The translations under genes and the position numbers were made by a program. A stretch of DNA of 35,887 nt, taken from a virus (lineage: Duplodnaviria; Caudoviricetes). Below are positions 1 through 35,887 of this stretch, piece by piece. A model generated the notes under the pieces. It was not told where the DNA came from, ran no database searches, and was given only the letters and a program-made list of their open reading frames with translations. The DNA lies in IMG/VR virus record IMGVR_UViG_3300010048_000855, positions 1-35,887 of that record; one strand, given 5' to 3'. Position 1 is the stretch's first letter. The number at the start of each line of letters is the position of its first letter.

Positions 1-183
1 ATGGCAAACGTTCATGAAGCAGTACAGAACCTCAGAAATCAGGCCATCGCGCTTCTCCTTGATGAGCGGGGGAAGATCGACGATCAGTTGAAGCAGCTCG
101 GGCATAACAATGGAAACGCCCCCAAACGTCGGGGGCGCAAACCGAAAGAACCTACGCAGCAGATCGAGCCCGTCCAGCCTTGA
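1..183 (+). CDS. small coiled-coil protein with AT-hook-like motif (putative nucleoid-associated/DNA-binding protein)
   Basis: 60 aa; N-terminal amphipathic helix followed by KRRGRKPK. Confidence 0.6.
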   Translation: MANVHEAVQNLRNQAIALLLDERGKIDDQLKQLGHNNGNAPKRRGRKPKEPTQQIEPVQP

Positions 184-733
184 ACGACTCGACCAATTTC
201 GATTTCACTCCATTCCGGACCCGGTGCCAGAACTCGGCATCGGGTTCATTGATTCTCCGCACGATCAGCTCATCGAACCATGCGTCAATGTCCTTCATGT
301 AGCTTCCCTTGACGCTATCGCTCGGACTGGTAAGCTCTGGTGTGTGAGTGGATGGGGGTGTGCATTTCCCCTTCCCTCTTTCCCGCGCTTCGATATGAGG
401 CGCGGGATTCTTATTCTCCGGGAACCACCGTTCCAGCCTTTCGCCGGCCTGTTTGAACGGTAGGCCGTCCAGTGCCATGACGAGGTTGAGGCAATCTCCC
501 CACCGGTTCCCGACCATGTTCATCCGCGCGCACGCCGGGTGTTTGCACTGCCACCGGTTGCTCGGAAGATGCACGTTGAATGCGTTATTGTTCTTGTCGC
601 CGGCGGGGTGCATCGGGAGAGGACACGCAGCAAACGCGTATTCCTCGTTCGACATCGACCGCCGGAGCCTCACGCCATAGTGCAGAAGCACATCCACGAT
701 CAGGATGCGTTCCTTCATCTCTCTAAAGTCCAT
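152..733 (-). CDS. CHC2 zinc-finger (DNA primase Zn-binding domain) protein lacking a TOPRIM domain
   Basis: MDFREMKERILIVDVLLHYG start, CPLPMH...FNV...WQCKHPAC, GDCLNLVMALDGLPFKQA; SD GAGGAG upstream. Confidence 0.8.
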   Translation of the reverse strand: MDFREMKERILIVDVLLHYGVRLRRSMSNEEYAFAACPLPMHPAGDKNNNAFNVHLPSNRWQCKHPACARMNMVGNRWGDCLNLVMALDGLPFKQAGERLERWFPENKNPAPHIEARERGKGKCTPPSTHTPELTSPSDSVKGSYMKDIDAWFDELIVRRINEPDAEFWHRVRNGVKSKLVESFKAGRARSAA

Positions 734-751
734 GCGAACTCCTCAGTGGAA

Positions 752-778
752 CAAAGCCCCGCAGTGAGCGAGGCTTTG
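752..778 (-). terminator. stem-loop, probable terminator/attenuator after the 782..982 gene
   Basis: On the minus strand CAAAGCCTCGC pairs with GCGGGGCTTTG, followed by TT. Confidence 0.45.
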
Positions 779-781
779 AGG

Positions 782-982
782 CTAGAAGGCTTCGTCCTTG
801 TTCTCAAAGAGAACGAGATCCACGTCGCGGGTCAGGATCAGGGGAACACCGATCCGCAAAGTGATCTGCCCTTTCTCTCCGACCCAGGCTGCGCCCACGC
901 GATGTGCATAGCGTTGCGATTCACCATTCGATTCGCGCCGCTCAGACACGCACACGTTGTAGTCCGGTTTCTTTCCTGCCAT
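782..982 (-). CDS. small DUF736-like (putative ssDNA-binding) protein
   Basis: MAGKKPDYNV...HRVGAAW...GQITLRI pattern; start moved to ATG 982 behind SD GGAGG. Confidence 0.55.
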   Translation of the reverse strand: MAGKKPDYNVCVSERRESNGESQRYAHRVGAAWVGEKGQITLRIGVPLILTRDVDLVLFENKDEAF

Positions 983-1035
983 ATTCAGTTCCTCCCAGAA
1001 CTGCCTTAACTCAAGCATTTCTGCGGGAAAGCGCA

Positions 1036-1133
1036 ACGAGGGCTTGTGTATAACTTTGTCGGTGATATAGGTTTTATGCGGGTTGTAGAGCGACTTGACG
1101 AGGGCTTGTAATATTACGAGGGCTTGTTAGAGT
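1036..1133. promoter_or_regulatory. divergent control region with three ACGAGGGCTTGT direct repeats (putative operators) and a DnaA-box
   Basis: Exact 12-mer at 1036-1047, 1098-1109 and 1116-1127; TGTGTATAA 1045-1053; candidate -35 TTGTAA 1106-1111 and -10 TAGAGT 1128-1133. Confidence 0.65.
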
Positions 1134-1139
1134 TAGGTT

Positions 1140-1262
1140 ATGGATACCAAAGAGGCAGGGCGGCGCGGCGGCCTTGCGACAAAGAAGAAATACGGTCGCG
1201 ACCACTTCAAAAAGATACGGGCAAAACGGAAAATAAAAGGTCGAAATAAACTAAGCAAATAA
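1140..1262 (+). CDS. 40-aa basic KGG-motif-like microprotein (not in ORF track)
   Basis: MDTKEAGRRGGLATKKKYGRDHFKKIRAKRKIKGRNKLSK; resembles the EAGRKGG...YG..F..I KGG repeat; apparently leaderless. Confidence 0.65.
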   Translation: MDTKEAGRRGGLATKKKYGRDHFKKIRAKRKIKGRNKLSK

Positions 1263-1266
1263 ATCC

Positions 1267-1422
1267 ATGAATGAAACAGAATTGATCGCTTCCGAGATCG
1301 GACACTTCATCCGTCCGAAGCAATCGAAGTGGAAGGACTGGGGCGAAGCGATCATAGGCGCTTTCGTCATCGTCGCCTTCACTGCACTCCTCTTGTGGCT
1401 CGCGTCAATCGGCGCGTTCTAA
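1267..1422 (+). CDS. 51-aa single-TM membrane protein (not in ORF track)
   Basis: MNETELIASEIGHFIRPKQSKWKDWGEAIIGAFVIVAFTALLLWLASIGAF. Confidence 0.6.
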   Translation: MNETELIASEIGHFIRPKQSKWKDWGEAIIGAFVIVAFTALLLWLASIGAF

Positions 1423-1430
1423 ACCCGTGC

Positions 1431-1512
1431 ATTCGGGATGGGGTGAATGGAGGCCAAAAGCCAAAACACCAAGTAAGCATTACCGCACAGGTTGGCTTGC
1501 ACCATCCCGAAT
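1431..1512 (+). ncRNA. putative structured RNA element
   Basis: ATTCGGGATGG/CCATCCCGAAT 11-bp closing stem; inner AAGCCAA/TTGGCTT stem. Confidence 0.4.
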
Positions 1513-1545
1513 CGTCAGCAAATACATCTAATCCATAAAACCAAA

Positions 1546-1788
1546 ATGTACATTCCAGAAGTAGAACCGCCGGAGGATTTTGGCAAGCCGACGAATTGGG
1601 AAGAAGTGTTGATCGGGCCAGGGTGGCCGAAGATGGAGCCGACCGGCCGCACGCTCAAAGACTTCCTCCCCGAAGACGACGGGCGCCGCTTCCATGATGG
1701 GAGTGATTGGGATGAGCGAAGTGGCTATGAAAACCCTGACGATATAGTCGGCGTCGGGTGCGAACTCCACAATAGCAATGAAGATTGA
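1546..1788 (+). CDS. hypothetical acidic protein
   Basis: ATG 1546 after an A-rich leader; overlaps the start of the next gene. Confidence 0.5.
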   Translation: MYIPEVEPPEDFGKPTNWEEVLIGPGWPKMEPTGRTLKDFLPEDDGRRFHDGSDWDERSGYENPDDIVGVGCELHNSNED

Positions 1789-2551
1789 AACGCGCAGAGT
1801 AGATGATGAGCGCGGTATCGTTCAGATCACCACCTCTGACGAACGTTGGTACCAGATTGATGACAAGTTCTATCCCTCAGTGACATGGATCTGCGGCTAC
1901 TACCCGAAGGGTATCGGGTATATGAAGTGGCTCTCGGAGCATGGCTGGGACGAAGCCGAGGCGGTAAAGCAGGCCGCCGGCGAGAAAGGCACGAAAGTCC
2001 ATAAGGCGATCTCCGACATCCTCATGGGTCGGACGGTGAAAATCGGCGACAAGTATTCGGCGGACGGAAGGGAGCCGGAAGAACTCACCGCCATCGAGTA
2101 CGAAGCCATCATGAGCTTTGTGAACTGGTTGAATGAAACGCAGCCCGAGGTCATGGCCATTGACTACGCGCTCGTGAATGAGGAAGAAGGATACGCCGGC
2201 ACGATTGACATGAAGCTCAAGATTGAGGGCGAGGTGTGGATCGTGGACATCAAGACATCGAAGGATGTGTACCCATCTCATGAACTACAGTTGTCCGCCT
2301 ACAAGAAGGCTGACCTAGAGTGTCAGCGTATTGCAATCCTTCAGGTGGGCTATACCAGGAACAAAGCGAAGTATAAATTCACCGAGATCGAAGATCAGTA
2401 TCCGCTCTTCCAAGCCGCAAAAGCGATATGGGCGAGGGAAACGGCGGGCGTTCATCCGCAGCAGAAGGATTTCCCGCTTGAGCTTGTGTGGGATAAGACC
2501 AAAACGAAAGCAAAACCGGCTAAGGTCGAGGCCGCGCCGAAAGCAGCATAA
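1778..2551 (+). CDS. PD-(D/E)XK exonuclease (Cas4/RecB-like phage recombination nuclease)
   Basis: YPSVT, GTKVH, YAGTID, IVDIKTS and LQLSAY motifs. Confidence 0.9.
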   Translation: MKIETRRVDDERGIVQITTSDERWYQIDDKFYPSVTWICGYYPKGIGYMKWLSEHGWDEAEAVKQAAGEKGTKVHKAISDILMGRTVKIGDKYSADGREPEELTAIEYEAIMSFVNWLNETQPEVMAIDYALVNEEEGYAGTIDMKLKIEGEVWIVDIKTSKDVYPSHELQLSAYKKADLECQRIAILQVGYTRNKAKYKFTEIEDQYPLFQAAKAIWARETAGVHPQQKDFPLELVWDKTKTKAKPAKVEAAPKAA

Positions 2552-2572
2552 AAACAATAATCAATTACCAAA

Positions 2573-2935
2573 ATGCCAAACTTACAAAGACCGACAGGGA
2601 AATTCCTCAGCACGGAAGACGTATCCACTGGCGATATTGTCACGTTTGTTGATGCGGGCGTGGAGAAAGAAGAAGCCGATAAGTTCAATCCGGGGAAGAA
2701 GAAGCTGAAGTTCGAGATCGGCGTTCGTTTGCCGGAGGGGGATGAGAAAGTCGTATCGCTGAACAACACTTCGAAAGCGGCCCTCATGGACGCTTACGGA
2801 GAGAATAGTGATGAGTGGGTGGGCAAAGATGCCCGCGTGGAGATCATCACCCAAAAGGTCGGCAATGACTTTAAAGATGTTCTGTACCTCACGCATCCGA
2901 CGAAGAACGTGAAGGGCGACATCATCACTGCATAA
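2573..2935 (+). CDS. putative single-stranded DNA-binding (OB-fold-like) protein
   Basis: FL...DV, LNNTS...L..AYG.NS.EWVGK pattern; follows the exonuclease. Confidence 0.55.
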   Translation: MPNLQRPTGKFLSTEDVSTGDIVTFVDAGVEKEEADKFNPGKKKLKFEIGVRLPEGDEKVVSLNNTSKAALMDAYGENSDEWVGKDARVEIITQKVGNDFKDVLYLTHPTKNVKGDIITA

Positions 2936-2939
2936 ACGC

Positions 2940-3260
2940 ATGACGATCGCCGACATTGTCGAGAGGATGAAGGGGCAGCCCTCGCCACACGATCTTGCGA
3001 ACTACAAGGTATACCTCGCCGCCGAGTACGCTTACCTCTCCGGCCAGCTTGATGCCTCACTCATGGTGAAGCCGGAGAAGTGGGAAGCGTTCAGGTTGAC
3101 CTGCACGAGCGACACCCAGGCTGAGCGGAAGTGGGCACGGACGCCGGAAGGGGTTCAAGAAACCTCGATCCGCCTCAAGCTCAAGTCCATCGAGAAGATG
3201 ATGTCGGCGATCAGCACGAAGATCAGCGTCGCCACCGAGGAGGCGCGGAACAACTTCTAA
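2940..3260 (+). CDS. helical protein, possibly UvsY-like recombination mediator
   Basis: 106-aa coiled-coil with SDTQAE and KSIEKMMSAISTKIS; recombination-module context. Confidence 0.45.
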   Translation: MTIADIVERMKGQPSPHDLANYKVYLAAEYAYLSGQLDASLMVKPEKWEAFRLTCTSDTQAERKWARTPEGVQETSIRLKLKSIEKMMSAISTKISVATEEARNNF

Positions 3261-3268
3261 ATTAAATA

Positions 3269-3330
3269 CGGGACTTGCGCGGAATATCGGCGAATACGCG
3301 CGCGGTTATGAATTACCGAAGGAAGTCCCG
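3269..3330 (+). ncRNA. putative three-way-junction RNA element
   Basis: CGGGACTT/AAGTCCCG closing stem around GCGCG/CGCGC and CGGT/ACCG hairpins. Confidence 0.4.
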
Positions 3331-3344
3331 GCCCGAATAAACAC

Positions 3345-3515
3345 ATGACCGATAAACAATTCCGATCGTGGTACGAGAACAAGGTGCGGGGCGCAGCGGC
3401 GCGCTCCAAGTATGTGGATAGTCCAAAGCGATTCCGGTTTACCGTCCCCGCGCTCATCGCGGATCTTGAAGCGGTTCTCAAAGAGGCGAAGCACAGGGCG
3501 AAGACGATGAAGTGA
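3345..3515 (+). CDS. 56-aa basic hypothetical protein (not in ORF track)
   Basis: MTDKQFRSWYENKVRG...AKTMK; ATG after an A/C-rich leader. Confidence 0.5.
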   Translation: MTDKQFRSWYENKVRGAAARSKYVDSPKRFRFTVPALIADLEAVLKEAKHRAKTMK

Positions 3516-3944
3516 GGGCGCATACGCGCGTCGCGGGTAGAGAAGAAGTATCCGCTACGTTCGACCTCAGTCGTCATCGCGGCGGCCAATCTTGAGGATT
3601 GCGCGGATGAAGTTGATGCCGTGCTGGAGGCCAAAGAGAAAAAAGGCAATCAGGACGAGCAGTTCGAAAGCGTGACAGATGAAGGTAAAGAGCGATGTGA
3701 AGTACAGTTCAACCATTTGAAGCCTCCACCAGCAAATACCGTCAAAATGGACACTTGCTTAAAGAAAAAATCAAATGGCTAAAAACACTGTGGAACGTGT
3801 CAAGTGCCCTGTCAAGGCCCGAAACCGGTGGAAACTCCTATAAATTACTCGTGGTGTGTTTCTTGCCCAGAACCTCCATTGACTCAGTGAGTTAGATCCG
3901 ACCAGAGTCAAAGCAACTAAGCGAAATAAATTTTTCGAACTTCC

Positions 3945-4274
3945 ATGAAAACGAGCGTTCAGGACACCTCCCTCAAGGCATGGCGCGACCTCCAAGAGAA
4001 GCTCCCCGCAGCGCGCAAGGAAGTGTTCGATACCATAAGTGCCCACCCGAACTCTACTCTGACGGAGCTTGCTACTATACTTCACCGTCCGGTGAATAGA
4101 GTAAGCGGCAGGATTACCGAACTCCGAAAGGCCAAGCTCATCGAGGACGGCGGGAAGCGGCGCGACCGGATCACCGGGAATACCGCTCACACCTGGCGCG
4201 TGAAACCGCCGATCGAACTGCCGCCGGCGAGAGAAGAGAAGAAGGTCGAGACAATTCCTAATCAACTATTTTGA
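3945..4274 (+). CDS. MarR-like winged-helix DNA-binding protein
   Basis: TLTELATILHRPVNRVSGRITELRKAKLIEDGGKR...TG...W wHTH pattern. Confidence 0.8.
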   Translation: MKTSVQDTSLKAWRDLQEKLPAARKEVFDTISAHPNSTLTELATILHRPVNRVSGRITELRKAKLIEDGGKRRDRITGNTAHTWRVKPPIELPPAREEKKVETIPNQLF

Positions 4275-4275
4275 A

Positions 4276-4449
4276 ATGAAAACAATCATCCTTTCCTTCA
4301 TAAATGTCTTCGTGACCATCTGGATAGCGGCATGGTTTTTCCATGTCGGGACGCCCAATCCGACTACATGGATTCAGTGGGCCGCCGCATTCAGTGGCGT
4401 AGCAACGTCCATCTTCGGTACATGTGTCGAGATCGTAATCTTCGACTAA
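4276..4449 (+). CDS. 57-aa two-TM membrane protein (not in ORF track)
   Basis: MKTIILSFINVFVTIWIAAWFF...WAAAFSGVATSIFGTCVEIVIFD; tightly packed in the operon. Confidence 0.6.
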   Translation: MKTIILSFINVFVTIWIAAWFFHVGTPNPTTWIQWAAAFSGVATSIFGTCVEIVIFD

Positions 4450-4459
4450 TCCCAAAACG

Positions 4460-4741
4460 ATGCCTTACGCAAAACCGCAAGTAAAGCCGGACGATCCGTC
4501 CATCAATAAGTTCTTCTACCTGTGCCAAACACCCGGCTGCGGTGCGGTCATTAACCCGGCCTTCCCTGTCGCCGAGAAGAACCCGAGCCCCAATAAGAAG
4601 AACCTCGGCAAGCAAAACATCCAGACCCTTTGCGTTCGTTGCAATAGCAAAAAGAGCGGCTTTATTGACGTGAGAAATCCGATTGCGCGGCGCTTTTGGA
4701 CTCACGTACGGGACGCCATAAACAAGCACTTGGAGGCATGA
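4460..4741 (+). CDS. HNH-like zinc-binding protein, probably nuclease-degenerate
   Basis: CQTPGC...NIQTLCVRCNSKK, but no DH.IP catalytic motif. Confidence 0.6.
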   Translation: MPYAKPQVKPDDPSINKFFYLCQTPGCGAVINPAFPVAEKNPSPNKKNLGKQNIQTLCVRCNSKKSGFIDVRNPIARRFWTHVRDAINKHLEA

Positions 4742-5190
4742 GAAAGTGGCGCACGCATACCAGGAACGAGCACTCGGCAGCGATCGAACGAACTGACCGC
4801 GCCGTTTCGCTCATGATCCGGGAACGTGATGCCAACGACCCGTGTATCGCCTGCAATAAGCTCCACAAGGAGTACGACGCCGGACACTACCGCCGCCGCG
4901 AGCTGATGCCGACCCGCTTCCATCCCATGAACCTCAATCACGAGGGGATCGGCTGTAATAGAGGGACCCACAACAACAAATATGGCATGAAGGACATGGA
5001 TCTCTACCGGGAGAACCTCGACTTGAAGTGGGGCGCCGGCACCGCACAGTTCCTCTACAAACTCTCCCAGATCATCGAACCGTGGGAGACGAAGGAATTG
5101 GAGCAGCTCAGGAGCGCGGCGAGGATGGGACCCAGAGTATACGAGAAATTCTATTTCGAGCTAAGGCCCCATCACCAGGACGTGTCTTGA
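4738..5190 (+). CDS. ninG: NinG/Rap-family recombination endonuclease
   Basis: IRERD...CIAC...DAGHY...TRF...N...CN motif; ATGA overlap with the upstream gene. Confidence 0.85.
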   Translation: MRKWRTHTRNEHSAAIERTDRAVSLMIRERDANDPCIACNKLHKEYDAGHYRRRELMPTRFHPMNLNHEGIGCNRGTHNNKYGMKDMDLYRENLDLKWGAGTAQFLYKLSQIIEPWETKELEQLRSAARMGPRVYEKFYFELRPHHQDVS

Positions 5191-5211
5191 ACATTTGGAA
5201 GGCAATTCGGC

Positions 5212-5400
5212 TTAACATCTCGCTAAGGGTGCAAATACATTTCCTTCGTGCGTTGCGCACTCCTCACGGGTCAACGTTTGTTGATGTTCGACGTTGTGTT
5301 CATCGAACCATACGCAGCAACCATACACCTGTGATGCCTGCGGGTCTTCGGCGAGTATCTTCTTCATCTCTTCAAGGGTCTCTTTTACCTGCTCGGTCAT
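5212..5400 (-). CDS. 62-aa Cys-containing moron peptide
   Basis: SD AGGAGG; GCC...TREEC...GNVF...C. Confidence 0.55.
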   Translation of the reverse strand: MTEQVKETLEEMKKILAEDPQASQVYGCCVWFDEHNVEHQQTLTREECATHEGNVFAPLARC

Positions 5401-5438
5401 TCGATGAATCCTCCTGAGAACTGTTATAAATCTGTGGA

Positions 5439-5466
5439 TTGACAGAAATTGTGAATATTCTACTGT
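5439..5466 (+). promoter_or_regulatory. sigma70-type promoter for the packaging/late operon
   Basis: TTGACA-16 nt-TACTGT. Confidence 0.55.
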
Positions 5467-5478
5467 GAAACTATCCCC

Positions 5479-5583
5479 ATGACACCCAAGCATTTCAAGG
5501 AGTCACTGCGGTTCCTTGCGATCGTATTCCTCACGGTGCTCACGAGCGTCGCAATCGTGGAAATCATCGCCCATACCATCTAA
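5479..5583 (+). CDS. 34-aa single-TM peptide (not in ORF track)
   Basis: MTPKHFKESLRFLAIVFLTVLTSVAIVEIIAHTI; its stop abuts the next ATG. Confidence 0.45.
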   Translation: MTPKHFKESLRFLAIVFLTVLTSVAIVEIIAHTI

Positions 5584-5778
5584 ATGTCCCGCAAATACGA
5601 CCGCACGCTACAGGTAAACCGCAAGGTGATGGAGATCCTGGACGATCCGGGAACGATCCATTACATCGCGCGGAAGATCATCCGGCCGCGCCCCCGCTTC
5701 TTTCCGAAGATACTTTGGAGGCTCTTGCTCTCAATCGTGATGGCGCCTGAAACCCGAAAAGCCCCGGACCATGAATGA
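5584..5778 (+). CDS. hypothetical basic protein
   Basis: ORF packed in the operon. Confidence 0.55.
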   Translation: MSRKYDRTLQVNRKVMEILDDPGTIHYIARKIIRPRPRFFPKILWRLLLSIVMAPETRKAPDHE

Positions 5779-5962
5779 GAACAAGCAACCGTTGATGCTT
5801 CCTGCGCCAGACATGAGCCGCTGGATTTTCTATCGGAAGAACGAACCCACCATGAGGCGTCGCCCGTTCTTCGTCATTGTTGACCCAATATCCCTCAGCG
5901 AGCTCGCCGCCGAGATGGACGAGCTCTACAAACAGATATTCGGTTCCGATTTCCAAATATGA
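5771..5962 (+). CDS. hypothetical protein
   Basis: ORF overlapping the previous gene by 8 nt. Confidence 0.5.
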   Translation: MNENKQPLMLPAPDMSRWIFYRKNEPTMRRRPFFVIVDPISLSELAAEMDELYKQIFGSDFQI

Positions 5963-5980
5963 ATAGCTGAATTTCAAATC

Positions 5981-6499
5981 ATGCCTGGAGGCAAGAGGCC
6001 AGGAGCCGGCCGGAAAAAAGGTTCCAAATCCGCAGCGACACTCGAAAGGGAGCGCGTGTTTACCGCTCTCCGTCAGCGCATCATGCAAAAGGCCGACAAG
6101 ATCCTCGATGCACAGATGATTCTCGCGAACGGCCAGCAGTTCCTTTACAAGATCGAGAAGGAATGGGTTTCGACCGGCGGCACGAAGAAAGACGGAACCA
6201 AGCAAGGATTCTGGCGTCCGAAAAAGCCGGAGCTCGTCGAGGCCGAGTGGGAAATCCGCAGCTACATCGACAATCTCGCAGAGCATGAGGGCATCTTTAC
6301 CCTCGACGATCCGAACGACGAGAGCGCGACATACTACTTCATCACGGTAAAGGAGCCGAGCAATCAGGCGATCGATTCCATGTTCAATCGGGCATTCGGG
6401 AAGGCCACCGATCACATCGACATAACGACTGGCGGCAATCCACTTCCTACTCCGATCTATGGTGGTAAATCAACCACAGACGCTGGAGCGGGCAAGTAA
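5981..6499 (+). CDS. terS: putative terminase small subunit
   Basis: GGKRPGAGRKKGS N-terminus, RAFGKA..HIDITTGG C-terminus; directly upstream of terL. Confidence 0.7.
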   Translation: MPGGKRPGAGRKKGSKSAATLERERVFTALRQRIMQKADKILDAQMILANGQQFLYKIEKEWVSTGGTKKDGTKQGFWRPKKPELVEAEWEIRSYIDNLAEHEGIFTLDDPNDESATYYFITVKEPSNQAIDSMFNRAFGKATDHIDITTGGNPLPTPIYGGKSTTDAGAGK

Positions 6500-7685
6500 G
6501 CGCTTCGCATTCGTCGATACGACGGCGACACGCAAAGTTTTCGCACTCAGAAAGCGCATCCGAGCTGTTGCGGGCGGCACATCAGCTTCGAAAACGATCT
6601 CGATCCTTGTTTGGCTGATCGATTATTGCCAGTCCAACCGGAACAAGCTCGCATCGGTCGTTTCGGAGTCCTATCCCCATCTCGAAAAGGGCGCGATGCT
6701 CGACTTCGAGAACATCATGAAGGACAGGGGCTACTGGGATGACAACCGGTGGAACCAGACCAAACACACGTACACGTTCGAAACCGGCTCAAAGCTTGAG
6801 TTCTATTCACCCGATACCTATGGCAAGGCCCACGGCCCGCGCCGTGATGTGCTCTTCATCAATGAGGCGAACAACCTCGATTTCAGAATCGCCGATCAGC
6901 TCATCGTCCGCACCCGCGAGATCGTATGGCTCGACTGGAATCCCAGCTCTGAGTTCTGGTTTTACACGGAATTCCTGAACCGGCGCAACGATGTCGATTT
7001 CATCACGCTCACGTACCTCGACAATGAAGCGCTCGACCCGATCACGATCGCCGAGATCGAATCACACAAGGGCAATAAGCAATGGTGGCAGGTCTACGGA
7101 CTGGGCCAACTGGGTGAGATCGAAGGCCGGATCTATACCGGCTGGCAGTTCATCGACGCCATACCCCACGAAGCCAGGCTTGAACGATACGGCCTTGATT
7201 TCGGCTATTCGAACGATCCGAGCGCCATCGTAGCAGTCTACCGGTATAACGGTGGGTTCATTCTCGACGAAGTTCTGTTCCAGAAAGCCATGAGCAACCG
7301 GCAGATTGCCGATACGCTTCTCAACCAGTCGCGCGCCCTCGTGATCGCCGATTCCGCTGAACCGAAGAGCATCGATGAGATTCACAGCTATGGCCTCAAC
7401 ATCCTTGGGGCCGAGAAGGGCAAGGATTCGGTCAATAACGGCATCCAACTCGTCCAGGCGCAGCCGATCTCTGTGACGAACCGGTCGCTCAATGTCATCA
7501 AGGAATACCGGGCGTATCTATGGCTCACCGATAGGGACGGAAATACGCTCAATGAGCCGGATCACGAGTTCAGTCATTCGATGGATGCTATCCGGTACGC
7601 GATCGCATCGATCGTGAAAAAGCCGTCGTTTGTCCCGCCGCCCACGACCGGGCTTGTGAAGCCGTATCCGGGGATTCCCCGCTGA
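6459..7685 (+). CDS. terL: terminase large subunit (PBSX/SPP1-like)
   Basis: Walker A GGTSASKT, Walker B VLFINEA, LDWNP, nuclease motifs GLDFGYSNDP, ADSAEPKSI, HSMDAIRY. Confidence 0.95.
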   Translation: MVVNQPQTLERASKRFAFVDTTATRKVFALRKRIRAVAGGTSASKTISILVWLIDYCQSNRNKLASVVSESYPHLEKGAMLDFENIMKDRGYWDDNRWNQTKHTYTFETGSKLEFYSPDTYGKAHGPRRDVLFINEANNLDFRIADQLIVRTREIVWLDWNPSSEFWFYTEFLNRRNDVDFITLTYLDNEALDPITIAEIESHKGNKQWWQVYGLGQLGEIEGRIYTGWQFIDAIPHEARLERYGLDFGYSNDPSAIVAVYRYNGGFILDEVLFQKAMSNRQIADTLLNQSRALVIADSAEPKSIDEIHSYGLNILGAEKGKDSVNNGIQLVQAQPISVTNRSLNVIKEYRAYLWLTDRDGNTLNEPDHEFSHSMDAIRYAIASIVKKPSFVPPPTTGLVKPYPGIPR

Positions 7686-7686
7686 C

Positions 7687-8487
7687 CTATGGCTTTTGGC
7701 TTGCCGCCGCTATGTCTGCCCAACATTGTTTTCGGTCATCGCGGCATTCCTGTTCCCCATAGGTTCTGGTTTCCTGGCAAGTGTCTCGCCAAGACGTGTG
7801 TTGGTCGGCACCGCAAATATTCTGACAAGCTTCCCACGACTTATTAGTGCAAAAGGCTCTTTTGCACGATTCGACACGGTCATGTAGACACGCATCGACG
7901 GTGACAAGTTTGCTCCTGCAGGAGTTGTAATTGTTCCGGCAGTCGGCGTACGACATAGGAGTTGGAGCCGAACCTGTATCAGAAGCTGAATCTGAATCTG
8001 GATCTGTGGTCTTAAAGTCAAGGTCCTTCGCCTTGAGGCATGCAGTGAGATTGATTGCACGCGGCGGTCCGGGCAAATGAGTCCAGTCTCCTCGCCCGTA
8101 GGCGGCAACTTCTTGCACTATCACATCGAAGTCGTCCTTATCTATCAAGTGTTGGCGCACGAGCGCAACAATACCGAAGCAGTCAGCCTGTTGTTCCTGA
8201 ACCCTAGTTATTGGGCCGCCGACCTGTCCCAGCGCGTGATGCCCACATTCGTGCGCGTACATGAATTGCCGCGTGGGTTCGCTCAAGTTCACAATGTTCG
8301 GATTTACGTAGATTACTGGATACCCCCGGCTATCGAAGGCCGCCATAGCCACGTCGCCCTGACCACTTGGATTCGCTATATATGGCACCAGGCGACCGGA
8401 AATGTCATGGCAGGGCAGAGGTTGCTGGGAGGTTACCTGATGAGGCATCAGGAGTGTGATAGAGAGAAGCAGCAAGGCATAGCGCAT
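7687..8487 (-). CDS. secreted HExxH zinc metallopeptidase with Cys-rich C-terminal domain (moron)
   Basis: Signal peptide MRYALLLLSITLLMP, HECGHH...EQQADC, S/D/T linker, many paired Cys; SD GGGAGG before ATG 8487. Confidence 0.75.
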   Translation of the reverse strand: MRYALLLLSITLLMPHQVTSQQPLPCHDISGRLVPYIANPSGQGDVAMAAFDSRGYPVIYVNPNIVNLSEPTRQFMYAHECGHHALGQVGGPITRVQEQQADCFGIVALVRQHLIDKDDFDVIVQEVAAYGRGDWTHLPGPPRAINLTACLKAKDLDFKTTDPDSDSASDTGSAPTPMSYADCRNNYNSCRSKLVTVDACLHDRVESCKRAFCTNKSWEACQNICGADQHTSWRDTCQETRTYGEQECRDDRKQCWADIAAASQKP

Positions 8488-8594
8488 CAAGACCTCCCTT
8501 TGGGGGAAGCGAAATTGGATCGCTTCAGGTTGCAATGCGAATGGCCGCCAGCATACCGCACTTAAGGGTAGAAACACAATGGAAATCTTTTGGG

Positions 8595-8633
8595 TTATCC
8601 CCAACTTGCCGAAATTCGCCCACCAGTCATAAT
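8595..8633 (+). promoter_or_regulatory. putative promoter of the head operon with an adjacent DnaA-box-like site
   Basis: TTATCCCCA, then TTGCCG-16 nt-CATAAT. Confidence 0.45.
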
Positions 8634-8668
8634 TGAGTTATATAAGCCAAGGTCGATGGCCCGTCTTC

Positions 8669-10345
8669 ATGCCCAAACCCATCGACATCTCCGTCATCCA
8701 GAAGCACTACCTCTCCGACCGTCTTTGGCGTGAGCGGCGCCATCCCCAGTGGACGACGAACTACGAACTCTATCGGGACACCGTGATCGTGAACCGCCTC
8801 ACGCAGCGGCAGAGCGTCAATGTGCCGTACATGAAGAAGACGCTCAAAACGTATCTCACGCAGACCAATTGGCCGGTTGACAACTACTACGAGGACAAGG
8901 GCAACGACAAGCAGAAAGAGATCTACCTGAACGCGTATTGGGACGAGCTCGTGGAGCGCTGCCGCCTGGACATCCTTGAGGAAGTGGACCGCAAGCAGGA
9001 ATGGCTCTACGGCCGGACGTTCATGAAGCTGAACGTCGTGGACGGGTATATCACGATGGAAGTGATCGACCCGATGGACATTCTCCTCGACCGGTTCATG
9101 AACCCTTGGGACGTGGAATCGGCCCGGCGGATTACCCACATCGGCATCTTTCGGACACTCTCGGACATCAAGCTGAATCCGTTCTACGACAAGGCAGCGG
9201 TCAAAGCGCTGGAGGACTTCTTTGCCACGAAAGCAGGGCTCATCCGCGCCGGCCAGAACGCTGTGATCGCAGCAGACAAGGCCCAGAAGATGCAGGATAT
9301 GGGTGTCCAGGACGTTTTGAACCCGGTGCTCGGGGAAACCTATGTCGAGCTGAACGAAATGCAGGTGAAGGTTTGGGACGAGGCTACCAAACAAGATGTC
9401 GTGATGGTGGTCGTCACGGGAAACGGCGATCAGATCCTCATGCAGAAACCCATGCGCGAGATTCTCGGCATCAACCGTTTCACCATTCCAACCTGGGCCG
9501 GAGACGTGGAACGCACGGACACCTGGAGCGATGGGGGGGCGGATTCTGTCCGGCAGATGAACCTTGTTGCAAATGCCCGATGGAGCCAGAAGGTTGAGAA
9601 CGGCACGCTCGCAAACTATGGCATGTATTTCTATGATTCAACCGCGAAGGAAGGCTGGACGCCTGTCGGATATGATCCTTCCCCCTTCGGTTTCTATCCA
9701 TTGCCCGGCCCTCCCAAGGAAGTATTGCAGCCCGTCACGATCGACAAGATGCCGGAAGTGACGCAGGAGCTCGATTGGATCGACGAGCAGATTCAGGGCG
9801 TGACCGGCGCCACAGCCGTAGAACAGGGCGAAAACGATCCGAACGACGGCGGCGCACAGCAGACCGCCCAGGAGATCCAGCTTCTCGCAGATAAAGCGAA
9901 GCAGCGCGCGCAGAATGTCTCGAAGTACCACAAGCGCTATTGGATGGACATTGGCCGCTTGTTCGTGGAGATCGTGATGGCGAACAAGGACACGTTAAAC
10001 TCCGTCACACGCCACAAGAAGGGACCGTCCGGCAAGTATTACGCGAAGACCCTCAAGCCGTCAGCCATGTATTCCGAGCAGGGTTATGAGACGAAGGTCG
10101 GTTCGAAGGCCGACAAGGAATCGGACTCGCTCGACATGATCAAGAAGTTCCAGGTTGCGAACGCGCTCTTCCCGAACAATGCCGCCCTTCAGAAGATCGA
10201 ACGCGAGAAGGTAGTCGATTGGCTCGGCCTCACGCCAGATGAACAGCAGGCAGTCGAGGAGGCCGCTGTAGCGATGCCGATGATGCCTTCAACCGCGACT
10301 CCGGGCCAGCCTGCCCCGCAACCTGCCATTCCCGCCAATGCTTGA
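8669..10345 (+). CDS. portal protein (P22-like)
   Basis: ~558 aa after terL; LYGRTFMKL, VIDPMDILLD, IQGVTG, TAQEIQLL portal-like motifs; Pro-rich tail. Confidence 0.85.
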   Translation: MPKPIDISVIQKHYLSDRLWRERRHPQWTTNYELYRDTVIVNRLTQRQSVNVPYMKKTLKTYLTQTNWPVDNYYEDKGNDKQKEIYLNAYWDELVERCRLDILEEVDRKQEWLYGRTFMKLNVVDGYITMEVIDPMDILLDRFMNPWDVESARRITHIGIFRTLSDIKLNPFYDKAAVKALEDFFATKAGLIRAGQNAVIAADKAQKMQDMGVQDVLNPVLGETYVELNEMQVKVWDEATKQDVVMVVVTGNGDQILMQKPMREILGINRFTIPTWAGDVERTDTWSDGGADSVRQMNLVANARWSQKVENGTLANYGMYFYDSTAKEGWTPVGYDPSPFGFYPLPGPPKEVLQPVTIDKMPEVTQELDWIDEQIQGVTGATAVEQGENDPNDGGAQQTAQEIQLLADKAKQRAQNVSKYHKRYWMDIGRLFVEIVMANKDTLNSVTRHKKGPSGKYYAKTLKPSAMYSEQGYETKVGSKADKESDSLDMIKKFQVANALFPNNAALQKIEREKVVDWLGLTPDEQQAVEEAAVAMPMMPSTATPGQPAPQPAIPANA

Positions 10346-10655
10346 CGCACTCTTCGAAAAACTCCATATAACGAGCCCAGACCAGCTCACCGCCGCGGAG
10401 CGCGCGACCTACCAGCAGTGGGCGCAGATACTCGCAAAGTCGGATGTCAGTATCGATGATCTGAAGAAGATCCTGCCAAAAGAGCTTGAGCGCGCCTATG
10501 CGGAATTGCGCGATTTCAAGAATTCCCCGGAGAAAGAGATGTTCTATAAGGCGTACACCACACTATGCGAAAACATTTCGAAGATCATTCTTGCCCCGCA
10601 GCAGCAGCGCGAACACTTGCGATCATTCCTGAAGTCAAAGTTCGGGATTGAATAA
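10338..10655 (+). CDS. hypothetical helical protein (portal-adjacent)
   Basis: Overlaps the portal stop; typical small podophage gene position. Confidence 0.65.
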   Translation: MLDALFEKLHITSPDQLTAAERATYQQWAQILAKSDVSIDDLKKILPKELERAYAELRDFKNSPEKEMFYKAYTTLCENISKIILAPQQQREHLRSFLKSKFGIE

Positions 10656-10686
10656 ATAAAGGTCGGGAAATCTAATCACCACTCAC

Positions 10687-10785
10687 ATGGACGAAGAACA
10701 GAAGCAGGAAGGTCAGGAGAGTCAGGAAGCCGAGGCTTCCGAGGCACAGGCTGAAGCGGGTGCGTCTGAAGGGAGCGCCGAATAG
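10687..10785 (+). CDS. 32-aa highly acidic peptide (not in ORF track)
   Basis: MDEEQKQEGQESQEAEASEAQAEAGASEGSAE; AAGGTCG 21 nt upstream. Confidence 0.5.
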   Translation: MDEEQKQEGQESQEAEASEAQAEAGASEGSAE

Positions 10786-10787
10786 CG

Positions 10788-10976
10788 ATGATCGAACAGA
10801 CGTGGGAGGACCGCCTCGCCGAAATCCTGAAGAAGGAGCCGGCGGCGCTCACTCCCGGCGACATCGAATTCCTCCGCGCCCGTCGCTCATACCTCGACGA
10901 TCAGCAGTTGAGCCTCTACGCGGAGGTCCTCGGGACTGAGAAACCCGAGAAGCCGAGCAAGAAGAAGTCGGAATAG
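10788..10976 (+). CDS. hypothetical protein
   Basis: ILKKEPAALTPGDIEFLRARRSYL; head-module context. Confidence 0.65.
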   Translation: MIEQTWEDRLAEILKKEPAALTPGDIEFLRARRSYLDDQQLSLYAEVLGTEKPEKPSKKKSE

Positions 10977-11055
10977 TTGTACACAGTTGCGCAAAATCGA
11001 GCGCGACCTAAAATTAAATCATTGCCAAACCCCGAAAGGGACGGCACCACATCAG

Positions 11056-11736
11056 ATGAACGAAGATCCTAACCTCGACAACGAGACGGAAACAGGAGAG
11101 CAGGAACCGAAAGCACCTGCGGAGCCGAGTCAGCCGACTCCTCCCGAACCGGACTACAAGGAGAAATTCTCGCAGTCCACCAGGGAGAATCAATTGATCG
11201 TTGAGGAGAACAAAGCCCTCAAAGCGCAATTGGCTGAAAGGAATTTGACAAAAGAACCAACCGATTCGGAACTTCAGGCAGCATTCCCGGCATGGGAAGC
11301 GATGAGTGAAACCGAGAGATCGTTGGCACGCCGCACACTCGCGGCGGAGCGTATCGCGGGGAACGCAGTTTCCTCATTGGACGAGATCAAAGCTGAACGT
11401 TCGTGGAACACGACCATCGAAGTCGCAATCGCCTCGAACAATGCCTTACAAGGCAAAGAGCGAGAGTTTCGTCAGTACGCATCCCGCTACAAGAACACCA
11501 GTATGGATGTTCTCGTGCCCGCATTCCTTCAATCTCAAGGTGCCGCTCAGCGCGCTTCCAATCCGACGCCCGGCCCCGCAAGACCCTCACTCTTGCCAGG
11601 CACCGGCGGCCCGAAGACACCCGATAAGCCCAAGAAGCTCACCGCCGACGAACTGCGAACGCTTCGCAAAACCGATGAGAAGGCATACACGGCCTACATC
11701 AAAGCGAATCCGGACGCGCTCGACGATGACCTTTAA
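11056..11736 (+). CDS. capsid scaffolding protein
   Basis: Acidic/Pro-rich N-terminus, DYKEKFSQS coiled coil, immediately upstream of the capsid gene. Confidence 0.75.
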   Translation: MNEDPNLDNETETGEQEPKAPAEPSQPTPPEPDYKEKFSQSTRENQLIVEENKALKAQLAERNLTKEPTDSELQAAFPAWEAMSETERSLARRTLAAERIAGNAVSSLDEIKAERSWNTTIEVAIASNNALQGKEREFRQYASRYKNTSMDVLVPAFLQSQGAAQRASNPTPGPARPSLLPGTGGPKTPDKPKKLTADELRTLRKTDEKAYTAYIKANPDALDDDL

Positions 11737-11776
11737 GGTATAAGGCGACGGTTGGGGTTAACACAACACGCAAGTA

Positions 11777-12868
11777 ATGAACAATTACCCCACTAAGCTC
11801 GCGGAAGCCTTCTCCTCGAAGGTCACCCGCGAACTCTATGCACGAGCATTGTTCGATGACCTCGTGAATCGCGACTATGAAGGCGAGATTGTCGGCGTTG
11901 GTTCCATCCTCAACATCCTGAACCTCGGGAAGTTGACGGAGAAGGACTACACCGGCGCGAACCTTTCGGTCGATGACCTCACGGAATCGAACGGTCAGCT
12001 CGTCATCGATCAGCAGAAGTCGTTCTACTTCCGGGTCAAGACGCTCGACAAATTCAAGTCGTACATCAAGAACCCGGAGAGCATTGTGAAGGAGCAGGCG
12101 TTCAACGAGCGCCGCAAGAACATCGACAAGTTCGTTCTCGGCAAGTACACGAAGGTCGCTGCGGGCAACCGCATCGGCACGAACTACGCGACCGGGACCG
12201 TAACCGTCGATTCTTCGGGCAACGTGACCGGCTCCGGCACGACGTTCACTTCGGCGATGGTCGGCCGCGGCTTCCAGGCTTCCGGTCAGACCTCGTGGTA
12301 CCGCGTCGCGACCTTTACGTCCACGACGGCTATCACGATCACCGACGACTTGGATGAAGTGACGCAGTACACGGGCGGTGCGGTTTCGGGCGGTACCTCG
12401 TACACTATCGAGGCTGTCACACCGATCGCTCTCACCCGTGCGACGCTCCTCACGTACATCCTTCAGCTCAAGCAGAAACTCGATGCGCTTGAGGTTCCGG
12501 AGACGGATCGCGTCTTGGTCCTTCCGACCGAGGTCGCGAACCTCATCCCCGGCGCCACGGGTATCGTCCTGAACGTTCCGGCTGCCTATGAGCAGTTGGT
12601 CGTCAAGGGCTTTATCACCGAGCTCGTCGGCTTCAAGATCTTCAGCTCTGCACGTTTGACTGGCGACAACACGAACGGCTATCACGCCCTCGCGATCCAG
12701 AAGAACTGGCAGACCTTCGCGGACAAAGTCCTCGAAGCGGAGATCGAAGAGATGCTCATCGGTAACTTCGGCGCTGCCTATAAGGACCTGTTTGTTTACG
12801 GTTCCTTCGTTAAGGACAACCGCCGCAAGTTCGCCGCTGAACTCTTCTGCACCGGCTCCTGGTCGTAG
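11777..12868 (+). CDS. major capsid protein (HK97 fold, P22-coat-like) with an inserted beta-rich domain
   Basis: NRDYEGEI...LVIDQQKSFYF...KLDALEVP...R.LV...GFKIFSS...LFVYG. Confidence 0.9.
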   Translation: MNNYPTKLAEAFSSKVTRELYARALFDDLVNRDYEGEIVGVGSILNILNLGKLTEKDYTGANLSVDDLTESNGQLVIDQQKSFYFRVKTLDKFKSYIKNPESIVKEQAFNERRKNIDKFVLGKYTKVAAGNRIGTNYATGTVTVDSSGNVTGSGTTFTSAMVGRGFQASGQTSWYRVATFTSTTAITITDDLDEVTQYTGGAVSGGTSYTIEAVTPIALTRATLLTYILQLKQKLDALEVPETDRVLVLPTEVANLIPGATGIVLNVPAAYEQLVVKGFITELVGFKIFSSARLTGDNTNGYHALAIQKNWQTFADKVLEAEIEEMLIGNFGAAYKDLFVYGSFVKDNRRKFAAELFCTGSWS

Positions 12869-12875
12869 TCCTCAA

Positions 12876-12906
12876 TCCCACCCTTCGCTTGTGACGGAGG
12901 GTGGGA
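12876..12906 (+). terminator. strong stem-loop after the capsid gene
   Basis: TCCCACCCTTCG/CGGAGGGTGGGA. Confidence 0.55.
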
Positions 12907-12942
12907 ATCTTAAAAGGCCGACATCAAATAATCATTATCTTT

Positions 12943-13440
12943 ATGGCTCGTACGAAATCTATCAAGTTCCCCAACACGGAAGGTGAGATGAGCGCGCTCT
13001 TCGACAAGATCCAGCGCGCACTCACGAACCGGATGCTCGTCACCGGCGCTCTTGCGATCCACGGGTCGGCATCAGCACTCGCGAAAATCGCAAACGCGGT
13101 CTATTACCTCGTTGACGGGACCCTGTACACGAAGGGAGCTGCCGATTGTGCCGCGCTCTCCGGCACCGTTGTGAACGCTACGTTCAACGTGTTCGTGTTT
13201 ACCGTGAATGCCGCAGGTGCGCTTCACACGTACATGGGTACTGCTGGAGCGTCGCTCAGCGCAGTCCTCATGCCGACGGTTCCTGATGGTGAAGTCTCAA
13301 TGGGCTTCGTCATCATCAACCCGACCGGCACCGGCAACTTCGTCGGCGGCACGACCGCCCTCGATGATGCAACCGTCGTTCCGAACGCGGTATACGTCAA
13401 CACCGGCGATGTCTTCAACGCATCGCTCTCGACGCTTTAA
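12943..13440 (+). CDS. putative capsid decoration/cement protein
   Basis: 165 aa rich in G/A/T/V, predicted beta-rich, directly after the capsid gene. Confidence 0.55.
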   Translation: MARTKSIKFPNTEGEMSALFDKIQRALTNRMLVTGALAIHGSASALAKIANAVYYLVDGTLYTKGAADCAALSGTVVNATFNVFVFTVNAAGALHTYMGTAGASLSAVLMPTVPDGEVSMGFVIINPTGTGNFVGGTTALDDATVVPNAVYVNTGDVFNASLSTL

Positions 13441-13493
13441 TCGTTCTGTTCTCGCCTCGTAAAAAGCGGGGCGAGAGCTGAACCCTCACCCAC

Positions 13494-13730
13494 ATGACAC
13501 GAAAACCCAAAATGACCCCTGTTTCGAAGGGGCACAAGCCGAAGGGCGCACGCGGCATGGCCGCAGTAAAGCGCCTTGGCCGCACAAAGACTACAGGCAA
13601 CTTCAACAAGATCGCCCAGTCCGCAGCAAAGGAATACGGCTCCAAAGTGGCCGGGGCTCGCGTCGCAGGCGCGATCTACGCACGAAAAACCGCTGCACAT
13701 GCGGCAGCAGCTATGAAATCAAGAAAATGA
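13494..13730 (+). CDS. very basic small protein (putative DNA-condensing virion protein)
   Basis: 78 aa, K/R/A-rich, a single acidic residue. Confidence 0.55.
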   Translation: MTRKPKMTPVSKGHKPKGARGMAAVKRLGRTKTTGNFNKIAQSAAKEYGSKVAGARVAGAIYARKTAAHAAAAMKSRK

Positions 13731-14299
13731 ACACCAGAACCCCAATCCAACACAGCACGATCGGTCGGATGGTGAAGGGATTCCTCCACACGAAGCTCGG
13801 CGCATTCGTCGGGTACCACCTTGGCATCTCCGGGTATAACCGGATCGACGCGGTGATTACCAGGGCGAACGGCGGCACCGAGATGAAGCGCAGCTACAAC
13901 TCCCGCACCGACGCCGGCGCGGCATTGTGCGCTTCCCTGATCTCCGGTTCCACGCTCGGCGGCATCAGCTCGCCGGCGGCGCCGAAGTATCTCGCCGTCT
14001 CGTCAGCAACGCTTACTCCAGCGCACGGCGACACCACGCTCACGAGCGAGCTCTCGACGAACGGCTTCACGCGCGCAGCAGCGACCGCCGGCAGCTATTC
14101 CGCTCCCGCATCGCTCGACGCAGCAGCGTCGTTCACCTTCACCCATACCTTCACCGCATCGGGTACGCAGACCGTCGCATCCGCGGCGCTCTTCGATGCC
14201 GCTTCGACCGGCAACCTGTATGTCGAAGGCAACTTCGCATCGTCCTCCACGCTGAACAGCGGGGACACTCTTTCCGTGACCTGGACCATCAATCTTTAG
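13727..14299 (+). CDS. virion structural protein (tail-fibre N-terminal/baseplate-like fold)
   Basis: DTTLTSEL...ALFDAASTGNL...LNSGDTLSVTWTI pattern. Confidence 0.65.
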   Translation: MNTRTPIQHSTIGRMVKGFLHTKLGAFVGYHLGISGYNRIDAVITRANGGTEMKRSYNSRTDAGAALCASLISGSTLGGISSPAAPKYLAVSSATLTPAHGDTTLTSELSTNGFTRAAATAGSYSAPASLDAAASFTFTHTFTASGTQTVASAALFDAASTGNLYVEGNFASSSTLNSGDTLSVTWTINL

Positions 14300-14300
14300 T

Positions 14301-14326
14301 CCCCGGCATCTCATTGCCGGGGTTTG
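14301..14326 (+). terminator. stem-loop/terminator
   Basis: CCCCGGCA-TCTCAT-TGCCGGGG followed by TTT. Confidence 0.5.
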
Positions 14327-14330
14327 AATC

Positions 14331-16376
14331 ATGGCAAAGCACTTCACTGTTGACACCGGAGGAACCCTCACCACAGGGCTTGTTTCCTATTTCAAACTCG
14401 ACAGCGATTCCAGCGACTATTTTGGATCTCACAACGGCACCGATGTCGCGAGCCCGACGTACGGCACCGGGAAGGTCAACAACGCCATCACGTATAACGG
14501 ATCGTCGCAGTACACCCACTTCGCGACGGCATACTCCCTTACGGATGCGTCATTTTCTTGCTGGATCAAGACCTCGACCTCTTCGGGTGTTCGCATCACT
14601 TCCGAATACGACACCGTAAGCGGCAGCGGATGGGTACTGTGCCTCACCCTTAACGAGTTCACCGGCGGGAAGCCGACTTTTCGCTTAATTAACTACGGTG
14701 TCGGCGGTTCTACCAACTGCACCGGAACGACCACCGTGAACGACAATGCCTGGCATCACATTGTAGGGATCAGGAACGGATCAACCTACACGATTTGGGT
14801 CGATGGATCGCTCAACACCACGATCACGAGCGGGAACACCACGACCACGACCGCAGTGCTCAACTTGAGCGGTGAGGTGTACGGGAACTCTCTCTTTACA
14901 CCCTTCCCCGGCTCAATCGACGAGTTCGGCATTTGGAGCAAGGCGCTTTCATCGCAGGAGATTGCTGATCTCTACAACGGCGGCTCGGGTCAGACGATGG
15001 TCAACCCCACTGCCTACACCGCAACGGAATCCGATTCGATCATGAATGCTGCAAGCCGCCTTGCCACCGTGGGGCGTGTGAGTTCGTTCTTCAGGTCTGT
15101 TTCAGCCACAATCATGAATGCGGCGAGCAGGCTTGCAAGCGTGGCGGCAATCCGCAACGTGCCCCGTTCAATGTCCGATTCCATGATGGCAGCAACCAGT
15201 GTGATTGATTCGGGCCTCATGGCATGGTGGAAGTTTGATGAAGGGTCGGGCACGAGCGCTACTGATTCGAGCGGCAATGGACAGACACTTACATGGAGCG
15301 GCAACAAGGTTGGAGCAGGAGGAACAACGTACTACGCGACCGGCATCGTCGGGCCGTATGCCGGAATTTATGACGGGGTTAATACTTCTCTTGCGGGGTC
15401 TGGGACTTCGTACTTCAATATGGGGACAAGCAGCTTCTCGTATGGAGGGTGGGCAAACATCACAGGATGGACGAATGGCCTCGTTCTCATGAGAACCGGC
15501 GGAGATAATGGCACTATAAGTCCAGGATTCAACGTTCGGACTAACGGAAACACGGGGCAACTTAGCGCATATATCTGTGATGGCACTATCCGCCCCGCAA
15601 TATCCATTAACAACGTACCAGTGAACACGTGGTGCCATTTCTTTGTCACCGTGGACACCACGAGTCATGTGATGACGTTTTATATGAACGGCGTCTCGGC
15701 AGGAACGGCCAGTATTTCCAGCTTGGGAAACGTCACTCAAAATTCTTCGATGGCCGTTGGGAGCGCACACTATTCCGGTTCATTGGATGATTGCAGGGTA
15801 TACAACCGCCTACTCTCTGCTGCCGAGGTTGCCCGACTCTACAATGTCTCTCCATATCCGAACGGCACTGTGTCGAAGCTCGTCTCGTTCTTCCGCTCCG
15901 TTTCCGCGACGATCATGAATTCCGCGTCCCGCTTCGCTGTCCTCAATGTCGGGCTTGTGAAAAAACTCACAGATTCCATAATGAATGCAACGGGACGATT
16001 GGCAACGGTGACGAGGGTGAGAGCCGTTGTGCGAGTGCTCTCCGACACAATCATGAACGCAGCATCGCGCTTCGCTTCCCTTACCTCAATAGCCGCGCAC
16101 TTCCAATCCATGACCGATTCAGTGATGAACGGAGCCTCCCGATTCGCCACCGTGACCGGACTTCGCACCGCCTACGCCTATCTTTCGGACGCAATGATGA
16201 TTGCAAAAGGGCGCTACGACAAGATGAAAGCGATGGTGAACGGACTGTTCATCCAGTTCATGAACAGGTTCTCTTCACAGGGAACCTCATTCAGCGACAA
16301 ATACACCCAGCAGGGCACCACGTTCAGCGATAAATATTCGAAGCAGAACACCGAATTTGAAGACAAATTCCAATGA
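14331..16376 (+). CDS. receptor-binding/fibre protein with two LamG (concanavalin A-like) domains and helical repeats
   Basis: GLVSYFKLD...WHHIVG...GSIDEFGIWSKALS and GLMAWWKFDEG...GSLDDCRVYNRLLS; about 8 SD.IMNAASR repeats. Confidence 0.85.
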   Translation: MAKHFTVDTGGTLTTGLVSYFKLDSDSSDYFGSHNGTDVASPTYGTGKVNNAITYNGSSQYTHFATAYSLTDASFSCWIKTSTSSGVRITSEYDTVSGSGWVLCLTLNEFTGGKPTFRLINYGVGGSTNCTGTTTVNDNAWHHIVGIRNGSTYTIWVDGSLNTTITSGNTTTTTAVLNLSGEVYGNSLFTPFPGSIDEFGIWSKALSSQEIADLYNGGSGQTMVNPTAYTATESDSIMNAASRLATVGRVSSFFRSVSATIMNAASRLASVAAIRNVPRSMSDSMMAATSVIDSGLMAWWKFDEGSGTSATDSSGNGQTLTWSGNKVGAGGTTYYATGIVGPYAGIYDGVNTSLAGSGTSYFNMGTSSFSYGGWANITGWTNGLVLMRTGGDNGTISPGFNVRTNGNTGQLSAYICDGTIRPAISINNVPVNTWCHFFVTVDTTSHVMTFYMNGVSAGTASISSLGNVTQNSSMAVGSAHYSGSLDDCRVYNRLLSAAEVARLYNVSPYPNGTVSKLVSFFRSVSATIMNSASRFAVLNVGLVKKLTDSIMNATGRLATVTRVRAVVRVLSDTIMNAASRFASLTSIAAHFQSMTDSVMNGASRFATVTGLRTAYAYLSDAMMIAKGRYDKMKAMVNGLFIQFMNRFSSQGTSFSDKYTQQGTTFSDKYSKQNTEFEDKFQ

Positions 16377-16654
16377 ACGACCACGACCTCTTAATACAGA
16401 TCGCCACGAAGCTCGACCGGGCCATCTTGGACATCAAGGAACTGAAGGACAACACGACCACCCGTGTCGCGGCGTTAGAGCAGGAAAAGGCGAACCAGGC
16501 CGATCTCGAAGAATTCAAGGTCATCGTTGACAAGCGCTTCGATGCGCAGGGAAAGAAGCTCGACAAAGTGTATTCGTGGATGCTCATGGGACTCGGCGCA
16601 TTGGGCATCATCGAATTCGCAATCCAGATATACACCAACTATTTCCAGAAATAA
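16373..16654 (+). CDS. coiled-coil protein with C-terminal TM (XhlA/holin-like)
   Basis: Heptad region, then hydrophobic WMLMGLGALGIIEFAIQIY. Confidence 0.6.
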   Translation: MNDHDLLIQIATKLDRAILDIKELKDNTTTRVAALEQEKANQADLEEFKVIVDKRFDAQGKKLDKVYSWMLMGLGALGIIEFAIQIYTNYFQK

Positions 16655-18348
16655 TGGCACTCAAAGTCGTCCCGTTCGGCGCATCAGAAGGTTTCTCCGA
16701 TCTCCCCATCGTCGGAACGCATTTTCATTCTCAAGGATTCACACCGACGCTCTTCGGGATGGCTGCGGCATATTCGATGGTGAATAAGGCATCGAGCGCA
16801 GGCATTCCGGGGCTCGGAGAGGTTCGTCATCAGGTCACGATCAACGGATTCCTCTACGTGCAGGATGACTCAGGGCAGATTTGGAAAGAAGGTACGAAGG
16901 GCGCCTACAATCTCTCACGCGTCCGCAACCCCGGCGGCAACGGAGCGGGCTTGCTCGCCGATCAGTACGGGAACCTGTATTACGCCTGCGGTTCGACGAA
17001 TAACCAGCTCGGGAAATTCGACGGGGCCGTATGGAACGACACCTATCAGAGCCTTCAATCGACGCAGCACCCGATGGACTGGTACGAGGGTACTGTCTTC
17101 ATTGCAGATAACGATACTGTAGATGCGGTGTTTTCGGATGGCTCATGGAGCAACAGCGCATTCACCCTGCCGAGCCAGATGACCATTGTCGGAATCCGCT
17201 CAGGCCCCGCGGGAGTGCTGATCGGCGCGAACAAAGGGAGCCGCGCAGCCATTATCCTCTGGGACGGCATCTCGCCCCGTTCGAAAGTACCGTGGAAGTG
17301 GGTACCCGGCCAGATCCTCGCGATCGAACCCTACGGGGAGAACTGGCTCGTTAAGACCGACCGCCAGGTATGGATCACGAACGGCATCACCGTCAAAGAG
17401 TTCTTCGGCATCTTCGACGACCCGCTTGCGCTCAATCCCTACACGAACGGGGATGTATTGCCGCAGCAGATGTCGCTCGTGAATGACGTACTTTTCTTCA
17501 TCATCAATAATTCCGTAGGCGATCTCACGCAGTACGGCAAGAAGAAGCCGGGACTGTATCTCTACTTCCTCACCCGGAAGGCATGGAGCTACATCCCCGT
17601 CGCCACGGGTGCTACATTCAACGTGAATGTGAATTCCATCATCACCGACCTCGCGAACAATCGCATCTCTGTCGCGTACAGCAACGGCGGGGTGAACTAT
17701 CTCGCACAGCTCATCAACCAGCCGCCGACCACCGCGCAGTTCACCTCCGAAGAACTGGGATTGGGCCGCATCAAGTACCAGCGCGTGTTCTTCGGGCCAA
17801 CTGACAAGACGCTCGAAGGGATCGTGCTCAACCTGAGCATCCTCAATTCCACGACCGAGCACCCCACGCTCTCATTCAATGTTTCTGTCAAAGCCTACAA
17901 CTTCAAGCGCCAGCTCTGGGGCCATGCGGTGACGAGCGCGCAGCTCACGAACCACAACCAGGTACAGGTTGACTGGACTGTGACCGGGACAGCAAAAGCG
18001 CAGGTGGGCGACGAAGTGACGATCCTTGAGGGAAGTAATGCAGGCTTCATAGCGCACATCACCGCCATCGCGAACCAAGGATTGACGAACGAGACGTGGA
18101 CGCTCGACCTTACTGCTGCAAACGCGACCGAAGCCGGTATGAATCTTCAGGTACAGCCGTTCACGCTCATCAAGCGCCAGTCTTTCACCACGCTCTCTGA
18201 ACTCAAAAATCTGTTCTTCAGCGTGAACAGCATCAAGGGCAAACAGTTCCTCGTGAAAGTCGTGCTCGACGGTATCCCATCCACCCTTTCGCTCGAAGTG
18301 CAGACTTCGTACTTCGTGTTCAACGACATCGGCTACGACCAAACATGA
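16654..18348 (+). CDS. putative tail nozzle/hub (beta-propeller, P22 gp10/T7 gp12-like)
   Basis: 564 aa beta-rich with repeated short strands; TAATG coupling to the upstream gene; podophage tail position. Confidence 0.6.
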   Translation: MALKVVPFGASEGFSDLPIVGTHFHSQGFTPTLFGMAAAYSMVNKASSAGIPGLGEVRHQVTINGFLYVQDDSGQIWKEGTKGAYNLSRVRNPGGNGAGLLADQYGNLYYACGSTNNQLGKFDGAVWNDTYQSLQSTQHPMDWYEGTVFIADNDTVDAVFSDGSWSNSAFTLPSQMTIVGIRSGPAGVLIGANKGSRAAIILWDGISPRSKVPWKWVPGQILAIEPYGENWLVKTDRQVWITNGITVKEFFGIFDDPLALNPYTNGDVLPQQMSLVNDVLFFIINNSVGDLTQYGKKKPGLYLYFLTRKAWSYIPVATGATFNVNVNSIITDLANNRISVAYSNGGVNYLAQLINQPPTTAQFTSEELGLGRIKYQRVFFGPTDKTLEGIVLNLSILNSTTEHPTLSFNVSVKAYNFKRQLWGHAVTSAQLTNHNQVQVDWTVTGTAKAQVGDEVTILEGSNAGFIAHITAIANQGLTNETWTLDLTAANATEAGMNLQVQPFTLIKRQSFTTLSELKNLFFSVNSIKGKQFLVKVVLDGIPSTLSLEVQTSYFVFNDIGYDQT

Positions 18349-19244
18349 CACTAGACGAATTCAACAAAGAGGGACAGGCAGGCAACGTACAGGTCGAAAC
18401 ATCCGACGAGGTGACTTCCGCGCCTACGCTTCCCGGAACGCCGATCGACCAGTTCCTTCCGATCCTCACGCAGCTTCAAAGCACGCAGCAGTGCCTCACG
18501 GCCGCGCCAACGTTTATCCCTCAGACGTTCCAGGAGCAGCTCCAGTTCGTTTATACCGGAGGAAATTATTATCTCTACCTGTATTTCAAGGATCAATGGA
18601 ACCAGTTCAGCATCACCGGCGGGTCTGGGGTCACGCAACTCCTCGCCGGCACAGGAATTTCCATATCTCCAGGAGGCGGCACAGGAACCGTCACGATCAA
18701 TAACACTGGCGTTCTCTCGCTCACCGCAGGCACCGGCATTGGGATTTCTGGCTCAACTGGCAACATCACCATTTCAGCGACCAGTTCAAGCAGCTTTGCG
18801 GTATCGAGCGGGACGATCCCTGACATTTCTATCGGCTCGATCAACATGACGACCACGCCGCAGAATAACGATACAGTGGTCACGCACGGCCTCGGGACGA
18901 CACCGAAGCTCATCACGATCACGATCAATAATTTCCAGGTACCGGGCAATTCGGGAGGAAGCCAGGTCTATGACTTTGTGTTCATGTACATCACCTTCGA
19001 CGGCAGTGGAAATGCCGTCTCTGGACTCACGAACTACACCGTCACCGGCAGCTCAATACCTGCCAATGGTGGGCTTACGACGGCGTGGACGAAGACCGCC
19101 TCTACTTCGTCAGGAACCATGAATCTCTCCCTGCAAAGTATCGGTCCGACGACCTTCACCTTCCGGGTAACGTATTACTGTAGCAGCGGAACGATCAGTG
19201 TCAGCCAACAGGTCACCGGAATCACCTATATGTGCCAAGGTTGA
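18345..19244 (+). CDS. tail fibre/spike protein
   Basis: GVTQLLAGTGISIS...GVLSLTAGTGIGIS repeats; VTHGLGTTPK (H-type-lectin-like) C-terminal domain. Confidence 0.7.
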   Translation: MTLDEFNKEGQAGNVQVETSDEVTSAPTLPGTPIDQFLPILTQLQSTQQCLTAAPTFIPQTFQEQLQFVYTGGNYYLYLYFKDQWNQFSITGGSGVTQLLAGTGISISPGGGTGTVTINNTGVLSLTAGTGIGISGSTGNITISATSSSSFAVSSGTIPDISIGSINMTTTPQNNDTVVTHGLGTTPKLITITINNFQVPGNSGGSQVYDFVFMYITFDGSGNAVSGLTNYTVTGSSIPANGGLTTAWTKTASTSSGTMNLSLQSIGPTTFTFRVTYYCSSGTISVSQQVTGITYMCQG

Positions 19245-19295
19245 CGACTGGCGAAAAAAATAAAACGTCCTACACTTAAACTAATCCCCCCCACA

Positions 19296-20036
19296 ATGAT
19301 CTTCAGCGAAGCGAAAACCTATCTCTGCAACAAGCTGAACACTTCTCTTACCGACATCGCCGCCGGGTCGAACAATCTTTTCGCGCTTCAGGACATCACC
19401 GATTACCTCAATCTCGGCTTGAAACGGGCGTGGGATTACAAGCCGTGGACGTTCACCGAGAAGACGTACAAATTCACGATCACCTCGCAGATCCTTTCCG
19501 CGGGGTACCTCGATTATCCGAACACGTTCGAGGACTTCAGCGCATATCGCCTGCTCATCGAAGGCTTCGCGGAGTTCGAAAAGAAGCTCTTCGCCGATTA
19601 CCAAAAATGGCTCACGGACTACCCGACCGACCAGGCGAAAATTTGGAGCGAGAACGAGCGGTTCATCTTCGTCAATACGAACGCCGTCTCGCTGAACCAG
19701 ATCGCCGACATCACCGGTAAGCGCCGCGCGCCGACGCTCGTGAACGACACGGACCTCTTGCCCTTCTCTCCGACCGATGACAACGATGAGAATTCTGGCA
19801 ATATGGCGATCGTGCTTCTTGGATACGCCGATGCCTTGAACTCCGAAAAGAAGAAAGACCCGAACACCGCGAAGCTCGTCGAGGCCCAGGCGTTCTCCAT
19901 TCTCGATAACGTGTGGAAACCGATGGGCGAGCGCAAGGCCCAGCAGCAGCAACAGAACCGCCCATTCTTCAATACGCAGAATTTCTTCCCCAACGGTCGC
20001 GCGGGGCGCGGAACGAATATCGGTAATTTCCCTTAA
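19296..20036 (+). CDS. head-to-tail adaptor (P22 gp4/T7 gp11-like)
   Basis: M.FSE.K...ITDYLN...W.F...LVNDTD.LPF adaptor-like pattern. Confidence 0.65.
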   Translation: MIFSEAKTYLCNKLNTSLTDIAAGSNNLFALQDITDYLNLGLKRAWDYKPWTFTEKTYKFTITSQILSAGYLDYPNTFEDFSAYRLLIEGFAEFEKKLFADYQKWLTDYPTDQAKIWSENERFIFVNTNAVSLNQIADITGKRRAPTLVNDTDLLPFSPTDDNDENSGNMAIVLLGYADALNSEKKKDPNTAKLVEAQAFSILDNVWKPMGERKAQQQQQNRPFFNTQNFFPNGRAGRGTNIGNFP

Positions 20037-20040
20037 TCAA

Positions 20041-20934
20041 GTGAACCCCACCGCAACTCCTTCGACAATCCAGACCATCACCGATCCGGTGACGAAGAAT
20101 ACATACTCCCGCGACACCGCCGTGGCAGGCAGCACGTTCCAGCCAATTGCGCCGGCAGCTCCGGCAGCCACTCCCGCCGCACCGAGCCCGCAGGACACTA
20201 TCGCGCAGGGCATGGGCTTCAAAGACTATAACGACGCCATTGCAAATCTCACGGCGGCACCGACTGACACGGAAATCAGCCTCTACAACAAGGCGTACTC
20301 CACAGCGGGCCTCGACCAGCTCGCTAATGAGATCGCTTCGAAGCAGAACGACCTCAACACGGCGACGGGGAATATCAACGACAACCCGTGGCTCGACGAA
20401 GCATCGCGCGTCGGCCAGGTAAAGAACCTCACGTCCCTCGCCACCGCCGACATCAAGAACCTTCAGGATAACTACAAGACGAAACTTCAGTCCGTTCATG
20501 ACATGGTGACCCGCGAAACGGCTGACAACACCGCGACGACGAATTCGAACAAAGCTAAGCTGACGGTACTCGAAGCGCAGGCAAAAGCCGCAGCCGCCGC
20601 AGCGACAAAAGCAGCAGCCGCGCCGAAGACGATCAAAAGCGCGAGCGGTGCGACGTACCAGTGGAACCCCAACACGCAATCGTTCGATCAGCTCTTCGCC
20701 GGCAAGACAAACGCTCCCAAGGTCTCGACTGCCGACGCTATTTCAAGTATGGATTCCGAGCTTCAGGGCGTGAAGGGACAGGATGGATACATCAACCCGG
20801 CAGACTGGTCTACGGCTATGAACGCGTGGATGGGAAATGGACTCTCCGCCGCATCATTTGTTTCGAATTTTAAGAAGTACGCGAACACCGCGGATCCGAC
20901 GAATAATTACACCGGCCTCACGAAGCCGAAATAA
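20041..20934 (+). CDS. internal virion/ejection protein
   Basis: A/T/N/Q-rich coiled coil; first of three large genes after the tail block; GTG start. Confidence 0.55.
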   Translation: MNPTATPSTIQTITDPVTKNTYSRDTAVAGSTFQPIAPAAPAATPAAPSPQDTIAQGMGFKDYNDAIANLTAAPTDTEISLYNKAYSTAGLDQLANEIASKQNDLNTATGNINDNPWLDEASRVGQVKNLTSLATADIKNLQDNYKTKLQSVHDMVTRETADNTATTNSNKAKLTVLEAQAKAAAAAATKAAAAPKTIKSASGATYQWNPNTQSFDQLFAGKTNAPKVSTADAISSMDSELQGVKGQDGYINPADWSTAMNAWMGNGLSAASFVSNFKKYANTADPTNNYTGLTKPK

Positions 20935-20936
20935 CG

Positions 20937-22928
20937 ATGGCAGCTCCCTTCGCAGGTCTCTTCAGCAGTTCGCAAGCCGCACCTGCGGCGCCTTCGGCTG
21001 CTCCTTCCCCGAAAACGCCCTTCTCGGGGCTCTTTTCAGCTAAGCAGGCCGCTACACCAGCCCCGGTTGCTCCTGTAGCCCCCGTACAGCCCGTTTCTCT
21101 CTCTCCGAATACAAACCCCGCCTCGACTGCTTCCGGCGTCCCTCAAAGCGCTTTAAAGGGCAATCTCGGAGGCGGGTATGGGGCGGCAGTGGACACCGAT
21201 CCGGCCTCTGGGAAGCCCCTTTTGACCTATGAGAATCCTGAAGCGAAGGCATCTCAACTCCTCTCCGATCGCACCGCGCCGAGTTTCGATCCGACCGTCG
21301 CCCAGAAGGTTGATCCAACGTCGCTCCAAGATCCCCGCATGAAGGAATCCGTGAGCCAGGGCATCAAACAATCCATCGGCGGCGACGCATTCGAAGAACT
21401 CGACCACATCATGCCGCTCGAACTCGGCGGTTCGAACAATAAATCGAATCTCCGCCTGGAGGCCGCAGACAATCCGAATCAGAAATACAGCGGGTCAAAT
21501 CCGACCCCGACTGATCCTCTCGAAAACCAGCTCGCCGCAGCAGTTCACAACGGCGATATGTCGCTCGTGGATGCGTGGAAGCAGATGGCCCAGGCAAAAG
21601 GGCTCACGTTGCCGGAGCAAGGAGGCAAGGTTCCGAATATCAATCAGACGCAGAACGATCAAAACCCGGACAACTCTATTCTCGGCAAGGCCGCGGCTTT
21701 CATCCGCAACGCCTTTACCCCTCAATCTGAGAACAAAGTCTTCAACGCGCTCGCCGGCAACGCGATCCTTCACCCCATCGACACGTTGAACACGATCGTG
21801 AGCAATGCGAAGAACGACATTGATACGACACTCAAGAATCTCGGCGCGAGTGCAAAGGAAATGGTAGCTCCGAACCAGAACGCCGCGCAGAGGACGTCGA
21901 ACATCCTCAATTTCCTCACCTCAGCTGCGACAACTGCGATGGCGCCAGTCTCCGAATCGTTCAACATCGCCTCTCAACTGCCGATCATTAAGCCCGCGGC
22001 CGACGCGACCGGCCTCGTATTCAACAAGACCGGCCAGATCGGAGGTTTCGCAGCCGGAAAATTGCTCGATTCTCTTCCCCTCTCACAGCAGACGAAAGAC
22101 ACGCTCTCAGAATCCGTGAAGAATGTCGGCTCGCTCGCCGGCCAGATCGTTTTGGGCGGCTACATCTTCGGCAAAGCGACCGGATTGATGGACGCGAAGG
22201 GCGCAATTGCCCCCGAAGCGGAGAAGTCCCTCGTTGAAGACGCCCAACAGAAGGCGCAGGAGGTCAATTCTGGTGCAAAGTCCGCTCCCGCAGCCGAAAC
22301 ACCGCCCGCTCCGGCCGCCGAGAAGACCGAAATCGCATCTCCAGCAACCGAAAAGGCTCCCGAAGTTACCCCTGTCGAGGGAACCGGGCAGACAAAGACG
22401 AGTGGCCTCGCATCTGGCGTCGAATCGAAGGCGATCGAGGAGAAATTGACGCGCGGATTCGGCGATTTGCCGCAGTACAAGAGCGTGAGCATGAAAGACC
22501 AGGCTGCGAAGGCCCTTGACCTCATCAATTCCGACTACAAGAACGCGAGAGACATTGCGATGGGGCGCGTCGCACCACCCGAAGGCATACTTCCTGAGAG
22601 CGTGTTCGTCGCGGTCGAAGACAAGGCGCTCAAAGAAGGCGATGTGAACACCCTGCGCGATCTTGCCACGCAATCTTCCCTCGTGGGCGAGGCTACAACC
22701 ATGGGCCAGAGGATCAGATCGCTTGCCGAACGCGACGAGGCATCTCCCGTTGAAGCTATCAAGGAAGTGCAGAACGCGAGGGAGAAAGCCGCGCAGGGCA
22801 AACTTGCGAAAGGTGACACGCTTGAGAAGGCAAAGGGAAGAATCGCAGACGACATCAAGCGCGAGATTAAGAAAACCGCACCGAAAAAGGAGGATTGGTC
22901 GTCCTTCGTAAATTCGATTAAATGCTGA
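20937..22928 (+). CDS. internal virion/ejection protein with an embedded HNH-like domain
   Basis: Low-complexity A/P N-terminus, ELDHIMPLELGGSNNKSNL motif, Gly/Ala amphipathic middle. Confidence 0.65.
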   Translation: MAAPFAGLFSSSQAAPAAPSAAPSPKTPFSGLFSAKQAATPAPVAPVAPVQPVSLSPNTNPASTASGVPQSALKGNLGGGYGAAVDTDPASGKPLLTYENPEAKASQLLSDRTAPSFDPTVAQKVDPTSLQDPRMKESVSQGIKQSIGGDAFEELDHIMPLELGGSNNKSNLRLEAADNPNQKYSGSNPTPTDPLENQLAAAVHNGDMSLVDAWKQMAQAKGLTLPEQGGKVPNINQTQNDQNPDNSILGKAAAFIRNAFTPQSENKVFNALAGNAILHPIDTLNTIVSNAKNDIDTTLKNLGASAKEMVAPNQNAAQRTSNILNFLTSAATTAMAPVSESFNIASQLPIIKPAADATGLVFNKTGQIGGFAAGKLLDSLPLSQQTKDTLSESVKNVGSLAGQIVLGGYIFGKATGLMDAKGAIAPEAEKSLVEDAQQKAQEVNSGAKSAPAAETPPAPAAEKTEIASPATEKAPEVTPVEGTGQTKTSGLASGVESKAIEEKLTRGFGDLPQYKSVSMKDQAAKALDLINSDYKNARDIAMGRVAPPEGILPESVFVAVEDKALKEGDVNTLRDLATQSSLVGEATTMGQRIRSLAERDEASPVEAIKEVQNAREKAAQGKLAKGDTLEKAKGRIADDIKREIKKTAPKKEDWSSFVNSIKC

Positions 22929-22929
22929 A

Positions 22930-24663
22930 ATGTTTTGCTTACCCCCTTCAGAGGTAAAGGAGTTCCTCGACCGGATCAAATCCGGCGACCTGAATCCCGA
23001 CAAATTGGCCGAGATGTCGAGCATCGAGCGCCGCGCCTATTTCGAGGAGTTCATGTCGAAGCCGTCGGCCGAGCAGACGAACGCTCAGTTCGAGTCAAAG
23101 CTCCTCTTGAAAAACCAGCAGCAGGGCATCATCAATTGGGCAAAGAAGGTGTCAGGCTTGAGCCCCGAGGCGCAGCGGGACATCATCGCGCGCGTGAACA
23201 AGATGGACGAGGTTTTGAATCCCAAGACTGCCGACATGTTCCTCAAGGATCTCGCAGCCCACAAACTCGGCACCACCGTCACGATGGAAGAAGCTGCCAG
23301 GCTCTCGGATCTTGCCAAGCAGTCGGCCGAGGCCAAGACCGCGAGGGATGCGAACCCGAATAACGAAAACATCCTGAAGTACGGCCAATCAAAACAGGCG
23401 TTCGGCGATTACCTCGATTCGGTGAAACCGAGCCCGAACCGCGGCATCAAGAACACGCTCATCGACATTGCGAACATCCCCAAGTCTGCGCTCACCTCCA
23501 TCCTTCACTTCTCCGCGATGGGAGTCCAGGGATGGGGCATGGCAAGCACACCGGAGTTCTGGAAAGCAGCCGCCGAACAGTTTAAGTATTTCGCGAGCGA
23601 AAACAATTACAAGAATGCCGAAGCGATGATCTCCGGCCACCCCGATTACGACATCGCAAAATCGGCGGGGCTTTCCCTCACGAAGATCGACGGCAAACTG
23701 AACGACCGCGAAGAAGCTATCCAGTCGAGCTTGCTCCAGAAAGGAAGCGCGTGGCTCTCTGAGAAGACAAAGACACCCGACATCGTTCGCGCATCCTCCC
23801 GCGCATTCACCGGGTTTATGAACTACCTCCGCTTCAGCCGCTTCGAAGATCTTCTGAACGCCGCGCGGCTCAAAGGCGAGGATGTATCTAAGGGTTCCGA
23901 TGCGACGAAGGACATCGCGCAGATCGTGAACAGCTTCACGGGGCGCGGCAGCAAGATCTTCGGCATGGACGTGACACGAAACCAGTCCATGCTCAATACG
24001 CTTTTCTTCTCTCCCCGCAAGATGGCCGGCTCGTTCGACATGTTCAATCCCATGACGTACCTCGACCCAGAAATGAGCCCCACTGCCCGCGCAGCAGCGA
24101 TCCGCCAGCTCACCGGCAGCCTGCTCGTTACCGGGGCGCTCTTGGGCGTGGGAAAACTCATTGGGGGTCAGATTGAGACGAACCCTATCGGCACGAACTT
24201 CGGCAAGATCAAGATCGGGAATACGACCATCGACCTCACCGGAGGCAACGCTTCGTATGTGCGCTTGCTATCCCAAATCATCGCGAACAAAGAAAAGAGC
24301 TCAACAGGAAAGGTCACGCAACTCGGTTCGCCGATCTACACAACCTCCAAGACGACCGGGAAACAGCAGAAGACACCCTTCACCGCACCGACGCGCCTCG
24401 ATCAGTTCATCGAGTATGGACGCGACCATCTCGCACCGGTCGTTTCAACGCTCGTGGATTGGGCGGCAGGAAGCAACGTCGTTGGACAGCCCTTCAGTTG
24501 GAAGCAGGAAGCGTATCAATCACTCACCCCACTCGTCAGCCAGGCGTTCTATGACATGTATAAAAACGATAGGGCGACTTTCGACAAAGTGTGGCCGCTC
24601 ATTCCTTCGGTCTTCGGGTACTCGACAAGCTCCGCAGCGCCAGCAGCACCAAAAAAGAAGTAA
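22930..24663 (+). CDS. large internal virion/ejection protein
   Basis: 577 aa helical; FFSPR and NP.GTNFGKIKIG motifs and a hydrophobic segment typical of DNA-delivery proteins. Confidence 0.6.
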   Translation: MFCLPPSEVKEFLDRIKSGDLNPDKLAEMSSIERRAYFEEFMSKPSAEQTNAQFESKLLLKNQQQGIINWAKKVSGLSPEAQRDIIARVNKMDEVLNPKTADMFLKDLAAHKLGTTVTMEEAARLSDLAKQSAEAKTARDANPNNENILKYGQSKQAFGDYLDSVKPSPNRGIKNTLIDIANIPKSALTSILHFSAMGVQGWGMASTPEFWKAAAEQFKYFASENNYKNAEAMISGHPDYDIAKSAGLSLTKIDGKLNDREEAIQSSLLQKGSAWLSEKTKTPDIVRASSRAFTGFMNYLRFSRFEDLLNAARLKGEDVSKGSDATKDIAQIVNSFTGRGSKIFGMDVTRNQSMLNTLFFSPRKMAGSFDMFNPMTYLDPEMSPTARAAAIRQLTGSLLVTGALLGVGKLIGGQIETNPIGTNFGKIKIGNTTIDLTGGNASYVRLLSQIIANKEKSSTGKVTQLGSPIYTTSKTTGKQQKTPFTAPTRLDQFIEYGRDHLAPVVSTLVDWAAGSNVVGQPFSWKQEAYQSLTPLVSQAFYDMYKNDRATFDKVWPLIPSVFGYSTSSAAPAAPKKK

Positions 24664-24695
24664 ACAAAAACAGCGCCCGAAGGCGCTGTCTTCTT
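24664..24695. terminator. bidirectional intrinsic terminator
   Basis: A-run, ACAGCGCC-CGAA-GGCGCTGT, then CTTCTT; lies between convergent genes. Confidence 0.75.
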
Positions 24696-25254
24696 AGAAC
24701 GTCACGCTCTCTCCTGAATCCGTCTCAATCGTTGCCGTCGTGATCCCCGTGGGGCTTCCGCTATATTCAATCGTCATCGTCTCGCCCGGCGCGACTTCGT
24801 TCACCGACTGCCCGTTGTCGTGCCGCGCACACACGTCGAGACGGGGATTGCCATAGACCGCTTGATACCCGAGGCTTCCCAATCCCGTGCAATTGAAGTG
24901 CGCTTGGAACGTCCAGTTCGGAGCATCGCTGAAACTCAGATGATCGAACGTTCCGTTCACTTCCACATCCTTGACGCGGATCGCTTCATTGAGTGTGTTC
25001 GCGATCGTGACATACCCGAGCGTGCCTGATGCGCTGAAAGAGACGGGAACCGAAAGAACTGGAGCCGGAGTGACAGCTTCCGTTTGGCTTTCTACGACGG
25101 CCGCAACTTCCGGCGTGCTCGTCATAACCGGAGCGACATCGAGCGAAGCCACCTGAACGGTGCTCGACTGCATTTGCGCCAACTGGAGTTCCAAGAGGTT
25201 GACTTCCTGCTGGAGTGCCTGGATCAGCGCAAGAATCGCCAAATGATTACCCAT
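24694..25254 (-). CDS. hypothetical exported/surface protein with an N-terminal LIQALQQEV..L..QLAQ coiled coil
   Basis: Coiled coil, T/P/V linker, Ig-like C-terminus with a Cys pair; AAGGTCG 20 nt upstream. Confidence 0.65.
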   Translation of the reverse strand: MGNHLAILALIQALQQEVNLLELQLAQMQSSTVQVASLDVAPVMTSTPEVAAVVESQTEAVTPAPVLSVPVSFSASGTLGYVTIANTLNEAIRVKDVEVNGTFDHLSFSDAPNWTFQAHFNCTGLGSLGYQAVYGNPRLDVCARHDNGQSVNEVAPGETMTIEYSGSPTGITTATIETDSGESVTF

Positions 25255-25386
25255 ATTTTTAGTGTTTAAGTTTTCGACCTTTTTTCGACCCTACATGCCT
25301 TCACCCTACACCGATGGCTCTAAATTGCAAGGAGTTATACACATGGCGTACTGGACAGTTCTCATAGAAATTTCATACTGAAGCCA

Positions 25387-26271
25387 ATGGACCCGCACGG
25401 CTTCGATAATCTTGGGCACCTTACATCTCCGTACGATGCGCGGGATTTCAAGCTCAATAAAGTAAATAAGCTGATCGGCGCCGCCGGCCCGATCCCTCCT
25501 TCCTATTTTGCTGATCTCTCCAAACTCCCGGTGCTCATGCAAGCGCAGAAGCCATCTTGCATCGGCCACGCGACGGCCGCGGGAATGATGCAGAAGGATA
25601 ACGGCGCATACTCGTGGGACTATTCGCCGCGATTCCTCTACGCTCTCTGCAAACGCGACGACGGCATCGCAGCAGACGGAACCTATTATCGCCAGGCTTT
25701 GAAAGAAGGCACCGCGTTTGGCGTGTGTGACAACGCACAATTTCCGAATGACGTGACGCTCGACACGCCGACGTATCAAAACGCCTCTCTGATTCCGCAA
25801 ACCGCCTTCGACATCGCAAAGAGCCGACTGGTGAAGAGCTACGTCGCATTGAGCGATCTATCGTTCGCCGGATTGAAGCAGGCTATTTATCAGAACGGAG
25901 TAGTCCTTTTGGGGGTGGAACTGGGAAACGAATGGTGGACCGCGCCGAACGGTTCAACTTCATGGGCGAAGGCCGACATCCTTCCGTTGCGCCCACCGGC
26001 CACAGTCACCTCAGGCCATGCGGTTCTTATGTATGGGTACGACGAGAACTACATCTATATCCGCAATTCATGGAGTGCCGAGTGGGGCGATAACGGGAAC
26101 GGCTATTTCGGCCAGGACTATATCCCGTTCATCCAGGAAGGGTGGACGTTCATGGATCTCGCGCCCGAAGTCGTCGCCCAGCTCAAACAGAAAGCGGACA
26201 TCCTCACGAAGATCGTCGGGCTCTATCAGCAGATTCTTTCTCTCGTCAAAGGTCGAAACCAGAGTCAATAA
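25387..26271 (+). CDS. C1 (papain-like) cysteine peptidase in the endolysin position
   Basis: Q...SC (oxyanion Gln, catalytic Cys), SPRFLY, GHAVLMYGY (His), RNSW (Asn), WGDNG. Confidence 0.9.
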   Translation: MDPHGFDNLGHLTSPYDARDFKLNKVNKLIGAAGPIPPSYFADLSKLPVLMQAQKPSCIGHATAAGMMQKDNGAYSWDYSPRFLYALCKRDDGIAADGTYYRQALKEGTAFGVCDNAQFPNDVTLDTPTYQNASLIPQTAFDIAKSRLVKSYVALSDLSFAGLKQAIYQNGVVLLGVELGNEWWTAPNGSTSWAKADILPLRPPATVTSGHAVLMYGYDENYIYIRNSWSAEWGDNGNGYFGQDYIPFIQEGWTFMDLAPEVVAQLKQKADILTKIVGLYQQILSLVKGRNQSQ

Positions 26272-26275
26272 ATTT

Positions 26276-26440
26276 ATGACCAGCGCAAACGCGACACTTC
26301 TCACCGCCGCGATCGCTTTCATCGGCGTCGGCGTGGCAAGTGTGCAAGCCGGTAATTGGATTGCCGGTGTTATCGAGTTCGTTGTCGGTATCGGTGCAGT
26401 TGTCGTCTACGAAAAGCTCCCTCCGTCAACGACTGCTTAA
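26276..26440 (+). CDS. putative holin (54 aa, 2 TM)
   Basis: MTSANATLLTAAIAFIGVGVASV...WIAGVIEFVVGIGAVVVYEK; follows the peptidase. Confidence 0.6.
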   Translation: MTSANATLLTAAIAFIGVGVASVQAGNWIAGVIEFVVGIGAVVVYEKLPPSTTA

Positions 26441-26445
26441 TGCAG

Positions 26446-26664
26446 TGATCTCCCCCACGAGATCAGAACTTCCACACCAGCAGCAGCTACGGACGGGACG
26501 GTCCAGCTAAGCCGCGCGGCTTGCTCCTACAGGGCTGCTACTGGCGTGGGCGCTCTCCAGAACGTCCTCTCCTGCTTCGAGAAGCCTCACACCGAGCTTC
26601 GGGCGATTCGACCCGCCCGGTATCGAAGCAGGATAGGGCGCTCTTTGCCCTGATCCGCACATTC
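26446..26664. ncRNA. tandem multi-stem RNA elements upstream of the DUF932 operon
   Basis: Hairpin 26446-26465; stem 26472-26487/26534-26549 with two inner hairpins; stem 26570-26580/26623-26633 with two inner hairpins. Confidence 0.5.
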
Positions 26665-26683
26665 ACAACTGAAAGGGGAAGGT

Positions 26684-27397
26684 ATGACGCTTATGGCGCA
26701 CACCGGTATGACGGAATTGGTGACCCGCGAACAGCTCGCGGAGATCCTGCCGCCTGAAGGAACCGATACGCACAAACCGATCGCTCACATCAACCTCGTC
26801 ACCTCACTCATCGAGTCTCTTTCCTTCCGGCATATCAACGTCGTGAAGGAGGAGTACGCGGTCTCGAACGATGGCATGAAGCTGTTCGGATGCCTCGACC
26901 TCGAAACGATGGGCGACGGCTTCCGCTTCGCCATCGGACTGCGCAACGCGAACGACAAGTCCATGCGGCTCGGCCTCGTGGTCGGCGTTCGCATCCTCGT
27001 CTGCGACAACATGGCGTTCTCGGGTGATTTCGAGCCTGTGCTCGCCAAGCATTCGAAGCGCTTCAATCTGAACGATGCGCTCGCGATCGGCATGGAGCAG
27101 ATGCAGCGCAACTTCAAGCCAATGGCCGACCAGATCGCAGGATGGCGCCAGGCGCAGCTCTCTGATGGACAAGCAAAGGAGATCATCTACCGCGCATTTA
27201 TCGAAGACCAGCTCGACGCGCCGAAGCATCTCGCAAAGATCGTCCACCACCACTACTTCGAGCCGGAGTATCCCGAGTTCACCGCGCGAACGAAGTTCTC
27301 ACTGCAAAACGCCTTCACGAGCGCCTTCAAGGTTCTCGACCCCATCCCGCAATACAAAGCGACCGCCGATCTCGGCCGGTTCTTCACCCTGAATTGA
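26684..27397 (+). CDS. DUF932/DUF945-family protein
   Basis: THKPIAH...GLRNANDKS...G.RILVCDNMAF...KH; SD-like GAAAGGGG. Confidence 0.85.
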   Translation: MTLMAHTGMTELVTREQLAEILPPEGTDTHKPIAHINLVTSLIESLSFRHINVVKEEYAVSNDGMKLFGCLDLETMGDGFRFAIGLRNANDKSMRLGLVVGVRILVCDNMAFSGDFEPVLAKHSKRFNLNDALAIGMEQMQRNFKPMADQIAGWRQAQLSDGQAKEIIYRAFIEDQLDAPKHLAKIVHHHYFEPEYPEFTARTKFSLQNAFTSAFKVLDPIPQYKATADLGRFFTLN

Positions 27398-27403
27398 GGC
27401 GCC

Positions 27404-27775
27404 ATGATCCCCGAAAAAGACATGCACGACCTCAAATCGCTCTCCCGCGCGGTTCGGGGCGGGACGCTCGACCCCGAACGGCTTGCTGCAAAAGCGTACG
27501 AGATGGGAAGTACGGCCTGTCATCAGGCCATCACCTCATCTCCCGAACCCGAAACTCTCAACCTCGCCGAGCTTGAAAAACGGGCGCTCCTCAAAGCGAT
27601 CGAAGCGACCGGCACCATCAAGGCCGCCGCGAAGCTCTTGGGAATCGGCAAGACGAGTGCGTACCGCAAGATCCGCGATTACGGCCTCACGGTGAAGACC
27701 TCTCAGGCCGTCTGTCCGAATTGCGGCCAAGCACTCAGGCATTTCCCTCCACTCACCACCGCAGCGATCCAGTAG
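27404..27775 (+). CDS. Fis-type HTH (HTH_8) protein with C-terminal CxxC
   Basis: LAELEKRALLKAIEATG.IKAAAKLLGIGKTSAYRKI; CPNC. Confidence 0.85.
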   Translation: MIPEKDMHDLKSLSRAVRGGTLDPERLAAKAYEMGSTACHQAITSSPEPETLNLAELEKRALLKAIEATGTIKAAAKLLGIGKTSAYRKIRDYGLTVKTSQAVCPNCGQALRHFPPLTTAAIQ

Positions 27776-27783
27776 GAGGGCAG

Positions 27784-27993
27784 ATGCCGGAAGAACAACT
27801 CTTCAACCGCCACCATCGCAAGCCGAAGTCACTCGGCGGCACGAAACACCACAAAAACATCTCCTGGCTTCCGATCGAGAAACATCGGGCGTGGCATTTT
27901 CTTTTTCAGAATTGGCCACCGGAACGCATCGCCGAGGAGATCAACCGCGTATACCTTGACCCGTCTTATCGCTTCGTTCTCCGAAGGAGGTGA
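27784..27993 (+). CDS. small HNH-like protein
   Basis: HHRKPKSLGG...NIS...H.AWH; SD GGAGG. Confidence 0.7.
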   Translation: MPEEQLFNRHHRKPKSLGGTKHHKNISWLPIEKHRAWHFLFQNWPPERIAEEINRVYLDPSYRFVLRRR

Positions 27994-27996
27994 TCC

Positions 27997-28182
27997 ATGG
28001 CACATTTCGAACTTTGCGACTTTTGTGCATCAACGGGCGCAATGGACGAAATGACGCCCGTACACATCGAGAAGGACGGCGTGACGTATACCTTCTGGTA
28101 TCACAACACGCTCAAAGACCCTTGCCTCAAGGCGAAACTCGACGAGCTTCGAGATCGGTTCGCAGGACAGAAGGCCGTATGA
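27997..28182 (+). CDS. small putative Zn-binding protein (CDxC...YHN...C), copy 1
   Basis: SD AAGGAGGT; CDFC...WYHNTLKDPC. Confidence 0.7.
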   Translation: MAHFELCDFCASTGAMDEMTPVHIEKDGVTYTFWYHNTLKDPCLKAKLDELRDRFAGQKAV

Positions 28183-28382
28183 AAATTGACGGCATTCTCT
28201 TTTGCGACTGGTGCAACTGCATCATCAAAACCGGCGAGGGCACGACCGTTCGTGTCAAGGCCACGAAGAAGGTCTACGAACTCCACTACCATAATCGTCA
28301 CGAGAACGATTGTGTCGCCAACAAATTCAAACGCGCTCAGATGCTCCATTCTCACGGATCAGAGAACGGCAAAGAGCACTAA
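28179..28382 (+). CDS. small putative Zn-binding protein (CDxC...YHN...C), copy 2
   Basis: ATGA overlap with copy 1; CDWC...HYHNRHENDC. Confidence 0.7.
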   Translation: MKIDGILFCDWCNCIIKTGEGTTVRVKATKKVYELHYHNRHENDCVANKFKRAQMLHSHGSENGKEH

Positions 28383-28383
28383 T

Positions 28384-28410
28384 CCCCGCCCCTCAAAAGG
28401 CGGGGTTTTC
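28384..28410 (+). terminator. intrinsic terminator
   Basis: CCCCGCC-loop-GGCGGGG followed by TTTT. Confidence 0.8.
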
Positions 28411-28522
28411 CTAATTCGGTTTTTAGAGATCAAATTAGCCGGGCTACTGCGTTTGACAGAAGGAAGAATAAAGCAGGAGAATCATCGTTTAATAATCAAA
28501 TTAACTCACGAGGGTCATTGTC

Positions 28523-29113
28523 TTGGGTATCGAACTCCTGCCGCAAGCGATCCGCGACACATACCAGATCGAAGAACGTCATCATGCTTGCGCCATCCTC
28601 CATTCCGATTTCCCGGAACAATGGAACGACCTCATCGCAGTCCTCTCAGACTTCGTCCTTCGTCGTTCACACGTAGAAGCTCGCGGAGGAAATAAATCTC
28701 CCATCGCGCGAGCAATCGACGGTCTCTTTGGCGGCCGCAATTGGATCGAGCATAGTTTCGCCATTTCCGTTACCGCAGATGGCGTTCAGACACTCGCTCC
28801 CACTCATAAGGTTGACTATTACAAGAATCGCATCGCCATCGAAACCGAATGGAACAATAAAGATCCATTCTTTGACCGCGATCTCACGACCTTTCGGCTC
28901 CTTTTCGAATTAAACGTAGTCAGCGTTGGCATCATTATCACTCGCGCCGACGAACTCCAACAGGTGTTCGACGACCTCGGCAAACATACCGCCGCCGGAA
29001 TGTCCACCACGCATATGTCAAAACTCATCCCCAAAATGCGAAACAGGGCATCCGGTGGATGCCCTGTCATTGCATTCGGAATCACGATGCAGAAGTACGA
29101 CGCGAATTCTTAA
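28523..29113 (+). CDS. BglII/BstYI-family restriction endonuclease-like protein
   Basis: GGNKS...THKVDYYK.RIAIETEWNNKDPFFDRDL...R..GGCPV; TTG start. Confidence 0.85.
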   Translation: MGIELLPQAIRDTYQIEERHHACAILHSDFPEQWNDLIAVLSDFVLRRSHVEARGGNKSPIARAIDGLFGGRNWIEHSFAISVTADGVQTLAPTHKVDYYKNRIAIETEWNNKDPFFDRDLTTFRLLFELNVVSVGIIITRADELQQVFDDLGKHTAAGMSTTHMSKLIPKMRNRASGGCPVIAFGITMQKYDANS

Positions 29114-29772
29114 TCGTCTGCTGCAGCCGCTTGAGAATGATTCGCATAGGTAGGCCACGTCGGAGTATAAGTTTCGTCCGCCTGATTTCCCCAGGTCGTC
29201 CAGCCCTTCCGCTCGCCACGCGCAAATAATTCGATGAATGGTCCCCAACTACAAGTCTCAACTAGCTTGTACTGCTCGTCGGGCTTGCGAGAATGTTCCC
29301 GCTTCCGGGTGGCGATGAAGTTTACCTGCGTTCGGCCAGGTTTCAGTGTTCGAACATTCGTCCCACGGACGCCGAAGAGAATCAACTCTGTGACGTTGCG
29401 GAAGTAGAACCCAACACCGCGCCCATCGGGACCCTTGTCCTTTCGGATCTTCTCCCAGACGATATTGCTCTTGTACTCAAATCCCCATGCCTTCATCACC
29501 TCGATACCCTCCGGAAGAAGGGCATTAGGAACCCAAAGGTAGAGATGAGATCGTTCTGCAGCAATGCGAGAAACTGGCATTGCGATGATGTCTCGGAGAT
29601 GGAGCGTTCCGTAACGCGACAGCCGCTTGTGTTCAGGGGCAATCTTTCCCGTGCGGTTTTGGAACTGCCAAGGAGGGTCGCAAAGAATCGTGCCGAATCT
29701 CCGACCGGCGGCAAAACGCAGGAGGTCTTCACCCGGCGCGATGTTCACCACGGCATTCTTTGGCTTTTTCAT
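29110..29772 (-). CDS. MT-A70-family N6-adenine methyltransferase
   Basis: DPPW, LYLWVPN, WGFEYK, GFYFRN.TE, HSRKP, ELFAR, WGNQ. Confidence 0.92.
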   Translation of the reverse strand: MKKPKNAVVNIAPGEDLLRFAAGRRFGTILCDPPWQFQNRTGKIAPEHKRLSRYGTLHLRDIIAMPVSRIAAERSHLYLWVPNALLPEGIEVMKAWGFEYKSNIVWEKIRKDKGPDGRGVGFYFRNVTELILFGVRGTNVRTLKPGRTQVNFIATRKREHSRKPDEQYKLVETCSWGPFIELFARGERKGWTTWGNQADETYTPTWPTYANHSQAAAADD

Positions 29773-29861
29773 TTCCACTTTATCGTCGCACCTTCGCCAC
29801 TCCTTCGCAATTGACGAACTGTGGACAACCGGGGTTGAAATTCCTTGACATTCGGCCATGC

Positions 29862-29960
29862 TTAAAGGGTCGTCAAAATTAAACCAGTCCGATTGAATCG
29901 GGCTTGTCCGAACCAGGACAGGGGTTGAACTGTGACAAATTGGCACACCCCACCCTTTAA
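29862..29960 (+). promoter_or_regulatory. putative structured leader (multi-stem junction) ending at the start codon of the SLT-like gene
   Basis: TTAAAGGGT/ACCCTTTAA closing stem around three hairpins. Confidence 0.4.
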
Positions 29961-30388
29961 TGAAACGTCTCATATGGATTTCCTCGGTTTTTGCCTTTAT
30001 AGCCCCGTTTCTCTCAGTCAGCGCCTCCTATCGCATTGCCGCCCAAAGTCCTTCCCAAACTGAAATTCAGGGCCGGAATTGGGAATATACAGTCCCGTTC
30101 GTAGTCCACAACGTCGCAGACATCGAAAAACTGATCCAATGCGAAAGCCAGGGCGTAAATATATCCCGGCCGGACTCCGACGGCATCTTTTCGGATGGGG
30201 TTTTACAGTTTCATCGTGGTCCGCTCGACACGATGGCAAGCAGTACGTGGGCGTCATTTTCCAAGGCGAGCGGTATCTCCGGAAGCCCTATCAACCCAAG
30301 CGACGCGATCCGGATGGCAGACTGGGCGATTGACCACGACCTCTTGGGGCACTGGACCTGCGCACATATTCTTCATCTGGTCACCTGA
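29960..30388 (+). CDS. secreted lysozyme-like/lytic transglycosylase (SLT-like) protein
   Basis: Signal peptide; IQCESQG (catalytic Glu), GVLQF, TW, NP...W..C. Confidence 0.7.
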   Translation: MKRLIWISSVFAFIAPFLSVSASYRIAAQSPSQTEIQGRNWEYTVPFVVHNVADIEKLIQCESQGVNISRPDSDGIFSDGVLQFHRGPLDTMASSTWASFSKASGISGSPINPSDAIRMADWAIDHDLLGHWTCAHILHLVT

Positions 30389-30502
30389 ACGGGCCTATAC
30401 TCGTATCGCGCCAGTTCTTCTTTGCGGTTGGGAAGCCGCATCGTCCCATGGACGCCAAGCTCACTGGAGAACGGACTGGCCGCTGAAGGCTTCCACAGCA
30501 TA

Positions 30503-30525
30503 TTCGCCTTATCTTCGCCTATACT
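30503..30525 (+). promoter_or_regulatory. TTCGCCT direct repeat (11-bp period) abutting a -10 element; putative repressor operator
   Basis: TTCGCCT at 30503 and 30514; TATACT 30520-30525; ATG at 30533. Confidence 0.5.
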
Positions 30526-30532
30526 ATCCCTC

Positions 30533-30742
30533 ATGGGCGAAATGAAGCGCGCCAACGCCTACGAAGAGCAGCGTCGGACTACCGACCGCTTCGCCTCCAC
30601 CCTTACCATCGCGGCGTCGATCATCGCGGCCATACGGCTCGCGAGAGACGAGAACATAAGCCGGCCCTCCCCCCGCCTCGCAACAGTCATTGCCGATAGC
30701 GTCACCTTGGCGCGTATGATTCTTCAACAGATCCTCAGATGA
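30533..30742 (+). CDS. small hypothetical helical protein
   Basis: MGEMKRANAY...IAASIIAAIRLA; near-leaderless start after TATACT. Confidence 0.65.
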   Translation: MGEMKRANAYEEQRRTTDRFASTLTIAASIIAAIRLARDENISRPSPRLATVIADSVTLARMILQQILR

Positions 30743-30774
30743 TCTCCGATGCCCGCTCCAGGGGGAGGAGTGCA

Positions 30775-31107
30775 ATGGACTGGGATGACGACTATGGGCC
30801 AACAGTCGAAGACGAAATACGTGCGAATGATGAACTGACCCCGAGGCAAAAGGAGTTGCTCATCCAGAAATCGAGGATTGAGTCCTATCGAAACGGTCTG
30901 ATCATCGTGCTCTTAGTGCTTCTTCTAGGCGCTATAGGAGTCATCGTAAAGGGATGGCTTGGCGCCGTTATAGATGGGGTCATCTTTTGGGGAACTGCCA
31001 TCGCATATACCAAGCTTGAGGACAAGAAGAACAGTGTCGAAATCGCTATAGCTGAAGAATTCCGGAAGCCACCGCGCCGGAAAAGAGCAAGCCGCCAGGC
31101 GAATTGA
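30775..31107 (+). CDS. two-TM membrane protein
   Basis: SD GGAGGAG; two hydrophobic helices and a basic tail. Confidence 0.7.
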   Translation: MDWDDDYGPTVEDEIRANDELTPRQKELLIQKSRIESYRNGLIIVLLVLLLGAIGVIVKGWLGAVIDGVIFWGTAIAYTKLEDKKNSVEIAIAEEFRKPPRRKRASRQAN

Positions 31108-31159
31108 GTTTTCCCCAGCCCTCCCCTTGCGCTTTTCCCTCATCATGCTTTCATGAAGA

Positions 31160-31790
31160 TGCCTCAATATCCCGTAATCCTTGCATGCTTTCGCATCGGT
31201 ATCAGCGCTTCTCGCAAGGATTCGGCTGGTACTGAGTCGAAAGCATTTTTTTCACCTGAGAGTGAAGGTGTCCGGGCAGACCCCGGCCCACGCAGGGCAA
31301 CGCTTGAGACTTTGCGACCCTGTAAGGCGGAACGTGGTTCGTTGATGGGGGATCGGCATAAAGCAGGCCTGTTTGAGCAGTTCGACTCTGCTCCCCCACC
31401 AGCGAATCATAGGGTAGTTTGGTAGAGCCACCGCCGACGGAAACGCCGTCATGAACGGCCCCTGAATGACGCAGGAAATGTCCTCCGGCTTCGAGGACAG
31501 AGAAGGGCGACTCGGTTTCCCCGTCCAGCTTCGACCCCTGCGATCCAACGCGAAACGGCAAATCGGCGACGAGACACAGCGAAGGGTGAAATATAAAAGA
31601 GCCGCCATATTCGTGCTTTGCGAGCTGGATGTGAATATCAACCCATCATTGATGGGAGCGCGCATAATAATCATCCAGCTCTCAGAGCGCGAGCCGCCGA
31701 TTTTGAAAACAGACCCCCTCTGTAAAAAGTCGGAGGGCAAATCAGCAGGAAAAAAGGAATTGCGAGTTACCTGCCCATCTCCCCGCATAT
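31160..31790 (+). ncRNA. candidate large structured ncRNA (~630 nt) with pseudoknot and tRNA-like module
   Basis: No credible CDS; more than 10 stems, with G-U pairs favouring the + strand; boundaries approximate. Confidence 0.6.
31347..31401 (+). other. tRNA-like mini-module (acceptor stem + T-arm + ACCA, no standard D/anticodon arms)
   Basis: GGGGG...AGCAG-TTCGACT-CTGCT-CCCCC-A-CCA. Confidence 0.55.
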
Positions 31791-31846
31791 AATTGGCGCA
31801 ACTTCACTTCGCCGTTGGTACAGCAAGCCTGGGAGAGCATGTCGGA

Positions 31847-32590
31847 ATGGAGCCCGAGCCGCAAGATGTGGTGAGCATCAGTACTGTCCTGAGAGGGTGT
31901 AGCCCGGAGACATTGCGGGTTGCCCTCAACTACTTGGCATATACGCTTTTCTTCTGGCTCGTGCCAACAATCATTACACTCGTCATCCTCGTGTTCGCAC
32001 GACAACCGATCAAACTCACCGACCTCATCATTCACGGCGAATTCCTGATCTATTCGATCACGCTCGTCGCTGGCTCTACGCGCCTTCTCACAAAGGATGC
32101 GAAAAAGCTCGGTCCATTCGTGCGGCGGCAGGAATTCAATCTCGCGTCCTACATACTGATCGTTCCCGCAATTGCCGCATATGGAGCTATCAGGTATTGG
32201 GCCACGAGCCCACCAGTGAATGGCCTCAACACGCCGGGCATCGTCAGCTATTCCGTAGTGCTCCTTGCCTTGTCGTTCGGCTTCGCCTTCCTCGTTTTTG
32301 TGATTGACGCCCAAAGAACCGCGCAACTGATGGGAGACCTTCAAAAGCGTGCATCGAAAGCTCTCACGCAGCCGGAAGCCCATCTCGCACGGCAATTCGA
32401 TGCGCTACAGGACACTCCTGCCGCAGTGCCACCACAAGCCACTGCGGCAGCGGCACAGGCCCAGGATCATCCTCCCGTCGTAGCGGTAGAAGAAGAAGCA
32501 GTCACTATCGCCGAGACAATTGAGGAAGAAGAGACGCTCCCCCCACCAGTGCCCCCGCCGGCACACGAGGAGGATGATGATGCCGACTGA
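31847..32590 (+). CDS. four-TM membrane protein with an acidic/Pro-rich C-terminal tail
   Basis: Four hydrophobic segments, GEFLIYS motif; overlaps the DGQHR gene; start could be TTG 31793. Confidence 0.75.
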   Translation: MEPEPQDVVSISTVLRGCSPETLRVALNYLAYTLFFWLVPTIITLVILVFARQPIKLTDLIIHGEFLIYSITLVAGSTRLLTKDAKKLGPFVRRQEFNLASYILIVPAIAAYGAIRYWATSPPVNGLNTPGIVSYSVVLLALSFGFAFLVFVIDAQRTAQLMGDLQKRASKALTQPEAHLARQFDALQDTPAAVPPQATAAAAQAQDHPPVVAVEEEAVTIAETIEEEETLPPPVPPPAHEEDDDAD

Positions 32591-33746
32591 AGACAAGTGG
32601 ATCTCCATCCCGTGCATTGTCGTCCATCAACCGATCGGCCGCTTTTACATCGGAAGCTTTCCAGCTCGGGAACTCGTTGAAATTTCTTTTGCTGACCGCC
32701 GGCGTATCCTTGAACAGCAGCGCGAGATAGAGATCGTCTCGGGTATCCAGCGCGAGATTTCGCCAAAGCGGGTGGCCGAACTACGCCAGTACGTCAACCA
32801 CCTCGACGCGTGCTTCCCGACCGGCATCATCCTCGCGATCAGCAGTGATGATGCTATCTACGACAAGAAAACAGGAACGATGAGCGTCCGCTACGCCTCC
32901 GAGGTTGCCAAGATTATCGACGGTCAGCACCGCATTGAGGGCCTCGTGGGTTACAACGGTCCCAAGTTCGAACTGAACGTGACAATCTTCATCAACATGG
33001 AGATGGAAGACCAAGCGATCGTCTTCTCAACAATCAATCTCAAGCAGGCGCCGGTTGCGAATTCGCTTGCATACGATCTTTACGACTACGCGACGACACG
33101 AAGCCCCCAGAAGACCTGTCACTATGTCGCCCGTTTGCTCAATAGCCGCGAGAAGAGCCCGTTTTATCAGCGCATCATGATCCTTGGCACAGCGACGGGA
33201 AAGCCGAACGAAACGCTCACCCAGGCTGCATTCATCGACCCACTCTTGAAGCTCGTCTCGACGAACCCAATGGACGACCGTGACGCTATCAAGAGAAAGA
33301 TCGAACTACCACTCATTTCGGAAGGTGAGATCCGCACCAAGAAGCTCGTTTTCCGAAATATGTTTATTCAGGATGAAGACGCGAGAATCGCGAAGGTCAT
33401 ATGGAACTACTTTGACGCGGTGCGCGAGCGCTGGCCAGAAGCATGGAACCTTAAGCAGCGAAGCCTCATCTTGAACCGAACCACCGGCTTCCGCGCGTTG
33501 ATGCAGTTCCTTCCATTAATCATTCTTTCGCTCGATTGGATCGGAAAGGTCCCAGACACCAATATGTTTCTGGCGATCTTCAATGAGGTAAAGCTCGACG
33601 ATAAGGACCTGAACACCGAAAGATTTAAGCCGGGAACGAGCGGTCAGTCGGAGCTGCGAAAAGCATTCGAATTCAATACTCGCATTAGCGCAGACTCAGT
33701 CTTTAAAGGCACTGGTAGGCGAGCCCTAGAAAAGAAGCCGTTTTAG
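32580..33746 (+). CDS. DGQHR-domain protein (DndB-like, ParB/Srx-type fold)
   Basis: QPIG.FY, GIQREIS.KR, FPTGIIL, IIDGQHR, F.TINLKQ.PV; SD GAGGAGG. Confidence 0.9.
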   Translation: MPTEDKWISIPCIVVHQPIGRFYIGSFPARELVEISFADRRRILEQQREIEIVSGIQREISPKRVAELRQYVNHLDACFPTGIILAISSDDAIYDKKTGTMSVRYASEVAKIIDGQHRIEGLVGYNGPKFELNVTIFINMEMEDQAIVFSTINLKQAPVANSLAYDLYDYATTRSPQKTCHYVARLLNSREKSPFYQRIMILGTATGKPNETLTQAAFIDPLLKLVSTNPMDDRDAIKRKIELPLISEGEIRTKKLVFRNMFIQDEDARIAKVIWNYFDAVRERWPEAWNLKQRSLILNRTTGFRALMQFLPLIILSLDWIGKVPDTNMFLAIFNEVKLDDKDLNTERFKPGTSGQSELRKAFEFNTRISADSVFKGTGRRALEKKPF

Positions 33747-33784
33747 GCCTCACAGGGGCTTTAGATGGTCGGAGGGCAAGTCGG

Positions 33785-34042
33785 ATGGCAGCAAGACTGG
33801 CAGACCAAATCCGCGCATTCGCCGCAAAGACATATATCGTGAAAGCGCGCAATGCAAAGATGAAGCAGGTGTCCTTCACGTCGGATAGCGTTCATAAAGG
33901 GCTATCGCTAGTGAATCGATACCCAGCTGTTTGTCGCGCCATCGACACTGATTTGTTCAGGGACCAGAACAAGATCACGCTTGCGAACCGCGTCGGACCA
34001 CTTGAAGGGCCGGATGTAACGTGGACTTTTACTCTACTGTAG
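33785..34042 (+). CDS. small putative DNA-binding hypothetical protein
   Basis: LADQIR...VHKGL.L.NRYPAVC.AI pattern; SD GGAGG. Confidence 0.65.
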   Translation: MAARLADQIRAFAAKTYIVKARNAKMKQVSFTSDSVHKGLSLVNRYPAVCRAIDTDLFRDQNKITLANRVGPLEGPDVTWTFTLL

Positions 34043-34061
34043 GCATTCCCATGCTCCTGGA

Positions 34062-34337
34062 TCAGTCCGAAGGAATCTGAATTTTGCCAATGGACAGGAG
34101 CGTCTTGCCGATGTTTTCGTGCAGAATCTCGACGATTTTCGGCCGGGTCTTCTCATCGAGCATAGGAAAGTCGTAAATAATCGAACGACCTTCAAACTTG
34201 CACGAAAATGCTAAGTGTTCGCCTATCGGCGCAAGCACGTTTTCAATGAAGACCTCGTCCGGTCTCGGAACGCGGTCTCCTCTCTTGAAGGGGGAGCCGG
34301 GCTCGGGGATCCATCCTGCCAGGTCAGATACGCGCAC
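34062..34337 (-). CDS. hypothetical protein
   Basis: 91-aa ORF co-oriented with the integrase; upstream GGAAG. Confidence 0.6.
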   Translation of the reverse strand: MRVSDLAGWIPEPGSPFKRGDRVPRPDEVFIENVLAPIGEHLAFSCKFEGRSIIYDFPMLDEKTRPKIVEILHENIGKTLLSIGKIQIPSD

Positions 34338-34343
34338 TGAAGT

Positions 34344-34535
34344 TTACTTCCCTTCGAGGAGTGGGACCATCCCTCCGGGCAAACCTTCGACCTGCTTCCG
34401 GCCGCGGATTCCCGTTCGTTTCGTGTTCGGATCGAAGACAAACTCGACCTCGTTAAACATGCGTGCGAAGATCGCGACAATTGCGACAATCGCGCACAGC
34501 ACCAGCGTCAGGGCGATAAGATCGTCGGTTTTCAT
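34344..34535 (-). CDS. small single-TM membrane protein
   Basis: LIALTLVLCAIVAIVAIFA. Confidence 0.55.
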   Translation of the reverse strand: MKTDDLIALTLVLCAIVAIVAIFARMFNEVEFVFDPNTKRTGIRGRKQVEGLPGGMVPLLEGK

Positions 34536-34618
34536 GTAGACGTGACCCCAATCGTAGAACTATAACCCAGGTCCTAATGATCGAAGGAAGGAATTTGATC
34601 GGGAGGGAACCTCCCTAA

Positions 34619-35668
34619 TCACCACGTCGCTATGACCGCCCGGTTGATCGCCTCTTGCCGCGTGGAGATCCACTGCGAGTAGTGCTTTTCTACGATCCTC
34701 GGACTATTTCCCAAAATCGCGGCGACCTCGCTCACGGGCACGCCCTTCGAAAGCAGCTCGACCGCGAACGTGTGGCGCCAGCGGTGCGCGTGGATGTGGA
34801 CGCCGGCGAGAGTAGAGAGGCGCCGGAAGGTCCGCTGCCAATCGCCCACGCAGGACTTCGGATTCCCCTCGCCAGACCAGAAGAAATACTCGCCAGCTTT
34901 CATTTTTTCGAGTGTGCTCTTCATCTCCGCATGAACCGGCAACTGAACCGGCTTGCCGTTCTTGTGTGTCCGCAGCGTAATCATTCCATCCGCAACGGCC
35001 GCTCGCTTGAGCTGCACTACATCGCGTATCCGCAGACCCGTCCACCGCAATACTGCAACGAATGCGGCAACGCGGTCGCGGTTCGCTCCCCCATAGATTC
35101 CTTTTGCCGGAAAGAGCGGAATAGCCCAGGCGATCTTCTCCAATTCGGCAACGTCGAAGGGCTTTTTTTCGATTGCCATTTCCTTTGGAGGACGCAACGG
35201 CTTTGCCGGATTATCGGCGATCCACTTTCGCTCATTACAGAATTTGAAGAATGACTTCAGTCGTTCGAGCTTCTTTATCGCCGTCGATGGCTTGAAATTC
35301 CAGCCTTCCCGGAAGAGGGCAATGTCGTCGGGCGTGAGCGCGGCAATGGACCGGTTGCCGAACATCTCGACGAGTTCATCACAGAGACGGTCGAATTTTC
35401 GCGTCGTGTCATCCGAAAGGCCGCGGCTCTTTTGATCGTTAACGAACCGCTCGAACGCTTCCTTAATCTGCGGAACCGATACGCCATTAATCTCCCATTC
35501 GCGCACCAGCTTTTGCGCGGCTTCCCAACTCCGCACATCAAGGGATTTCCGCACCATTTCCCCGCGCAGCCGCCCTTCGACCGCGATCGGACAAGTGCAA
35601 TGGCGGTGCCTGCGGCCCTTCGAGGCGAACTTGCAGGACTGCATATGTCTGCGAAAAATCGTGAGCAC
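34619..35668 (-). CDS. int: tyrosine recombinase/integrase
   Basis: TGLR, HK, HRWRHTFA, LGNS, HY catalytic set; SAM-like core-binding domain; likely GTG start at 35668. Confidence 0.95.
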   Translation of the reverse strand: MLTIFRRHMQSCKFASKGRRHRHCTCPIAVEGRLRGEMVRKSLDVRSWEAAQKLVREWEINGVSVPQIKEAFERFVNDQKSRGLSDDTTRKFDRLCDELVEMFGNRSIAALTPDDIALFREGWNFKPSTAIKKLERLKSFFKFCNERKWIADNPAKPLRPPKEMAIEKKPFDVAELEKIAWAIPLFPAKGIYGGANRDRVAAFVAVLRWTGLRIRDVVQLKRAAVADGMITLRTHKNGKPVQLPVHAEMKSTLEKMKAGEYFFWSGEGNPKSCVGDWQRTFRRLSTLAGVHIHAHRWRHTFAVELLSKGVPVSEVAAILGNSPRIVEKHYSQWISTRQEAINRAVIATW

Positions 35669-35753
35669 AGATCGAGCTTCCCACGAGTAGCACACGCAGT
35701 ACACACGCAGCTTTTGCGTTCACTGCAAACTATTGAATTTAAAGAAGAAAGGA

Positions 35754-35887
35754 TGGTGGAGGCGGCGGGAGTCGAACCCGCGTCCGAAATCGCTGTCAGC
35801 CAGGAGTGTCCATGCTCTGTCCGCTTCCGCATGTTTTCGCCCGGCGGCCTCAGAACGGACAAGATGGCCGACGAGCTAGTCCGATGA
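35754..35887 (-). ncRNA. ssrA: tmRNA 3' portion (runs off the window); probable prophage attachment site
   Basis: Reverse complement ends TTTCGGACGCGGGTTCGACTCCCGCCGCCTCCACCA, a tmRNA-type T-arm/acceptor end; upstream sequence is not a tRNA cloverleaf. Confidence 0.88.

Follow-up and report, generated by a model that had tools for sequence, protein, structure and literature searches.

The stretch of DNA analysed in this report (the window, 35,887 nucleotides) contains on its + strand a structured non-coding element that is real, conserved and without a match to any Rfam family. It belongs to an undescribed modular family of RNAs, which occupies one slot in related prophages, is built around exchangeable cores and carries variable cassettes in a standard stem. 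This agrees with the initial annotation, which had proposed an undescribed structured RNA and did not recognise it as GOLLD or ROOL; the Rfam models of these two give no match either. By analogy with ColE1, we tentatively read the element as an RNA-primed replication origin that might specify a primer resembling RNA II, and our confidence in this reading is somewhat less than even.

The window covers the greater part of a temperate phage whose integration site is the 3' end of a tmRNA gene (35754..35887, - strand, Rfam match); this attachment site has a 26-bp duplicate 5.3 kb to the left of the window. Its recognised genes are those for a terminase, a capsid protein, a peptidase, DUF932, a BglII/MT-A70 pair, a DndB/DGQHR-type protein and an integrase. 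The slot of the element is preceded by the DUF932 gene (26684..27397, +), which is the family marker, and by a 142-aa ORF (29960..30388, +) that most relatives also have ahead of their slot, and is followed by the tyrosine integrase (34619..35704, -). The host is likely an acidobacterium, because one homologue of the element (type A, below) resides in a Terracidiphilus genome placed in the same genus as the window's genome. ARAGORN detected 0 tRNA genes in the window, and a single tRNA-Tyr occurs at the far left end of the prophage. That left end (L211 6761-11791, outside the window) also encodes an excisionase-like HTH protein, two TraG/VirD4-like ATPases and a Replic_Relax-like ORF, together a conjugative-mobilisation-like module inside a tailed prophage, which is partly common to G821, G823 and G824. 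Directly after the 142-aa ORF there is a 77-nt multi-hairpin block (30408-30484), 86-97% identical in six relatives (L241, L227, L228, L239, L240 and L259) and with no Rfam match at gathering threshold, which is possibly a separate small RNA or the leader of the next ORF. Elsewhere in the window, an early promoter region (1030-1135) contains a DnaA-box-like site together with a 10-nt operator-like sequence that recurs several times in imperfect form.

Structure and conservation of the element

The element lies in the largest gap of the gene list (31108-31839; 732 nt, the next being 533 nt), in accord with its first description as the longest gene-free stretch of the window. A 178-aa ORF is open there on the minus strand of the window (31252-31788), but in the homologues all frames are broken by stops and the conserved blocks contain indels of 1-2 nt, which rules out a conserved protein. 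The preference for the + strand, proposed earlier from G-U pairs, is borne out by a folding z of -5.1 on this strand (0/20 shuffles) as against a weak -1.8 on the other, and the stretch that follows the 5' hairpin folds better than chance on its own (z -3.1; 0/100 shuffles).

The upstream border is marked by a 9-mer which we take to be a DnaA box (31109..31117, +), one letter off the TTATCC(C/A)CA usual in the family, and by a predicted sigma70-type promoter (31127..31154, +) with a -35 of TTGCGC, a 16-nt spacer with TG and a -10 of TTTCAT, from which transcription is predicted to start near 31161. This candidate promoter, which the initial annotation had pointed out, fails a strict consensus scan, yet it is the best site on the + strand and its spacing is shared by the relatives (16 nt for the best + strand promoter-like site in 20/22 related elements). 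A DnaA-box-like 9-mer stands shortly upstream of the -35 in 19/22 of them. The labels DnaA box, boxA, Cro-like, HNH-like and VRR-NUC-like are throughout our own assumptions, made from the sequence with no family call.

The promoter is followed by a 5' switch (31176..31252, +) of a type that we call alpha and that is predicted to be a terminator/anti-terminator. It consists of a 20-bp hairpin (31185-31246) ending in U7, the loop of which (31214-22) pairs with the leader (31176-84). Both helices of the H-type pseudoknot or switch previously described here stand, the leader helix with 9/9 positions paired and the crossing helix (31196-206/31225-35) with 11/11, 2 of them G-U, the latter being extended by 31185-93/31238-46. 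Covariation was found as well: among 7 alpha sequences 99.5% of the cells are paired and 12/26 pairs have a compensatory change (0/500 shuffles). Compensatory pairs account for 1/6 of the alpha leader helix and for 3/5 of the leader helix in another form of the switch, beta (12 sequences), which replaces alpha in 2/4 type A phages; both forms were found with cores A, B and C. A similar leader and U-tailed hairpin was also seen in phages unrelated to this family (L297, L306, L322, L359, L363, L376; L280; L340). It is located upstream of Rfam Betaproteobacteria-1 in six unrelated-phage loci (6 matches in 11 loci), among them L322, where it comes after a short ORF that we take to be Cro-like; in L280 it is followed by a G-tract.

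The core in the window (type A, + strand) has three conserved blocks. Block 1 (31250..31345; 79-96/104 positions identical in 3 homologues) includes the 5' strand of a long-range helix (31250-57/31584-91), as well as a hairpin with the loop GACTTT (31308-13), for which AAAGTC (31726-31) is a possible pairing partner. Block 2 (31401..31609; 190-194 of ~205 identical in 3 homologues) is a multi-stem domain with candidate loop-loop pairings (31486-91/31599-604 and 31439-44/31515-20) that are invariant in the homologues. Block 3 (31693..31752) contains the second copy of a direct repeat, and conservation ends there, short of the end at 31790 that was first assigned to the element; beyond it lies an A run, without a hairpin resembling a terminator. 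Several helices noted from the window alone were located at or near the positions given for them (CCGGG/CCCGG, CCACG/CGTGG, CAGGG/CCCTG, TGTCCTC/GAGGACA and ACAGA/TCTGT), and CCGATTTT pairs with AAAGTCGG as described. TTCAC and GTGAA can pair too, but TTCAC is better supported in the long-range helix of block 1, where there is a compensatory change. The sub-words of the proposed GCG-TCAT-AGGG junction were found, but its AGGG/CCCT portion is not kept in an alignment of three homologues.

Between the blocks are two cassettes. Cassette 1 (31337..31407, +) consists of a standard 16-bp stem (31337-52/31392-407) with a 39-nt insert, and corresponds to the tRNA-like module of the initial annotation; a T-arm is present (31375-93), but there is no tRNA (ARAGORN, 0 genes; no Rfam cloverleaf). 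This insert differs in every homologue, unrelated inserts of 81, 131 and ~350 nt taking the place of the tRNA-like module, so that the tRNA association is not a trait of the core. The ~20-bp stem that had also been assigned to the core (31611-31/31672-92) is indeed paired (20/21), but belongs to the variable cassette 2 (31611..31692, +), a standard stem with a 46-nt insert that is absent in L241 and different in L196 and L257.

The type A core was found in three further distinct phages (L031/L241, L035/L257 and L129/L196/G543), in all of which its central block is 93-95% identical. The neighbouring genes of the type A phages have 66-83% DNA identity and their integrases are 38-55% identical; they insert at differing RNA genes (tmRNA, tRNA-Met and tRNA-Ser), and their downstream genes differ (AIPR in L031). 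The suggestion that the RNA is a partner of the downstream TM+DGQHR genes is rejected because neighbouring genes come and go, these two following the type A core in 1/4 phages and a different core in L245. Type A blocks also occur at 90-99% identity in contigs from 7/8 metagenome runs (7 studies). The core shows too little variation for covariation to be assessed statistically; three compensatory pairs are visible, at 31255/31586, at 31303/31314 (C-G, G-C or A-U across homologues and runs) and at 31508/31523 (C-G to U-A in metagenome run X11).

DNA searches for type A gave 0/60 matches in genomes of relatives, 0 true matches in 400 genomes of the family (10 short chance matches) and 1 true match in 400 genomes of the genus, where a second match lay among unrelated secretion-system-like genes. 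Pattern scans of viral loci returned mostly chance matches and were true in 0/18, 2/14, 2/83, 2/58 and 2/6 cases (the same two phages each time); those of metagenome loci were true in 2/2 (one identical to the window and excluded from counts), and those of genome loci in 1/10. A BLAST search of phage and plasmid collections with the element gave no match.

One slot with exchangeable cores and cassettes

With DUF932 as marker, 29 viral loci and 11 genome regions were collected, and we counted the 22 loci (window and L196 included) that have a DUF932-to-integrase interval with the integrase downstream. Judged by heuristics plus reading of the sequences, a structured element is present in the same slot in 21/22 of these; the exception is L263, with a weak integrase match and no element in the 9 kb scanned. 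Among the loci left uncounted as truncated or without an integrase match (L230-L237, L242, L250, L254, L256, L258-L262 and L264-L266), only L254 was seen to have an element. Among DUF932 loci that belong to other types of element, 0/12 had a structured element. The near-universal presence of the element contrasts with the patchy occurrence of flanking RM, AIPR and DGQHR genes. The next ORF is on the same strand in most loci and convergent in 6 elements (L227, L244, L251, L252, L255 and L257; greedy ORF lists).

The elements follow a common grammar, in which a DnaA-box-like 9-mer, a promoter-like site and a long U-tailed hairpin crossed by a leader pairing precede the core. The cores fall into types A (4), B (7), C (3) and D (3), plus singletons, with blocks ~80-98% identical within a type and little shared sequence between types, although A and B have the same 13 nt in one loop and both show a long-range pairing with the 3' end. 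They are mutually exclusive, unrelated cores replacing each other in one slot. The core B RNAs of L240 and L227 are interrupted by a module that combines a G-tract, a direct repeat and a presumably VRR-NUC-like ORF and is accompanied by a 12-bp duplication; in L248 the 5' switch is followed by a similar module alone, and in L228 and L240 the core is preceded by an ORF that we take to be HNH-like.

Each core examined has an internal direct repeat, with the second copy of which it ends. In the window, copy 1 (GGCAAATCGGC, 31557..31567, +) is invariant in 4/4 type A elements and copy 2 lies at 31736-46 (+, in block 3); this 11-nt repeat is not above chance (best repeat score 9.0 vs 9.3 in shuffles). 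It could be explained by an RNA-internal switch, because a partial complement (GCCGATTTT) lies between the copies. In types B-D both copies change together. For type B the identity of each element's own copies is the maximum, reached in 24/5040 permutations owing to ties of four identical rows, a significance overstated by kinship; types C and D gave 1/6 permutations each, likewise overstated by the shared history of kin. No exact 8-nt complementary third strand for the repeats occurs in 17 RNAs. Tracts of the form G5+-TA(A)-G5+ are found in 7 elements, and type A is without a G-tract. By a simple heuristic, 0/17 elements have a hairpin resembling a terminator at a distance of up to 160 nt from the 3' anchor, and GC skew has no switch at the element.

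A total of 23 cassettes was recognised in 17 loci, the tRNA-like module and the 20-bp stem of the window being two of them. All are carried in one standard ~16-bp stem; they measure 39-201 nt and nearly all are different. Three stand in tandem in L249, and L238 and L248 are minimal elements without cassettes. In the slot of L229 (G500:C2:2091122-2092302) the cassette is ~490 nt long and densely structured; it includes fragments resembling tRNA and has no Rfam match. One cassette motif of ~60 nt recurs in L257, L255 and L228, that is with cores A, D and B, and this recurrence suggests that cassettes might move between element types. The relaxed mitochondrial mode of ARAGORN called every cassette a tRNA and was dismissed as noise.

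Replication genes and possible functions

No initiator, DnaB or DnaC-type loader was recognised by Pfam or PHROGs in the window prophage and five relatives, the majority of the early ORFs being without a family match. When 5 complete relatives were searched in six frames, DnaB_C, IstB/DnaC and HTH_36 exceeded the cut-off in 0/5 each. The only recognised replication gene of the family is a primase or its zinc finger: the window encodes a CHC2 primase zinc-finger-only protein (152..733, -; Pfam E 0.009; atlas 0.95), a candidate helper, and the relatives have either this form or a full DnaG-type primase. The zinc-finger-only gene (152-733, -) runs against the direction of the early genes. A Replic_Relax-like protein is encoded beside TraG-like ATPases by the window prophage and by G821; these genes were not found in G820, which is also type A. 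DnaB is encoded by G836, a phage outside the family in which a similar 5' hairpin occurs. The host encodes PriA, RNase H and RNase III.

Of the two candidate functions, an RNA-primed origin, which the initial annotation had offered as an alternative, fits the comparative evidence somewhat better than a stand-alone RNA of the GOLLD/ROOL class, that annotation's lead reading. On the origin reading, host RNA polymerase would start near 31161, and DnaA may modulate the promoter. The 5' switch would either terminate transcription at U7, whereby an integrated prophage is kept quiet, or be held open by the leader pairing. The ~590-nt read-through RNA would then fold in such a way that its repeat copy 1 meets the template strand at copy 2, and the RNA-DNA hybrid so formed would persist. 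From this hybrid, host RNase H and Pol I could make a primer, as in the ColE1 mechanism (PMC4412123), or PriA could load on the displaced strand, with the participation of the phage primase or its zinc-finger-only form. The cassettes would be peripheral passengers, possibly released by RNase III.

The origin reading is favoured because the slot is near-universal (21/22, against 0/12 for other element types) while the flanking genes are patchy, because unrelated cores are swapped in one slot as alternative replicons would be, and because an initiator, DnaB or DnaC-type gene was not recognised. It also gains from the repeat copies of types B-D, which stay alike as they change, from the 3' ends without a terminator-like hairpin, and from the similar 5' hairpin in unrelated phages, which follows a short, presumably Cro-like ORF and precedes Betaproteobacteria-1. 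Further arguments for it are the G-tracts in 7 elements, which recall the requirement of ColE1 for an rG/dC hybrid as PMC4412123 describes it, and the precedent of the cluster A mycobacteriophages as given in PMC7157519, together with PriA and RNase H in the host. The same reading is weakened because the type A of the window has no G-tract and a repeat that is invariant and not above chance, because no antisense promoter was found and no plasmid carries type A, B or D, and because a Replic_Relax-like protein is present and a divergent initiator can hide among early ORFs, most of which match no family. In addition, an integrated prophage would need to silence its origin RNA, a primer is not expected to bear unrelated cargo cassettes, and the unrelated G836 combines a similar 5' hairpin with a DnaB of its own.

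The main rival, which we regard as rather unlikely, is a stand-alone scaffold resembling GOLLD or ROOL, in which the cargo is the point: a conserved core would fold or oligomerise, and stems cut by RNase III would carry small RNAs such as tRNA mimics, decoys or anti-defence RNAs. The 93-95% identity of the core, the variable inserts at its stem ends and the cassettes themselves (23 in 17 loci in a shared ~16-bp stem, including the ~490-nt one of L229 and the three in tandem of L249) are what might be expected of a scaffold, as are the RNase III of the host, the location of the slot among defence-type genes and the variable linker of GOLLD and ROOL, in GOLLD sometimes with tRNAs (as outlined in PMC12286853). 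On the other side, GOLLD, ROOL, raiA and OLE have no Rfam match here, and a scaffold leaves unexplained the little-alike cores that replace one another, the co-varying direct repeats, the G-tracts, the cassette-free minimal versions (L238 and L248) and the missing initiator. The primer and scaffold readings can be combined.

Three further readings are much less probable. The very high conservation of the core, the HNH-like ORF (as we label it) of L228 and L240 and the presumed VRR-NUC-like module with its G-tract and 12-bp duplication in L227 and L240 might point to an RNA that is selfish or catalytic, such as a ribozyme or an intron-like element, in which the insertions are peripheral and splicing, ligation or circularisation would take place at the direct repeats; the family matches no ribozyme or intron, interrupts no gene, holds a fixed position in nearly every family member and has its own predicted promoter, and we consider this very improbable. 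A structure that acts as single-stranded DNA, for example a lagging-strand origin or primosome site, would suit a family in which a primase or its zinc finger is the only recognised replication gene, and such motifs can be single-stranded DNA according to PMC5737381, but many changes keep pairs via G-U, the + strand folds far better than the other and there are a conserved (predicted) promoter and a U-tailed hairpin, all of which make this reading slightly more remote still. We give least credence to a long cis-regulatory leader or anti-terminator for downstream accessory genes: the promoter with its terminator-like switch, the 3' end with no terminator and the same-strand ORF that comes next in most loci would agree with it, but in 6 elements that ORF is convergent, and the downstream genes are unrelated between phages.

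Returning to the origin reading, one might go further, in a speculation that we consider improbable, and see in these elements a new class of self-targeting origin RNAs, in which a co-evolving internal repeat would replace the initiator protein and which would double as carriers of RNA cassettes, with plug-in stems for small RNAs (tRNA mimics and other motifs) that are swapped or released, integron-like at the level of RNA. A replication initiator cannot be recognised in many temperate phages, and the element is a compact candidate for what starts replication in such a case: a ~700-bp cassette with putative built-in specificity pairs that occurs in four or more interchangeable versions and is carried by almost all members of a family without a recognised initiator. 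If the origin reading is true, RNA-primed origins extend from the ColE1/MRB plasmids and the plasmid-like mycobacterial prophages to integrating phages, and would provide replicons for Acidobacteria. Few genetic tools exist for these bacteria. If instead the scaffold reading is true, the family would add a new scaffold RNA of the GOLLD kind, whose cassettes amount to a library of >20 small RNAs not yet catalogued.

Comparison with catalogued RNAs and known systems

A scan of the window against Rfam at gathering thresholds yielded only the tmRNA, and one with E up to 10 added 4 chance matches, in line with the initial annotation's view that the element is undescribed; 17 related elements had 0 matches at E 0.5. 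Likenesses of the elements to group I and II introns, RNase P and hammerhead ribozymes, seen by eye, were dropped in view of no model match, as was a likeness by eye of core B to Betaproteobacteria-1, a scan of L245 having given only chance matches. The open-access literature searched yielded no description of the element. PMC5737381 describes 224 motifs, among them Betaproteobacteria-1 (RF02932), which resembles the present cores in following a look-alike 5' hairpin in unrelated phages, and ARRPOF and PAGEV, structured motifs tied to Rep-independent or predicted origins; the models of these three do not match the window or 18 related elements.

As characterised in PMC12286853, GOLLD and ROOL are large, ornate, prophage-borne RNAs with conserved domains around a variable linker, which in GOLLD sometimes carries tRNAs. 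The element shares this appearance, and its two variable cassettes in the window, one of them with a T-arm, match the variable-linker trait by analogy only. It differs in matching none of the covariance models (GOLLD, ROOL, raiA and OLE), and in having several linkers in a standard stem, an exchangeable core and a 5' terminator-like switch. GOLLD is often beside tRNA islands; the window is without a tRNA gene. Both GOLLD and ROOL assemble into multimeric nanocages that consist of RNA only.

Origins of the ColE1 type encode no Rep, have an upstream promoter that yields a pre-primer of 500-600 nt, depend on RNase H and Pol I, and make an antisense RNA I against the 5' end. The likeness of the element to ColE1 RNA II and to MRB (pB1067) would lie in a gene-free, origin-sized transcript, predicted here like its upstream promoter, and in a Rep not being recognised, with many ORFs unassigned and one of them Replic_Relax-like (PMC4412123 and PMC3035462). 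The hybrid of ColE1, according to PMC4412123, requires an rG stretch paired with dC of the template, and the G-rich tracts and self-matching repeats of the related element types could likewise anchor an RNA-DNA hybrid. Unlike these plasmid origins, the element is located in an integrating phage and has swappable cores and cargo cassettes, its type A has no G-tract, and no antisense promoter comparable to that of RNA I was found above shuffles on the minus strand of 22 elements, a weak test. Types A, B and D have no plasmid match.

In cluster A mycobacteriophages (Alma, LadyBird and RedRock), prophage origins based on RNA lie beside parABS, according to PMC7157519. As that account presents them, they are ncRNA regions of ~400-500 bp near the lysogeny cassette of phages without repA; the prophages they serve are plasmid-like, with parABS in place of an integrase, and lytic growth can do without them. 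The prophage of the window has an integrase and an att site and parABS was not found in it, so the role of its element would be in lytic replication after excision. By the features compared, the element is thus not a member of GOLLD, ROOL, the ColE1/MRB origins or the mycobacteriophage RNA origins, and by analogy with the latter two it may work as they do.
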